The notes below the pieces were generated by a model. That model was not told where the DNA came from and ran no database searches. It worked only from the letters and a program-made list of their open reading frames with translations. Of a stretch of 41,778 bases of DNA, positions 1 to 41,778 are shown in pieces (position 1 is the first letter of the stretch; the number at the start of each line of letters is the position of its first letter). The position numbers were made by a program, and so were the translations under genes. This stretch comes from a virus. The stretch spans positions 1 to 41,778 of IMG/VR virus record IMGVR_UViG_3300031456_000010; one strand, given 5' to 3'.

Positions 1-127
1 AGCTTTCGGGGGATCCCACACTGGCCCCTATGGGGCAGGCTCAGTCTGAGCAAGCCGGACAGCAGGCGAACCAGCTTCGGCAAGGTGCGCAGAATCAGCA
101 GCAAGCGCTGTTCCAAAAGACGCAGGA
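1..127. repeat. Terminal overlap copy 1, identical to 41652..41778. The window is a complete circular or circularly permuted genome with unique length 41651 bp.
   Basis: Read directly: the first 127 nt equal the last 127 nt. An ORF starting at 41537 continues in frame across the junction to the stop at 714-716. Confidence 0.95.
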
Positions 128-716
128 AGCGCGGATTGCCGCGGCTCAGCAACAGCAGCTCGGGCAGGGCGAGGAGCAGCTGGCGCTGACTCGCCGCGGG
201 CAGGATTTGGATTATCTGGCTGCGCAGGAGCGCGCGGCGGCCGCTGCGAATAAGCCGGCTGCGCAGCCTACGGAGGGGGAGCGTAAAGCTGCAACCCTTG
301 CGGTACGTCTCGAAGGAGCGATGCGGGAGCTTCAGACTTTAGGGACAAAAGCCTCTAAGCCGGGGGTGCTCGAGCGCAGTCTTGAGGCAGTTGGAATGGA
401 GTCTGGAGCGAATGTGGTGCGCAGCAGTGACCGGCAGCGGGCCAATACGGCGCAACTCGATGCGCTGGATGCCGCGCTGACTTTGGCGACGGGCGCGAGC
501 TACACCAAAGAGCAGCTGGCGAATTTGCGTAGCTCCTACTTTCCCCAGATCGGAGACGACCCCGCTACGGTGAAGGCTAAAGCGGAGCGATTTGAAACGG
601 TTGTGAAGACGGCGAAAATCGCAGCCGGGCGCGCGGGCGGTGCGGTAGATGAAGCGCTTGGGGAAAAGCCTACTAAGCGACGTAAGTTCAACCCCGCAAC
701 GGGGAAGATCGAATGA
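1..716 (+). CDS. 3' portion of wrap-around ORF (41537..41651 joined to 1..716, 276 aa). Gln/Ala-rich putative internal virion / ejection protein.
   Basis: Track ORF 30..716 stays open back to base 1 (codons at 3,6,9...) and is in frame with ATG 41537. ATGA overlap with the next gene at 713-716. Function inferred from position only. Confidence 0.8.
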   Translation, partial: LSGDPTLAPMGQAQSEQAGQQANQLRQGAQNQQQALFQKTQEARIAAAQQQQLGQGEEQLALTRRGQDLDYLAAQERAAAAANKPAAQPTEGERKAATLAVRLEGAMRELQTLGTKASKPGVLERSLEAVGMESGANVVRSSDRQRANTAQLDALDAALTLATGASYTKEQLANLRSSYFPQIGDDPATVKAKAERFETVVKTAKIAAGRAGGAVDEALGEKPTKRRKFNPATGKIE

Positions 717-2161
717 CGCAGATCATTGAAGTGCCCGGCATGGGAGAAGTTGAGTTTCCTGACGATATGTCGGATGAGGCGATTGCAGCGGCGATTCAAG
801 GTCACGCGCAGCCGGCGCAAGCAGAGCCCGAAAAAGCGCTCGGGCCTTGGGCCAGTGCTGCCGTGCGCCCCATCGCGAAAGGGGTCGCCGCATTGCCACT
901 CCTGGCTATGGATGCTGGGGTCGCCGCGCGTAATTTGATGACGGGTGAGGATTACGAGCACCCTTCGAAGATGTTCGATCGAGCGCTAGACAGCTATACG
1001 ACGACTCCTGAAGGGGCCGGCAAGGGCGCGGAGTTTGTGAGCAGTGTGCTGGCGGGTGCTCGCGGCATTCCGAACCCCACGATCGCTGCACAGGCTCCGG
1101 CAGGCTTTAAATCGGCGTTGCCGAAGGCAGCCAATGCCGTGCAGGAATTTCAGCAGCGGGGAATCCCGTTGACGGTAGGGATGGTCCGAGGCAAGGGCGC
1201 TAAAGCAGCGGAAGACTTCGCAGCGAACGTTCCCTTTGTCGGTGGGAAGATCAACGCGCGACAGACCGAGGCGCTGCAGGCTTGGAATGAAAGTCTGCTT
1301 AAGACGATCGATCCGAGTGTAACGAAAGGCGGCAAAGCGGGCTTCAAGCAAGCTGGGAGCGCGCTGTCGAGCGCCTATAAGTCAATTTGGAAAGAGGAGA
1401 TGCCCTTCAATCGGGCGGGCCTTAAAGCGGACTGGTCGAAGCTTGCAGGACAGGTGAGTACGAAACTACCGAAAGAGCAGGCCGATGAAGTGACGAAGCT
1501 GATGCAGCATCAGTTTAAGCAGATCCTCTCGGGGGCGCGCAAAGGCGGCACGAACGGCGAGACACTCTCTTCGGTCGATGATGCGTTGCGGGAGGCGGCG
1601 AAGAAAGCCGCCAAAGCCGGTGACGGCGCGGTAGCTGGAATGCTCAACAATGCGCGCACTACATTTCGAGCGCAGATGGACCCCGCAGTCAACGCGGCAC
1701 TTAAAGAGACGGATACGCGCTACATGCAGCTTTCAGTTCTCCGCAATGCAGCAAAGCGCTCGGGTTGGGAGACGTTTACCCCCTCACAACTTTTGATGGC
1801 TTCGAAGCACAAGGCATCGGATGCGGCGGTCGCCGAGATGCGTGCGCCGTTTCAAGAAGAGGCACTTAAAGCGGCGGATGTGCTCGGCGTGGCCCGCTCG
1901 GGCGCGCAGGCTGCTTTAGAGCGGAGCATTAACAAGATCGGGGGCAAGGTCGCCGGCGGCGCCGCCCTGGCTGGGGGCGCTGCGCTGGACTTGGGAGCGA
2001 CCGCAACGGCTGCGGGCCTTGGGCGCCTCGCCTATACAAAGGCGGGGCAGAAACTTTTAACGCAAGGGTTGCCGAAGACGCTTCGTGCGGGAGCAAAGCT
2101 ACCTTCTGAACGCGCCCTCGCGGCCACTTTGGCACAGATGGAAGAACAGAATGCCCCGTGA
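713..2161 (+). CDS. Internal virion protein (482 aa)
   Basis: Long ORF, ATGA-coupled upstream. The N-terminal IEVPGMGEVEFPDDMSDEAIAAAI motif and Ala/Gly-rich C-terminus are reminiscent of podovirus internal/ejection proteins (recollection, not searched). Confidence 0.75.
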   Translation: MTQIIEVPGMGEVEFPDDMSDEAIAAAIQGHAQPAQAEPEKALGPWASAAVRPIAKGVAALPLLAMDAGVAARNLMTGEDYEHPSKMFDRALDSYTTTPEGAGKGAEFVSSVLAGARGIPNPTIAAQAPAGFKSALPKAANAVQEFQQRGIPLTVGMVRGKGAKAAEDFAANVPFVGGKINARQTEALQAWNESLLKTIDPSVTKGGKAGFKQAGSALSSAYKSIWKEEMPFNRAGLKADWSKLAGQVSTKLPKEQADEVTKLMQHQFKQILSGARKGGTNGETLSSVDDALREAAKKAAKAGDGAVAGMLNNARTTFRAQMDPAVNAALKETDTRYMQLSVLRNAAKRSGWETFTPSQLLMASKHKASDAAVAEMRAPFQEEALKAADVLGVARSGAQAALERSINKIGGKVAGGAALAGGAALDLGATATAAGLGRLAYTKAGQKLLTQGLPKTLRAGAKLPSERALAATLAQMEEQNAP

Positions 2162-3452
2162 TTCGAATGGCACCTACAGCCTGCCGGCCGGCAACCCCGT
2201 TGTTACGCTCACGACGATCTCGTCGACTTGGGCGAACACGACGCTAGATGATATCGGTACAGCGCTTACCGACAGCCTCGATCGGGCTGGATCGGGCGGT
2301 ATGACCGGGCCTTTGAAGCTGACGAACGGCGCGATTGGCGCTCCGGCGCTGAGCTGGACAACGGAGCCGACAAGCGGGCTGTATCGCAATGCGGCGGGCG
2401 ACTTCCGCTACTCGATCTCATCTAACGATGTGCTGCAGATGACGACAGCACTACATAAAGTGACGGCCGATACGTTTCAAGTCAGCGGCGCAGCGACGCG
2501 CCGGCTGTACCAGGAAACGGATGCGCCGGCGGATGAGAAGATCTATGACTGGGTGCAGGTCGCAGGCGACACCTCGTTTCGCACGCGTACCGATGCAGAT
2601 GGTGCTGGGGTCAGCATTGTCGACATCGTACGGGCGGGGACGGGCATTACTTCGAAGACGTGGCCGACAGGGATTAATGTCTTCGGGGATGTGATTCGTT
2701 CCGATACCGATGTGACGGACGATCTGGGCACAGTAAGCGTGCGGTTTCGCCGCACCTACACGGCCGATGTGCGCGTCGACGACAACAGCATCTACATCGA
2801 TCAGGACGGCGCGGGGACGTTGCGGCTCGGCGGCACCGGTGGTGATTGGTCGCGAGTGCAGAGTGAGTATCCCGGTCGCTTCACGTTTCCCTCGGCGGGA
2901 GGGGTTTCAAGCCTTCAGTTGATGAGTACGCTTCCCGTACTTGAGGCGAGTGATACGGATGCGGCGGCGGATGCGAAAATCTGGGATGAGGTTTTTAACG
3001 GTGGCGTCCGCTCAAGTCGCTTAGTTAACGATGCGCGCAACGCAACGCTCACTTACCGAGCTGTGACTCGTACCGGCGTTGCGAGTGCGGTTGTCAACTA
3101 TGGCACGGGAGTGGTGCTTCAGGCGCTGGCTCGAGAAGTGGGCTACCGCAATGGCAACCGCAATGCGCAGAATGCGGGCTACACCTTTGTGGCGGACGAC
3201 GCGGGGCGCGTGGTTGCGGCGAATTCAGCAGGCAATTTTACGGTCAATACCGGTGTATTTCAGGCTGGTGACATGGTGACGTTCGAGAACACCATCGGTG
3301 CCTGTACGATCGTTCAGGGGGCGGGGGTGACGCTGCGTCTGGTCGGATCTGCTGCAACAACCGGAAGTCGAACCTCCACAGCGTTCAGCGTGGGATACAT
3401 CTACGCGCAGACTTCTGCGGTATTTCTCGTCGGTGGCGGCGGTATCTCATGA
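2151..3452 (+). CDS. Tail fiber / receptor-binding protein (433 aa)
   Basis: Start moved to ATG 2151 (MPRDSNGTYSLPAGNPV). N-terminal TISSTWANTTLDDIGTALTDSL..GPLKL..GAPALSW..SGLYR matches the conserved phage tail-fiber N-terminal signature. Beta-rich Gly/Thr/Val C-terminus. Confidence 0.8.
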   Translation: MPRDSNGTYSLPAGNPVVTLTTISSTWANTTLDDIGTALTDSLDRAGSGGMTGPLKLTNGAIGAPALSWTTEPTSGLYRNAAGDFRYSISSNDVLQMTTALHKVTADTFQVSGAATRRLYQETDAPADEKIYDWVQVAGDTSFRTRTDADGAGVSIVDIVRAGTGITSKTWPTGINVFGDVIRSDTDVTDDLGTVSVRFRRTYTADVRVDDNSIYIDQDGAGTLRLGGTGGDWSRVQSEYPGRFTFPSAGGVSSLQLMSTLPVLEASDTDAAADAKIWDEVFNGGVRSSRLVNDARNATLTYRAVTRTGVASAVVNYGTGVVLQALAREVGYRNGNRNAQNAGYTFVADDAGRVVAANSAGNFTVNTGVFQAGDMVTFENTIGACTIVQGAGVTLRLVGSAATTGSRTSTAFSVGYIYAQTSAVFLVGGGGIS

Positions 3453-3868
3453 CATTCGGCATGACCATGATCGGAGTGAGTAATGGCGGCACGACGATCA
3501 TGCTGGCGGCTTCCTACTCTCCCAGCGCACTAGTCGCCGCGGGCACGGCGACCGCAACCTTTGAACTCACAAATGGCGGCGACATTCGCGTTTCGAGCGG
3601 CAATGGGACCATTAGCGATGTCGGGGATTGGATCACGCCGAAGTTTGGCTTTTCCGGCTTTGAGGCACGGCTGACGGTTAACTCAGGCACGACCCCTTCG
3701 GGGGCGGCCACGGGAAGCTTTCTTAGTCTGGGTACGACTCGTACCTGGACCATCGCGCGAGCGGTTCTCGGCATTGAGTCTTCAGGCTGCACGCTGCAAA
3801 TTCGCGATGCCACGACACTGACAGTACTGGCCTCTTCGACGATTACGTTTTCAGCGGAGCGCACTTGA
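3449..3868 (+). CDS. Small beta-rich protein downstream of tail fiber (139 aa), function unknown
   Basis: ATGA overlap with the tail fiber stop and TTGA overlap with the next gene. Thr/Ser/Gly-rich composition. Confidence 0.7.
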   Translation: MTFGMTMIGVSNGGTTIMLAASYSPSALVAAGTATATFELTNGGDIRVSSGNGTISDVGDWITPKFGFSGFEARLTVNSGTTPSGAATGSFLSLGTTRTWTIARAVLGIESSGCTLQIRDATTLTVLASSTITFSAERT

Positions 3869-4305
3869 GCGACGAGCTAGCGTTACAAAAAGTCATTGCG
3901 CAGCGCTTGTTTCAGTCTTCCGATGAGGCCGCTAAGTACGCACTCAATAGTGTGACCGACCCCACTTATGAGCTAGGGGGCGTCGTTTTTCAGGATCCGC
4001 AGGGCCTGTACACCACCTCCGAGCCGGTTGGAAATAAGCGCACCGGTAAGTTTGAAGCGACGGTGCGGATCCCGAAAGGATCGAAGGCCGTGGGTCTTTT
4101 TCACACGCATCCGGGCGACCCCTCGCTTTCGGAAACTTTCTCGTCAGATGACGTTCACGTTGCTGACACGCTTAAGATGCTCAGCTATATTCGTGCAATG
4201 GAAAGTGGACAGATTAAGAAGTACGAGCCTGGGGTGTCCCGCATCGATACGGCCGGGACGGGCCTTAAAAGAACTAAGATCTCTCGAGGCGATACCATTG
4301 AGTAA
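3865..4305 (+). CDS. DUF4329-like / JAB-MPN-like protein (146 aa)
   Basis: TTG start overlaps the upstream stop. SSDEAAKYAL..YELGGVVF..YTTSEPVG and LFHTHPGDPSLSETFSSDD resemble DUF4329 and the HxH...S..D metal site of JAB/MPN folds. Confidence 0.6.
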   Translation: MSDELALQKVIAQRLFQSSDEAAKYALNSVTDPTYELGGVVFQDPQGLYTTSEPVGNKRTGKFEATVRIPKGSKAVGLFHTHPGDPSLSETFSSDDVHVADTLKMLSYIRAMESGQIKKYEPGVSRIDTAGTGLKRTKISRGDTIE

Positions 4306-4363
4306 AATTGATCTTAGTCGGCCCCTTAAAATTAAGACCATTGGAGATATTCTGGTCTATCTA

Positions 4364-4390
4364 GAAACGCAGCCTTTGGGCAAAGTTTAC
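4364..4390 (+). promoter_or_regulatory. Candidate ECF-type promoter upstream of lysis genes (GAAAC-N16-GTTTAC)
   Basis: Lies in the 4306-4430 intergenic gap. Same AAC-N16-(C)GT spacing as 22212..22239 and 26872..26899, but a weaker -10. Confidence 0.3.
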
Positions 4391-4430
4391 GGACTTTTTC
4401 GGGACATTGTGTCCCAACTAGAGGTTTCCG

Positions 4431-4604
4431 ATGGACAGCCAGATATCCGATCTGCCACAGATCATTCAGGGAGTGGGAACATCAGCGTCGGGAGTGATCA
4501 TCTTCCTCCTGTGGAGGCTAACCAAGGAAATGGGGGAACTGAAAACGGAGCTTAAGACGTTCACGGATGTGATGAGCCGCTTTGTTCCCGGAGCCAAGCC
4601 GTGA
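4431..4604 (+). CDS. Putative holin (57 aa, one TM segment)
   Basis: Below the 60-aa track cutoff: MDSQISDLPQIIQGVGTSASGVIIFLLWRLTKEMGELKTELKTFTDVMSRFVPGAKP. Hydrophobic core followed by a charged tail. The stop overlaps the endolysin GTG (GTGA at 4601-4604). Confidence 0.6.
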   Translation: MDSQISDLPQIIQGVGTSASGVIIFLLWRLTKEMGELKTELKTFTDVMSRFVPGAKP

Positions 4605-5086
4605 GTGGGCTCAATCCGAGACAGCTTCTCTCTTTTGTCATTCGTCCTGCGCTGGGGCGGTTGGTCGGGTCTATTCCCTGCACAATGGCCGCGGAGCAGC
4701 TCGTCCTGGGCACGGGGATGGTCGAGTCTGGGTTGAACTATCTCGATCAACGAGTCGGCTCGCAGGAGCAGCCCGGACCTGCGTACGGCCTTTGGCAGAT
4801 GGAGAAAGTGAGCTTCGAAGATCATCTCGAACGACTCTCGCCGAAGTTGGAGCAGGGCGTGTTTGGCTATTTAAGTCGCCGGCCGTACGTTGAGGATCTG
4901 CATTGGAACTTGCTTCTCGGCGCGGCGATGTGCCGAATTCTCTACTGGCATGCGCCGGAAAGACTACCTGCCGCGGGGGATTATCACAGCATGGCGGCTT
5001 TTTGGAAGCTGCGATACAACACGCCGCTCGGTGCAGGCACCGTTGACAAAGCGATTCCTTACTTCAAAGAGGCGTGCTTGCTATGA
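4601..5086 (+). CDS. Endolysin, SLT-type lytic transglycosylase (161 aa)
   Basis: GTGMVESGLNYLDQ (catalytic Glu-Ser) and AYGLWQM resemble SLT-domain signatures. Sits between the holin candidate and the spanins. Confidence 0.75.
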   Translation: MSGLNPRQLLSFVIRPALGRLVGSIPCTMAAEQLVLGTGMVESGLNYLDQRVGSQEQPGPAYGLWQMEKVSFEDHLERLSPKLEQGVFGYLSRRPYVEDLHWNLLLGAAMCRILYWHAPERLPAAGDYHSMAAFWKLRYNTPLGAGTVDKAIPYFKEACLL

Positions 5087-5415
5087 AACTTAATCCGGGC
5101 TGGAAAGAAGTCTTTGGTGCTATCGGACTCTGCACAATCATCGCCTTGATCATTGCCATTGTCGTGATGCTGGTTGCTTGTACGGGCACCTCGGTGGGCC
5201 TGAAAATTAATCACGACTCCAGTGCGCAGGATGTGCACGATGCTTGCGAGAACAACACGGTGGGCCCGAACCTGCGCTTTCCAATCGGTCGCGGCGACAG
5301 TCCTTACCGCCCTGAGCTGACGTTTGGGCTGGGCTGGGACGTGCGCGGTCGACCGTGCCAGGGTCGGGATCCGGTCGGCAATGCCTCATTCCTCTTCCCG
5401 CTGTGGGTTAAATGA
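5083..5415 (+). CDS. Membrane-anchored or lipoprotein-like lysis-cassette protein (110 aa)
   Basis: ATG 5083 forms an ATGA overlap with the endolysin stop (track start GTG 5074 is also possible). Long hydrophobic segment ends in the lipobox-like LVAC. Confidence 0.6.
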   Translation: MKLNPGWKEVFGAIGLCTIIALIIAIVVMLVACTGTSVGLKINHDSSAQDVHDACENNTVGPNLRFPIGRGDSPYRPELTFGLGWDVRGRPCQGRDPVGNASFLFPLWVK

Positions 5416-5768
5416 GCCCGTACGTGATTGGCGTGGCCGGCCTCGTTTTAGTTGGGGCCGCGACGTTCGGGGGGCGGGCGCTGTATGAAGCGGGATACAC
5501 CGCAGCTCGACTTGAAACGCTCTCTACGGAGACACTTATCGAGCAAATTGCTTTGAAGAGTCAGGAGGCGGCCGCTCACGAGATCGCCAAAATACAGGTG
5601 AAGCATGTCACGATTCGGCAAAACCTTGAGAAAGAGCTTACTCGTGATGTCGTTTACCGCGAGTGCGTGGCTTCTCCCCGCGTGCTCGAGCTTACCAATT
5701 CGGCCCTTACCCGTGGGCCCGACGCCGCTGCAGATCGCCTCCTGCCCGAGCCTGACGCCCCTCGCTGA
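5412..5768 (+). CDS. i-spanin (Rz-like, 118 aa)
   Basis: N-terminal TM (VIGVAGLVLVGAATFGG) then a charged helical region. ATGA overlap upstream. Contains the o-spanin start in another frame. Confidence 0.7.
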   Translation: MSPYVIGVAGLVLVGAATFGGRALYEAGYTAARLETLSTETLIEQIALKSQEAAAHEIAKIQVKHVTIRQNLEKELTRDVVYRECVASPRVLELTNSALTRGPDAAADRLLPEPDAPR

Positions 5769-5853
5769 CTCCTCATTTGATGCTTATATCCGCAAGGTGG
5801 CGGAGGTTGCCTCTATTTACTGGACGTGTCGGGCATCGTTTGGAGTGCCTTGA
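5605..5853 (+). CDS. o-spanin (Rz1-like lipoprotein precursor, 82 aa)
   Basis: Starts inside the i-spanin gene out of frame and extends past its stop (overlapped architecture). Basic n-region, lipobox LLPAC, Pro-rich mature part. Confidence 0.65.
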   Translation: MSRFGKTLRKSLLVMSFTASAWLLPACSSLPIRPLPVGPTPLQIASCPSLTPLADSSFDAYIRKVAEVASIYWTCRASFGVP

Positions 5854-5998
5854 AGTCTTCTTCGTCGAAATCCCAGAAAATGATACGCACCGAACGAGTA
5901 CGGGGTTCGAACTCCAGACTTAGTTTTTGCATCAGCCGCTTGGAATTTTCAAGTATCAATGCGTCGCGGATAATCTCGAGTTGCGCGGATGTGATCAT
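5813..5998 (-). CDS. Hypothetical protein (61 aa), last gene of leftward block
   Basis: ATG 5998 forms an ATGA overlap with the upstream micro-ORF stop. Acidic/Leu-rich composition. Its 3' end overlaps the o-spanin 3' end by 41 nt (convergent). Confidence 0.5.
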   Translation of the reverse strand: MITSAQLEIIRDALILENSKRLMQKLSLEFEPRTRSVRIIFWDFDEEDFKALQTMPDTSSK

Positions 5999-6084
5999 GA
6001 TTTCATCAGCAAGTAGACGGCACGCCCGATGCAAATAAGTGACAGCGTGAGCAAGAGCAAGCTAACTGCGATAAACCAAGTCAC
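5995..6084 (-). CDS. Hydrophobic micro-ORF (29 aa)
   Basis: GTG 6084 overlaps the stop of 6081..6284 (GTGA). Sequence VTWFIAVSLLLLTLSLICIGRAVYLLMKS. Its stop overlaps the next ATG (ATGA). Confidence 0.4.
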   Translation of the reverse strand: MTWFIAVSLLLLTLSLICIGRAVYLLMKS

Positions 6085-6284
6085 GACTTCACCAGTCGCA
6101 GCGTCGGTACCGGACCGAATTCGGCTGTGACCTCTCCTTTCTTCGGCAGTTTCCTCACCTCGCGGGTCGGATGGCAGAGATACTGGGCCCCCAGCGCAGC
6201 GCGCGCCGCCATCTGCTTCTCGTAAAGTCGAATCATCGACTCATTCCAGACCTGCGTACTGACTTTCGATTTGAACCAGTTCAT
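6081..6284 (-). CDS. Hypothetical protein (67 aa)
   Basis: Track ORF. ATGA overlap with the upstream small ORF. Confidence 0.6.
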   Translation of the reverse strand: MNWFKSKVSTQVWNESMIRLYEKQMAARAALGAQYLCHPTREVRKLPKKGEVTAEFGPVPTLRLVKS

Positions 6285-6481
6285 TTGACTCGCTCCCTTT
6301 CCTCTGCCGCACCTTGAAGCAGGGCGGCTTTAACCAGATCATCTTTCATTGAATTGGTCGCGTCGTGAACGGTCTTCACATCCTGACGAAGTTGCCGAAG
6401 CTGCAACCCCACCGCGGCGATGATCGTCGTGGCTGAGACGGTGACCGCTGCGATGACAATGGCGATGTCGGATGCGTTAAT
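6281..6481 (-). CDS. Possible 66-aa membrane protein with a non-canonical ATT start (or 43 aa from GTG 6412)
   Basis: AGGAG at 6492..6488, 6-nt spacer, then ATT 6481..6479 immediately after an in-frame TGA. N-terminal TM IAIVIAAVTVSATTIIAAVGL. The stop overlaps the next ATG. Confidence 0.35.
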   Translation of the reverse strand: MNASDIAIVIAAVTVSATTIIAAVGLQLRQLRQDVKTVHDATNSMKDDLVKAALLQGAAEERERVK

Positions 6482-6492
6482 TCAAATCTCCT

Positions 6493-6524
6493 AAAGAGAC
6501 TGCCCTGGGTGCGAGCCAGGGCAG
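6493..6524 (-). terminator. Rho-independent terminator after gene 6530..7192
   Basis: Minus-strand stem CTGCCCTGG/CCAGGGCAG (9 bp, 7-nt loop) followed by TCTCTTT. Confidence 0.6.
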
Positions 6525-6529
6525 CTCTA

Positions 6530-7192
6530 TTACAGGAAGGTTGCGCCGCCGCCCTGGCCAGGAGTCACGCCACCCGCCCAGATCGGCCCGGCTACGCCAG
6601 AAGCTTGCGGATTGGGGAAGGATCCCGGCTGGATTGGAGTCACATTGGCCTTGAGCGGGCCTTCTGCAGCTTGTCCGGGCTGCAGCTGCACGACGCTTTC
6701 CGAGAGGAAGAACTTCAGCATCGCCATCGGGTTGCCTTCAAGGTTACCCACCATGCTGGTCGCCCGCCACCACGCTACGGTGCGTCCATGAGCTGTCTTC
6801 AGCGTTTCGTAATACTTAGCGCGCAGACCGCGGTAGGGATTCGTTCGGTTGATGTCGATAACGAGAATCGCGTTGTCATCAATGACGATATTCGGACTGC
6901 GCGGTTTGCGCCCCGTAGATGTCGCCGCTTCGGACGGCTGATTGGGAACCCCCTGAATAGGCTGAGTCTCGACAGTGTTGAACAGAGTCCGAGGCACTGC
7001 GCCGTCTTGCGGCTTCGGATCTTCGAAGAGACTAACTTCGGGCTCCGTTGTTGCCAGCGCTTTCTCGACCGTTAGAAAGATCTCTTTCCCCGCTTTGAGA
7101 ATGAGGCGATCCCCCTCGATCTCGAAGCCGAAAGCTTTATCTCGCGGGAAGCCGGTCACCGTGGCGGGGCCGGAAAATTTAAGTTCTGTCAT
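6530..7192 (-). CDS. Hypothetical protein (220 aa) with Gly/Pro-rich C-terminus
   Basis: Long ORF, ATGA-coupled to the SNF2 stop. No motif recognised. Confidence 0.75.
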   Translation of the reverse strand: MTELKFSGPATVTGFPRDKAFGFEIEGDRLILKAGKEIFLTVEKALATTEPEVSLFEDPKPQDGAVPRTLFNTVETQPIQGVPNQPSEAATSTGRKPRSPNIVIDDNAILVIDINRTNPYRGLRAKYYETLKTAHGRTVAWWRATSMVGNLEGNPMAMLKFFLSESVVQLQPGQAAEGPLKANVTPIQPGSFPNPQASGVAGPIWAGGVTPGQGGGATFL

Positions 7193-8613
7193 TGTAGGGC
7201 CTTTAATAGAGTCTGTTGTGTACGGTCTTTGGCAGTTAATACTTTTAAGACTTTTTCGTCAAGGGTTGCCGATGCAACCATGTGGTAAACGAAAACTGTA
7301 GCCGCTTGCTGACCCTGTCGATACACGCGGGCAATAGCTTGATCGTAAAACTCAAGATTCCAAGTAATGCCAAACCAAACGACATGATGGCAGCTCGCCT
7401 GGAGGTTAAGACCATGACCCATACTTGCTGGGTGTCCCAGGAGACACGGGATTGCCCCGGCATTGAATCCGTTAACAATCTCTTCCAGTTGCTTTGGAGT
7501 AGTTCCAGACCCGAGAACTCGCGCACCAGGAATACGCGATAAGATCCGTTCTCGGTCATGATCGAACTCATATAGAACCAAGACCGGCTTGCCACCCAGT
7601 TCTTCAATGAGGTCCTCGAGCGCATCCAATTTAGCGTCATGAATTTTCTCGTAGCTTGGACTATCGGTGTACACCGCCCCGTTGGCGATCTGCCGGCACT
7701 TCCCCCCGGCCACGGCGGCATTGGCCGCGACAATCTTCGACTCGCCTAGCTCAGCGAAGAAGCCGTCCTCGACTCGTTTGTAAATCGCCATCGCCTCTTT
7801 CGGCAGATCGATACGGATGTCGGCGCTCACGAGTTTGGGCATCTTGAGATGGTCTTCAGCTGAGAGCTGCAGAATGAGCGGCTTGATCCGCTCGACAACA
7901 CGGATAAAAGCATCGGGCTTAGGCCGGTATTCGTACCCGCCGTACCCGAAGGGGTCGAAGAACTCGCGACGGTAGTGAGTAATAAATCGCCCCAGTGAGG
8001 CCCCCAGGTCTAAGATAAATATCTGCCCGAATAAGTCGGTTAATCCGTTCGGTACCGGGGTGCCCGTCAAGATCCACCTTCGCGCGAACGAAGGCAGTAA
8101 TGGCTTTAACAATTTGAATCTTTGTGTCGTTGAGCTTTTGAATTTGCTGCTTTCGTCCACGCAGAGAATGTCGAACGCGGGGCGCTTTGTTTGGGGTGCG
8201 AACAGCCACTGCAGACCCTCCGGATTGATGATGGTGATGTCAACGTCGTTTGCGAGGAAGGCGTCTTTTTTCGGGCCGTGCAGGATCGCATAGGTCAGCT
8301 CGTTGAATTCCGCCCACTTTTTGATCTCGTCCGGCCATACTTTGTAGCACGGGCGCAGCGGGGCGACGATCAGCATCTTCGCGGCGTATCCCTTGGCCTT
8401 TAAGATCTTGAAGGCCGCGAGGCAGATTGAGGTTTTGCCTAAGCCCGGGTCGAGAAACAGTCCCGCGCTGCCCTGGCTGAGCAGAATTTTGATCCCGCTG
8501 ACTTGATAGGCGTGCGGCCTCCAAGACGGCAACGGCATGCTCGCAGCTATTGACCCAGACTGCTCGGATGCCGTGTTGATGAAGCTCATTAATACGGTGC
8601 TCTTGTAGTTCAT
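7189..8613 (-). CDS. SNF2-family helicase (474 aa; true start may be ATG 8538)
   Basis: Motifs LDPGLGKT (I), CVDESSKF (II), LTGTPVPN (III) and QAIARVYRQGQ (VI). Confidence 0.9.
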   Translation of the reverse strand: MNYKSTVLMSFINTASEQSGSIAASMPLPSWRPHAYQVSGIKILLSQGSAGLFLDPGLGKTSICLAAFKILKAKGYAAKMLIVAPLRPCYKVWPDEIKKWAEFNELTYAILHGPKKDAFLANDVDITIINPEGLQWLFAPQTKRPAFDILCVDESSKFKSSTTQRFKLLKPLLPSFARRWILTGTPVPNGLTDLFGQIFILDLGASLGRFITHYRREFFDPFGYGGYEYRPKPDAFIRVVERIKPLILQLSAEDHLKMPKLVSADIRIDLPKEAMAIYKRVEDGFFAELGESKIVAANAAVAGGKCRQIANGAVYTDSPSYEKIHDAKLDALEDLIEELGGKPVLVLYEFDHDRERILSRIPGARVLGSGTTPKQLEEIVNGFNAGAIPCLLGHPASMGHGLNLQASCHHVVWFGITWNLEFYDQAIARVYRQGQQAATVFVYHMVASATLDEKVLKVLTAKDRTQQTLLKALQ

Positions 8614-8887
8614 CGGGCTCGAAACCGGGGCGTTTGAATTCGATCAGAAGACACGTTCCGTAGCCGAAATATATCGTGTCGGGATAACCGGATGCGGCGA
8701 ACTTAACTTTTTCTACGATCCAATTGTGCGCGAGTGCCCAGTCTCTCACTTTTTTAACGATCGAACTTTCTTTCGGTGCTGCTCCAAACTTTTGCCTACA
8801 GTAGGAGCACTGAAGCGTACCGAGATGGGATCGGATGGTTCCGGTCTGACACATCGCACAGCGGGAGCCTTCTAGCCGAATTTGCAT
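8240..8887 (-). CDS. VRR-NUC nuclease with N-terminal CxxC..CxxC zinc ribbon. The domain ends near 8520 but the frame stays open to 8240.
   Basis: GYPD..LLIEFKRPG..LQEHRINEL gives the PD..ExK core typical of VRR-NUC. Start at ATG 8887. The last ~95 codons are Arg-rich and overlap the SNF2 gene. Confidence 0.75.
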   Translation of the reverse strand: MQIRLEGSRCAMCQTGTIRSHLGTLQCSYCRQKFGAAPKESSIVKKVRDWALAHNWIVEKVKFAASGYPDTIYFGYGTCLLIEFKRPGFEPDELQEHRINELHQHGIRAVWVNSCEHAVAVLEAARLSSQRDQNSAQPGQRGTVSRPGLRQNLNLPRGLQDLKGQGIRREDADRRPAAPVLQSMAGRDQKVGGIQRADLCDPARPEKRRLPRKRR

Positions 8888-9531
8888 GGCCCACCGTTTC
8901 CTCGCGCATACGCGCACCACTTACACAGGTAGTTCGGCTCGGGTATCCAAGGGAAAGACGGATCCAGCAAGGCGGCCTCGATTTTTTTTCCTTTGAAATC
9001 CCACTGCGCGCGTCTTGCGAGCAATTGGTCCCGATGGTACTCGCGCTGCGTCTGTTTGCCCAGATCTAAATAGACATGGACTGCCTTCACTTGACTGATT
9101 TCCGGATGCTCAGACAGGACGCCGAGGGCGTACAGCTCTTTCTGATCGAAGTGCTCGGGGTACTCTTTCCCGGTCTTCCAGTCGTATACGGTATATCCGC
9201 CCGGCTTCTTCGCCTTGAGATCGAGCACCATCCGAAGCCAACCGGATTCCCACGCAGTGGGAATCCACTCGCGCGTCAGCGCTATTTTGTGCTCCGTTTG
9301 CAGCTCGTAGCCTTTGATCTCGTTGAACGCATGGCCCCACTTCTTTTGCAGCTCAAACGAGAGCGGATGACCGTGCAGGAGATTCATCTCGATCTCTTTG
9401 TGCGTATCGATGCCGCGCTGCGCGGGGCCCGATGGCGCCGGTCCCGGCACTCGATCGATGTAGCGGCATTTGTAGGCAAACTTACAGCGCTCGAAGAGCG
9501 ACCACGCGGAAAGAGACCAGGAGAAGCTCAT
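8872..9531 (-). CDS. PD-(D/E)XK exonuclease, Cas4/RecB-like (219 aa)
   Basis: N-terminal Cys residues, VLDLK..VYDWKTGK (D..DxK), QKELY (QxxxY) and a C-terminal CKWCAYARGNGGPC cluster. Confidence 0.8.
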   Translation of the reverse strand: MSFSWSLSAWSLFERCKFAYKCRYIDRVPGPAPSGPAQRGIDTHKEIEMNLLHGHPLSFELQKKWGHAFNEIKGYELQTEHKIALTREWIPTAWESGWLRMVLDLKAKKPGGYTVYDWKTGKEYPEHFDQKELYALGVLSEHPEISQVKAVHVYLDLGKQTQREYHRDQLLARRAQWDFKGKKIEAALLDPSFPWIPEPNYLCKWCAYARGNGGPCKFG

Positions 9532-9719
9532 TCGATAACCTCTATGGACTCCCAGTGACCGTCAATGTTGGGATGAACAGGATTAGGAATCCACATTTCT
9601 AGGACAGCAGGCTGCGTCGGACTGAAGTCACTTCCTTTCTTTGCAATGAAGTAAACTAAGTCTGCGCGAGCCAGTCGTTCATGTGAAGAGACGATCCGTA
9701 ATCTAAGCTTCACTCGCAT
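9528..9719 (-). CDS. Hypothetical protein (63 aa)
   Basis: Track ORF. ATGA overlap with the downstream nuclease start; overlaps the upstream ORF stop by 10 nt. Confidence 0.6.
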   Translation of the reverse strand: MRVKLRLRIVSSHERLARADLVYFIAKKGSDFSPTQPAVLEMWIPNPVHPNIDGHWESIEVIE

Positions 9720-9871
9720 TCCAGTCGATACCCTGTGCGGCGCATTGTTATGGCAGTGCTGTCGGAGCAGGCATCATTTACGGCTCGAAGGTTTACGACA
9801 TTCGCCTCTACTTCAATCTCCCAAAGGCGCTCATCGACTGGAGCATCTGCGTTCTCGAATCTGATTTTCAT
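9710..9871 (-). CDS. Hypothetical protein (53 aa)
   Basis: Below track cutoff. ATG 9871 forms an ATGA overlap with the stop of 9868..10059. MKIRFENADAPVDERLWEIEVEANVV... Confidence 0.5.
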   Translation of the reverse strand: MKIRFENADAPVDERLWEIEVEANVVNLRAVNDACSDSTAITMRRTGYRLECE

Positions 9872-10059
9872 TCAGCGACCTGTTTACGGAGCCATGTGCT
9901 CACTCGGCAGCATAGGACGTGTGTCAGTACATCTGTCTTCTTGTCGTAGTGCTCCCCACAAAGCTGAACATAGCCTTTATCAGCATCTTCGTGGCAGGAA
10001 GTGCAACACCCTGGAAAGCCAGGAAGATCGTACAAGTCACTGCAGCGCTTAATGCTCAT
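9868..10059 (-). CDS. Cys-rich small protein (63 aa), probable metal binding
   Basis: ATG 10059 preceded by a GAGG SD. Pattern CC.SC...C...CC. Track start 10119 is unlikely because a coupled micro-ORF occupies 10056..10163. Confidence 0.6.
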   Translation of the reverse strand: MSIKRCSDLYDLPGFPGCCTSCHEDADKGYVQLCGEHYDKKTDVLTHVLCCRVSTWLRKQVAE

Positions 10060-10163
10060 TCGCAACCTCGCACTACTAATCGAATAAGCCAGATAGCGTA
10101 AGGAATGAAGATTGCCCACGCAGCGAGCATGACTACAAGTGCCCAGTCAATTTCGCGCCTCAT
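10056..10163 (-). CDS. Hydrophobic micro-ORF (35 aa)
   Basis: ATG 10163 forms an ATGA overlap with the DNA polymerase stop, and its own stop forms an ATGA overlap with ATG 10059. MRREIDWALVVMLAAWAIFIPYAIWLIRLVVRGCE. Confidence 0.45.
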   Translation of the reverse strand: MRREIDWALVVMLAAWAIFIPYAIWLIRLVVRGCE

Positions 10164-12007
10164 TCGCACTCCTTCAGCTCGCCCCAGTTCGGGCCGACAA
10201 ACCCTTCGGTCTTAAACGGCACATCGAATCGATCGGCCTCCATGGTCTCTTTGAGGCGCTTCATATGCGTAGGCCACTCATCGGTAGGAGCACTGATATT
10301 GATCTCGTCGTGAACCGTGGCGAGGAAGACTTCTGCGCTACGCTGATCATCCCACTCGTTAATGCACTCTTTCGTCTGATCCGAGGCGCTACCTTGAATG
10401 AGGTAGTTTAAGAGTTTGTAGTGAAAGTCGCGCATCCGCCCGTCGATGATTTTCGACGGCTCGGAGATGTAGATGCGTCCGCCCCAGGTTCGAATGCCTT
10501 GCCCCGTTCGCCCGCGCATCTGTACATCTTTCATTAATGCCTCGACACCGGGCATTGAGATCAGGTACGCCGACTTCAGTTGCCGCGCCTCCTCAAGCGA
10601 GCTTTCAAGCTGCGCCGAGAGTCCTGGCGCGCCGGCGCCGTAGATGATCGAGAAGCCCGTGATCTTGACGGGTACGCGAGAACGAATCAGGCCCGTAATC
10701 GCTTGGATCATCTCTCGTGCCATTTCGTGCGGATCCATACTGGGATTGGCGATGTAGGCTGCCTTCAGAGGCCCGTCTTCGAAGTGCGCCACGATCCGCA
10801 CTTCTTGTGAGCTAAAATCGCGCTTGAGCCAGACGTGGCCCTCCTCGGGCAGGATATAAGAGCGTAAGGAGGGGTAGGGGAACAGGCCCGGCGGGATGGC
10901 CATCGGATCGCCATTCTTGTACTCCCACTTTGTCGGTAGATTCTGAAAGTTGGGATTGTCCGAAGATAGCCGCCCCGTTCGTGCGCCCTTCGAGGCGTAG
11001 TCGCCCTTGGCTTGCTTGACTTGATTCCAGTTGGGATGGAGTCGACCGTCCGCTCGAGAGAACTCAATCCAGGGACGCATGAACGTCTGCAAGCTCGTCT
11101 TGAGCGCTCCGCGGTAATCGAGAAGGTCGCGAATCTCGGGGATGACAATCCGAAGATTCCCGGCCGCGAGCGAGCGTTTGCGAGACTTCGGCGTGAGTAC
11201 CCACTCTTTCACCGCACCGGCCCGCTCAAGGCCATCCTTGAGCGCCTCTTCGTCTTCTTCGAGCTGCTCCGGAGTGATTTGGAGCGCCCGGCACAAACGA
11301 GCTTCGGCCATGTCGAGCGTTCCGGTATAGAGCTGAGTATCTCGAATGAGCCTTTCACGATCGCAGCGCACACCGCGCTGGGTCGCTCGCATTGTAATGG
11401 GGAACAGGCGCCGCTCGCGGTCATAGGCCGCTTGCATGCCCTGGTCGCAGATCCGCACGTAAAGCAGCCTGAAGAGTTTGTCGGTTCGCACGACATCTCC
11501 GATGCCGTAGCGCCCGACCAGATCCCCGGGTGCCTTAGAGATATGCGCCGCCCAATCCTTTAAACCCGCTTCGGGCACATGAGCGAGAATCCACTCGCGA
11601 ACTTCGTCTTGCTCCTCGGGCGGCATGCCCAGATAGCGATCTGCAGAAGGCTTGAGCGAGAAGGTCGGGGCGTAAGGGTCGGCGAGGAAGACGAGGTACT
11701 GCGTATCGTGAATTCGGCGCCAATCGAAGTACTTCCAGTCCAGCTTAAAGCGCACATGCATCGTCGCCCACACCGAGATATCGAAGTCCGCATGGTGAAA
11801 GCAGATCGGAAGTCCCGAGTCGATCACCTGCGCCAATGCATCGACTGCTTGGTGCTCGAAGCAATTGTTTTGCGTCGGATGCCCCCAGGCGAAGTAGTTC
11901 GGTGCGTGGCCGGGCCATAGGATGGCCACTCCGCACGGCTTAGGCGGCTGCAGGAGCGGATTACCGACAATGCCGTCAGTTTCAAAGTCGACGATGATGG
12001 GGGTCAT
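10160..12007 (-). CDS. DNA polymerase, family A with 3'-5' exonuclease domain (615 aa)
   Basis: Exo I IVDFETDG, motif A DFSSQEVRIVAH, motif B KITGFSIIYGAG, motif C VHDEINI. Confidence 0.92.
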   Translation of the reverse strand: MTPIIVDFETDGIVGNPLLQPPKPCGVAILWPGHAPNYFAWGHPTQNNCFEHQAVDALAQVIDSGLPICFHHADFDISVWATMHVRFKLDWKYFDWRRIHDTQYLVFLADPYAPTFSLKPSADRYLGMPPEEQDEVREWILAHVPEAGLKDWAAHISKAPGDLVGRYGIGDVVRTDKLFRLLYVRICDQGMQAAYDRERRLFPITMRATQRGVRCDRERLIRDTQLYTGTLDMAEARLCRALQITPEQLEEDEEALKDGLERAGAVKEWVLTPKSRKRSLAAGNLRIVIPEIRDLLDYRGALKTSLQTFMRPWIEFSRADGRLHPNWNQVKQAKGDYASKGARTGRLSSDNPNFQNLPTKWEYKNGDPMAIPPGLFPYPSLRSYILPEEGHVWLKRDFSSQEVRIVAHFEDGPLKAAYIANPSMDPHEMAREMIQAITGLIRSRVPVKITGFSIIYGAGAPGLSAQLESSLEEARQLKSAYLISMPGVEALMKDVQMRGRTGQGIRTWGGRIYISEPSKIIDGRMRDFHYKLLNYLIQGSASDQTKECINEWDDQRSAEVFLATVHDEINISAPTDEWPTHMKRLKETMEADRFDVPFKTEGFVGPNWGELKECE

Positions 12008-12219
12008 TTGTCTTGTAGCTTATTCAGTTCGGTTTGGAGATAAATCGCTGTGACCGGCACTAGCTCGGGGATCTGCGCTTTCCACTTCATCAACTCACTG
12101 ATCGCGTGCGCTTTCTCCTCTCCCGTCGCATCGGCGCGCTTCATGGTTCGCAAATGCTTCTGCACCGCGAGCTTCTTCGCTTCTTGCATGATCTGTGCGA
12201 GGTGTTCACCGGGGGTCAT
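12004..12219 (-). CDS. Hypothetical protein (71 aa)
   Basis: Track ORF, ATGA-coupled to the polymerase start. Confidence 0.65.
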   Translation of the reverse strand: MTPGEHLAQIMQEAKKLAVQKHLRTMKRADATGEEKAHAISELMKWKAQIPELVPVTAIYLQTELNKLQDK

Positions 12220-12401
12220 TCGGAAAGATTTTTTCTTTCGAGGACGCGAATGATTAGCGATATCTGCTCTGTGTCAGTTGTTGGAAATTGGTTTTCAATC
12301 CAATCTAGCGCAGTTCGCATTTCGTTATCTGTCATTCTAAGATTTTCACGCGCGAGTGACTCCGTTAGAAGTTTTTCTATGCCCTCTAGGCTCAGCTTCA
12401 T
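12216..12401 (-). CDS. Hypothetical protein (61 aa)
   Basis: ATG 12401 forms an ATGA overlap with the stop of 12398..13237. The track start 12443 would overlap by 46 nt. Confidence 0.6.
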   Translation of the reverse strand: MKLSLEGIEKLLTESLARENLRMTDNEMRTALDWIENQFPTTDTEQISLIIRVLERKNLSE

Positions 12402-13237
12402 TTCACTTCCTTGTGTAGATGCCTCTCGAACGTATCCAGCCACTCTTGAATTTCAATGACAGTCTCGCGCGCCTTGGTTGCTTCGTCTGGAGTCATTCCG
12501 CGCGCAAGCTCTGCGGGATTATTACTGCGGCACCAAGTAATAAATCTGCCCGCGTTGCAGCCACTCGATTCAGCGCGAAAACTTCTATATAAGTCGCTCG
12601 ATATATTTTTATGTTTTATCCCTCCTTGGTTAATTCCTTTGATGGCTAGCCGTCTCGGTGGAGGGGGGTTGGGTGAGCCCACAGCATCTTTGAAAACATT
12701 TTCAGGTACCCTAGAAACTTGGAGAATCTGAGTACTCTTTACCTGCGAAAAACCATGCTCTTTAAGCAAAGATTGAGCCCCCGGAGGTCTTGAATTGCCT
12801 CCTAGCGATTTCGGTATTTGCGCGCCTCTTTTTCTTGCTCTGACTCTTACTGCGATTGCGTTTATATGTAGTCGCCTTTCTTCTCTATCCAAAGGCAGCG
12901 GCTGCGCGAATTTTGTCGGCCGCAAGCTCTCTGCGATTTCTCCGAGTTTCCGGTAGTTCAGAAGCTTTGCGCGCTTTGCCTCTACAGTGATCTTGTCATC
13001 CTTCAGGATCTTCGCCAGCGCGGCGAGTGCATCGATCTTATTATCGTAGTACTTCGCCAGTTCTATCGTCGTGCATTCGGCAATCGCGTGAGAAATCTCG
13101 TCAATCGTTGCAAGAGCTTGGATCGAGTCCATTCTCTGCTGCGTCTGAATCGGGAGCCGACGAATCGCAGAATCAATCCGCTGCGGAGTGAGCTTGCCCT
13201 CTTCCATGTGTAGCACTTCATGCTTTTGGTTACTCAT
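12398..13237 (-). CDS. Hypothetical protein (279 aa), helical N-terminus, basic centre
   Basis: Long ORF, ATGA-coupled upstream. No confident motif. Confidence 0.75.
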   Translation of the reverse strand: MSNQKHEVLHMEEGKLTPQRIDSAIRRLPIQTQQRMDSIQALATIDEISHAIAECTTIELAKYYDNKIDALAALAKILKDDKITVEAKRAKLLNYRKLGEIAESLRPTKFAQPLPLDREERRLHINAIAVRVRARKRGAQIPKSLGGNSRPPGAQSLLKEHGFSQVKSTQILQVSRVPENVFKDAVGSPNPPPPRRLAIKGINQGGIKHKNISSDLYRSFRAESSGCNAGRFITWCRSNNPAELARGMTPDEATKARETVIEIQEWLDTFERHLHKEVK

Positions 13238-13443
13238 TTCCCTACATTCCTTTTCTCAATGATCTGGCCGAGAAATTCGGCGGCCAGTGGTGCGATCATC
13301 GTTTTGTCTTGATCATCTGTCGGCTCTTTTTGGATGACTTCGAGAATAGTCTTCCAGAGCATAAGCCTCTCTACCGACACTTCGGTGAGTACGTCCAGGC
13401 AGGCCAGGAAAATATTCAGTTGTTGAATCTGTTTGTCTTTCAT
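13234..13443 (-). CDS. Hypothetical protein (69 aa)
   Basis: Track ORF. ATGA overlaps at both ends. Confidence 0.65.
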   Translation of the reverse strand: MKDKQIQQLNIFLACLDVLTEVSVERLMLWKTILEVIQKEPTDDQDKTMIAPLAAEFLGQIIEKRNVGK

Positions 13444-13712
13444 GACTTAGCGCCTTCGCAAGCGTACGTGTGAATGCCGTTACCTGAGCTGACCGTCGTG
13501 CAGCGTCCGATCTTGATGGCCTGTTCGGCTTCCTTGGGCGTCAGGCAGTGCACGGCGGAGTCCGAATAGTTCGTGCTGAGCGCTAACTCTGCGCGGACCG
13601 CGATCGCCTGCTGCTCGCAGACAGCCTTACTCTCCATCACCATCGCGGAGGCAAATAGTTTGTCGCTCGTCATGGAGGCGACGAAGATAAAGACGACGTA
13701 AAGCGTGCTCAA
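13440..13712 (-). CDS. Small secreted Cys-containing protein (90 aa from TTG 13712; 77 aa from ATG 13673)
   Basis: GGAG at 13724..13721, 8-nt spacer, then TTG. Signal-like N-terminus STLYVVFIFVASMTSDKLFASA and 4 Cys in the mature part. The longer track ORF is rejected because a terminator and promoter lie inside its 5' part. Confidence 0.5.
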   Translation of the reverse strand: MSTLYVVFIFVASMTSDKLFASAMVMESKAVCEQQAIAVRAELALSTNYSDSAVHCLTPKEAEQAIKIGRCTTVSSGNGIHTYACEGAKS

Positions 13713-13813
13713 GTGCTTAACTCCGTTGTATTGAAGAAGCCGGTCGACTGTCGCTAAGAAAGCCACGGAGGAACCGTTAAAACCTCTTTCGCGGGCCTGA
13801 CCGGCTTGAGAGA

Positions 13814-13843
13814 AGTATGCACGCAGAGTGCACGCAGTGTCAA
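13814..13843 (-). promoter_or_regulatory. Sigma70-like promoter TTGACA-N18-CATACT
   Basis: Minus strand carries TTGACA at 13843..13838 and CATACT at 13819..13814, immediately after a terminator. The spacer contains the direct repeat CTGCGTGCA twice. Confidence 0.5.
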
Positions 13844-13844
13844 G

Positions 13845-13870
13845 AAAAAATTGCGGGCCCGAAGGCCCGC
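13845..13870 (-). terminator. Rho-independent terminator after the secreted-protein gene
   Basis: Minus-strand GCGGGCC-TTCG-GGCCCGC (7-bp GC stem, tetraloop) followed by AATTTTTT. Confidence 0.75.
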
Positions 13871-13882
13871 AGAACAGGGGGA

Positions 13883-14503
13883 TCAAACTGGCTCGAACGT
13901 CACGACTACATTCTCGGGTGTCGCCGGCACCGCACCGACGGGCGTCGGGCCCGTCGGCTTAACACATTGTTCAATCGTGTAGTTCGAATTTGCACTTTTA
14001 CCGATCGCGGCCACGGCGATACAGACATTCTTATTCTGTATCGTCAGTGCATAAGTCGGCGCGCTGCCTACGCTCACCGTCTGAATGCCGCCCTCGGCTT
14101 CGTACCGCCAGTTGAGCGAGTAACCCACAATCTCCCCGGGCGGTAAATCGACTCCGCCCGTGCCTTTCGTCACGGCATCCCAGCGAATAGTGGCGCGCCA
14201 CTGCGTAATCGGCACGGCTTGGGTCGTTTGAGACTTGGCGAGCGTCACCCGCAGGGCGGGGCAGGAAATACTTCCCGACTCGATATTGCTTGGACAGACC
14301 CGGACCGGATCGGCCGGCGCAAGACTCTCCCAGCGTTTCCACTGATTCGCGGGATTGAGCACGAGAAGGCCGTCAGCGCCGGGTTTGTAGACATATTTCG
14401 CTGCGGGGCACGGATTAGTTTGATCCGTACACACGAGCGGCAGGTTCGTCGCAGCGCTAGCGAGCGACGGGACGAAGAGACAGAGGGCGAGAAAAGTTTT
14501 CAT
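13883..14503 (-). CDS. Secreted protein with C-terminal fibronectin-III-like domain (206 aa)
   Basis: Signal peptide MKTFLALCLFVPSLASA/ATN. Several Cys in the mature part. RWDAV..GEIVGYSLNW..YALTI..CIAVAAIG pattern. AAGGAA SD. Confidence 0.8.
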   Translation of the reverse strand: MKTFLALCLFVPSLASAATNLPLVCTDQTNPCPAAKYVYKPGADGLLVLNPANQWKRWESLAPADPVRVCPSNIESGSISCPALRVTLAKSQTTQAVPITQWRATIRWDAVTKGTGGVDLPPGEIVGYSLNWRYEAEGGIQTVSVGSAPTYALTIQNKNVCIAVAAIGKSANSNYTIEQCVKPTGPTPVGAVPATPENVVVTFEPV

Positions 14504-14620
14504 ACGTTCCTTAAAAGTGTCTGTCGCGAGCGGGGGAATTGAGTTACTGGCCTCTTACCGTTCCACAGACTCTCGGGGTTTTAGGACCATGCGCCGGGCA
14601 CTCGCCGAGTAATCCCAAAC

Positions 14621-14680
14621 TAATCCCTCCTGCGTCGCGCTTCACTAAAGGATACCGTGCGTACGACGCAGGAGGGATTA
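14621..14680 (-). terminator. Long hairpin downstream of 14688..15440 (17-bp perfect stem, 26-nt loop); terminator or regulatory RNA structure
   Basis: TAATCCCTCCTGCGTCG at 14621-14637 pairs with CGACGCAGGAGGGATTA at 14664-14680. Only a short TTTGGG follows on the minus strand. An extra GTAATCCC copy at 14609-14616 allows alternative pairing. Confidence 0.5.
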
Positions 14681-14687
14681 CTTCCCG

Positions 14688-15440
14688 TCAGTACTTCCGA
14701 TTCTGCATCGGCTGCGCAGCCGGTGCATTACTTTCTTGTGCGTAGGGCGTGAGAATGACGGCGTCCGCCGTATCCCGGCGCTGCATCAGGTCGCTTAAGA
14801 ACTGTTCACTCACTTGCGCGACCGGGGCGAACTTCACTTCGAGCTGGTTCCGAGCATGCGGATGGAGAGAAACTTCCGTCACCATCGCCCAGGGCGGGCG
14901 GCGAAACTCACCGGCCAGTTGAGCGGTGTAGTTGGCCCAGTTCTTCACGGAGGTGACGGGAATGGAGCACGTCGCCGCTTCGGCTTTCTTCACCGAGTCG
15001 GGCGGCGCATTTTGCATGACTGCGGAGACGGGCAGCATGATCAGGCGTCGACTTTCTTTACACGCCTTGCCCTTCCCCCCATTTGGCGCGGACCCCCAAG
15101 CATTCCACTTGCACTCCGCGCATGACACCGCTTGTCTTTGTCGGGCCTGAGCGTGGGGCACCATGTCCTCACCACTGAGCGAGAGGGCATAGCAGATCGG
15201 AGACTCCGGCTTGTTGGGGTCAAACTGCCGCTGTTCGAGGACGTTCTGGTACAGCGCATGCTCTTTGGCGGAGCTGATGATGACCACATTCAGCTTGTTG
15301 CCCGGAATCGCCTGATTTTGATAGGTCATGATGCCGCCGCGGAAGGCGAGACGGCCCACAGCGGGGCGCTCCTGCGCTGCCGCCTTCGTCGCGTGCTTCG
15401 CGAGTTCTTCTTCCCACTTAATGGGTAAATTATCTGTCAT
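14688..15440 (-). CDS. Putative ssDNA-binding / recombination-associated protein (250 aa); function tentative
   Basis: Long ORF in the replication module. CAECKWNAWGS..GKGKACKESRRL motif. Assignment rests on position next to the nuclease/polymerase/primase set. Confidence 0.65.
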   Translation of the reverse strand: MTDNLPIKWEEELAKHATKAAAQERPAVGRLAFRGGIMTYQNQAIPGNKLNVVIISSAKEHALYQNVLEQRQFDPNKPESPICYALSLSGEDMVPHAQARQRQAVSCAECKWNAWGSAPNGGKGKACKESRRLIMLPVSAVMQNAPPDSVKKAEAATCSIPVTSVKNWANYTAQLAGEFRRPPWAMVTEVSLHPHARNQLEVKFAPVAQVSEQFLSDLMQRRDTADAVILTPYAQESNAPAAQPMQNRKY

Positions 15441-15553
15441 GTTTCTTAGCTCCGTCGTGTTTTAGATCTGCGCGCCCGTTCTCTACGATGGACCGGCATA
15501 TTCGGTAGGGCGCCCCTCGCCATTTCCCCGCCCAAGCAAATCGATTGGGGAAT

Positions 15554-15937
15554 CTACTTAGTTTTCCCGACAATCGTGAGATCGTCAACCGGAAAGGTGG
15601 TCACGCCAGGAATCACGATCCCATCCTCCCAGCGCTCCTCAACCGCCTTCTCCCCGATCCGGCGCTGTAGTAGCTCGAACGCATCGTACTGTTTGATGTA
15701 GGCGTAGAGCGCTCCCCAGTTCTCCACGATCGGCTTGTTCTTCCGATGCCAGTTGAGCGTGCCGAGCGTGCCACCAAGCGACTTTGCCCCACTCGCCGCG
15801 CGAATCTCGAGCAGATTTTTCTTCAGCTGATTCTCTTCAGCTTTGAGGAGCGCGGCGGCTTTGTCGGCGAGCAGCCGGTCGATGCGCTTAGCGATGTAGG
15901 CATCGACCAACTGAGTCAGATTGGCCAGATCAGTCAC
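15554..15937 (-). CDS. Hypothetical protein (127 aa)
   Basis: GTG 15937 preceded by an AGGAAGG SD. 8-nt overlap with the upstream stop. Track start TTG 15955 is an alternative. Confidence 0.7.
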   Translation of the reverse strand: MTDLANLTQLVDAYIAKRIDRLLADKAAALLKAEENQLKKNLLEIRAASGAKSLGGTLGTLNWHRKNKPIVENWGALYAYIKQYDAFELLQRRIGEKAVEERWEDGIVIPGVTTFPVDDLTIVGKTK

Positions 15938-16181
15938 GGGTGTAGCCTTCCTCAAACGCCGCAGCGGGCGAGAAGGACTCGTACCCGTCTTTGTAGCGCA
16001 CGTAGTAGCCGCCGGCTTCGGGTACGTGCTTAGCCATGTAGGCCCGACTTACTGAGAAGGGCGCGTAGCTTTCATCCGCTGGCGTGAAGATGGCGTGCTC
16101 TGCCGTGTAGTGCACATCGATGGAGCGAATCTTCAGCGCTCCAACTTGCTTGTGGCAAGTGTAGGTCGGTAGTGGCTTCAT
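15930..16181 (-). CDS. Hypothetical protein (83 aa)
   Basis: Track ORF. ATGA overlap with the upstream micro-ORF. Confidence 0.7.
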   Translation of the reverse strand: MKPLPTYTCHKQVGALKIRSIDVHYTAEHAIFTPADESYAPFSVSRAYMAKHVPEAGGYYVRYKDGYESFSPAAAFEEGYTRD

Positions 16182-16276
16182 ATTTTTAAGATCCAGGCGA
16201 CGACGGCGACCAATTCGAGGATGATCAGCACGGCGATGATCGGTCCGGCACTTTCCGTTCGTTGATACTTTTTCAT
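16178..16276 (-). CDS. Hydrophobic micro-ORF (32 aa)
   Basis: MKKYQRTESAGPIIAVLIILELVAVVAWILKI. The stop forms an ATGA overlap with ATG 16181. Confidence 0.45.
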   Translation of the reverse strand: MKKYQRTESAGPIIAVLIILELVAVVAWILKI

Positions 16277-16293
16277 GGTAACGTCGCTTTGAG

Positions 16294-16470
16294 TCAATTC
16301 AACTCAGTTTGAAGATTGGTCACTGCCCGAAGCCATTCGAGCAACGTATGCTCTCTCAGATGCGCCTCGAGTTTCTTCTCGACGATTAGCAGTACCGACC
16401 TGTTTGCGGGAATCAGCGCAGGAGCTTCGAGCGTGTAGTCGCATAGCGGACAGGGCAGGAGCACTTTCAT
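16294..16470 (-). CDS. Hypothetical protein (58 aa)
   Basis: Below track cutoff. ATG 16470 forms an ATGA overlap with the stop of 16467..16685. MKVLLPCPLCDYTLEAP... Confidence 0.5.
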   Translation of the reverse strand: MKVLLPCPLCDYTLEAPALIPANRSVLLIVEKKLEAHLREHTLLEWLRAVTNLQTELN

Positions 16471-16685
16471 CGCATTCTATCGATGCAGCGAGAACAAGTG
16501 ACTTCCCCGATGACTTCCTCAAACCCCTCGCTCTCGAATCGAGGTTCTCGGCCGCATATCGACATCTTCGGGTAGTAGGGCCTGCCGTCCGGTTTAATCT
16601 CGAGCACATGAATGAGCTTTCCGGGCGCTCGATAAGGACGCGCACGGCCTAGGAGACGAACGGGGCGGTACTTACGATTGAGCAT
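16467..16685 (-). CDS. Hypothetical protein (72 aa) with C..C....C..C-like pattern, first gene of the second leftward block
   Basis: Track ORF with protein-like composition. No SD. The start codon abuts a 13-bp inverted-repeat arm. Confidence 0.55.
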   Translation of the reverse strand: MLNRKYRPVRLLGRARPYRAPGKLIHVLEIKPDGRPYYPKMSICGREPRFESEGFEEVIGEVTCSRCIDRMR

Positions 16686-16772
16686 AAGGCAGGATTCGAC
16701 TTACACAGCCGGCTAAGCTGCTTTTCGAGAGGGCCACTCTACTGGCTACCGCCAGATCAAATCCTGCCTTAT
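16684..16772. promoter_or_regulatory. 13-bp perfect inverted repeat ATAAGGCAGGATT / AATCCTGCCTTAT enclosing 63 nt, overlapping the ATG at 16685
   Basis: Arms at 16684-16696 and 16760-16772, read directly. In a leftward RNA the 3' arm includes the start codon. Confidence 0.5.
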
Positions 16773-16815
16773 ACACAACGTGCTCGCAGTATGCGCGCGT
16801 GCTGCTCTCAAAAGC

Positions 16816-16840
16816 AAGAACCGGCTGGAAGCCGGTTCTT
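16816..16840 (-). terminator. Hairpin AAGAACCGGC-5nt-GCCGGTTCTT, terminator-like on the minus strand
   Basis: 10-bp perfect stem. On the minus strand it is followed by GCTTTTGAG. Lies in the primase 5' region, so it could stop antisense read-through. Confidence 0.45.
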
Positions 16841-16955
16841 ACACGGGGGTTGGTTTCATTTTGCCTCGTTACACATCTCCTTTCATTCAACGTCTAAAGA
16901 CTCTAGCCATTTCCTGCGTGCAAGTCTAGAGTGCCTCCTCACTCGGGGGTTTTCC

Positions 16956-18953
16956 ATGTCTGATAACGTTCTACCCTTTCGCGCGTTCCATGCGCCGCGA
17001 CAGGCGCCGTCTGAATTTGTGTCCGCATCGCTCGGGCGGGAAAATGAGGACTTCGCCATTGAAGATCTCGCCAAGTCCGGCTTAACTCCCCAAAACATGA
17101 TGGTCGATGCGCATCCGCTCATCCGCCGCCGGGCCGATGCCCGCGCCGCCTATGTCATCCCTTACTTCGATCTGACGGGGCGCCCCTTGGCGAATGCGCA
17201 GGGGGAGCTGATCATGTGGCGCACCCGGATGAAGTACCCTGAGTTTCATCGCGGCACTCGCTACGATCAGCCTTCGGGGGAGCAGCTCGCCAAGTCCAAC
17301 TTACCGCCCTCGATTCCTTACATTCATCCGCGGTTCCACACGCTTAAAGGAGATGCCATTGTCTGTGCAGAAGGCGAGAAAAAAGCGGCAAGTCTCATCA
17401 AGTACCTGGGTCTGCCTACTTTCGGAATTGGTGGCTGCCAAATGTGGCGAGACCCCGCCGGTTCAGGAGAGCTACATCCATGGATCAAGAGACTATTTGA
17501 GCTACGTGGGTGTACCGAACTTATCATCGTGCCCGATGGTGATATTTTTCGATACGACATATGCAATGCATACGGCACGTTCGCTCGAGCCGCGCAAAGC
17601 GCCGGACTGTCTGTCCGCATCATCAACCCCGGTGATAAGATCGATGATGCCCTGGTTAAGTGGGGTGCAAGCGCCCTTGAGCATTGGGCTGCACTACCAC
17701 AGATCGCGGTCAGCGATCTCGTTCAATCTTCCGGTAGTCTGGTCAAGAAGTACCAGCTTAGCTTTAAGACTGACTCCCACGACCGGATCATTGTCCATCA
17801 ACATTCTTCAAATATCATGAGATTGATGGAAGAGCACCCGGCCTTTCCGAAAGTGTGGCGCAACCTCGACTCCAATCGCGTCATGATCGGGGAGGCGATC
17901 GCGCAGCCCGATGCGACCGAGATGGACATCGCGAACTACTTCCAGCACAACCTTGGGTTTGAGAAGGTGCAGCATCGCCTGATCTTCTCCTGCATCCAGG
18001 CCCTGGCGAAACGTAACGCGAAATCGCCCATGCTCAACTGGATCCGCTCACTGGTTTGGGATGGTGTGCCGCGCCTGGATGACTGGATGATCCGTCTATG
18101 GGGCGTGGAAGACAATGCCTACCACCGTGAGATCGCGGCGAAGTGGCTGATTAGCGCCTGCGCGCGGCAAGATAAGCCGGGCACCAAGATCGATTGGCTG
18201 ATGATCGTGGTGGGTCCGCAGAAGACCGGTAAGACTACGATGCCGAATATTCTCTTTCCGGGAAACTCTCTCACCCTCTATGGAGAACAGAATGACAAAG
18301 ATCTACACATGCTCCTACACTCCGCGCTGGTCGTGGGCTTTGATGAACTGGACAGTTTCAATCGCAAGGAGTCCTCCACTCTCAAAGCTATGGTCACTCG
18401 ACAAGAGGACTCCTTTCGACCCCCTTACGGCGCTTCCATTGAAGTCTTCCCCCGCCGGTTCACCCTCTACGGGTGTGGGAATCGCCATGAGTTTCTGCAT
18501 TCAGACCCGTCAGGCTATCGCCGTTACCCCGTCATCGAGGTCAAACGCCTGCTTGATTTTGCCGCGCTTGAGGCCGAGCGCGCCCAGCTGTGGGCAGAGA
18601 GCTGGGCCCGGTACAAGAGCGGCTCCTCGCGCTTCTGGGAGGTTGAGGGGGCCTCTGAGAAGAGCGCTCAGTACTCGATCTCCGACCCACTTTCGGACCA
18701 GATTCTCAACTGGGTGGCAGCGCAGTGTTTGAATAAGGCTGGGACCAACGTGCGCGACGGGGTGCTCTACTTCAACATCCCCCAGCTTCTCACGGGTCTT
18801 AATCGCGAGCATGAGATGCGCAACACGATGACGCTGCGCGATGTGGGGAACCTTCTCTGCACGCACGGCATTCGTAAAGGGGAGGGGTTAGCACCGGTAC
18901 CGGGGATGCTGGGGCGCTACTACGTCGTGTCGATCAAGCAGTTTTTTAATTAG
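16956..18953 (+). CDS. Primase-helicase: Toprim domain plus VirE/D5-like P-loop NTPase (665 aa)
   Basis: Start moved to ATG 16956 (MSDNVLPF). CAEGEKKAASL and IIVPDGD (Toprim E and DxD). Walker A GPQKTGKT and Walker B VVGFDELD. Confidence 0.88.
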   Translation: MSDNVLPFRAFHAPRQAPSEFVSASLGRENEDFAIEDLAKSGLTPQNMMVDAHPLIRRRADARAAYVIPYFDLTGRPLANAQGELIMWRTRMKYPEFHRGTRYDQPSGEQLAKSNLPPSIPYIHPRFHTLKGDAIVCAEGEKKAASLIKYLGLPTFGIGGCQMWRDPAGSGELHPWIKRLFELRGCTELIIVPDGDIFRYDICNAYGTFARAAQSAGLSVRIINPGDKIDDALVKWGASALEHWAALPQIAVSDLVQSSGSLVKKYQLSFKTDSHDRIIVHQHSSNIMRLMEEHPAFPKVWRNLDSNRVMIGEAIAQPDATEMDIANYFQHNLGFEKVQHRLIFSCIQALAKRNAKSPMLNWIRSLVWDGVPRLDDWMIRLWGVEDNAYHREIAAKWLISACARQDKPGTKIDWLMIVVGPQKTGKTTMPNILFPGNSLTLYGEQNDKDLHMLLHSALVVGFDELDSFNRKESSTLKAMVTRQEDSFRPPYGASIEVFPRRFTLYGCGNRHEFLHSDPSGYRRYPVIEVKRLLDFAALEAERAQLWAESWARYKSGSSRFWEVEGASEKSAQYSISDPLSDQILNWVAAQCLNKAGTNVRDGVLYFNIPQLLTGLNREHEMRNTMTLRDVGNLLCTHGIRKGEGLAPVPGMLGRYYVVSIKQFFN

Positions 18954-18969
18954 GTGCTTGAGATCATCG

Positions 18970-19176
18970 TTACGTGTCCGTGGGGTCCGGTGACTGCGCG
19001 TGCCTCACAAGCAAACCGATTTGTTGAAGCGTTATGCCCATGCGGTCACAACTACGGTGCTGGGAGCGAAACTGTTCGTGTTCTTTGATGCGTTTGCGAA
19101 GCACGTCATTTTCGACTCGCTCAGCCAGCAACTCTCGCTCTAGGCGTTGGATAGTATGTGCAGCGCCTTCGCTCAT
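18970..19176 (-). CDS. Hypothetical coiled-coil protein (68 aa)
   Basis: Track ORF. ATGA-type coupling upstream. Convergent with the primase, 16-nt gap. Confidence 0.6.
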   Translation of the reverse strand: MSEGAAHTIQRLERELLAERVENDVLRKRIKEHEQFRSQHRSCDRMGITLQQIGLLVRHAQSPDPTDT

Positions 19177-19379
19177 GTGTCACCGTCCACGGTTGCAGTG
19201 CGACGTTCCTTGAACTTCTGGCAAAGGCAATGACGGCAGTAGTCCGCTTTCACTGGGCCCTTGATGTGCTGCGCGTAGCTATGGCCGCATTCGCAAAACC
19301 ACTGCTTGTTTAGTCGGTCTTCCTCAGCTTCCCAACCTGCCTCAAGCTCCTCACGCGGGATGTCGAATCCTCTAGCCAT
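19173..19379 (-). CDS. Small Cys/His-rich protein (68 aa; alternative start ATG 19475 gives 100 aa)
   Basis: ATG 19379 preceded by GGAG with a 6-nt spacer. CECGHSYAQH...CRHCLC pattern. Confidence 0.55.
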   Translation of the reverse strand: MARGFDIPREELEAGWEAEEDRLNKQWFCECGHSYAQHIKGPVKADYCRHCLCQKFKERRTATVDGDT

Positions 19380-19590
19380 TTGAGTCTCCGGATGCGCTGA
19401 CAGCGTGACACCCGCAGTCACAATTCCCGCCGAATAATGTATTGGCTCCAGTGCAGTCACGGTGCCTGCGCTCAAAGCACTGGATGCTCATCGCTGGCTC
19501 TGGCTTCGTGGAGTTGCCCACAACGATTCGTCTGAGCCGATCTCCTCCCGAGCGGCGGCTGTTCCGATTGAAATGGGCGTCGCGGCTCAT
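19372..19590 (-). CDS. Possible 72-aa Arg/Cys-rich ORF (competes with the 100-aa reading of the neighbouring gene)
   Basis: ATG 19590 forms an ATGA overlap with the stop of 19587..19811. Composition is Arg-rich, so coding status is uncertain. Confidence 0.3.
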   Translation of the reverse strand: MSRDAHFNRNSRRSGGDRLRRIVVGNSTKPEPAMSIQCFERRHRDCTGANTLFGGNCDCGCHAVSASGDSNG

Positions 19591-19811
19591 GGATGCGCGT
19601 CTCCATTAACCGTGCTTCGCTTTAGCGCTGCCGCGTTGATGGCCTCGATTTCTTCAGGTGAAAATCCAAGATACTTCTGCCAGCGCGGTCGCTGGATCAT
19701 GTCGAAGCCGTGATGCGGCCAAAGACGCAGCCAACGCTGAAAGTTACGCATCTCGCGACGGTCCTGAGGACTGGGTATCTTCGCGATGTCTGCTTCGCTG
19801 CCGATGATCAC
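19587..19811 (-). CDS. Hypothetical protein (74 aa)
   Basis: GTG start preceded by a GGAGGG SD with a 6-nt spacer. Confidence 0.7.
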   Translation of the reverse strand: MIIGSEADIAKIPSPQDRREMRNFQRWLRLWPHHGFDMIQRPRWQKYLGFSPEEIEAINAAALKRSTVNGDAHP

Positions 19812-19932
19812 GATTGACCCTCCGCGGCTTTGATCGGGAGTCCCCTAGAGCTTTCGAGGCTCTTTCGCCGCAGCGTTGCTGGCTCGCTTGCGCCTACTTC
19901 CCGACGGCCCAGACCTGAGGGTAGGGAACAAA

Positions 19933-20673
19933 TCATTTCGCACTTTCGGCCGCTTTCACCGCGACTCGAACTGCCTCGCGCAATTCCATCGGCGCGATCG
20001 GCGTTCCGGAATCGTCGTATAGAAAGTCCCGGCATTGCTCCAAAAGCTCTCTCAGACGGTTTCGATCATCCTTGCAGTCATCGCATGGCGTGCGAACCGG
20101 TTCCGTTTTTTCAGAGATTCGCGGGTCGAAAGTATGATTCTCATGTAGCAACGGCTGACCGCAGAGCTTGCAGACAGTCTCAATGCTGCTGTTTGTGCGC
20201 ATCGCGTGAGTCACTGCCGTTTTCTCAGAGAGTCCTTGGCGCTCATCGCGCGCGGTCATAGCCTCAGTTGAGAACGCCGCCTCGATGCCGCGTAGCTCTG
20301 GCGTCTCGGGAGCGGCTCTATCGCATTCGGCTACCACGTCTTTAAGACGTTCACGTAGATTGCAAAACTTGGCGTGCTGTTTGCCAATGCAAGCCTCGTC
20401 AACCTCATGCAGTTGTTTCCAGTTGGCGCACTCCCGCTGTAGCCGCTCGATCTCAGCTTGCGCATCGTCGTAGCGGACCCATGCACCGTCGTCCGTCTCC
20501 ATCGGAGATTCTTCGCCGCACGAATCGTGGAAAACGGCATAGCGTGTAAGCTGAGTCTTTGAGGATTGCTTCTCGTTCTCCGCAAACTTGCATGCCTCAC
20601 ATATGCCACAATCGCATTCCGTTGCACGCTGCCTCAGTTCCGCGGCATGAGTCTCTAAAGTCCGGTCGTTCAT
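19933..20673 (-). CDS. Hypothetical Cys-rich protein (246 aa)
   Basis: ATG 20673 forms an ATGA overlap with the upstream stop. Several CxxC motifs (CDCGICEAC, CKLCG, CDDC). Confidence 0.75.
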   Translation of the reverse strand: MNDRTLETHAAELRQRATECDCGICEACKFAENEKQSSKTQLTRYAVFHDSCGEESPMETDDGAWVRYDDAQAEIERLQRECANWKQLHEVDEACIGKQHAKFCNLRERLKDVVAECDRAAPETPELRGIEAAFSTEAMTARDERQGLSEKTAVTHAMRTNSSIETVCKLCGQPLLHENHTFDPRISEKTEPVRTPCDDCKDDRNRLRELLEQCRDFLYDDSGTPIAPMELREAVRVAVKAAESAK

Positions 20674-21020
20674 TCTTTCAACCTCGAGGTGCACAGGTCG
20701 AGCATGTGGGCGGAGACGACACGGAAGCTGTGCCCGATAGCGTCCTTAACCGTATCCATGATCGCGCTGTGAACGCTCTGTGCGAGCATCTCGCGCTCTG
20801 CTTTCGTCATGCTGTCGGGCACGATGAGCTGAATTCGGGTCGCGGATAGGCCGTCTGTCAGATCGGCGAAGAGCTGCATCAGCACTTTGGCCTTCAGACG
20901 CATGAGATCGGCCGAGTCGCCGCACCGGGCCCCCTCCTCAATCAGATTGCGCTCGATCCGTACGCGCGTCGCCTCCACCTCTTTGTCGAGTCCGAACTTA
21001 GCTTCAATGACTTGCCCCAT
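20670..21020 (-). CDS. Hypothetical protein (116 aa)
   Basis: Track ORF. TAATG overlap with the upstream small ORF. Confidence 0.7.
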   Translation of the reverse strand: MGQVIEAKFGLDKEVEATRVRIERNLIEEGARCGDSADLMRLKAKVLMQLFADLTDGLSATRIQLIVPDSMTKAEREMLAQSVHSAIMDTVKDAIGHSFRVVSAHMLDLCTSRLKE

Positions 21021-21193
21021 TAGGTGCTCCGTAGGCTGACGGCAATCTGGCCGGTGTCGATCTGATGGGTGACCTGATCGACTTTATAGCTTACGGCCAG
21101 ATAGATCACGCGTTCCCCGATGCGGGGCACGGTCTGCAGTCGAGGCAGCGTGATCACACCGTGCCCGGGGATCCAGAAGTCGATCGTCACCAT
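21020..21193 (-). CDS. Hypothetical protein (57 aa)
   Basis: Below track cutoff. MVTIDFWIPGHGVITLPRLQTVPRIGERVIYLAVSYKVDQV... Overlaps both neighbours by a few nt. Confidence 0.5.
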   Translation of the reverse strand: MVTIDFWIPGHGVITLPRLQTVPRIGERVIYLAVSYKVDQVTHQIDTGQIAVSLRST

Positions 21194-21426
21194 TTATCGC
21201 GCTCCAGCCTCTTGAGCGCTTCCTCAGCTCGCACGACGGCTTCTGATGGATCTGCACCCAAGCGTTTTTTAAGCCGGTCATAAGTATAAGGGGCAAATAA
21301 GGAAGTGCAGTCCATGAGCAGATACATGGCGGCTTGCCGTTGTTCCTGTGGAAGCTTTTTGAGTTGCTTTGCAGCAATGCTTGCCAAGTCTTGGCAAAAC
21401 TCATCAGTACTGAATTTTTTTACCAC
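21187..21426 (-). CDS. Hypothetical protein (79 aa)
   Basis: Track ORF with helical composition. Confidence 0.65.
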   Translation of the reverse strand: MVKKFSTDEFCQDLASIAAKQLKKLPQEQRQAAMYLLMDCTSLFAPYTYDRLKKRLGADPSEAVVRAEEALKRLERDKW

Positions 21427-22007
21427 CCCATTCTCCCCGCGCAGACGGGGCCGATCCCGGCCGCGACGCTCTCCTCATTTTCCAACGGCCGGCCGCAGAT
21501 GCCGCAGGTGCTGGTCAGGCGCCCGTAGGCGGCGGAGGCGGCTTTCGGATCAGCGGCAATCTGAGTGAGCTGCGTTACGATGCTGCCTTGGTAGCTGCCC
21601 TGAGGGCGCTGTGCGCCGTAGCGTCGGGCCTGCCCGTACTCACTTGCATCTGCTACGAAGATCCATCCTTGCCATTTGCCCGAGCCGTGGCTCACTTTGA
21701 CTTTCAGCCGCGTATCGCCGCCGGGCACGGCGTAGAGGCCGGACGGAACTTTGGACAGATCAAGGCCGGCTGCTTCAGACGGGGGTTGCGCACGGTAGGC
21801 CATACATTTGTGTACTGCAGCGAGCTGCCCTGGCGTGAGGCCGCCCCACTGTCTGAGCACGTCGCGCATCCTCACTGCGAAGTCGAATGTGGAGGAGTTG
21901 ATCCATTTCGCCTCTTCAGGATACTGCTGTGCCCAGCTCTTTACCGGCGCCGGCGCTGCCGGTTGCGCATATCGGTAGAGCGATTCGAAAGAGTAGTTAG
22001 TGGTCAT
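21420..22007 (-). CDS. Hypothetical protein with DUF6011-like C-terminus (195 aa)
   Basis: C-terminal CGICGRPLENEESVAAGIGPVCAGR matches the C..CGR.L....S...GIGP.C signature as I recall it for DUF6011. Confidence 0.75.
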   Translation of the reverse strand: MTTNYSFESLYRYAQPAAPAPVKSWAQQYPEEAKWINSSTFDFAVRMRDVLRQWGGLTPGQLAAVHKCMAYRAQPPSEAAGLDLSKVPSGLYAVPGGDTRLKVKVSHGSGKWQGWIFVADASEYGQARRYGAQRPQGSYQGSIVTQLTQIAADPKAASAAYGRLTSTCGICGRPLENEESVAAGIGPVCAGRMGW

Positions 22008-22016
22008 GTCATCTCC

Positions 22017-22181
22017 TCAATCTGCTTGTTCAGCTCTCTGATTGGCTTCGATGGTGTTGATGAGTGCGAAGACCATGCGATGAAAGCGGGTTACGCCGTG
22101 TCGGTAGTCTTTACTGAATCGGAATCCCGTCAGTTTTAAGGCCGGGGCGATCAGTTTGGCATTCAGGCTTCGCATCGTCAT
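22017..22181 (-). CDS. Hypothetical protein (54 aa; ATG 22175 also possible)
   Basis: GAGGAG SD upstream of ATG 22181/22175. Track start 22229 is a TTG inside the divergent promoter region. Confidence 0.5.
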   Translation of the reverse strand: MTMRSLNAKLIAPALKLTGFRFSKDYRHGVTRFHRMVFALINTIEANQRAEQAD

Positions 22182-22211
22182 TATCTCCTCAGTTGCTCGC
22201 AGTATGCACGC

Positions 22212-22239
22212 GGGAACTGACGCTGTCAACCCGCGTTAA
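22212..22239 (+). promoter_or_regulatory. Candidate ECF-type promoter GGGAAC-N16-CGTTAA
   Basis: AAC ends at 22217 and CGT starts at 22234. The spacer contains GACGCTGTC (22219-22227). GGGAGA SD at 22248 and ATG at 22259 follow. Confidence 0.4.
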
Positions 22240-22258
22240 TTGTGTTTGGGAGACCGAC

Positions 22259-22447
22259 ATGATCATGACGCTCATCACGCTGCTCATCTTCCTCGCCATT
22301 ATCGGGCTTGTGCTTTGGGGGATCCAGCAGATTCCCGGCATCCCGGCGATCGTCAAGACGATCATCTACATTATCGCCGGGATCCTTCTCTTACTCTGGC
22401 TGTTGAACGCCGTTCAACAGCATGGCTCGCTTTCGCTAGAAGGGTGA
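22259..22447 (+). CDS. Two-TM hydrophobic peptide (62 aa), antisense to the early operon
   Basis: ATG 22259 preceded by a GGGAGA SD. MIMTLITLLIFLAIIGLVLWGIQQIPGIPAIVKTIIYIIAGILLLLWLLNAVQQHGSLSLEG. Confidence 0.65.
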   Translation: MIMTLITLLIFLAIIGLVLWGIQQIPGIPAIVKTIIYIIAGILLLLWLLNAVQQHGSLSLEG

Positions 22448-22600
22448 GTTGCATTGCCACAGCCAGTCCGGATCAAACTCCCCATTAGTGCGGAAGCTGT
22501 CCGGCTCGGCCATTTCCATAATGCCTTGGACGAACTGGGCAAACGTCGCCTGCTGCTTGCCGCAGTAACAGATCCATAGAAGCAGTTCGTCGTGCGTCAT
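22436..22600 (-). CDS. Hypothetical protein (54 aa)
   Basis: Below track cutoff. ATG 22600 forms an ATGA overlap with the upstream stop. Its 3' end overlaps the plus-strand peptide gene by 12 nt. Confidence 0.5.
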   Translation of the reverse strand: MTHDELLLWICYCGKQQATFAQFVQGIMEMAEPDSFRTNGEFDPDWLWQCNSPF

Positions 22601-22821
22601 GACATGCTCAATGGGCAGCTATCGAGAAGCTGATAGTAGATACCGCTCTCCCCTATTCTATGAAATGGGCGGGCATCGAGATCTGCGCGGTTAAACAGGA
22701 CAAACTGTTGAGTGTGTTCCACGTTGCGCAGGACCTGTCTAAGGGCGCGGGTGACGTTGTCTTCTGCTGCGTACGTCGCCACGTGGACTTCCACGGCAAG
22801 GCCCCAACATAGGCCGATCAT
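22597..22821 (-). CDS. Hypothetical protein (74 aa)
   Basis: Track ORF. ATGA overlaps at both ends. Confidence 0.6.
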   Translation of the reverse strand: MIGLCWGLAVEVHVATYAAEDNVTRALRQVLRNVEHTQQFVLFNRADLDARPFHRIGESGIYYQLLDSCPLSMS

Positions 22822-22988
22822 TGAATCGCTGCCGCGTAGTTGATGGCGATTTGCAGCTGCTCGATCGCCATCCCAACGCGAGCGCGGTTGGGGCCGATCA
22901 GCTGCATCTGAATGATCTCAAGCTTTCGCTCGGCCTGCTTTAAGTCGTGCAGGGCCTCTTGGATGTCGATCCGGTCGGTGTCTGTCAT
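22818..22988 (-). CDS. Coiled-coil small protein (56 aa) overlapping the sigma factor 3' end
   Basis: Below track cutoff. GGAGAC SD with 6-nt spacer before ATG 22988. MTDTDRIDIQEALHDLKQAERKLEIIQMQL... Confidence 0.5.
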   Translation of the reverse strand: MTDTDRIDIQEALHDLKQAERKLEIIQMQLIGPNRARVGMAIEQLQIAINYAAAIQ

Positions 22989-23448
22989 GTCTTAGTCTCC
23001 CTTTGGCTTGTGTGAGGTACTTTTTGATCATCGATTCGGAGAGGTGGAACTGGGTCGCGATCTCGGAATAGGTGTACTCCTCGAGTGCATGCATCTCAAA
23101 AATGCGCTGACACTTGGGGGAGAGATGAGCGATTAATGCGAGTATCTCGCCGATCGTCTGCTCTCGTTCCAATTCCTCTTGTGGAGTTGCGGAGTGATCG
23201 AGCAGCTGCGCCAGCGCGAGAGGGTCGTTCCTCGGCGCTTTGTGCTGGCCATGCTCCCAAATGAGGTGCTTGGCGACCGTGTAGGCGTAGTAGGCCGGCT
23301 CCCGGATATCCCGGCTGGATTGGAGGATGCGGACATAGGTGTCTTGGAGGAGGTCCTCCACGTCTGCCCGGCGCATGCGCTTGCCCAGACGGTCCATGAG
23401 CTTGTGGCGCTGCGCATGGACTGCCTGCACTGCCGCGCGCCGGTTCAT
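22918..23448 (-). CDS. ECF-type (group 4) sigma-70 family sigma factor (176 aa)
   Basis: Start at ATG 23448 (ATGA overlap upstream). Region 2: ADVEDLLQDTYVRIL..EPAYYAYTVAKHLIWEH. Region 4 HTH: LSPKCQRIFEMHALEEYTYSEIATQFHLSESMIKKYLTQAKGRL. Confidence 0.85.
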   Translation of the reverse strand: MNRRAAVQAVHAQRHKLMDRLGKRMRRADVEDLLQDTYVRILQSSRDIREPAYYAYTVAKHLIWEHGQHKAPRNDPLALAQLLDHSATPQEELEREQTIGEILALIAHLSPKCQRIFEMHALEEYTYSEIATQFHLSESMIKKYLTQAKGRLRHDRHRPDRHPRGPARLKAGRAKA

Positions 23449-23597
23449 GTGCGCTGCGCGGCCTCGAGTGCGTGGATGTAGATCCTGACCGCTTCGACTA
23501 GCTCGGGCTCCCAGCTTCTGCACTTGTTCGGATTGATGGGGAGCAGCGCGACTCGGATGAGTTGCGCGACATCGAGCGGAATACTGACGGTCTTCAT
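23445..23597 (-). CDS. Hypothetical protein (50 aa)
   Basis: Below track cutoff. ATGA overlaps at both ends. MKTVSIPLDVAQLIRVALLPINPNKCRSWEPELVEAVRIYIHALEAAQRT. Confidence 0.5.
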   Translation of the reverse strand: MKTVSIPLDVAQLIRVALLPINPNKCRSWEPELVEAVRIYIHALEAAQRT

Positions 23598-23776
23598 GCG
23601 GCGATAGCCTCTTCAATCATGAGGGGGGCGAAATGCTCGTGCAGTCTTTGATGCTCACTGTCGGAGATCTCGTGGCTTGCCCACATGCTGTCGAGGATTT
23701 CTTGAGTCGTGGCGGCGGTGATGCGCCGACGAGATTCGATACGGGCGATTAACTTGTCCATGCGCGCAGTGTGCAC
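23594..23776 (-). CDS. Hypothetical protein (60 aa; GTG 23776 or ATG 23761)
   Basis: Track ORF with helical composition. No clear SD. Confidence 0.55.
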   Translation of the reverse strand: MHTARMDKLIARIESRRRITAATTQEILDSMWASHEISDSEHQRLHEHFAPLMIEEAIAA

Positions 23777-23792
23777 GCGGGGATGAGGGGCG

Positions 23793-24578
23793 TCAAGCTT
23801 TTCTCCATCGTTTCCAGCTGGGGTCGAAGGTGTAACCGGATTGGTAGAGAAAGGCTAGCGCGCGCTGCCAGTCTTCTTTAGAGGGGCGGCGGGCGTTGTT
23901 GAGGAGTTGAAATTGGTAGGTCGTGAAGGCGGGGCCGGGAAGTTGCCATTGGCCGGTGATTTGGGCGGGGAGACTTCCGCGGACATTGGGCAGTGCGTAT
24001 TTGGACGTGCCGGCGATCTTTAATGCGCCCTTGGCGCGCAGATAGTTTTGTGCCCATTGGTAGTTCTCGGGGGTGAGCCGCATGGCATTGGCGTCGAGCA
24101 AGTTAGTGACGTTAAAGGCGCCGGGGGGAACTCGAATGTGTTTTGGATTAGAGGGTTTAGGCAAGGGGCGCTTCGTATATTGGCGTTTCTGCATTTTATA
24201 GGACCAATACTCGTAGTTATGGCGGGGGCGGAGGCCGCGGGAACGCATGATCTTATGGAACTGGTTAATCTTCGCTATATTTTCCAGGCTCCGATTAGCC
24301 TCATTTATAGGCAAAACACCCGGAAAATACATCGAGATAAAAGAGTTAATGGTGTAAATACGCTTAGATTCGGGGTCGTTATTTCGAGATATTTTTTCGT
24401 CGATCCAGTACTCACACAGACCTTGGACTCGCTCGCGGACGAAGCCGAGGTCTGTAAGTCTATGACGTAGATAGGTAAATTGCCTGTGGGAGGGTTTGGC
24501 AATGCCGTGTGCGCGGAAGAGCGACGTCAGCTCGAAGGCGAGGTCCCGGGGAGGAGTAAGGGCCTGATAATTAAGCAT
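23793..24578 (-). CDS. Basic 261-aa protein, first gene of the leftward early operon, adjacent to the iteron region
   Basis: Long ORF, Lys/Arg/Trp/Tyr-rich. No motif recognised and no SD before the ATG. Confidence 0.8.
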   Translation of the reverse strand: MLNYQALTPPRDLAFELTSLFRAHGIAKPSHRQFTYLRHRLTDLGFVRERVQGLCEYWIDEKISRNNDPESKRIYTINSFISMYFPGVLPINEANRSLENIAKINQFHKIMRSRGLRPRHNYEYWSYKMQKRQYTKRPLPKPSNPKHIRVPPGAFNVTNLLDANAMRLTPENYQWAQNYLRAKGALKIAGTSKYALPNVRGSLPAQITGQWQLPGPAFTTYQFQLLNNARRPSKEDWQRALAFLYQSGYTFDPSWKRWRKA

Positions 24579-24783
24579 GTTTGCAGGTAATCATTTGAGT
24601 GGAATAGATACGTAGATGTAAGTGTCTGATTAATATCGATAGATTGGAGTATACTATGTAAGCAGATAAAGATATATATCTAACAAGAATAGCTACTAGT
24701 AGGTGTACAGTAGTGAAATTCTATAGAGAGTTTGAGAGAAAGATCCGCTTGCATACGAAGCATTGATTCTAAAGGGAAAAAAG

Positions 24784-24799
24784 CACTTTTCGAAAAGTG
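24784..24799. repeat. Perfect 16-bp palindrome CACTTTTCGAAAAGTG (operator-like)
   Basis: Read directly. Shorter palindromes lie nearby: CGCTATAGCG at 24822-24831 and CTCTCGAGAG at 24985-24994. Confidence 0.9.
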
Positions 24800-24885
24800 A
24801 ACACGTGCCTGCGCTATAGCGACCCCTTTGGCGGCTGATCCGGGGTTATCTCCGATAAGGATCTTGGCCCTCAACTAGAGATGTC

Positions 24886-24975
24886 GACCCTCAATAGGAA
24901 GGGAGGATCGCTGTTGACCCTCAATAGGAAGGGAGAACCCTCAATAGGAAGGGAGAACCCTCAATAGGAAGGGGG
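24886..24975 (+). repeat. Four direct 20-bp iterons (G/A)ACCCTCAATAGGAAGGG(A/G)G
   Basis: Copies at 24886-24905, 24916-24935, 24936-24955 and 24956-24975, with start spacing 30, 20, 20 bp. A degenerate copy GGCCCTCAACTAGAG lies at 24866-24880. Confidence 0.9.
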
Positions 24976-25018
24976 GGTTCCCGTCTCTCGAGAGCGCCCT
25001 CTTCGATTAACGTGGATT

Positions 25019-25202
25019 TAACTTAGTTCCGACTTAACTTAATCTTCGTTGATCTAACTTAATGCATACAGCGCTGTATGCATTAAGTTAACTAACAGCT
25101 GTATAAACATTATGTAAAACTATAAGTAGCTGAAAAGATTATCTCTGCACTGCACCATGCGCATAATAACCATTAAGTTAAATAGCTCGTTATGTTAAGT
25201 TA
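25019..25202. repeat. Six TAACTTA / TAAGTTA boxes in AT-rich DNA
   Basis: Direct copies at 25019, 25035 and 25055; inverted copies at 25084, 25174 and 25196. The 10-mer CATTAAGTTA occurs at 25081 and 25171, with its complement at 25055. Confidence 0.85.
25055..25090. repeat. Perfect 36-bp palindrome TAACTTAATGCATACAGC|GCTGTATGCATTAAGTTA
   Basis: Read directly; the two 18-nt halves are exact reverse complements. Confidence 0.95.
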
Positions 25203-25360
25203 GCTGTATTTTGGCCCCCGCCGGGGTGTTTTCCAGGGAAGCGAAAAAGCTATACTCGACCCACCCACGTAATCTTTTAAAAAATTAACTTTGCGCTCAG
25301 GAGATATTGTTTTTGACTAAAACACTTGCGCGCAGAGTGCGCGCCGTGTAGGATTGAAGA

Positions 25361-25594
25361 ATGAAAACTAAATCATTTAAAGTAACGCTGCCCATTTGCG
25401 GATACGCCTCCGCAGCAGATCTGGAAAAATACGTTAGGGATGCCGTAATAGGTTGGTGCGGCCAGTACACGGGGGATTTGGATGACTGGCGCGACGAACT
25501 CGCAGATAACCGGAGTAAGATAAAAGTTACGCGGCTGAATTGCGTTCGAACAAAACGCCATGAAAAGAGAAGTGAGTCGACTGAATCGACCTAA
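25361..25594 (+). CDS. Hypothetical protein (77 aa)
   Basis: ATG preceded by AGGA. Isolated rightward gene between the control region and the leftward HNH cassette. Confidence 0.55.
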   Translation: MKTKSFKVTLPICGYASAADLEKYVRDAVIGWCGQYTGDLDDWRDELADNRSKIKVTRLNCVRTKRHEKRSESTEST

Positions 25595-25608
25595 CCCGGA
25601 AACGCCAT

Positions 25609-25646
25609 GCGGAGCGCAGACCGGAAAACAGCCGGTCAAACTCCGC
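25609..25646. terminator. Imperfect nested hairpin between convergent genes, possible bidirectional terminator
   Basis: GCGGAG/CTCCGC (25609-14 with 25641-46) and GACCGG/CCGGTC (25619-24 with 25632-37). No clear U-tract. Confidence 0.3.
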
Positions 25647-25756
25647 TCCCGGTAATCGCACAGTCCACGGGCCGCAGTCATCCTGCTGAGTCACGCAGTC
25701 ACAAATCAGAATAAGTTCGCGTTCCGTCCGAGTCGGACCCCGCTCGCGTCGAGCTT

Positions 25757-26101
25757 TCATAGGGATAGCTCACCTTGAGAAAAAGGGGAGTCGGGCCACC
25801 ATTTGGACCCCTTTTTCTGATTTTCCAAGTGCGCAATCGCCGCCAAGTTCCACGGCACGTGAAGACCGGAGACGATGCCGCCAGACAGCGGCACGATATG
25901 ATCGATCGTGAGCCCCGCTCGATGCGCGCAACGGTACGCATCGCGCATCTGAGCTTTATGTGCCTGCGACAGCCAGCACGGAGTTGCACGGAATAAGCAA
26001 AAGTAATAGCGGTAGGCTTTTCGTGCATTGATGTCCGATCGCACGCGCAGCTTATCAAGCCACTTAAGGTTCCCCGGGGTTGGAAACTTACATCCGCTCA
26101 A
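25757..26101 (-). CDS. HNH endonuclease (114 aa)
   Basis: DHIVPLSGG..GLHVPWNLAAIAHLENQKKG contains the H-N-H signature. Confidence 0.85.
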   Translation of the reverse strand: MSGCKFPTPGNLKWLDKLRVRSDINARKAYRYYFCLFRATPCWLSQAHKAQMRDAYRCAHRAGLTIDHIVPLSGGIVSGLHVPWNLAAIAHLENQKKGSKWWPDSPFSQGELSL

Positions 26102-26442
26102 AACGGCGCCTCCGACGACGAGACAGACGAGATAATGCCCAACCCAGATCGAATCGCATCAGCGACGACGCGATTTCTTTCCGCCGTGTTCGTCTCGTGT
26201 CGAACGATCCGTACGTTCCCCATCTCATATCCGCCCACATCGCCGATCCGCGCCATGCACCACAGCCCGCGGCGGTTACCGCGACGGGTCCACTGCCCAC
26301 TGCCCTCCCAGATCGACCACCACTGAGCGAACGACAGGTTAAAGGCGACCCCGCGGCGAGAGGCATTGGCTTTGTGAGCGGCATATTTACCCCGCGGGGA
26401 GGCGGAGTAGCGCCGATCCGCCGCAGTGCGTCGCCGGCTCAT
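26098..26442 (-). CDS. HNH-associated / degenerate His-Me finger-like protein (114 aa)
   Basis: RRGVAFNLSFAQWWSIW..MARIGDVGGYEMGNVRIVRHETN resembles a phage family usually annotated as HNH endonuclease (recollection). ATGA-coupled to the HNH gene. Confidence 0.6.
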   Translation of the reverse strand: MSRRRTAADRRYSASPRGKYAAHKANASRRGVAFNLSFAQWWSIWEGSGQWTRRGNRRGLWCMARIGDVGGYEMGNVRIVRHETNTAERNRVVADAIRSGLGIISSVSSSEAPF

Positions 26443-26681
26443 GAGTTGAGAGGCGGTGCGGCTCGTTTTCGAAGTACGATGTTTGCCGCATCGCGTAGAA
26501 AACGAACGATGACGGACGGCTTCTCAAGATTGGAAGTGACGATATGCTCCCCGATGCGGGCCGCAGGCACGATGAGAAGGATGTAGCCCATTCGCTCCCC
26601 GGCGGCCTCCGAAAGAGCCTGATCGAGCGCATTTTGAATGGCGTCAAGGTGAGTAAGCACCCGTTGATCGACTTCATGCAT
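26439..26681 (-). CDS. Hypothetical protein (80 aa)
   Basis: Track ORF. ATGA overlap downstream. Confidence 0.6.
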   Translation of the reverse strand: MHEVDQRVLTHLDAIQNALDQALSEAAGERMGYILLIVPAARIGEHIVTSNLEKPSVIVRFLRDAANIVLRKRAAPPLNS

Positions 26682-26892
26682 CGTTGTCTCCCCAAATTTT
26701 CGGAATAAAACGAGACTTGGCCTCGATCAGCTCGCGCCAGTCTTGTCGCACCGCGTAGCGGTCGCTACCGGCCACAGCGCCCGACATCTCGACGATTTGC
26801 GCCGCCGTCAGACCCCGAATCGGGGCCGGGTAGCTCTTGATTTTGATCAAGGGCACTGCTTTGTGTTTCTTAAAAACGCGACGCTGTCTCAT
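26674..26892 (-). CDS. Hypothetical protein (72 aa)
   Basis: Start moved to ATG 26892 (MRQRRVFKKHK). The upstream part of the track ORF covers the divergent promoter region. Confidence 0.6.
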   Translation of the reverse strand: MRQRRVFKKHKAVPLIKIKSYPAPIRGLTAAQIVEMSGAVAGSDRYAVRQDWRELIEAKSRFIPKIWGDNDA

Positions 26893-26899
26893 GCGTGCA
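26872..26899 (+). promoter_or_regulatory. Candidate ECF-type late promoter AAAAAC-N16-CGTGCA upstream of the terminase genes
   Basis: AAC ends at 26877 and CGT starts at 26894. The spacer contains GACGCTGTC (26880-26888), identical to the 9-mer at 22219-22227. The TerS-like ATG at 26949 lies ~50 nt downstream. Confidence 0.4.
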
Positions 26900-26948
26900 T
26901 TCTGCGCGCAAATAGACGGCAGGGCAACCCCAAGATACACTGCAGAAG

Positions 26949-27350
26949 ATGGAAACCCTGCCCAAAGAGTGCCCGTTCGAAGAGACGATCGAGGATTACG
27001 CACAGAGCATGGATTATTTGCTCTCTGACACGGCCGTGGAATGTCAAGAGATCAACAAGAAGCCGAAGAAGGCGCACCGCAATACACGGCTGCTCGATGC
27101 GATACAGGAAACCTTCGAGATCATCGGAGGGGTGCCACGGATGGCCATTTGGGCGGATCAGTATCCCGGAGATTTCTACAAACTCGTCGGCAAACAGATT
27201 CCCGGCATGGTTCAGCAGCTCAATTTCAACGGCCCGACGCAGATCAATATTCAACCCGCCCTACCTCGGAGTGCGCTCGATGGTGAAAGTGACGAAACAA
27301 CGCATGCAGGTGCCCATCGGCTCCTCGACGCCGATCCCCGTGAGCTATGA
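26949..27350 (+). CDS. Putative terminase small subunit (133 aa)
   Basis: First gene of the rightward block, upstream of TerL. The RMAIWADQYPGDFYKLVGKQIP segment recalls podovirus TerS-like proteins. Assignment is mainly positional. Confidence 0.55.
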   Translation: METLPKECPFEETIEDYAQSMDYLLSDTAVECQEINKKPKKAHRNTRLLDAIQETFEIIGGVPRMAIWADQYPGDFYKLVGKQIPGMVQQLNFNGPTQINIQPALPRSALDGESDETTHAGAHRLLDADPREL

Positions 27351-27582
27351 GGAGGACTTGCCCGAGCATGAGTATCGGCACGGACCCAATCCGAACCTCG
27401 ATCTGTGCGAGTGCGGCGAGCCGCTGATGAGCCCGGTGCACCCTCGTCCGCGACTTGAGCTGACTGTCGCCGATGGCGCCGATACGCAGGAGCTGAAGCA
27501 GGCACTCGAGGATGCATTTGACGAAACGGCGGGAACCCAAGATACTCCCGCGAGCAAACCGAGAAATCATCGTAAGAGGTAG
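27280..27582 (+). CDS. Hypothetical protein (100 aa), overlaps the TerS-like ORF by 71 nt
   Basis: C-terminal part of track ORF 26743..27582, taken from ATG 27280 (ATG 27304 also possible). Acidic, protein-like composition. Confidence 0.5.
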   Translation: MVKVTKQRMQVPIGSSTPIPVSYEEDLPEHEYRHGPNPNLDLCECGEPLMSPVHPRPRLELTVADGADTQELKQALEDAFDETAGTQDTPASKPRNHRKR

Positions 27583-27637
27583 TCGTCATGTGGATTGAGC
27601 CGTTTTTGAGGCTGTTTCGATAAGCGACGTTAAAACG

Positions 27638-29038
27638 GTGCGGCTCGAGTATGAGCCGCGCCCGGCCTTCCAAGCCTTTCACGCTCGTTGGCAACGTTTT
27701 GCGCTGATGGTGTGTCATCGCCGCGCGGGGAAGACAGTCGGGGCCATCAATGAGGCGATCAACCGGGCGGTCTACAACAAAAATAAGCGCCCCCGCTATG
27801 CCTATATCGCGCCCTTGCGATCTCAGGCGAAGAAAGTCGTGTGGGAGTACGTCAAGGAGTACACCGCAGGCTTAGAGGCGAAGAAGCCGTCTGAATCGGA
27901 GCTGACGGTCACCTACGCACACAACGGCGCGACGATTGAGCTGTTTGGTGCGGACGGACCCAACGCGGAGGCCATGCGCGGCAATTACTTCGACGGGGTC
28001 GTCGTCGATGAGTACGGCGACATGGCCCCGTCTGTCTTGCCGAAAATCATTATCCCTACGCTAACTGACCGCAAAGGTTGGGCCGTGCTGATCGGGACGT
28101 TCAAGGGGAAAAACCACTTTTATAAAATGTCGGAGAACTACCAAGGGCGCATGCTGCCCCCGGATATCGATCCGATTGAGTTTGTGCGTCAGCGCTATCA
28201 CATGATCCTACGCGCGGATCAGTCCGGGATCATCCCTGCTGAGGAGCTGGCCTTTATCCGCACGCAGCTGGAGGACGAAGAGTACCGACAAGAGTACCTA
28301 TGCGACCCCACGGCGGCGATTAAGGGCACGTACTACGCGGCAACGATCGCCAAACTCGAAGGCGCCGGCCAGATTTACTCGGACCTCGCCGAGTACGACC
28401 CCGATCAGGAGGTGGAGTGCGTTTTCGACATCGGCCGCACCGATGGCACAGCCTGCTGGTTTTGGCAGAAACGACCCGGTGGGGTTGCCCTCGTCGACTA
28501 CTTCGAGATGCAGGGCAAGGGGTGCGATGAGGCGTTCCAAGAGCTGAATGGCACGGTACCGGATGGCAGTGTGGACTATCGGCGCAAGTACGCCTATCGG
28601 AAGATCTGGTTGCCACACGATGCCAAGGCGAAAACCTTTGCGTCGCGCCGCTCCACGATTGAGCAGTTTTTGGATGAGTACGGGCCTTCGGTGGTCCAAA
28701 TCGTGCCGAAACTAGATCTGATCGATGGTATTTCCGCTGTACGCAAGGTTTTGCCGATGTGCTACTTTAGCCCGCGGTCGACGGATGGAGTGGAAGGGTT
28801 ACGCGCCTACCAACGCGAGTGGGACGAGGAGAAGAAGGTCTTCTCGAATAACCCGCTGCACAACTGGGCGAGCCATCCTTCGGACAGCTTTCGCTACTTC
28901 GCCATCGTGGCGCAGCCTTTTGTGGTGGAGGATAAGAAGCCGGAGAAGCGACGCATTATCATCCCGAACGCTGGGACGCTCGATGAGCTGTTTGCAGAGC
29001 ACGATAAACGCATGAGAATGTTACGGAGACGTGGATGA
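27638..29038 (+). CDS. Terminase large subunit (466 aa)
   Basis: GTG start. Walker A CHRRAGKT, Walker B GVVVDEYGD, and nuclease-domain motifs FDIGRTDGTACWFWQ and LPHDA. Confidence 0.9.
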   Translation: MRLEYEPRPAFQAFHARWQRFALMVCHRRAGKTVGAINEAINRAVYNKNKRPRYAYIAPLRSQAKKVVWEYVKEYTAGLEAKKPSESELTVTYAHNGATIELFGADGPNAEAMRGNYFDGVVVDEYGDMAPSVLPKIIIPTLTDRKGWAVLIGTFKGKNHFYKMSENYQGRMLPPDIDPIEFVRQRYHMILRADQSGIIPAEELAFIRTQLEDEEYRQEYLCDPTAAIKGTYYAATIAKLEGAGQIYSDLAEYDPDQEVECVFDIGRTDGTACWFWQKRPGGVALVDYFEMQGKGCDEAFQELNGTVPDGSVDYRRKYAYRKIWLPHDAKAKTFASRRSTIEQFLDEYGPSVVQIVPKLDLIDGISAVRKVLPMCYFSPRSTDGVEGLRAYQREWDEEKKVFSNNPLHNWASHPSDSFRYFAIVAQPFVVEDKKPEKRRIIIPNAGTLDELFAEHDKRMRMLRRRG

Positions 29039-30390
29039 CGGATGTCAGTTGGCTGAATCGCTCGACCGGGTCGGTTGCAGCGAATCAAAGTAACCCCATT
29101 CCAGCGGCACTCTACGCAGGCACAACGCCGCTTTTATCCGATCAGCTCGGGCGGCTCGTCACGGGCACGGATAGCGAGCTGTTTTTTGATCAGGTCGACG
29201 GCACAGCGGTCGACATCCGTAAGTGGGCACAGACCGTCACGACCATGACGATTGCGCAAGCTTCAGGACTGATCACACTCAATTCTGGAGCCGTCACGAC
29301 GGCGAATGCGGTTGCGCGTTTGTCGTCGGTTAAATCGTTTCAGCTGTATGGCGACGTTCCGGTGGCCTGCGTGCTCGGCTTCGGCACCAACGTAGGTCCA
29401 CAAGCCAACGCCGTGATCGAGGCCGGCTTCATCGTTGCGACGGGGGTCACAGCCCCGACGGATGGGGTCTTTTTGCGGCTGTCGGCGGCGGGCCTTCAAG
29501 GCGTCATCAACTTCAACGGAGTGGAGACGACCGGGAGTTTTATCAACGTCCTCACCGGACAGGCGTATACCTGGATCCCCAGTGTTCAGCACACGATCTA
29601 TGTCGTGATCGCAGGCCCCACCTCGATTCAGTTCATCATCGATCAAACCGGGGTCTGTGCGATCACGGTCCCTTCAACGCAGCCTTTCGCGACTTCTAGC
29701 TCGCGGTTGCCGGTGACCTACCGCACCTACAACGCAGCGACGCCGCCTGCAACGGCGCCGCAGATCTTAGTCGGGCGGACCAACGTGGCGCAGGGCACCT
29801 ATCCGATGTCGCGCAACTGGGAGAGCATGCTCGTCCAGATTGGCAACGGATTTTGGCAATCGCCTGTTGCAACTTTTGCTCAGACGGCCAATCACACGAA
29901 TTCCACCGATCCAGTCAGCGCGACGCTGGCCAATGCGACGGCAGGCTACGCCACTCTCGGCGGACGGTTTCAGTTTGCCGCGGTCGCGGGCGCCGTGACG
30001 GACTACGCACTCTTTGGCTACCAAGTTCCCGCAGGTCAGCAATTAAGTCTGACGAGCATGGCGATCAGTACTGTAAACCTCGGTGCGGTGGTCGCGGTGA
30101 CACCGACCGTGCTGGACTGGGGCATTGGGCTCAATGCCAGTGCCGTGTCGTTGGCGACCGCGGATGGAGTCGGTACGTGGGCCCCGCGACGGGTGCCGTT
30201 AGCAATTCAAAGTTTCCCGGTAGCGGCCGGAATCGGCGCCTCCGTGCCCGATATCTTCCGACTGTTTCCGGAGACCGTTGTCGTGGATGGCGGGCGCTTT
30301 CTGCACGTGATTCTGCAGATTCCCGTGGGCACCGCAACCGTCGGGCAGATCATTCGCGGTGATGTGAGCTTTACGGGTTGGTACGAGTGA
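29035..30390 (+). CDS. Beta-rich 451-aa protein of unknown function between TerL and portal
   Basis: ATGA overlap with the TerL stop, and its own stop overlaps the portal start. Val/Thr/Gly/Ala-rich with almost no charged runs. The two halves have similar composition. Confidence 0.8.
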   Translation: MTDVSWLNRSTGSVAANQSNPIPAALYAGTTPLLSDQLGRLVTGTDSELFFDQVDGTAVDIRKWAQTVTTMTIAQASGLITLNSGAVTTANAVARLSSVKSFQLYGDVPVACVLGFGTNVGPQANAVIEAGFIVATGVTAPTDGVFLRLSAAGLQGVINFNGVETTGSFINVLTGQAYTWIPSVQHTIYVVIAGPTSIQFIIDQTGVCAITVPSTQPFATSSSRLPVTYRTYNAATPPATAPQILVGRTNVAQGTYPMSRNWESMLVQIGNGFWQSPVATFAQTANHTNSTDPVSATLANATAGYATLGGRFQFAAVAGAVTDYALFGYQVPAGQQLSLTSMAISTVNLGAVVAVTPTVLDWGIGLNASAVSLATADGVGTWAPRRVPLAIQSFPVAAGIGASVPDIFRLFPETVVVDGGRFLHVILQIPVGTATVGQIIRGDVSFTGWYE

Positions 30391-32489
30391 GCGAGACGGA
30401 GGACAAGCTACCGACGACGCCCATTGCGTGGCAACGTTACTGGGCAGATGAGCTGGAGAATGCGCAGACCTCTGCACTGAAGCGCTTTCATAGGCGCGGG
30501 GAGAAGATCGACAAAAAGTTCCGCGATGAGCGGCGTGATGATCGCGGCGATGATGAGCTAGGGGCGCTAAGTACTAAGCTCAACTTTTTCAATTCGAACA
30601 TCACCATGCTGATGAGCATGATGTACGGCAAGACGCCCAAAGCGGAAGTCGTACGTCGTTTTGCGGATGCGGACGATGATGTGTCGCGCGTCGCCGGCTT
30701 GATGCTTACTCGTATCCTCAATACCGACATCGAAGTGGCCGGCGAAGACATGGCCTCGGTGTTTCGCAATGCGTTGCAGGATCGGCTGATTCCCGGAATG
30801 GGTACTGCGCGGGTGCAGTATCAGTTTGAGGAAGAGGAAACGGTCACCCCGGCGATTCTCGCAACGGCGGAAGACGGGACGCAGATTGAGCTGGCGCCCG
30901 AGGTGCGCGAAACAAAGATCAAGAATGAGTGGACAGACATCCTCTACACGCACTGGAAAGATCTTTTGTGGGGCCCGGCGCGAATTTACTCTGAGATTCC
31001 GTGGGAAGCGTTTCGCAGCTACCTGACTAAGCGGGATTTGAAAAAGCGATTCAAAGAGTTGACGGACGAAGACATCGACAGTGTCTCGTTCGACTCTTAC
31101 GGTCCGATGCCGAAGGACGGCACGCAGAAAGCGACGCGGAAGAACAAAGCCGAAGTCTGGGAGATTTGGGACAAAGAAACGAAGCAAACCTTCTGGTGGG
31201 CCAAAGGCGCTAAGCGCATTTTGGATATGCAAGATGACCCGCTTGGTCTGAAAGGTTATTTTCCGGACCCCCCGCCAATGGTGGCTAATATCACGACTTC
31301 GCAGTTCATGCCGAAGTCGGACTACGACATCGCGCGGGACATCTATCAACAGATCGATGAGCTTGAGACACGTATTAATCTGCTCGTCGAAGCGTGCAAG
31401 TTGGTCGGTTGCTACGATGAGTCGCAAGATGGCTTGAAGCGTATTTTCAACGAAGCAGTTGAGAACGAGCTGATCCCGGTGAAGAACTGGGCTGCGTTCA
31501 TGGAGAAAGGCGGCGTTGCGGGCGCGATTCAGTGGATTCCGATCAAGGAAGTCGCGGAAGTCATCGAAATTCTCACCGGCAAGCAGGCACAGAAGATTCA
31601 GCAGCTGCAGCAGATCACCGGCATGTCGGATGTGATGCGTGGTGCGGCTTCTGCGCGGACTGAGCGTGTCAGTGCGACGGCGGACAAACTGGAGACACAG
31701 TTTGGTTCGATCCGTATCGAGGCGTTGCAAAATGAGTTTGCGCGGTGGGTGAATGACATCCAGGCGCTCAAAGTGGAGATCATCGCACGGCACTATCAAC
31801 CTTACTGCATCATTCAGCAGTCGAACATCATGCTGACACCGGATGCTAACCTGGCTGAGCAAGCGGTGGCGCTGATCAAGGATACAGAGAACTCGAAGTG
31901 GAAGATTACGGTGCGTCCAGAAACTCTGGCGATCTCGGACTACGCGCAGCTGAAGCAGGATCGTTCGGACTTCCTCATGGGACTTGCACAGTTTATGCAA
32001 TCTGCTGCTCCGTTGCTCGAGTTGTCACCGATGGCACTCCCCGTGCTGATGAAGCTGCTCAAGTGGTTTCTCGCCGGGTTTCGCGGATCTAACGAAGCAG
32101 AAGGTATTCTCGACAGTGCGATTACGCAGTTCGAGAAAGCTCCGCCGAAGACAGATAAACCTGATCCGGCTGTGGAGAAAGCCAAGGCGGAAATGGAGCT
32201 GAAGAAGCAAGAAGCGCAAGCTAAGATGCAGCAGGATCAGCAGGCGTTCCAAGCGGAAATGGAGCTGAAGAAGCAGGAGATGGAGCAGCGCCAGCAGGAA
32301 TTTATGCTCGAGATTCAACAACAGCGTGAAGAGCATGCGTTGGAGATGCGCAAAATTCAGGCTGAAATCATCGCTGCGGGAGAAGAGCAGCGAGTGCAGT
32401 TTGCGTTTAATGTTGCGGAACGTGATCACGACTTAGCGACGAAGAAAGAAGAAGCAAAAATAAAGAAGGAGGCGGCGAGTGAAGCGTAG
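30387..32489 (+). CDS. Portal protein (700 aa from GTG 30387; TTG 30378 alternative)
   Basis: Size and position. GTGA overlap upstream. Long C-terminal Glu/Lys/Gln coiled coil containing a 66-bp internal repeat. Confidence 0.8.
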   Translation: MSETEDKLPTTPIAWQRYWADELENAQTSALKRFHRRGEKIDKKFRDERRDDRGDDELGALSTKLNFFNSNITMLMSMMYGKTPKAEVVRRFADADDDVSRVAGLMLTRILNTDIEVAGEDMASVFRNALQDRLIPGMGTARVQYQFEEEETVTPAILATAEDGTQIELAPEVRETKIKNEWTDILYTHWKDLLWGPARIYSEIPWEAFRSYLTKRDLKKRFKELTDEDIDSVSFDSYGPMPKDGTQKATRKNKAEVWEIWDKETKQTFWWAKGAKRILDMQDDPLGLKGYFPDPPPMVANITTSQFMPKSDYDIARDIYQQIDELETRINLLVEACKLVGCYDESQDGLKRIFNEAVENELIPVKNWAAFMEKGGVAGAIQWIPIKEVAEVIEILTGKQAQKIQQLQQITGMSDVMRGAASARTERVSATADKLETQFGSIRIEALQNEFARWVNDIQALKVEIIARHYQPYCIIQQSNIMLTPDANLAEQAVALIKDTENSKWKITVRPETLAISDYAQLKQDRSDFLMGLAQFMQSAAPLLELSPMALPVLMKLLKWFLAGFRGSNEAEGILDSAITQFEKAPPKTDKPDPAVEKAKAEMELKKQEAQAKMQQDQQAFQAEMELKKQEMEQRQQEFMLEIQQQREEHALEMRKIQAEIIAAGEEQRVQFAFNVAERDHDLATKKEEAKIKKEAASEA

Positions 32490-32826
32490 ATTTCGCTACA
32501 ACGCAGAAACTAAGCAGATGGAAGAGCGCGCAGATGAGTCGTCGCGCTACGTAGGCGGCATTATCATTGGAGACATCGAACCCTTCGTTTCTCCGGTTGA
32601 TGGCTCGCTGATTTCGTCGCGTTCGGTGCTGCGAGATCATATGCGGCAGCATGGGCTTGCTCATACACAAGACTACTCGGCTCCGGGTGGCTACTGGGAC
32701 CGTGCTCAGAAAGCGCGGGCGGATCACTTAGCCGGAAAGACGAACATTCACTCGAAGCGACGGAAACAGCAGATGAGCGACGCCTTTGAACACTTAAGAA
32801 ATAAATCGAGGTACTCCCGTGGCTGA
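32479..32826 (+). CDS. Hypothetical head-module protein (115 aa)
   Basis: GTG start preceded by an AAGGAGG SD with a 6-nt spacer. Confidence 0.7.
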   Translation: MKRRFRYNAETKQMEERADESSRYVGGIIIGDIEPFVSPVDGSLISSRSVLRDHMRQHGLAHTQDYSAPGGYWDRAQKARADHLAGKTNIHSKRRKQQMSDAFEHLRNKSRYSRG

Positions 32827-33994
32827 CCGACGTGAGCAATTGGCGGATGCTTTTAAGGAGCACGTTGAAGATGAAACTACCGATGCCGGCGCAAGCGCTG
32901 ACAAAGTTGCTGACAGCGCCCCGGAAGCCGATGCCAGCGCAGCTGCTGACGAAACAGCCCACCGTGACGTTCCGGGGAGTGCCGATAGTGTTCGACGGGC
33001 CGATAAGTCAGCAAAGCCCGAGTCTGATCCTGGTAAGCCCGTGGGTGATGACGGCGTATCAAAAAATGCGAAGAAAGCTGACCCATCCAAAGGGGCCCAA
33101 GAAGATGCAGGCAAAGCAAAGTCGGTAGAGCAGACTGAAAAGGCTGCGGCTGAAGCGGCAGGCGATGCGCCTAAGATTTGGAAGCCCGCGGTGAGAGAGC
33201 ACTGGGCGAAACTGCCTTCTGATGTGCGCGATGCAATTAATGTGCGCGAACAAGAGATTGCGCGATTCATTTCGCAGCACGGGGCGGCCATTCAGCACAA
33301 GTCTCAGTTTGATCAGACGGTACAGCCGTTTTTGCCCTTCATCGCGGCGCAGCAGTCTACGCCGATGAAAGCCTTTCACGGCTTGATGACGACGGCGGCG
33401 CGGCTGACAACGGGCGCGCCACAAGCGAAGGCGCAAGTCATCGCAGAGATCATGGATACCTACGGCATCGACGTGGAAACGCTCGATGCGGTGTTGTCGG
33501 CGAAACTGACCGGCAAAGGACCTGCTGTGCAGGTGCCTGCGCAGAGCGGCCCTCCGGAGTGGGCGAAACCGCTATTTGATATGCAGAATGAAATTCGGCA
33601 GTCAAAGCAGGCGCGAGAGCAGCAGATTCAAGCCGCTGCGAATGCGGAGCTTGCTGAGATAGAGAAAAAGCCGTTTTTTAACGATCTGCGCGAAGATGTG
33701 GGCCTTCTCATGCAGCGGGCAGCGAGTCGCGGCGAGCTGATGACGCTGGAGCAGGCATACACAAAAGCGCGCAAGATGAACTCAGAGGTAGATAAGATTC
33801 TGACGCAGCGCGAAGCAGCGGCGAAGCAGGCACCGAATGGAGAGTCGACGGTCGATAAAGCACGGCGCGCGGCATCCGCGGTTCGAGGCTCCCCTAGTGG
33901 AGGAGCGGCCAACGGGGCAGTTAAAAATGCAGACAAAGCGGTGGATCGTCGCGCTGCGTTAACGGCAGCATTTGACGAGCTTGTGCAAGACTGA
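32819..33994 (+). CDS. Putative scaffolding protein (391 aa)
   Basis: GTG start. Acidic low-complexity N-terminus, helical remainder. Sits between the portal and the major capsid gene. Confidence 0.65.
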   Translation: MADRREQLADAFKEHVEDETTDAGASADKVADSAPEADASAAADETAHRDVPGSADSVRRADKSAKPESDPGKPVGDDGVSKNAKKADPSKGAQEDAGKAKSVEQTEKAAAEAAGDAPKIWKPAVREHWAKLPSDVRDAINVREQEIARFISQHGAAIQHKSQFDQTVQPFLPFIAAQQSTPMKAFHGLMTTAARLTTGAPQAKAQVIAEIMDTYGIDVETLDAVLSAKLTGKGPAVQVPAQSGPPEWAKPLFDMQNEIRQSKQAREQQIQAAANAELAEIEKKPFFNDLREDVGLLMQRAASRGELMTLEQAYTKARKMNSEVDKILTQREAAAKQAPNGESTVDKARRAASAVRGSPSGGAANGAVKNADKAVDRRAALTAAFDELVQD

Positions 33995-34142
33995 TAGTTT
34001 GCACAAGCCAGCTTAAGTAATGTTTCCGGACTTAAGGGACGCGCTACTCACCGATCATCGGATGTAGTTCTCACCCTAGTCAATACGAAAATTTCTGTCC
34101 TGGCGACAGGTCTTCGTTTTCCTGACTAGGAGTTTCGCCTCA

Positions 34143-35114
34143 ATGGCATTCCCTAACGTTTCCGATATCGTCGCGACGACGATCCAATCGCGTTCTGGCG
34201 AACTCGCCGACAACGTCACTAGGAACAACGCTTTGCTGATGAAGCTCAAGGGCCGCGGGAATGTCCGCACCTTTTCGGGCGGCAATGTCATTTTCGAGGA
34301 AATGAGCTTCGCGGAGAATGGCAACGCGGGCTACTACTCCGGCTACGACCTGCTTCCGGTTGCGGCGCAGGACGTGCTGACTGCTGCGGAGTATCAGATT
34401 AAACAAGCGGCGGTGCCAGTCACCGTTTCCGGCCTTGAGTTGCTGCAGAACGCAGGCAAAGAGAAAGTCATTGACATGATGGATGGCCGCATGGGCGTTG
34501 CCGAATCCAGCATTGAGAACTTGCTTGCGGGCGGTGTGTACGCTGACGGGACGGGTTTCGGCGGTAAAGAGGTAGTGGGCCTCAACGCAGCGGTGCCTGT
34601 CGTGCCAACGACGGGCACTTACGGCGGTATCGATCGTGCGGTCTGGACTTTCTGGCGCCCGAAGGTGACGAATCTCGCAGGCGGTGTGGTCACCGCAGCG
34701 AATATCCAAACACACATGAATGGCCTTTGGAGCCAGCTGATTCGCGGTCGGGATCACCCGGATTTGGTGATTGCGGATGCGAATTTTTGGACGCTGTATC
34801 TCGCTTCGCTGCAGGCTCAGCAACGCTTTACGCAAGCCGAGATTGGCGATCTCGGATTTCCCACGATCAAGTACATGGGGGTGGATTTCGTGCTGGATGG
34901 CGGTATTGGGGGTTTCTGCCCTAATAACACCCTGTTCATGCTGAACACCAAGTACATCTTCTGGCGCCCGCATGCGGCTCGTAACATGGTTCCGCTCAGC
35001 CCGAACAAGCGCTATGCGATCAACCAGGACGCTGAGGTTCAGATCATCGGCTGGGCCGGCAACATGACCACTTCGGGCTCGCAGTTCCAAGGCCGCTTGG
35101 ACGACAACGCCTAA
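34143..35114 (+). CDS. Major capsid protein (323 aa)
   Basis: Position after the scaffold gene. TAGGAG SD. Followed by a strong hairpin. The sequence resembles podovirus HK97-fold capsid proteins (recollection). Confidence 0.8.
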   Translation: MAFPNVSDIVATTIQSRSGELADNVTRNNALLMKLKGRGNVRTFSGGNVIFEEMSFAENGNAGYYSGYDLLPVAAQDVLTAAEYQIKQAAVPVTVSGLELLQNAGKEKVIDMMDGRMGVAESSIENLLAGGVYADGTGFGGKEVVGLNAAVPVVPTTGTYGGIDRAVWTFWRPKVTNLAGGVVTAANIQTHMNGLWSQLIRGRDHPDLVIADANFWTLYLASLQAQQRFTQAEIGDLGFPTIKYMGVDFVLDGGIGGFCPNNTLFMLNTKYIFWRPHAARNMVPLSPNKRYAINQDAEVQIIGWAGNMTTSGSQFQGRLDDNA

Positions 35115-35117
35115 TTT

Positions 35118-35143
35118 AAAGAGGTGGCGCAAGCCACCTCTTT
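35118..35143 (+). terminator. Hairpin terminator/attenuator after the capsid gene
   Basis: AAAGAGGTGGC-GCAA-GCCACCTCTTT: 11-bp perfect stem with a GNRA-type tetraloop. Confidence 0.7.
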
Positions 35144-35153
35144 GGAGATTTTG

Positions 35154-35900
35154 ATGACTTACAAGCTTGATTCTCAGTATGCGGGATACCCGCCCATTGA
35201 AGCGGTCGTTCCGGTACCGGCGCTGCCACCGTTTGGTCTGCCCATTTCTCCGGGCTTTCTTGTCCGAGCGGAAGACCCGGTATGGGGCCCGGGTGAATTC
35301 ATCTTTGGCCGAGTCAGTGCAGGTATCCGTCTCTACGGCGGATGTATGGCACTGCCGGTGTGGGATGCGACCAACAAGGTCTACACCTACAATTTCTTGG
35401 AATGGACGGCGACGGCGAATGCGGGCCGGCCGTACTACATCTATCAGGGCAACGTCGCAGGCACTACGGGCCAATATGCGTGGTTCCAGATGTCCGGCCG
35501 GAGCCCACTGAACAGCTCAGCGTCGGTTGCTGCAGGGGTTGCTGTCGGGCATAACGCGACGGGTCAGGGCACGCCTGATGCGGCGACGTTGGGCATCGAA
35601 GGTGCAATCTGTGTAACGCCTGCGACCCAGACTGTGGTGTCGGCGGGGCAGGGGGTGATCGGAGATAGTGCGATCAAGCTGGCCTCTACTGCAGGCTTCT
35701 TTGTCGGTGGGTACCTTACGGGCACCGGTGTAGGGACAAATGCGATTGTTACGGCGGTTGATCCGAATGGAAAGACCATCCAAGCCTCGGTGGTTAACAG
35801 CGCAGCCATTTCGGGCAATGTGACGGTGACGTACAACAATGCGACCATCTTCTACAACGTGCTGGAAATGAACCGTATGCACGGAGCTGACGAAGCCTAA
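35154..35900 (+). CDS. Putative capsid decoration / head-associated protein (248 aa)
   Basis: Start moved to ATG 35154 (GGAG SD, 7-nt spacer). Gly/Ala/Thr/Val-rich. Bracketed by two terminators. Confidence 0.7.
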   Translation: MTYKLDSQYAGYPPIEAVVPVPALPPFGLPISPGFLVRAEDPVWGPGEFIFGRVSAGIRLYGGCMALPVWDATNKVYTYNFLEWTATANAGRPYYIYQGNVAGTTGQYAWFQMSGRSPLNSSASVAAGVAVGHNATGQGTPDAATLGIEGAICVTPATQTVVSAGQGVIGDSAIKLASTAGFFVGGYLTGTGVGTNAIVTAVDPNGKTIQASVVNSAAISGNVTVTYNNATIFYNVLEMNRMHGADEA

Positions 35901-35929
35901 AGCGACTTTGACTCGATTCATGTACTCTT

Positions 35930-35962
35930 GGGGGCACTTAGCGCAAGCTTGGTGCCCCTTTT
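35930..35962 (+). terminator. Rho-independent terminator
   Basis: GGGGCAC..14-nt loop..GTGCCCC followed by TTTT. Confidence 0.75.
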
Positions 35963-35979
35963 CACAAGGAAATCTATAG

Positions 35980-36183
35980 ATGGCGCTTATTAAACTGAGT
36001 GTGCTCGCGCCGCTCATCGTGGCGGATGCGGCGGCGATCGCAACTGAGCTTGCGAACGGCGTGACGACAGCAAATGTTGTCGCACTGGCAGATTTGCTCA
36101 CCGTCTTAGCGGGGCGGAAGGACTTGCTCTTTCCTGCCCTTCAGATCAGCAAAACGGCAAAAGTAGAATTCCAACCGGAGTAA
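35980..36183 (+). CDS. Hypothetical protein (67 aa)
   Basis: ATG preceded by AAGGAA. Ala/Leu-rich. Confidence 0.6.
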   Translation: MALIKLSVLAPLIVADAAAIATELANGVTTANVVALADLLTVLAGRKDLLFPALQISKTAKVEFQPE

Positions 36184-36186
36184 TGC

Positions 36187-36828
36187 ATGTCCTTACAAGA
36201 AGCCTCTTTCGAGATGACATCGGCTGCGTTTACCAAAGAACGAGAAGCGGATAAAACGCTTTATGTTCATTTTTATTCCGATGCGATCCCAAACGAAGAG
36301 GCCAGCACGAAAGAGGGGCGTCTGATCTGCCGTGAAGTCGATTTTGTCATGATCATGACTCCCGGCGATAAGCTCTCGATTATTCGCCGGCCGATTCAAC
36401 CGCGTGACTTGCAGCGGTTCGGTGATCGATATGACGCCTTCAAGAAGGGGCGAGCACAAGAAGCGGCTTCCGGTACACCACTGCATACGGTGTCGTGGCT
36501 GTCGAAGTCACAAGTTAAGGAGCTGGAGTTTCTCGGCTGTCATACGCTTGAGAATCTGGCAGGTATGCCGGATAGCACGACACAGAAGTTCATGGCTGTA
36601 CAGGGCCTTAAGCAACGCGCGAAGGATGCGATTCAAGCAGCCAAAGAGGCCGCGCCCTTGCTGATCTTGCGCACAGAAATCGAACAGAAAGATGCGGAGC
36701 TTGAAGTGCTGCGCAAAGCTCAGCAAGACATGGCGGCGCAGATCGCGCAAATGCAGAACGCCATCATGAACTCTGCGATGAGTCAGGCGCAGACGGCTCA
36801 AGTACCGGAACGTGCAACAAGGAAGTAA
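36187..36828 (+). CDS. Virion-module protein (213 aa) with C-terminal coiled coil
   Basis: Long ORF in the structural block. No confident motif. Confidence 0.75.
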   Translation: MSLQEASFEMTSAAFTKEREADKTLYVHFYSDAIPNEEASTKEGRLICREVDFVMIMTPGDKLSIIRRPIQPRDLQRFGDRYDAFKKGRAQEAASGTPLHTVSWLSKSQVKELEFLGCHTLENLAGMPDSTTQKFMAVQGLKQRAKDAIQAAKEAAPLLILRTEIEQKDAELEVLRKAQQDMAAQIAQMQNAIMNSAMSQAQTAQVPERATRK

Positions 36829-36836
36829 TTTAGCTT

Positions 36837-37097
36837 GTGAAGCTCAGCAATTCTTTGTATGCGAACTGGCAGGCTGTAGTCGACAAACTACAGCCTGTTG
36901 CCGCCAGTGTGATCGCTTATTACTTCGTTGATACATCAATAAACAAAGTTGCTGAGATGTGGGCTGTTATCAGTCCAAGCGCACCGTTCCTCGTTTACGG
37001 TAACTTTGGGAATCAAGGTCCGACAGTCGCAACGGTCACGGGTAAGTACACTGCAGCAGTGGCAATCACTACTTCGCTTGGAGTTTCGGAGTCCTAA
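36837..37097 (+). CDS. Hypothetical protein (86 aa)
   Basis: GTG start. Its stop abuts the next GTG start. Confidence 0.6.
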   Translation: MKLSNSLYANWQAVVDKLQPVAASVIAYYFVDTSINKVAEMWAVISPSAPFLVYGNFGNQGPTVATVTGKYTAAVAITTSLGVSES

Positions 37098-37847
37098 GTG
37101 GCGCGATACGAGGAAGCTGGAGATATCGTTAACCGCGCGGCAGCGGAGTGCGGCATCACACCTATTCCGGATCCTTTTACCAGCTCGGATGCTGCCTTCA
37201 TTGAGCTGAAAACACTGCTCAATAGTTCAGGGCAGGAAATGTTGGCGCTGCATGAGTGGAACAAGCTCAATCGAACGCACTCGATTACGACTGGTACGAC
37301 GCCTGCTAATCCGGTTGGTACAGGGCAGTACGATCTTCCAGATGACTTCGGTTACTTCATCAACCAAACAGGCTGGGATCAGACCGAGCGCTTGCCACTT
37401 GGCGGACCGGTTACGCCGCAAGACTGGGCATATCTCGTTAACACGAATCTGGCGAACTCAACAGTCTTTGTGACCTTTAGAATGAACGAGGGTCAGTTTT
37501 GGGTGCTGCCGGATCCGCCGTTAAGCGGACAGGACATCAACTTTCAGTACATCTCTCGAAACTGGGTACAGCCTGCCGGTACGACGACGGCAGCAGATCG
37601 CGCAGATATTGCAACGGCGTTTGCCGATCTCGTTTTGTACGAGCCGATTCTTGCGATCAAGTTCCTAAAACTGCGTTTTCTCGAAGCGAAAGGCTTTGAT
37701 ACGACGGCAGCGGTGGGTCAGTTTCTCACTATGTTCAACTCTTGGACGGGGAAGGATGTCTCGGCGCCCGTACTGCGCATGACGCGTTCCCGTGTGTTCC
37801 CGTACTTGGGATATCGAAACATTCCCGAAACGGGCTACGGTTCTTAA
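37098..37847 (+). CDS. Putative adaptor / tail tubular A-like protein (249 aa)
   Basis: Position and size parallel the podovirus tail-tubular pair. No motif-level proof. Confidence 0.7.
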   Translation: MARYEEAGDIVNRAAAECGITPIPDPFTSSDAAFIELKTLLNSSGQEMLALHEWNKLNRTHSITTGTTPANPVGTGQYDLPDDFGYFINQTGWDQTERLPLGGPVTPQDWAYLVNTNLANSTVFVTFRMNEGQFWVLPDPPLSGQDINFQYISRNWVQPAGTTTAADRADIATAFADLVLYEPILAIKFLKLRFLEAKGFDTTAAVGQFLTMFNSWTGKDVSAPVLRMTRSRVFPYLGYRNIPETGYGS

Positions 37848-39488
37848 ATGCCATTTCCGATTAGTGGCCCTCGAGGCATGCGGCCGGCGAGGCTGCTGCA
37901 GCCATCGCCGCAGATGACTCAGTGCGACAAGGTGCCCGCGCCGATTGCGGGCATCAATGCGGTCACGAACATCGCTGAAATGGGCCCTAACGATGCGGTG
38001 TCGTTGTTCAATATGATCCCCTCGCGATACGGCTGCAAAATCCGCACAGGCTATGCAGAGTGGTGCACGAATGTCGGTACCGGGGGCGTGAAAACGATCA
38101 TCCCATTCACGGGATCGATTGCGATTGAGGATCGACTCTTTGCTTGCGCAGGCAACGGCATTTACGAAGTCTCGGCTAGCTCTGCGGCGCCGAGCTTGAT
38201 TGAGACGTTTCCAACGGTTGACGCCACATCGGGCTACGGCGGCTGGACGAACTTTACAACGATCGCGGGCCGTTTCTCGCTCTACACAGATGAGTCGAAT
38301 GGCTACTACATTTGGAATGAATCAACGGATGACTGGACCAAAACAGCGGCTGGAGCCGCGGCCGGTCAGATTGATGGTGTTGACCCGGCAGAGTTTGTCG
38401 GGGTCACGATCTATAAAAGTCGTGCCTGGTTTGTTCGGAAAAACTCAGCCGTGGCCTACTATCTTCCAGTTGGGCTCATCACAGGTCGGGTAACGGAATT
38501 CAACTTCGGCAACAAGTTTAAGCAAGGCGGAAACCTCGCCGCGCTGTATACCTGGACGGTTGACGGTGGCGCGGGCATTAACTCATTTCTCGTTGCGATC
38601 TCAACGTCAGGCGATGTGGTGGTGTACCAAGGAGATGACCCTGATGTTCCCGGTAACTTCATTGAACGCGGAAATTGGTTCATCGGGCAACCCCCCGCAG
38701 GGCGGCGTCTGGCCGGTGCTTTCGGTGGCGAGCTGTACTTGCTATCGACATATGGACTACTCCCGATGTCGAAGCTCATCTCGGGTGCTTTGGTGCAGCA
38801 GAATGACATCTACCTGACGCGCAAAATCACGCCGCTAATCAACGATGAGATGCAGCTCTCACTAGACGATCTGGGCTGGGAAGTGCGGTTGGTTCCGAAC
38901 GAGAACCTGATTCTTGTGGCGGTGCCTAAGCAGGTTGGACTTGAATCGAAACAGTTTGTACAGAGCATTAATTCAGAAGGTTGGGCGATCTACCGCAGCA
39001 TTCCCTACTTTACGGGCGATACGTGGCACTCTCAGTACTACATTGGCACAGACGATAATCGAGTCCTCCTTCATACGGGAAGCTTAGACGGTGTGCTTCT
39101 TGCTGATCCGGACGCGGCGACTCAGGTTGAGTGGTCTGGGATTATGGGATTTCGAGACTACGGCGCGCCCGGTACGTTCAATCGGACACAGTTTATTCGC
39201 CCTGTGTTTATGGCGGAGCAGGCACCAAGTTACAACGTAGAGGCGCGCTATGACTACAACATCGCGGAGGCGACTGCGCCGCCCGATGCTTCGCCGACAA
39301 GCGGTGCGTTGTGGGACGCAGCGATTTGGGATGTTGATTTGTGGGGCGGCGACTTCCAGATTATCGATAATCTACGAGGGGGGTCTGGAATCGGCCGTGC
39401 GATCGCGATCGCGATCAATGGTCGCTCAGCAAGTAAAACGACGCTCCTACGCTTTGATGTCATGACGGACGGTGGATGGCAGCTTTAA
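37848..39488 (+). CDS. Putative tail tubular B / nozzle-like protein (546 aa)
   Basis: Large beta-rich ORF directly after the previous gene (stop TAA then ATG). Confidence 0.75.
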   Translation: MPFPISGPRGMRPARLLQPSPQMTQCDKVPAPIAGINAVTNIAEMGPNDAVSLFNMIPSRYGCKIRTGYAEWCTNVGTGGVKTIIPFTGSIAIEDRLFACAGNGIYEVSASSAAPSLIETFPTVDATSGYGGWTNFTTIAGRFSLYTDESNGYYIWNESTDDWTKTAAGAAAGQIDGVDPAEFVGVTIYKSRAWFVRKNSAVAYYLPVGLITGRVTEFNFGNKFKQGGNLAALYTWTVDGGAGINSFLVAISTSGDVVVYQGDDPDVPGNFIERGNWFIGQPPAGRRLAGAFGGELYLLSTYGLLPMSKLISGALVQQNDIYLTRKITPLINDEMQLSLDDLGWEVRLVPNENLILVAVPKQVGLESKQFVQSINSEGWAIYRSIPYFTGDTWHSQYYIGTDDNRVLLHTGSLDGVLLADPDAATQVEWSGIMGFRDYGAPGTFNRTQFIRPVFMAEQAPSYNVEARYDYNIAEATAPPDASPTSGALWDAAIWDVDLWGGDFQIIDNLRGGSGIGRAIAIAINGRSASKTTLLRFDVMTDGGWQL

Positions 39489-39914
39489 ATGATCCGGGCG
39501 GCAACTTATGACGAAATTACTCAGGCTTCCAAAGCTATGGGCTACCATCCGAGCGGATGCGTCAAGGGAGTGGCATTTCTGGAAGCGCAATCCGTTAGCG
39601 CTTGTGTCCTTTTCGATCATTGGACTCCTCATGCTGTTCAAGTGCACGTATACGCACCCTCTTTAGGGGCGCTTTTCTCTCCAGTCTATCTCCGTGAGCT
39701 GTTTCACTACGCCTTTGTGTCGGCGGGCCGGGGCCTTCTGGTTGCGGTGACTCCGGCCAATCAAAAAGGCTCTTTGGCAGTTAGTGCATGGCTCGGCTTT
39801 AAAGAAACGTATCGAATTAAAGAGGGTTGGGCGCAAGGCGTCGATATGGTTGTGAAAGAGCTGCGTATTGCAGATTGCCGTTATCTTAGGCAGGCTGTAC
39901 AGTTAGCCAGCTGA
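39489..39914 (+). CDS. GNAT-like acetyltransferase-fold protein (141 aa)
   Basis: The C-terminal LAVSAWLGFKETYRIKEGW pattern resembles the GNAT beta-alpha-beta core. Embedded in the tail module. Confidence 0.6.
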   Translation: MIRAATYDEITQASKAMGYHPSGCVKGVAFLEAQSVSACVLFDHWTPHAVQVHVYAPSLGALFSPVYLRELFHYAFVSAGRGLLVAVTPANQKGSLAVSAWLGFKETYRIKEGWAQGVDMVVKELRIADCRYLRQAVQLAS

Positions 39915-39976
39915 CGGATGTACTCTCTATAAGAGCGGCTCACCGTGGCGTTCATTCTTGAACCCGTAAGTGAGTC

Positions 39977-41134
39977 ATGTCAAAAGACGTTCCCGAAGCT
40001 CCCGACTATACCGGCGCGGCTGAAGCACAGGCAGCTAGTTCCCGTGAAGTGACGGAGCAGCAGACCTGGGCCAATCGACCTAATCAGGTCACCCCTTTCG
40101 GTAATCAGACGTGGCAAAGCACGCCAACGCGTGACCCGACGACAGGTCAGACCCTGAATCGTTGGACTCAAACGACGACGCTCGACCCCGATATGCAGTC
40201 GGCGCTGGATGACCAGCAGCGGCTGCAGGCTCAGCGCTCAGGGTTGGCCGGTAGTCTCTATGGGCGGGTCGCCGATGAATACAGCCAAGCGCCCAACTAC
40301 AGTAACTACGAACAGCTCGGTCAGACCCCGCAAGCGATGTCGTTTGGAGGCGGTGAGAAGTACTCCCAAGATGCGGAGGATGCGCTTTACGGTCGGTTTG
40401 AGTCGCGTAACGAGCCGCAATTTGCGCGCGCATCCGAGGCGAAGCGAACCCAGCTTTACAACATGGGCTTGAAAGAAGGAGACGAAGCCTATGACCGTGC
40501 GATGGGCGATCTCTCGACCGAACAGCAAGATGCGCGGCTGCAGGCGCAGTATCAGTCGACAATTGGCGCCGGGGCCGAAGCTGCTCGCATGCAGGGCATG
40601 GATATTTCGGCTGGTCAGGCTGGATACGGACAGCAAATGCAGTCTGCGAACTATCAAAATCAGCTACGGCAGCAGCAGATTGCCGAGGATATGCAGAGGC
40701 GTGGGTACTCGCTTAACGAGATCAATGCGATTCTGACGGGCCAGCAAGTGGGCATGCCCACTATGCCGAGCTTTAACCAAGCTCAGCGTTCCGATGCGAC
40801 GCAGTACTCGCAAGCCGCGCAGCAGACGGGGCAGGCTAATTTGGATGCGTTTAATGCTTCTCAGGCGGGTATCAATGCAGCGATCGGCGGCGTCTCTGGC
40901 TTAGCGGGCGGCGCGATGGCCTTCTCGCGGACGCCGTACAAAGATCACTACTTCATTGGGCGCAACAAAGAGGGAAGGAAAGTTCACCTTTACAGATACA
41001 CATGGGACGCAGAGCCGATGCCGTTTCGCGCTGGAATTATGATCGAAGAAAATCCTGACTTAGTTGTCTACACCGAGCCGGTGACGGGTAAGCAGCAAAT
41101 TGACTACTCCCGTATTGACCTTGAGGTGGTGTGA
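39977..41134 (+). CDS. Gln-rich internal virion / ejection protein (385 aa)
   Basis: Long ORF, Gln/Ala/Gly-rich, with a globular C-terminal ~70 aa. Confidence 0.8.
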   Translation: MSKDVPEAPDYTGAAEAQAASSREVTEQQTWANRPNQVTPFGNQTWQSTPTRDPTTGQTLNRWTQTTTLDPDMQSALDDQQRLQAQRSGLAGSLYGRVADEYSQAPNYSNYEQLGQTPQAMSFGGGEKYSQDAEDALYGRFESRNEPQFARASEAKRTQLYNMGLKEGDEAYDRAMGDLSTEQQDARLQAQYQSTIGAGAEAARMQGMDISAGQAGYGQQMQSANYQNQLRQQQIAEDMQRRGYSLNEINAILTGQQVGMPTMPSFNQAQRSDATQYSQAAQQTGQANLDAFNASQAGINAAIGGVSGLAGGAMAFSRTPYKDHYFIGRNKEGRKVHLYRYTWDAEPMPFRAGIMIEENPDLVVYTEPVTGKQQIDYSRIDLEVV

Positions 41135-41532
41135 TGGATGAGCTGAGCATGCAGGAGCTGAGTGACGAGGATCTGGCGAAGCTCGTTGAACTGGGGCAGA
41201 TCCCAGAGCAGCAAGCGGCCTTGCTCAAGCAGCAAAAGCAGGCGCAGATGCTCCAGCAGCGCCAGTCGCCGCAGATGTATGGCAACGATCGAGTGCAGGT
41301 CGCAGCAAGTCCGCTTGAGGCGATTGGTGGCCTGATGCAGCAGTATGCGGGGCAGCGTAAAGAGAAAGACGTGATGTCGAAGATGGATGCGCTGCAGAAA
41401 CAGCAGCTGCAGGGTCGACAGCTCTACGCAAACAAAATGATGGACACGCCTTATCGTCGCGCAACGCAGCCGTTTATGCAGCAACAGCGAGTAGATCCTA
41501 ACAATGTGCCGATGCCGGCGATGAGTTTCTAA
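41131..41532 (+). CDS. Gln-rich internal virion protein (133 aa)
   Basis: GTG 41131 forms a GTGA overlap with the upstream stop (in-frame ATG 41134 is an alternative). Confidence 0.7.
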   Translation: MMDELSMQELSDEDLAKLVELGQIPEQQAALLKQQKQAQMLQQRQSPQMYGNDRVQVAASPLEAIGGLMQQYAGQRKEKDVMSKMDALQKQQLQGRQLYANKMMDTPYRRATQPFMQQQRVDPNNVPMPAMSF

Positions 41533-41536
41533 GCCT

Positions 41537-41778
41537 ATGGCTGGAAGTGATCTCTATAGCGCGCTGATTGGCGCGCCCGTAGATAGCGCGGAGAAACAGG
41601 CAGCGCTTGCGGATCTTCTGCGCCGCAAGTCTGCGTTTGCCAGCGTCGCGCAGCTTTCGGGGGATCCCACACTGGCCCCTATGGGGCAGGCTCAGTCTGA
41701 GCAAGCCGGACAGCAGGCGAACCAGCTTCGGCAAGGTGCGCAGAATCAGCAGCAAGCGCTGTTCCAAAAGACGCAGGA
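41537..41778 (+). CDS. 5' portion of the wrap-around ORF (continues at base 128 / ends at 716)
   Basis: ATG 41537 is open to the window end. The frame matches 1..716 once the 127-bp overlap is collapsed. Confidence 0.8.
   Translation, partial: MAGSDLYSALIGAPVDSAEKQAALADLLRRKSAFASVAQLSGDPTLAPMGQAQSEQAGQQANQLRQGAQNQQQALFQKTQ
41652..41778. repeat. Terminal overlap copy 2 (identical to 1..127)
   Basis: Direct comparison. Confidence 0.95.

Follow-up and report, generated by a model that had tools for sequence, protein, structure and literature searches.

Predicted ECF-type promoter of a membrane-peptide gene and a putative operator core in sigma-70-like promoters of an uncultured phage group

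Genome organisation and relatives

The stretch of DNA analysed here (the window, 41,778 nt) is a phage genome that was assembled as a circle, with 127 nt common to both ends. It is made up of two divergent arms. The rightward late arm runs from the ATG at 26949 through TerL and the capsid and tail genes and, past the ends of the contig, as far as the lysis genes at ~4.4-5.9 kb, and the leftward arm runs from 26892 down to ~6.1 kb and carries genes for DNA polymerase A, an SNF2 helicase, an exonuclease and a DUF6011 protein. Three plus-strand genes lie within the leftward arm, encoding a primase-helicase, a protein of 77 amino acids and a peptide of 62 amino acids (Table 1). Rfam and tRNA scans of the window gave no matches.

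No close relative of the window was found among cultured phages or in IMG/VR: a megablast search of the region from 20 to 28 kb against cultured phages returned no matches, the TerL protein has relatives in IMG/VR at no more than 42% identity, and a search of genome contigs gave three distant TerL matches. Judged by its capsid protein, the nearest relative in culture is Stenotrophomonas phage BUCT555 (69% identical; Stenotrophomonas is a gammaproteobacterium), in which neither the core sequence described below nor an annotated sigma factor is present. A search with the primase-helicase identified 304 related proteins at E ≤ 1e-20, many of them on contigs of 40-43 kb and the window itself included, which places the window in a large uncultured group of ~42-kb phages. 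Eleven relatives from this search (L147-L157, taken with 10-kb flanks), all with the same two-arm layout, were compared with the window, together with L081, a metagenome contig that encodes a TerL 82% identical and spans the early/late junction.

In an original prediction, three sites were proposed to be rightward promoters read by an extracytoplasmic function (ECF) sigma factor of the phage. All three strings read as claimed, as GGGAAC-t-GACGCTGTC-aacccg-CGTTAA at 22212-22239 (site 1), AAAAAC-gc-GACGCTGTC-tcatg-CGTGCA at 26872-26899 (site 2) and GAAAC-N16-GTTTAC at 4364-4390 (site 3), and the gap from AAC to CGT is indeed 16 nt at both site 1 and site 2.

Table 1. Positions of the genes and sequence features discussed in the text.
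Feature	Position	Strand	Remarks
Site 3, GAAAC-N16-GTTTAC	4364-4390	+	Unsupported as ECF promoter
Core, three 11-nt units in tandem	13806-13835	-	After terminator hairpin and TTGACA
Core at primase junction	16780-16798	-	After terminator hairpin and TTGCTT
Primase-helicase gene	16956-18953	+	Within leftward arm
First gene of leftward unit from site 1	22017-22181	-	SD GAGGAG 22190-22185, ATG 22181; DUF6011 gene next
19-nt core GCGTGCATACTGCGAGCAA at site 1	22193-22211	-	Holds -10 CATACT (22206-22201); predicted +1 A 22194
-35 element GGAAC, predicted ECF-type promoter (site 1)	22213-22217	+	Kept in L147; also before L158 and L188 homologues
9-mer GACGCTGTC, copy 1 (coincidental)	22219-22227	+	Shuffles, L147 comparison
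-35 TTGACA, leftward sigma-70-like promoter	22224-22229	-	Overlaps four bases of the 9-mer
-10 element CGTT, 16 nt past GGAAC	22234-22237	+	L147/L158/L188 comparison; enrichment test
SD GGGAGA of peptide gene	22248-22253	+	Precedes ATG 22259
62-aa two-helix membrane peptide gene, predicted to be served by site 1	22259-22447	+	ORF; homologues P0121-P0125, 44 IMG/VR loci
Phage ECF-superfamily sigma factor gene	22918-23448	-	Pfam Sigma70_r2 and r4_2; TIGR02937
Core promoter TTGACG-17-CACACT of operon ending with sigma gene	23760-23778	-	ATG 23761 abuts core
Core in noncoding module	25326-25344	-	Plus strand: -35 and spacer of TTGCGC-17-TAGGAT-6-ATG, gene 25361-25594
77-aa gene	25361-25594	+	Within leftward arm
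9-mer GACGCTGTC, copy 2	26880-26888	+	Codons 2-4 of leftward gene 26674-26892
19-nt core GCGTGCATTCTGCGCGCAA at site 2	26893-26911	+	Includes the CGT (26894-26896) of the original prediction
P_left, predicted leftward early promoter	26899-26927	-	-35 TTGCCC (26927-26922), 17 nt, -10 CAGAAT (26904-26899)
P_right, predicted rightward late promoter	26913-26941	+	-35 TAGACG (26913-26918), 17 nt, -10 TACACT (26936-26941)
terS-like first late gene	26949-27350	+	ORF, conserved
TerL gene	27638-29038	+	In rightward late arm

The phage sigma factor

The protein encoded at 22918-23448 contains regions 2 and 4 only (Pfam Sigma70_r2, 1.3e-5; Sigma70_r4_2, 8e-15) and scores 71.3 bits against the ECF superfamily model TIGR02937, for which the cut-off is 42.9. 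By its domain content it qualifies as a predicted ECF (group IV) sigma factor. Its best PDB match is Mycobacterium tuberculosis SigL (E = 0.012). The nearest subfamilies are of the PG0214 and FecI types, all of them far under their cut-offs, in a library that is not established to hold a model specific for EcfG. Searches with the protein in IMG/VR and in an index of 5.8 billion proteins gave no matches, and neither did the family profile in IMG/VR. With the same profile, the sigma factor is present in the window, L147-L149 and L151-L152, and it was not found in L153-L157, with which Pfam scans of the remaining candidates concur. On this comparison the distribution shows an accessory gene, carried by some relatives and not found in others.

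The sigma gene is the third in an operon, joined by ATGA overlaps, that is driven from the core promoter at 23761. Ahead of this operon no promoter of the ECF type was found, and autoregulation of the sigma factor therefore appears to be absent. When the noncoding DNA of the six sigma-bearing genomes was searched exhaustively for bipartite motifs, only motifs derived from the core and from the noncoding module were recovered, and none of the AAC..CGT type. Likewise, GGAAC-N15-18-CGT is unenriched in 267 kb of the window's phage family (42 observed, 36.6 ± 6.2 expected). Neither recurrence of a motif before several phage genes nor its co-occurrence with the sigma gene across relatives was seen, and no cognate promoters of the phage sigma factor were recognised in the sequences of the family.

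A 19-nt core in early and middle promoters

The element that is common to the two junctions is a 19-nt core, GCGYGCAYWCTGCGMGCAA, which lies on the minus strand at site 1 and on the plus strand at site 2. It was first revealed by L081, whose core GCGTGCATACTGCGAGCAA is identical to window positions 22211-22193 on the minus strand at site 1. Allowing up to three mismatches to GCGTGCATWCTGCGMGCAA, the window contains seven matches (0.11 expected), which are located at 13806/13817, 16780, 22193, 23760 and 25326 on the minus strand and at 26893 on the plus strand. Relatives carry between six and ten copies each. The 75 matches to the 14 fixed core positions (at most one mismatch) in the window and 12 relatives are intergenic, and nearly all of them point in the same direction as the next gene. 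Across IMG/VR, the exact core was found in a single unrelated contig, L146.

The usual arrangement is TTGACA, then 12 nt ending in yTTCC, then the core, an SD and an ATG, with CATACT inside the core 17 nt from TTGACA. At least five of the six bases of TTGACA are present at a distance of 17-18 nt in 18 of 44 core matches with the exact skeleton. In several copies (window 23761, L147 1910, L150 7758) the ATG is located exactly 6 nt past CAYACT, which argues that +1 is the A of GCA and that the -10 element is CATACT, not CGT. Core promoters of the family have a TTGACA-like -35, a spacer of 17 ± 1 nt, a -10 in which -11 is A and -7 is T, and a predicted start ~7 nt further on. Judged by these features, the core is a mark of predicted early and middle promoters of sigma-70 geometry, for example TTGACA-N17-CATACT. 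This arrangement on the minus strand of site 1 is the best promoter-like match between 20 and 28 kb (10 of 12 positions).

The predicted promoter of the membrane-peptide gene at site 1

Of the three proposed promoters, site 1 has the complete elements expected of an ECF promoter, GGAAC followed after 16 nt by CGTT. Sites 2 and 3 have AAC only (AAAAAC and GAAAC, respectively), and the -10 position of site 2 reads CGTG after 16 nt. Comparison shows that both elements are kept at site 1 while the spacer diverges. L147, the only one of the relatives L147-L157 with the peptide gene, retains GGAAC-N17-CGTTTA with a different spacer. Homologues of the peptide were found in the protein index (P0121-P0125), in L158-L162 and in a further 44 IMG/VR loci, and in the unrelated phage L158-L162 the peptide gene stands at the end of the lysis operon. 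Here a gap of 45 nt in L158 holds GGAAC-N16-CGTT, then an SD, then the ATG, and L188 is arranged likewise.

Among 43 distinct regions upstream of peptide genes, four contain the motif where 0.02 are expected, an approximately 200-fold excess, and none of 20,000 shuffled sets of these regions reached even three with the motif; site 1 is thereby supported. The distances from motif to SD and from motif to ATG are consistent in all four cases (window, L147, L158 and L188). The number of independent lineages may be two or three rather than four, since the L158 contig measures 8.7 kb only and the L158 and L188 promoters may have one ancestor. The evidence supports GGAAC-N16-CGTT at 22213-22237 as a predicted rightward ECF-type promoter of the peptide gene. 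Transcription would start ~6-9 nt past CGTT, ahead of the SD and the ATG at 22259. This promoter would stand back-to-back and interleaved with the leftward sigma-70-like promoter on the other strand (TTGACA 22229-22224, CATACT 22206-22201, predicted +1 22194), so that RNA polymerase would presumably be unable to hold both simultaneously.

The same bases could instead be a functionless by-product of the overlapping leftward promoter, GGAAC being complementary to the conserved run of pyrimidines that precedes the core and CGTT belonging to the upstream flank. The run yTTCC, which reads GGAAr on the opposite strand, does precede the core in most promoters of the family, the window and L147 are related closely enough for common bases to be inherited, and the motif is not enriched genome-wide. 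This explanation is nevertheless improbable. In L158 and L188 the motif occurs with no core nearby, and neither its excess ahead of peptide genes nor its regular spacing to SD and ATG in four cases out of four is accounted for. Furthermore, the C at the fifth position is restricted to the two family members with the peptide gene: opposite the core, the site-1-equivalent promoters of the family have GGAAC in the window and L147 only, and GGAAA, GGGAG and others elsewhere. Two further occurrences were considered and set aside as by-products of coding sequence that other relatives do not keep: GGAAC-N18-CGTT at 4535-4561, within the holin gene, and GGAAC-N16-CGTT at 16966-16989, antisense to the first codons of the primase.

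The early/late junction and the lysis genes

The junction between the arms at site 2 has a conserved order over ten relatives: the 19-nt core, aaTTGmCC, GTCAAsCC, TAcaCT, and an ATG 6-7 nt further on. Two predicted promoters are interleaved here, with the -35 element of each in the spacer of the other. The leftward one, P_left, has its -10 inside the core; its -35, which corresponds to GTCAA on the other strand, is TTGACA or nearly so in nine relatives and TTGCCC in the window, and the downstream gene is conserved. The P_left mRNA would probably be leaderless, because the ATG at 26892 starts 6 nt past the -10. The layout of the rightward one, P_right, is aaTTGmCC-N17-TAcaCT-N6/7-ATG in ten relatives, and in the window the ATG at 26949 falls at the predicted +1. 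The late operon is predicted to start from a separate, conserved sigma-70-like promoter located 7 nt ahead of ATG 26949. L153 and L154, in which the sigma factor was not found, keep P_right where the locus extends that far.

The proposal that site 2 is an ECF promoter fails on this comparison. Alignment with L081 leaves a conserved block, TCATGCGTGCAT[T/A]CTGCG[C/A]GCAAAAT, and neither the 9-mer nor AAAAAC is kept in L081. AAAAAC is found in none of ten relatives, no relative carries AAC 16 nt upstream of the CGT, the CGT belongs to the core, and the region consists of codons of the leftward gene. Nor does site 3 stand as a weaker copy before the lysis genes, since it has no CGT. L155, where the sigma factor was not found, has a conserved holin, but GAGCG stands there in place of GAAAC and GTGTAC in place of GTTTAC, so that AAC is lost and only GT[T/G]TACGGACTTTTTC is common to both.

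The 9-mer GACGCTGTC had been taken as the shared element of sites 1 and 2, too rare to recur by chance. It is found in the window at 22219 and 26880 only, yet two or more copies arise in 15 of 100 shuffles. The probability that two 100-nt windows of the genome have some 9-mer in common is P = 0.038, and it rises to 0.44 over six candidate regions. With AAC and CGT aligned, the two copies are shifted by 1 nt, and at least one of them is therefore out of register. At site 1, four of its bases belong to the -35 hexamer of the leftward promoter (TTGACA, which appears as TGTCAA on the opposite strand), and at site 2 it encodes R-Q-R, codons 2-4 of the leftward gene with its ATG at 26892. It is not kept in L147 at site 1, nor in L081 and nine other relatives at site 2. 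The pattern AAC-N16-CGT itself occurs at chance frequency over the whole window (22 against 18.9 expected), with 16 of the 22 on the minus strand.

Which sigma factor would read site 1

Promoters of EcfG (ECF15), which govern the general stress response in Alphaproteobacteria, have the form GGAAC-N16-17-CGTT, and similar GGAAC/GTT motifs are also read by other ECF groups. In Sphingomonas melonis, the EcfG consensus is GGAAC-N17-20-GTT (PMC6599016). Because the motif at site 1 is of this EcfG type and accompanies the peptide gene into phages in which no homologue of the phage sigma factor was found, a host ECF sigma factor, assumed to be of the EcfG type, is a likelier reader of site 1 than the phage sigma factor. 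Homologues of the latter were found neither in L158, nor in the 44 peptide-bearing IMG/VR loci, nor anywhere in IMG/VR.

The phage sigma factor could also read site 1, since its gene and the peptide gene adjoin in the window and L147. The peptide gene would then be its sole or main phage target, possibly alongside host genes with the motif. In both of these genomes, the only family members with the peptide gene, it and the sigma operon are convergent; within the family the gene is confined to sigma-bearing members; and a protein with regions 2 and 4 is expected to recognise a bipartite -35/-10 promoter. We regard this as rather doubtful, given that four sigma-bearing relatives have neither peptide gene nor motif, that L158 and L188 have promoter and gene with no sigma homologue found in the loci or in IMG/VR, that the nearest subfamilies among the models compared are FecI-like and all under their cut-offs, and that the sigma operon has no ECF-type promoter and hence no sign of autoregulation. 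Site 1 is supported as a predicted rightward ECF-type promoter of the peptide gene; the 9-mer as a shared element and the status of 'cognate' to the phage sigma factor are not supported.

The model as first proposed, in which the phage ECF sigma factor reads all three sites with the 9-mer as part of its recognition sequence and so drives the peptide, late and lysis genes, is hardly probable at all. It is right that the phage encodes an ECF-superfamily sigma factor, that AAC-N16-CGT lies ahead of rightward genes at sites 1 and 2, and that site 1 is conserved. For sites 2 and 3, however, comparison of the relatives already contradicts it. In addition, the 9-mer is compatible with chance, unconserved and 1 nt off register, neither form of the motif is enriched or recurs in the noncoding DNA of the six sigma-bearing genomes, and the head of the late operon is identical in layout in relatives without the sigma factor.

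The core as a putative operator

The core is composed of two GCGNNCA units 11 bp apart, with three in tandem at 13806-13835 and at L147 1910-1938. Variant units occur in L153 and L154, as GCGATCA twice and as GCGTTCA with GCGTACA. In most copies the core lies over the -10 element. In L156 it is located in the spacer of TTGACA-18-AAGAAT, in the promoters of the noncoding module it covers the -35 and spacer of the opposite strand, and at P_left it is reversed. Repeated half-sites, helical phasing and a variable position with respect to -35 and -10, as expected of an operator, are thus all seen in the core. Since its sequence is constant across these differing registers, it would be an operator rather than a sigma element, and most likely it is a putative operator through which a phage regulator acts jointly on these promoters. 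The conservation over 19 nt could alternatively reflect an unusual contact of RNA polymerase.

The core could, in a further alternative, itself be the promoter recognised by the phage sigma factor, which would make both junctions cognate with another motif and turn site 1 leftward. Conservation from -17 to +2, which exceeds the needs of sigma-70, would then be explained, as would the 6-10 copies per genome ahead of early and middle genes. We consider this unlikely: TTGACA at 17 nt from a -10 whose positions -11 and -7 are A and T, respectively, is the geometry of a housekeeping sigma factor, and in L156 and the noncoding-module promoters the core is located in the spacer or covers the -35. The first early promoter uses the core as well. 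Moreover, the core appears to be independent of the phage sigma factor, because L153-L155, with no sigma factor detected, retain core promoters and because the sigma operon is itself driven from one.

An inverted repeat (7-3-7) or hairpin was rejected as a description of the core, as the variants of L153 and L154 break pairing on both arms and the triple tandem fits an 11-nt direct repeat. The variable dinucleotides are identical between the two units in 8 of 44 cores only, so that it is the fixed GCG..CA skeleton, and not covariation, that supports the reading as a direct repeat.

By phyletic pattern, the family of p23793 (the product of 23793-24578) is the only candidate for a core-binding protein: it occurs in all core-bearing relatives and is absent from L157. 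Comparison of the early proteins and the p23793 family with Pfam, PHROG and PDB profiles gave no match that would explain core binding. The p23793 protein has no significant internal repeats and no family or PDB match, and a single-sequence AlphaFold model was unusable (pLDDT 38).

Relation to known systems

EcfG promoters are matched exactly, in both elements and in spacing, by site 1 and by the equivalent promoters of L147, L158 and L188, and many EcfG motifs are also located within 100 nt of the start of a gene for a small hypothetical or membrane protein. Unlike these, site 1 stands before a phage gene, and the host of the phage may not be an alphaproteobacterium.

Phage morons are accessory genes with a promoter of their own, inserted between core genes. 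The peptide gene resembles them in lying on the opposite strand between conserved genes, in being present in only 2 of 11 relatives as well as in many unrelated phages, and in having its own promoter. It differs from them in that this promoter is of the ECF type and that its -35, in the two genomes of this family with the gene (the window and L147), seems to have arisen within the spacer of the leftward promoter already in place instead of being imported with the gene.

At lambda OR, the divergent promoters PR and PRM share operators, and the cI mRNA made from PRM is leaderless. Both junctions described here likewise have back-to-back promoters, a conserved repeated element that lies between or over them, and genes with the ATG at the predicted +1. 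In contrast to lambda, the promoters are interleaved, their starts being separated by ~57 bp; the element repeats directly with a period of 11 bp instead of forming a palindromic operator of 17 bp and occurs at 6-10 promoters per genome; and in the window no repressor was identified and no lysogeny genes were seen.

Sigma factors encoded by phages are known to direct sets of promoters. Those of phiEco32 gp36 have a single element, tAATGTAtA, those of 7-11 gp47 have GTAAtg-N16-aCTA, and each protein has 6-8 cognate promoters before middle or late genes (PMC8948821). The present phage is similar as a lytic phage with a small, divergent sigma factor of the sigma-70 family, and phage 7-11 is closer still in that region 4 is present in its sigma factor and a spacer of 16 nt divides the two elements of its promoters. 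It differs from both in that no ECF-like motif is repeated, and in that the head of the late operon is sigma-70-like and common to sigma-less relatives.

Implications

We consider it probable that one ECF-type promoter (site 1, more likely read by a host sigma factor), two chance lookalikes and a core that acts as an operator in sigma-70-like promoters together account for the observations; a tempting but mostly wrong promoter assignment is thereby corrected. The result is a testable transcription map with six core promoter loci, two interleaved divergent junctions and several probably leaderless genes.

A more far-reaching proposal, which we put forward tentatively, links two readings, that a mobile peptide gene has repeatedly come under an EcfG-like promoter and that the core is the operator of an uncharacterised regulator. 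If true, expression of the peptide and early leftward transcription would be mutually exclusive in this phage family, and both would answer to stress of the host or to the unregulated ECF sigma factor that the phage encodes. Targets of the core regulator would be all early and middle promoters as well as the interleaved leaderless pair at 26892/26949, providing a genome-wide switch from early to late transcription in a large uncultured group of ~42-kb phages.

A widespread phage membrane peptide would have acquired or kept a promoter of the stress-sigma type in at least two and probably three lineages, which suggests that accessory genes of phages can be wired into the stress signalling of the host.

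Noncoding elements

The window contains an AT-rich noncoding module (see table), which is kept in seven relatives, whether or not they bear the sigma gene. Within it, a tandem array of iterons is extended by degenerate copies down to approximately position 24880, AAGTTAA/TTAACTT repeats are numerous, and a G-run is followed by a TAGCTTTTTCGC block. This module is probably a replication origin or a regulatory hub.

The inverted repeat that precedes the primase-helicase gene is a second putative regulatory element. It is kept as GACTCTAGCG-N13-15-CGCTAGAGT in five of the relatives' loci (L147 and L151-L154), accompanied by a CTCCT motif some 20 nt further upstream. The sequence GTTTACGGACTTTTTC is found upstream of the holin gene and has the counterpart GTGTACGGACTTTTTC in another relative's locus, L155.

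Two further strings resembling the ECF-type promoter motif occur in the window. Since neither is retained in the other relatives, apart from the first in locus L148, they are likely to be by-products of coding sequence.

Noncoding features, motif strings and the additional open reading frame in the window
Feature	Position	Strand	Remarks
GGAAC-N16/18-CGTT string	16966-16989	minus	antisense to first primase codons; also in L148
GGAAC-N16/18-CGTT string	4535-4561	plus	within holin gene
Holin-region element	4385-4400		upstream of holin gene
Inverted repeat GACTCTAGC-N17-TCTAGAGTG	16900-16933		~25 nt upstream of primase ATG (16956)
Noncoding module	24579-25360		AT-rich, ~780 nt
Tandem iterons	24917-24973		20-nt unit, 2.8 perfect copies; in AT-rich module
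Perfect palindrome	25055-25090		36 bp; in AT-rich module
451-aa ORF	29035-30390		between TerL and portal genes

Neighbouring genes and genome ends

In L148, L149 and L151, the neighbourhood of the sigma gene includes a gene for a small helix-turn-helix protein of the GerE/LuxR type (66-108 amino acids), although the two genes are immediately adjacent in L151 only. Loci L153 and L157 lack the sigma gene and encode small proteins of this type in its place; none was detectable in the window.

At the head of the late operon, the terS-like ORF (26949-27350) overlaps by 68 nt with an out-of-frame ORF (27283-27582), the product of which resembles a real protein and shares 64% identity with its L147 counterpart. 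The overlap may reflect a misplaced start or a frameshift. Further downstream, the 451-aa ORF has no counterpart in the related metagenome contig L081, a gene of 117 amino acids occupies its position in L149, and a Pfam search with the 451-aa product returned no match; the ORF is possibly an accessory gene insertion.

The terminal 127 nt of the window are identical (1-127 and 41652-41778). This identity is an overlap from circular assembly, and the real genome size is therefore about 41.65 kb.

Probable leaderless genes

The start codons of four genes (ATGs at 23761, 25361, 26892 and 26949) lie 6-7 nt downstream of a -10-like hexamer, an interval into which a Shine-Dalgarno sequence would not fit. 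Because the relatives retain this geometry between the -10 element and the ATG, leaderless mRNAs seem, as judged from sequence, to be common across the phage group to which the window belongs.

Follow-up and report, generated by a model that had tools for sequence, protein, structure and literature searches.

The Sigma Factor Locus and Its Genome

We analyzed a stretch of viral DNA of 41,778 nucleotides (here termed the window), which comprises positions 1 to 41,778 of IMG/VR record IMGVR_UViG_3300031456_000010. The window is a circular-type contig with 56% GC and a 127-bp direct terminal repeat, which makes it a complete genome of 41,651 bp, assembled as a circle. All large open reading frames (ORFs; the longest in the window is ≤720 aa) were scanned with PHROG and Pfam. 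Products identified in this way are a DNA polymerase, helicases and a VapE-type primase/helicase, as well as terminase, portal, capsid and tail proteins. As stated in a first-pass annotation of this DNA, these scans revealed no phage RNA polymerase anywhere in the 41.6-kb genome. From 26.9 kb across the contig end to 5.8 kb, the plus strand encodes the terminase, portal and major head proteins together with tail and amidase-like proteins. Genes for DNA polymerase I, an exonuclease and two helicases are found on the minus strand, and within this minus-strand block the VapE-type primase/helicase gene is located on the plus strand. The phage is lytic-looking, and its capsid protein shares 69% identity with that of Stenotrophomonas phage BUCT555, the genome of which contains no sigma gene, and 58-61% with those of Myxococcus phages Mx8 and Mx9. 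An Rfam scan and a tRNA search of the window returned nothing.

The sigma factor gene is located in the leftward early/middle block, in agreement with its earlier placement in an early operon. In a six-gene operon under a sigma-70-type promoter (P3), it occupies the third position. The locus contains the following features:

23768..23796, minus strand: P3, promoter of the sigma operon (TTGACG-17-CACACT), with its -10 hexamer inside GCGTGCA-CACT-GCGCGCA
23594..23761, minus strand: 55-aa ORF, first gene of the operon, with its ATG 7 nt past the -10 hexamer
23445..23597, minus strand: 50-aa ORF, an orphan whose stop overlaps the sigma start (ATGA)
22918..23448, minus strand: gene for the ECF-type sigma factor, 176 aa, with its ATG at 23448
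22818..22988, minus strand: 56-aa ORF (MTDTDR...), with homologues in the related loci L094 and L082
22597..22821, minus strand: 74-aa ORF (MIGLCWGLAV...YYQLLDSCPLSMS), which co-occurs with the sigma gene
22436..22600, minus strand: 54-aa ORF, last gene of the operon, facing a convergent gene
22259..22447, plus strand: 62-aa membrane-protein gene, convergent to the 54-aa ORF
22201..22229, minus strand: P4, the next promoter (TTGACA-17-CATACT), which delimits the sigma transcription unit on its downstream side

The Phage Protein Has the Domains and Predicted Fold of an ECF Sigma Factor

The 176-aa product is encoded by an intact ORF and contains exactly the two strings previously quoted for sigma regions 2 and 4. 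It can be divided as follows, using the limits of an AF2 model and the Pfam matches:

~23248-23442, minus strand: sigma2 domain, residues 3-67 (AF2 limits, Pfam Sigma70_r2)
23185-23247, minus strand: linker (AF2 limits)
22981-23184, minus strand: sigma4 domain, residues 89-156 (AF2 limits, Pfam Sigma70_r4_2)
22918-22980, minus strand: basic disordered tail and stop (AF2)

Sigma70_r2, Sigma70_r4_2 and the NCBIfam model TIGR02937 (sigma70-ECF) all pass their curated cut-offs, and no Pfam match for region 1 or region 3 was found. The Pfam scores are 55.3 bits for Sigma70_r4_2 (E 5e-15, cut-off 25.7), 34.8 bits for Sigma70_r4 (1.1e-8, cut-off 24.1) and 25.9 bits for Sigma70_r2 (8.7e-6, cut-off 24, residues 13-63). 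For TIGR02937 the score is 71.3 bits (cut-off 42.9). The next-best NCBIfam models are FecI-like and Bacteroidetes-type ECF models, which score far under their own cut-offs, and the protein remains under every ECF subfamily cut-off in NCBIfam. It is also matched by PHROG 1740, "RNA polymerase sigma factor" (1.2e-11).

The AF2 model, calculated from an alignment of nine family members, contains two helical domains (residues 3-67 and 89-156) with a pLDDT of about 90 in both, and disorder in the linker (residues 68-85) and tail (residues 157-176). A Foldseek search with this sigma2-linker-sigma4 model returned ECF sigma factors at ranks 1-6 and 8-19 with probabilities of 0.99-1.0, and a chain described as RpoE at rank 7; the top matches include SigL, SigE, SigH, sigmaE, AlgU and SigW. 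A search of the PDB with the single sequence came back empty, whereas a family-profile search matched E. coli sigmaE (4.5e-9) as well as SigW and SigL. The group 4 (ECF) assignment made in the first-pass annotation is thus upheld by both profiles and predicted fold. Based on the Pfam, NCBIfam, PHROG, AF2, Foldseek and PDB-profile evidence we consider the protein genuine, and these sequence and model comparisons confirm it as a real, very divergent sigma-70-family group 4 (ECF-type) factor.

Alignment with homologues from residue 1 onwards fixes the start codon, and the sigma ATG overlaps the TGA of the 50-aa ORF, as previously noted for this ATGA-coupled pair. We could also verify that the last 71 nt of the sigma gene overlap the 56-aa ORF, which has its own Shine-Dalgarno motif (GGGAGA, 8-13 nt upstream). 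The sigma tail is thus the first 71 nt of the 56-aa ORF read in another frame. Since the last 24 sigma residues originate from the alternative frame of the next gene, part of the ancestral tail must have been lost. Sigma factors of this clade usually, not universally, carry basic, Ser/Thr-rich C-terminal tails of 27-40 aa, compared with 3-10 aa in the nearest cellular ECFs, and the tail in the window is shorter than those of its homologues. Two further assemblies of this phage contain the ORF with 100% identity (three independent assemblies in all).

Public gene calls for this phage (ENA ERZ27251605, Logan SRR8863343) omit the sigma gene and place a 95-aa antisense ORF instead. Because these calls skip the ORF, the protein is missing from protein collections, and an exact-sequence lookup returned nothing.

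Small ORFs in the Sigma Operon

The 55-aa ORF is probably leaderless, given that its ATG follows the -10 hexamer by 7 nt, and it has no homologue in Pfam, NCBIfam, PHROG or related loci. The 50-aa ORF likewise lacks Pfam, NCBIfam and PHROG matches and has no homologue in any related locus. In relatives, the translationally coupled spot upstream of sigma is taken by other genes: in L098 a 67-aa GerE-type HTH gene is ATGA-coupled to sigma, and small GerE-type HTH genes are also located just upstream of sigma in L096 and L092. No GerE-type HTH was found in the window. A homologue of the 56-aa ORF directly follows sigma in L094 (57 aa, ATGA-coupled), and another is present in the sigma-less locus L082. 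Its retention in both indicates that the 56-aa ORF is a real gene and is not sigma-specific. The 50-aa and 56-aa proteins had been put forward as sigma partners, a suggestion that fits poorly with the lack of a 50-aa homologue in related loci and with the presence of the 56-aa gene in a sigma-less sister phage. That no anti-sigma of the usual kind follows the sigma gene was borne out by Pfam and NCBIfam searches, which matched nothing in the neighbouring ORFs and found no anti-sigma family in the operon. A co-transcribed cognate anti-sigma is typical of group 4 factors, though not all of them have one.

The 74-aa ORF shows a different distribution. Homologues are located directly downstream of sigma in L098, L096, L097 and L093, so that the family is found beside sigma in five of nine sigma-bearing loci, and none was found in sigma-less loci (about 100 loci examined). 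The ORF has no Pfam match, a word-indexed homologue search returned only the window's own protein, and a metagenome scan with the family yielded no new locus. A single-sequence AF2 model was uninformative (pLDDT 51.6). Judged by this co-occurrence, the 74-aa protein is a better partner candidate than the 50-aa or 56-aa proteins and the best candidate we have, as a candidate only.

A Sigma Clade at One Locus of Related Phages

A HMMER search of 1.84 billion representative proteins gave 2310 matches to the sigma factor, none better than 1e-22. The top matches (P0001-5, 7, 11, 12) share 29-43% identity, and several align from residue 1; 43% is also the best identity found among about 15 billion predicted proteins. 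Homologues with 33-43% identity occupy the same locus in L091-L098, two of which are ~41-kb contigs; L095 is part of GCA_040384165.1 (contig JAWVHB010002271.1) and L098 of JGI 3300039464 (Ga0435789_0000069). These loci are syntenic with the window in the order 261/276-aa protein, small ORFs, sigma, small ORFs, DUF6011 protein and VapE primase (opposite strand). The sigma start overlaps the end of the upstream gene in all nine loci. Other searches added little: a word-indexed homologue search with sigma found nothing, IMG/VR scans found no relative, tblastn against 50,697 phage records (E≤1e-5) found two Acinetobacter-phage records only, and a metagenome scan with the sigma alignment recovered L094 again and two distant matches, with no new informative locus.

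The sigma-bearing phages share 76-79% primase identity and 78% terminase identity with the window and are, by these sequence comparisons, its closest relatives. Given the 29-43% identity of the top sigma matches, sigma thus evolves much faster than the core genes. In a sister phage, IMGVR_UViG_3300005937_000051 (L002 and L082), the primase is 77% identical and the sigma segment contains other genes, including one for a 152-aa GerE/LuxR-type protein. More distant relatives (primase ≤61%) lack sigma, the DUF6011 protein and the 261-aa protein. The idea that a 41-nt non-coding core follows sigma presence rather than phylogeny was dropped, since no phages are closer to the window than those that carry sigma. 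Taken from these alignments, the sigma clade appears to be small, fast-evolving and phage-specific, and was found only at one locus of related phage contigs. That its members are functional ECF-type factors is well supported by the intact domains, long retention at the locus, conserved coupling and three identical assemblies.

Conserved Promoters of Sigma-70 Type

We compared the intergenic DNA of the window with that of sigma-bearing relatives. The only conserved blocks are a set of promoters embedded in GCGNGCA boxes, the late promoter and an origin-like region. In addition to P3 and P4, these sites are relevant:

26893..26948, both strands: 56-bp divergent control region containing two leaderless promoters of sigma-70 type, back to back
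25344, leftward: P2, box motif upstream of the origin-like non-coding region
16798, leftward: P5, box motif with a -35 present
13835, leftward: fifth leftward box site (TTGACA-18-CATACT)

GCGNGCA-NNCT-GCGNGCA occurs at six sites in the window compared with about one expected by chance. Five of the six point in the direction of the leftward genes, and in these five the -10 hexamer (CATACT, CACACT or CACTCT) is provided by the CA-NNCT of the motif. In P3, P4 and P5 a -35 element (TTGACA, TTGACG or TTGCTT) is located 17-18 nt upstream of this hexamer. The scored CATACT at 13835 follows closely behind the motif, whose internal CACTCT is not preceded by a good -35. The -35 of P2 is weak (TTCTTC/ATTCTT), and P2 is absent from the promoter-scan list. 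The sixth site is located in the divergent region, where the perfect match is read on the late strand, whereas the early promoter makes use of the reverse complement. Across 24 box sites, the C at the first -10 position and the GCG flanks are invariant. Box promoters are also found in L094-L096 and L098, a GCGATCA variant is present in the sigma-less L002/L082, and more distant relatives do not have the motif. In L098, L096 and L094 a promoter is found at the syntenic position ahead of the sigma operon, and a 19-nt stretch of P4, TTCCCGCGTGCATACTGCG, is identical in L098 and L094. An initial reading of the palindromic GC motif as a hairpin terminator or N4-like hairpin promoter was discarded: it corresponds to the -10 region between direct GCGNGCA boxes. 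As far as their sequences tell, the conserved early/middle promoters are all of sigma-70 type and set in these boxes.

The early promoter of the divergent region reads TTGCCC-17-CAGAAT-6-ATG (26892), and the late promoter TAGACG-17-TACACT-7-ATG (26949). The back-to-back architecture is shared by L095, L096, L098 and the sigma-less L002. Relatives have TTGACC-17 followed by TAGACT, TACACT or TACGAT at the late promoter, and L002 has TTGCAT-17-TATCCT. As L002 also has a sigma-70-type late promoter, this promoter is host-type with or without the phage sigma. Cognate promoters of ECF factors have an AAC-type -35 and a CGT-type -10 and are often autoregulatory, whereas the sigma operon itself is headed by TTGACG-17-CACACT. 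ECF-type promoters of the form AAC-N16/17-CGT are found at 0 sites in the sense-oriented intergenic DNA of the window, GGAAC-N15-18-TCAA occurs at chance level, and PvdS-like patterns are not enriched. The first-pass annotation had presumed that sigma redirects host core RNA polymerase to the oppositely oriented late block, which is difficult to reconcile with the sigma-70-type first late promoter, its retention in the sigma-less phage and the lack of AAC/CGT sites. Analysis of 8-mer enrichment recovered only the AT-rich origin-like region, and an IMG/VR scan with a promoter 16-mer gave four unrelated chance matches. The string ATGTACTCT, common to two late intergenic sites, was examined as a promoter motif and found not to be significant.

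Comparison with Known Sigma Factors

Cellular ECFs such as E. coli sigmaE/RpoE (PDB 1or7, 6jbq), B. subtilis SigW and M. tuberculosis SigL, SigH and SigE share with the phage protein the sigma2-linker-sigma4 architecture (about 170-200 aa), the D-x-x-Q core-binding motif in region 2.2 and the region 4.2 HTH. The phage sigma differs from them in several respects: it shares at most about 34% identity with any cellular protein among the 1.84 billion representatives, has a basic disordered C-terminal tail, and is encoded by a lytic-looking phage with neither a co-encoded anti-sigma of known family nor a nearby AAC/CGT-type promoter. FecI models are among its best NCBIfam matches, and its region 4.2 helix, SESMIKKYLTQAK, resembles the FecI-type "S.S.VKKY..KA". 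However, the FecI equivalog NF041727 scores 59.9 bits against a cut-off of 260 and PRK09651 54.4 bits against 185, and the locus has neither a FecR-like partner nor a TonB-receptor context.

SPO1 gp28 with gp33/34 and T4 gp55 are early phage sigma factors that displace the host sigma on core RNA polymerase, and they are essential for middle/late promoter classes that clearly differ from the host consensus. In contrast, no such promoter class was found in the window, and a sister phage exists without sigma. The podovirus-type phage phiEco32 has no RNA polymerase of its own, and its sigma factor gp36 retargets the host core enzyme (PMC12276001). This divergent protein has sigma2-like and sigma4-like domains and loads onto the host core for middle/late promoters, with a helper, gp79, that is a small phage protein with no known homology (PMC12276001). 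The window phage is likewise podovirus-type, lacks its own RNA polymerase and has a divergent phage sigma. Yet gp36 is too divergent for standard ECF recognition, whereas the window sigma passes standard ECF profiles, and the known phiEco32 promoters contain AATGTA at -11.5 (PMC12276001), whereas the window late promoter is host-type in look. Homology to gp36 went undetected by tblastn (50,697 phage records, E≤1e-5). The likeness of sigma and the 74-aa protein to gp36 and gp79 is thus one of functional analogy only. Sigma homologues are widespread among phages, with about 13% of the reference genomes carrying one (PMC9429907).

Possible Functions of the Phage Sigma Factor

We favor, with a probability of about 60%, that the protein is a genuine phage-clade ECF sigma acting as an accessory regulator via host core RNA polymerase. 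From the sigma-70-type P3, host RNA polymerase would produce sigma soon after infection. Its sigma2 and sigma4 domains would then bind the host core enzyme, as we infer from family membership and the lack of a phage polymerase, and would send part of it to a limited promoter set of middle/late timing. The 74-aa protein probably assists or restrains sigma. We regard sigma as an accessory module with a small regulon because the leading late promoter and the conserved early/middle promoters are of sigma-70 type and the sister phage manages without sigma; judged by these promoter sequences, it is probably not the sole switch for the late block. Several findings count against our favored explanation: no target promoter emerged from the comparison with sigma-bearing relatives, one clade member (L002/L082) has no sigma, canonical ECF motifs are either missing or no more frequent than chance would give, and part of the ancestral tail is lost. 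In a more speculative version, which we consider unlikely, sigma and the 74-aa protein form a new pair (with the latter as an anti-sigma or gp79-like co-factor) that reads non-canonical promoters and keeps phage promoters active while host sigma-70 is displaced. Candidate promoters for this pair would be the GCGNGCA boxes, mimicking sigma-70 geometry, or the ultra-conserved core of the origin-like region.

Alternatively, sigma could be the master late switch, with the opposite-strand structural and lysis block silent in its absence. The sigma gene lies in the early-side block, as in SPO1. The same holds for phiEco32-type programmes (PMC12276001). A late switch would also be consistent with the lack of a phage polymerase, with a late -35 (TAGACG) that is weaker than the TTGACC of relatives, and with terminator-like hairpins ahead of the capsid gene that are followed by no good sigma-70 promoter. 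We nevertheless find a late switch unlikely, as the late block is headed by a promoter with sigma-70 geometry that is kept in the sigma-less L002, another sigma-70-like site (TTGACG-17-GATACT) lies ahead of the terminase gene, and no ECF-type motif is located upstream of late genes. It is conceivable instead that sigma takes over the box promoters (TTGAC-N12-GCGNGCA-NNCT-GCGNGCA) from host sigma-70 and autoregulates its operon, so that phage genes stay on while the host sigma is silenced. The boxes are confined to the clade that carries sigma, occur in six perfect copies in the window against about one expected, and precede each sigma operon examined, once each. Their conservation extends well past two hexamers, to the invariant C and GCG flanks of the 24 sites, and includes the 19-nt identity between phages that share about 50% identity in their early proteins. 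However, the first early promoter belongs to this class and must fire before any phage protein is made, and the sigma-less L002/L082 retains four such promoters, for which reasons we disfavor a takeover of the boxes and consider it quite improbable. In addition, the repeated 7-mers, 11 bp apart, resemble sites for a DNA-binding regulator rather than a sigma element, and at about 14 nt the GAC-to-CGT spacing falls short of that in standard ECF promoters.

That no phage target promoter was found could also mean that sigma acts on the host, by turning on useful host genes or as a decoy that competes for core enzyme. The nearest named profiles are indeed FecI-like and other cellular ECFs, and sigma is dispensable in one sister phage. 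Yet the protein is under every subfamily cut-off, and its vertical retention at a single locus, with conserved coupling, in a phage that looks lytic better fits the phage's own programme, which makes a host-directed role very unlikely in our view. Least of all do we expect the ORF to be a decaying remnant, even though it overlaps the next gene, public callers place the 95-aa antisense ORF instead, and its tail is shorter than that of homologues and drawn from another gene's alternative frame. The ORF is full-length with both domains intact and above Pfam cut-offs, its N terminus aligns with homologues from residue 1, both domains are modelled confidently (pLDDT about 90), and it is identical in three assemblies.

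That phages lacking a polymerase of their own reprogram the host enzyme with sigma factors is already known, and the principle is not new. The regular promoters, leaderless and back-to-back or with a box-flanked -10, would ease experimental mapping of sigma targets, and the sister phage with its replaced sigma segment provides a natural control. Should sigma read sigma-70-like promoters, it would represent a compact orthogonal part for synthetic biology. Of use here is a divergent sigma clade restricted to a single group of uncultured ~41-kb phages, whose member in the window phage is overlooked by public gene calls, together with a co-occurring 74-aa small protein that is a candidate new sigma regulator.

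Promoter motif and early/late divergence

The box promoters share a clade-specific motif, in which GCGNGCA occurs twice in direct orientation, at a distance of 11 bp, around the -10 hexamer. Its consensus, cccGCGnGCAtaCTGCGnGCA, was built from 24 sites across 7 loci. Sites in the window:

13818-13835, 16781-16798, 22194-22211, 23761-23778, 25327-25344, 26893-26910: GCGNGCA box-motif sites

Early and late promoters are found back to back within 56 bp, both here and in related phages, with the -35 hexamers of the two arranged as an inverted repeat of the TTGACC-N3-GGTCAA type:

26893-26948: back-to-back region, window
369-424 (L096) and 5788-5843 (L098): same region, related sigma-bearing contigs
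about 4479-4534 (L002): same region, sigma-less sister phage

The first early and first late genes are both leaderless, because each ATG is located 6-7 nt after its -10. In this divergent region, the boxes overlap the -10 of the early promoter; measured from the late start, they lie about 40-57 bp upstream. A putative box-binding protein could therefore turn early promoters off and the late promoter on, without the involvement of any sigma factor.

In terminator-promoter cassettes elsewhere, a GC-rich hairpin with its T-run shares sequence with the -35 of the box promoter that comes next (TTGCTT or TTGACA). These cassettes keep their position across relatives:

about 13850-13870, 16815-16840 and 14600-14660, minus strand: cassettes, window
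about 15375 (L095), 9860 (L082, sigma-less sister phage) and 6770 (L094): cassettes, relatives

The hairpin at 14600-14660 has a 16-bp stem and precedes a single GGAAC-N17-TCAAT, a pattern that genome-wide occurs at chance level.

Non-coding region

Upstream of the conserved 261-aa gene lies a non-coding region of ~800 bp, for which no Rfam match was found:

24579-25372: non-coding region
24864-24975: five tandem repeats of ~20 bp each (CCCTTCCTATTGAGGGT)
about 25056-25096: palindrome with 17-bp arms

The region also contains numerous TTAACTTAA/TTAAGTTAA boxes and an AT-rich stretch. Its 41-55-nt core (ATTTAACTTAATGGnTATTATGCGnATGGTGCA) is 92-98% identical in L095, L096 and L098 and has diverged in sigma-less L002. 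The region looks like a replication origin or a master control region.

Genes at the sigma locus

Public annotations of this phage (ENA, L099; Logan, L100) leave out the ECF-type sigma factor ORF and have an antisense ORF in its place; they also contain an ORF on the strand opposite the first late gene:

23194-23481, plus strand: 95-aa ORF, antisense to the sigma ORF
26889-27254: 121-aa ORF, opposite the first late gene

A further gene in the window lies next to the sigma operon:

22259-22447, plus strand: gene for a hydrophobic, two-helix 62-aa protein, convergent to the sigma operon
22156-22184: own sigma-70-like promoter of the 62-aa gene, TTGGCA-17-CATTAT

In the homologue P0012 (L092 2232-2879), a helical segment is fused to the sigma C-terminus, and P0017 probably carries the same fusion. 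In L082, which lacks the sigma, its place is taken by a free-standing 71-aa ORF (about 15390-15605) with homology to the P0012 segment (50% over 36 aa, E 2e-8). Small GerE/LuxR-type HTH proteins recur beside the sigma locus in relatives (L098 9801-10004, where the gene is ATGA-coupled to sigma; L096 4064-4315; L092 684-1043; a 152-aa ORF in L082); the window lacks them.

Variation among relatives

In L095, the early promoter's first product is, according to Rfam, a 98-nt tRNA (5196-5293) scoring 40.6 bits against a cut-off of 29; ARAGORN made no call there. Upstream of an Ala/Lys-rich ORF of 117 aa, the more distant, sigma-less relative L084 contains two or three copies of TGGCACG-N4-TTGC (13606-13677 and 14317-14342), which is the consensus for sigma-54 (-24/-12) promoters. 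These copies suggest that members of the wider phage group differ in the host or phage sigma systems they use.

What the first reader, a model, noticed from the sequence alone, without database searches (positions are those of the whole stretch)
24866..24975. Four helically phased 20-bp iterons in the non-coding control region
(G/A)ACCCTCAATAGGAAGGG(A/G)G occurs four times in direct orientation with start spacing 30, 20 and 20 bp, which is whole helical turns. A degenerate fifth copy lies just upstream. Three of the copies abut with no spacer.

The layout is iterons, then AT-rich DNA, then a long palindrome (25055-25090). This parallels the textbook lambda ori layout (four O-binding iterons, an AT-rich segment, a palindrome) and iteron-type plasmid origins. 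Here the iterons lie outside any gene, about 300 bp from the start of the basic 261-aa first early gene. Alternative roles are a regulator operator array or a packaging recognition site.
Basis: partly seen in the sequence, partly recalled or inferred. Interest (0 to 1): 0.62.

Follow-up and report, generated by a model that had tools for sequence, protein, structure and literature searches.

The report
Phage-specific 20-bp repeat array beside origin
Four near-identical 20-base repeats sit in the gene-free control region of an uncultured 41.6-kb phage, and they are most likely extra binding sites for a phage DNA-binding protein at the edge of the probable replication origin, which is an ordinary design even though this array is unique to this phage.

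Summary
Four 20-mers lie at 24886, 24916, 24936 and 24956, with a degenerate copy at 24866. Start spacing is 20/30/20/20. It is the strongest tandem repeat in the genome and cannot code for protein.

The array lies in about 600 bp between the candidate leftward and rightward promoters, next to AT-rich DNA and a palindrome. Its unit resembles a lambda ori iteron (13 of 18 bases). But the genome has no lambda O-like or Rep_3 initiator, and the region has no DnaA box.

None of 12 related phages (TerL 62-81% identical) carries this array. What they share is a set of TTAACWTAAT boxes facing each other across the palindrome, a SaPI/P4-like origin design that fits the phage's primase-helicase.

The 20-mer is an amplified copy of an ancestral CCCT-N-AGGG element. 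That element abuts a conserved block, GGGGTTTCSCGTC. Two relatives have their own phased arrays at the same spot.

The adjacent first early gene is conserved in all relatives. It is predicted to have four tandem winged-helix-like units, which makes it the best candidate binder.

This scan has already reported similar origin-like repeat regions in other phages.

The parts
24866..24885 (+). Degenerate copy 0 of the repeat (GGCCCTCAACTAGAGATGTC)
   Evidence: It matches the unit at 11 of 20 bases, shares CCCTCAA, and lies 20 bp before copy 1.
24886..24905 (+). Iteron 1 (GACCCTCAATAGGAAGGGAG), followed by the 10-bp spacer 24906-24915
24916..24935 (+). Iteron 2 (GACCCTCAATAGGAAGGGAG)
24936..24955 (+). 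Iteron 3 (AACCCTCAATAGGAAGGGAG)
24956..24975 (+). Iteron 4 (AACCCTCAATAGGAAGGGGG). Its G-run runs into the conserved block.
24973..24998 (+). Conserved block GGGGGTTCCCGTCTCTCGAGAGCGCC. The family consensus is GGGGTTTC(C/G)CGTCnCTCACACGC. It occurs once in the genome.
   Evidence: It is present at the homologous place in most relatives.
25018..25198 (.). Seven TTAACWTAAT boxes, three on the + strand followed by four on the - strand, facing each other across the perfect 36-bp palindrome (25055-25090) in AT-rich DNA. This is the probable core origin.
   Evidence: 7 matches against 1.2 expected, none elsewhere in the genome. One search shows the palindrome. One search shows the boxes in all relatives. 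One search gives the AT content.
23793..24578 (-). First leftward early gene, 261 aa, basic, predicted to have four tandem winged-helix-like units. It is the candidate binder of the array.
   Evidence: Searches show homologues as the first early gene in all relatives. Searches give the AlphaFold models. Searches show that the top fold hits are winged-helix proteins, none significant. One search shows the family is restricted to this phage group.
24718..24754 (-). Candidate leftward early promoter. The conserved pattern is ..GCAAGC..N..CTATAGAAT, with the -10-like CTATAG at 24721-24726.
   Evidence: a conserved block in the alignment of 10 upstream regions. The promoter assignment is inferred.
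25325..25354 (+). Rightward promoter element CTTGCGCGCAGAGTGCGCG plus TAGGAT, which ends 6 nt before the ATG of the 77-aa ORF.
   Evidence: It is conserved, and often duplicated, in relatives.

Best explanation
The 20-mers are a lineage-specific array of protein-binding sites at the early-gene edge of the phage's origin and control region. An ancestral element of about 20 bp, CCCT-N(6-10)-AGGG(G), abuts the conserved block GGGGTTTCSCGTC. In this phage it was amplified in tandem to four or five copies, keeping a register of multiples of 10 bp.

The most likely binder is the product of the adjacent first early gene, a basic 261-aa protein predicted to consist of four tandem winged-helix-like units. 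If two such units read one 20-bp site, as the WH1 and WH2 domains of plasmid Rep proteins do, then one molecule would cover two repeats and the array would hold two molecules.

Bound protein would then do one or both of two things. It could assist or license opening of the neighbouring core origin, the opposed TTAACWTAAT boxes and palindrome, which are probably read by the VapE-type primase-helicase. Or it could feed back on the leftward early promoter about 150 bp away.

Shown here: the repeats, their uniqueness, the conserved layout, the conserved neighbouring gene and its predicted fold. Inferred: who binds the array and what the binding does.
For: - **The repeats are exact, phased and non-coding**.
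- **They lie between candidate promoters.** The leftward promoter is placed near 24720 and the rightward one at 25325-25354.
- **No RNA role is indicated.** Folding z-scores are +0.3 and +1.2, and Rfam gives no match.
- **The layout is conserved.** All 12 relatives have a large gap (545-1042 bp as called) with the same order of elements.
- **The last iteron is homologous to the element upstream of the block in relatives.** In 5 of 9 relatives the best match to the iteron core falls at -13 or -14 from the block. L099 carries an extra copy, ACCCTCCGAGGGAAAGG (12 of 17, p=0.009).
- **Independent phased arrays occur at the same spot.** L104 has 4 x AATCTCTC at spacing 19/10/20 (reached by 1 of 200 shuffles). 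L103 has ACCCTCTCA twice, 20 bp apart. CTC is enriched over GAG there (31:18 against 87:108, p=0.025), with distances peaking at 20.
- **The neighbouring gene is always first and always present** (40-60% identity).
- **Its models show repeated helix-helix-strand-strand units.** The full-length model (pLDDT 84.7) shows four such units and the C-terminal-half model (pLDDT 90.2) shows two. The top structural hits are winged-helix DNA binders and tandem-winged-helix proteins such as Zur-DNA, GntR, MarR, SelB and UFL1.
- **Plasmid Rep monomers bind 17-22-bp iterons** through WH1 and WH2, and their cooperativity depends on helical phase (PMC4980987).
Against: - No binding data exist.
- Every Foldseek E-value is non-significant (best 0.097 and 0.2), so the winged-helix assignment rests on the secondary-structure pattern and on the consistency of the hits.
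- Winged-helix domains can also mediate protein contacts.
- Most relatives keep the protein but have no clear array, so the protein does not need one.
- Iteron similarity (shared ACCCTC in L103 and L099) follows the right-hand side of the region and TerL similarity, not similarity of the 261-aa protein.
- Perfect identity of abutting copies is also what recent replication slippage would give.
Confidence: 0.42

Rival explanations
1. The 20-mers are themselves the core origin, that is, the initiator-binding iterons of a lambda-type or iteron-plasmid-type origin. An initiator would oligomerise on the four repeats and melt the adjacent AT-rich DNA.
For: The array has four phased repeats of iteron size. 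The unit matches lambda ITN1 at 13 of 18 bases, including CCCTCAA, and has a C-rich/G-rich dyad. AT-rich DNA and a palindrome follow within 30-80 bp. A candidate winged-helix protein is encoded next door, as in plasmid rep-ori units. The GC-skew minimum lies within about 2.2 kb.
Against: The genome has no lambda O-like or Rep_3 domain, and hhalign of the 261-aa family against lambda O finds nothing. The region has no DnaA box. The array is missing from all relatives, yet they must replicate the same way. What they conserve is the opposed TTAACWTAAT box set. The phage has its own PolA and a self-loading-type primase-helicase.
Confidence: 0.2
2. The array has no function. It would be a recent replication-slippage expansion of a 20-bp stretch, tolerated because the DNA is non-coding.
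For: Copies 2-4 abut and are identical apart from junction bases. The array is absent from every relative, including the closest one (TerL 81%). Tandem duplication is common in these regions; for example, the rightward promoter element occurs in 2-3 copies in L098, L100 and L105.
Against: Copy 1 lies behind a 10-bp spacer, and a diverged copy 0 lies 20 bp further on. Both point to an older, register-keeping history. Unrelated phased arrays arose at the same spot in L104 and L103. The amplified unit is the ancestral element attached to a conserved block.
Confidence: 0.17
3. The array is a packaging recognition site of the cosB or pac type. The small terminase would bind the phased repeats, and the conserved block next to them would be the cleavage site.
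For: The array sits next to a conserved GC-rich block, and variable repeats beside a conserved cut site would mirror lambda cosB and cosN. In Brucella phage Tb relatives the linear record begins in the equivalent divergent gap. Iteron similarity follows the late-gene side of the region. The N-terminus of the TerS-like protein falls into two variants, and the window, L103 and L097 share one of them.
Against: The TerS-like gene is 1.97 kb away, beyond a variable leftward cassette with HNH-like genes. TerL is of the PF03237 type and the portal is Mx8-like. From my own knowledge, these go with headful packaging and a pac site in or near terS. Contig ends of relatives fall at different map positions, and the window's 127-bp terminal repeat is only an assembler overlap. 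The 133-aa protein matches no TerS profile.
Confidence: 0.1
4. The array works as RNA. It would be four small CCCU/AGGG hairpins with GGA-containing loops (a CsrA/RsmA-type sponge) or a repeated Shine-Dalgarno-like or anti-Shine-Dalgarno-like leader.
For: On the + strand each unit can form a 4-bp stem with AUAGGA in the loop, and it carries AGGAAGGGAG (pattern recalled from my own knowledge).
Against: Folding energy is no better than for shuffled sequence on either strand. Rfam gives no match. No promoter reading through the array was found. The array lies upstream of the candidate leftward promoter.
Confidence: 0.03

Closest known systems
Bacteriophage lambda ori (four O-binding iterons, AT-rich segment, palindrome)
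   Same: Both have four direct repeats of 18-20 bp at about 20-bp spacing. Lambda's start at 39034, 39054, 39078 and 39101, giving spacing 20/24/23. In both, the unit has a C-rich left arm, an A/T-rich centre and a G-rich right arm. ACCCTCAATAGGAAGGGA matches ATCCCTCAAAACGAGGGA at 13 of 18 bases. Both are followed by AT-rich DNA and then a palindrome.
   Different: Lambda ori lies inside the O gene, whereas this array is intergenic. No O-like protein is encoded here. The dyad arms are only 4 bp long. A GC-rich conserved block lies between the repeats and the AT-rich DNA. The array is not conserved among relatives.
Iteron-plasmid origins (F, pPS10, pSC101, R6K, RK2) with Rep initiators built from WH1 and WH2 domains (PMC4980987)
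   Same: Plasmid origins have 2-7 direct repeats of 17-22 bp in helical register, next to the gene of a winged-helix protein that they would also autoregulate. The order AT-rich DNA, iterons, promoter, gene is the same.
   Different: The 261-aa protein has no Rep_3 signature. It is predicted to have four small winged-helix-like units instead of two larger ones. The region has no DnaA box. The phage carries its own polymerase and primase-helicase.
SaPI / P4-type origins read by self-loading primase-helicases (PMC9371898)
   Same: The phage encodes a VapE/D5-type primase-helicase. Next to the 20-mers lie seven short boxes in two opposed sets around AT-rich DNA. This matches the SaPI rule of at least two iterons on each side pointing in opposite directions.
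   Different: That description fits the TTAACWTAAT boxes, not the 20-mers. The helicase gene is 6 kb away rather than adjacent. The 20-mers are unidirectional and three times longer than SaPI iterons.
Lambda cosB R-sites and other small-terminase binding arrays
   Same: Both are short repeated sites beside a conserved sequence, in the gap that separates the packaging and late genes from the rest of the genome.
   Different: The array is not adjacent to the TerS-like gene. The terminase type does not suggest cos packaging. No termini data exist.

Membership tests
Lambda-type origin (O-some) | Four or so ~18-19-bp iterons with internal dyad symmetry at ~20-bp spacing | tested here: met
   The array has 4 copies plus 1 degenerate copy, and the unit matches ITN1 at 13 of 18 bases. 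The dyad is short (CCCT/AGGG).
Lambda-type origin (O-some) | An O-like initiator (Pfam Phage_rep_O) is encoded, with the origin inside its gene | tested here: not met
   no PF04492 match in six frames; hhalign probability 0.2%. The array is intergenic.
Iteron-plasmid origin (Rep_3 / RepE / pi type) | Direct repeats of 17-22 bp, 2-7 copies, in helical register | tested here: met
   Criteria taken from PMC4980987.
Iteron-plasmid origin (Rep_3 / RepE / pi type) | An adjacent Rep initiator of the WH1-WH2 family | tested here: inconclusive
   The adjacent 261-aa protein is predicted to have four winged-helix-like units. It has no Pfam, NCBIfam or PHROG match, the genome has no PF01051 match, and all fold matches are non-significant.
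Iteron-plasmid origin (Rep_3 / RepE / pi type) | DnaA boxes in the origin | tested here: not met
   TTATCCACA with up to 1 mismatch does not occur in 24579-25360.
Iteron-plasmid origin (Rep_3 / RepE / pi type) | Initiator binding to the iterons and iteron-dependent replication | not testable with these tools
   This needs EMSA or footprinting and a replication assay.
SaPI / P4-type origin | A self-loading primase-helicase is encoded | tested here: met
   the 720-aa protein has a VapE-like domain (E 1.7e-52) and matches primase and helicase PHROGs.
SaPI / P4-type origin | Short iterons in two opposed sets flanking AT-rich DNA | tested here: not met
   The 20-mers all point one way. The neighbouring TTAACWTAAT boxes do meet this feature.
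Terminase recognition site (cosB / pac) | Virion DNA ends or the headful series start at or next to the site | not testable with these tools
The window's 127-bp end repeat is an assembler overlap.
Terminase recognition site (cosB / pac) | Site in or directly upstream of the small-terminase gene | tested here: not met
   The TerS-like ORF starts at 26949, which is 1.97 kb away behind a leftward cassette.

The most novel reading that the evidence does not exclude
The 261-aa protein founds a new class of phage origin or early-control factor. It would be a single chain of four tandem winged-helix units that reads 20-bp sites in pairs (two units per site, two sites per molecule). Phages of this clade would tune origin firing or early transcription by expanding or contracting the site array next to a fixed origin core, which would be a plasmid-like iteron copy-control logic in a lytic phage that replicates with its own polymerase and primase-helicase.
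Probability: 0.15. Interest if true: 0.55.

Novelty: new member of a known kind. Interest (0 to 1): 0.36.

Why it matters
This phage group has many complete genomes of about 41-42 kb in public assemblies and no cultured member. For this group, the work separates three elements:
- a probable core origin, the opposed TTAACWTAAT boxes around a palindrome;
- a fast-evolving accessory repeat array;
- a concrete candidate binder, an orphan protein with four winged-helix-like units.

That gives a directly testable protein-DNA pair. It also shows binding-site arrays being gained and lost at one fixed spot among close relatives. It does not reveal a new kind of element.

Tried and rejected
- **Close relatives by DNA.** No match in the phage collection.
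- **Exact iteron core elsewhere.** Absent from IMG/VR. The GTDB genomes give 12 single-copy hits, at or below chance for a 17-mer in 596 Gb.
- **Structured RNA.** Rejected: folding z-scores of +0.3 and +1.2, only noise in Rfam, no tRNA.
- **Lambda O or Rep_3 initiator.** Rejected.
- **DnaA boxes.** None in the region.
- **Profile annotation of small early and late ORFs.** It found an ECF sigma factor, DUF6011, HNH-like proteins, PolA, SNF2, an exonuclease and a VRR-NUC-like endonuclease. It found no repressor, partition protein or known initiator.
- **ECF-type promoter in the block or array.** I found no consistent -35/-10 pair by eye across relatives.
- **Brucella phage literature on genome ends.** Nothing usable.
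- **Contig ends of relatives as a proxy for physical ends.** They scatter.
- **Co-variation of repeat sequence with the 261-aa protein.** There are too few relatives with arrays, and the weak signal points instead to linkage with the right-hand side of the region.
- **Inverted partial iteron at the leftward promoter.** CTCTCTATAG and TCTCTCAAAC look like partial copies, but the match is no better than chance for a 10-mer with 3 mismatches in 782 bp.

Full report
**What the window is.** The window is a complete, circularly assembled uncultured phage genome from IMG/VR. Its 127-bp terminal repeat is an assembler overlap, so the true length is 41,651 bp and says nothing about physical ends.

The genome encodes:
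- a PF03237-type TerL (27638-29038) and a portal 41% identical to that of Myxococcus phage Mx8;
- DNA polymerase A, an SNF2 helicase, an exonuclease and a VRR-NUC-like endonuclease;
- a 720-aa VapE-type primase-helicase;
- an ECF-type sigma factor.

No DNA-level relative exists in the cultured-phage collection.

**The observation.** The four 20-mers lie at 24886-24905, 24916-24935, 24936-24955 and 24956-24975, with an identical 17-nt core. Start spacing is 30/20/20. A degenerate copy lies at 24866-24885. This is the highest-scoring tandem repeat of the genome. It does not recur elsewhere in the genome. Shuffles never reach this copy number (0 of 200). A 20-bp period cannot be coding. 'Whole helical turns' is only approximate at 10.5 bp per turn.

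**Setting.** The array lies in a 782-bp gap (24579-25360).
- To the left, the early operon runs leftward. It starts with a 261-aa gene (23793-24578) and then reaches the sigma factor.
- To the right come a 77-aa ORF, a leftward cassette with two HNH-like genes, a TerS-like ORF (26949), TerL and the portal.
- An alignment of ten upstream regions shows a conserved promoter-like block, GCAAGC..CTATA(T/G)A, about 150 nt before the early gene. In the window the -10-like CTATAG lies at 24721-24726 on the minus strand.
- The rightward promoter element CTTGCGCGCAGAGTGCGCG plus TAGGAT is at 25325-25354.

The array therefore sits in about 600 bp between these two candidate outward-facing promoters.

**Relatives.** The exact core is absent from IMG/VR. 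In 596 Gb of prokaryote genomes it occurs only as chance singletons. Protein searches found a large family of phages of about 41-42 kb. I fetched 12 distinct relatives with TerL 62-81% identical: L097-L105, L108, L110 and L112. L109 and L111 duplicate L108.

All have the same divergent gap, and most of the closer relatives show the same order of elements:
1. an AT-rich leftward promoter region;
2. a variable segment;
3. the conserved block GGGGTTTC(C/G)CGTCnCTCACACGC;
4. TTAAC(A/T)TAAT boxes, direct on the left and inverted on the right of a palindrome;
5. a very conserved ~50-bp block, CACCATKCGCATAATAMCCATTAAGTTAAAT..TTATGTTAAC;
6. a GC-rich element, GGCCCCCGGTGGGG..TTTCC;
7. one to three copies of the rightward promoter.

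None of the relatives has the 4 x 20-bp array.

**What the 20-mer is derived from.** The fourth iteron runs straight into the conserved block. In relatives the sequence at that same place has the same form:
- GCCCT-AAAGGT-GGGGG in L102;
- GCCCT-GTATTGAT-GGGG in L097;
- CCTCTCAGAATGAGGAG in L103.

The best ungapped match to the iteron core falls at -13 or -14 from the block in 5 of 9 relatives. The G-run helps this along. L099 has an extra upstream copy, ACCCTCCGAGGGAAAGG (12 of 17, p=0.009).

Two relatives have their own phased arrays at this spot. L104 has four AATCTCTC-type 8-mers at spacing 19/10/20, a copy number reached by 1 of 200 shuffles. L103, the closest relative by TerL, has ACCCTCTCA twice, 20 bp apart. 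Across relatives CTC outnumbers GAG in this segment (31:18 against 87:108 elsewhere in the gaps, Fisher p=0.025), and CTC-to-CTC distances peak at 20 bp. The other relatives show nothing significant.

The array is therefore a lineage-specific amplification of an ancestral element at a spot where phased repeats have arisen more than once.

**The neighbouring protein.** The 261-aa product has no Pfam, PHROG or NCBIfam match. Homologues (40-60% identity) are the first leftward gene in every relative. A profile search of 1.84 billion representative proteins finds only 12 hits, 10 of them at E ≤ 1e-10, so this is an orphan family of this phage group.

- AlphaFold2 on the family alignment gives pLDDT 84.7 and pTM 0.44, with four repeated helix-helix-strand-strand units at residues 17-60, 77-127, 157-195 and 220-260.
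- The C-terminal half alone gives pLDDT 90.2 and pTM 0.67.
- Foldseek finds no significant match (best E 0.097 and 0.2).
- The top hits are nevertheless consistently winged-helix DNA binders (Zur-DNA, probability 0.84-0.89 over about 55 residues; GntR, IclR, MarR, MecI, TubR) and tandem-winged-helix proteins (SelB C-terminus, UFL1/DDRGK1, RPC62, Stn1).
- A PDB profile search gives only a weak hit to the RPA32 winged helix (E 0.39).

I read the protein as four winged-helix-like units. This is a prediction, not a demonstration.

**Comparison with known origins.** Lambda's iterons were fetched for comparison. The units are similar (13 of 18 bases, sharing CCCTCAA, with a C-arm and a G-arm), and so is the spacing. 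But there is no O-like protein and no Rep_3 protein. The region has no DnaA box. The array also fails the conservation test that a core origin should pass.

The TTAACWTAAT boxes do pass that test. There are seven copies, all within 25018-25198, three on the + strand and then four on the - strand, and none elsewhere (1.2 expected). They are present in all relatives. This is the SaPI design: opposed iterons around AT-rich DNA, read by the winged-helix tail of a self-loading helicase (PMC9371898). The phage has such a helicase.

The detrended GC-skew minimum is at 22,661. That is compatible with an origin nearby but is confounded by gene orientation.

**Conclusion.**
- Best reading (0.42): an accessory, fast-evolving protein-binding array at the early-gene edge of the origin and control region, probably bound by the protein with four winged-helix-like units.

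One caveat cuts against the proposed binder. Repeat similarity between the window, L103 and L099 follows the right-hand side of the region and the late genes, not similarity of the 261-aa protein.

This scan has reported comparable origin-like iteron regions in other phages, so the kind of element is known.

Noticed in passing
window 25018-25198: Seven TTAACWTAAT boxes (three on the + strand, then four on the - strand) face each other across the perfect 36-bp palindrome. The box family and its opposed layout are conserved in all relatives fetched. This looks like a SaPI/P4-type core origin for the VapE-type primase-helicase.
   Followed up: partly
window 24973-24998; L098, L101, L102, L104, L097 at the homologous place: A conserved block of about 23 bp, GGGGTTTC(C/G)CGTCnCTCACACGC, occurs once per genome, directly right of the repeat hotspot. 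Its function is unknown. I found no consistent promoter or hairpin reading for it.
   Followed up: partly
window 25147-25203: This is the most conserved non-coding stretch of the region: CACCATKCGCATAATAMCCATTAAGTTAAAT..RTTATGTTAAC. It is nearly identical in 9 relatives that otherwise share only about 65% of the region.
   Followed up: no
window 25211-25237: A GC-rich island, TTGGCCCCCGCCGGGGTGTTTTCCAGG, looks like a terminator on the + strand and is conserved in relatives. L101 has CCCCCGGCACCCC, which breaks the hairpin, so the conserved feature may be the sequence rather than an RNA stem.
   Followed up: no
window 25325-25363: The -10-like TAGGAT of the rightward promoter ends 6 nt before the ATG of the 77-aa ORF, which suggests a leaderless mRNA. 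The promoter element is duplicated two or three times in L098, L099, L100 and L105.
   Followed up: no
window 23793-24578 (-): The 261-aa family has only 12 hits (10 at E ≤ 1e-10) in 1.84 billion representative proteins. Two of them are short proteins of 99-102 aa that cover only the last one to two winged-helix-like units.
   Followed up: partly
window 24579-25360 compared with L098, L105, L103 and L099: The gap is mosaic. Its left third is most like L098 and L105. The repeat segment and the right half are most like L103 and L099. This implies a recombination junction inside the control region.
   Followed up: partly
window 23001-25000: GC skew is strongly positive (+0.18 to +0.22) although the genes here lie on the minus strand. 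The rest of the leftward block has a skew near 0 or slightly negative.
   Followed up: no
window 24784-24799: A perfect 16-bp palindrome, CACTTTTCGAAAAGTG, is followed on the minus strand by CTTTTTTCC. It lies between the array and the candidate leftward promoter.
   Followed up: no
window 26949-27350 and alignment A3: The TerS-like 133-aa protein matches no terminase profile. It is 52-72% identical among relatives. Its first ~35 residues fall into two variants: the window, L103, L097 and L105 share one, and L098-L101 and L104 share the other.
   Followed up: partly
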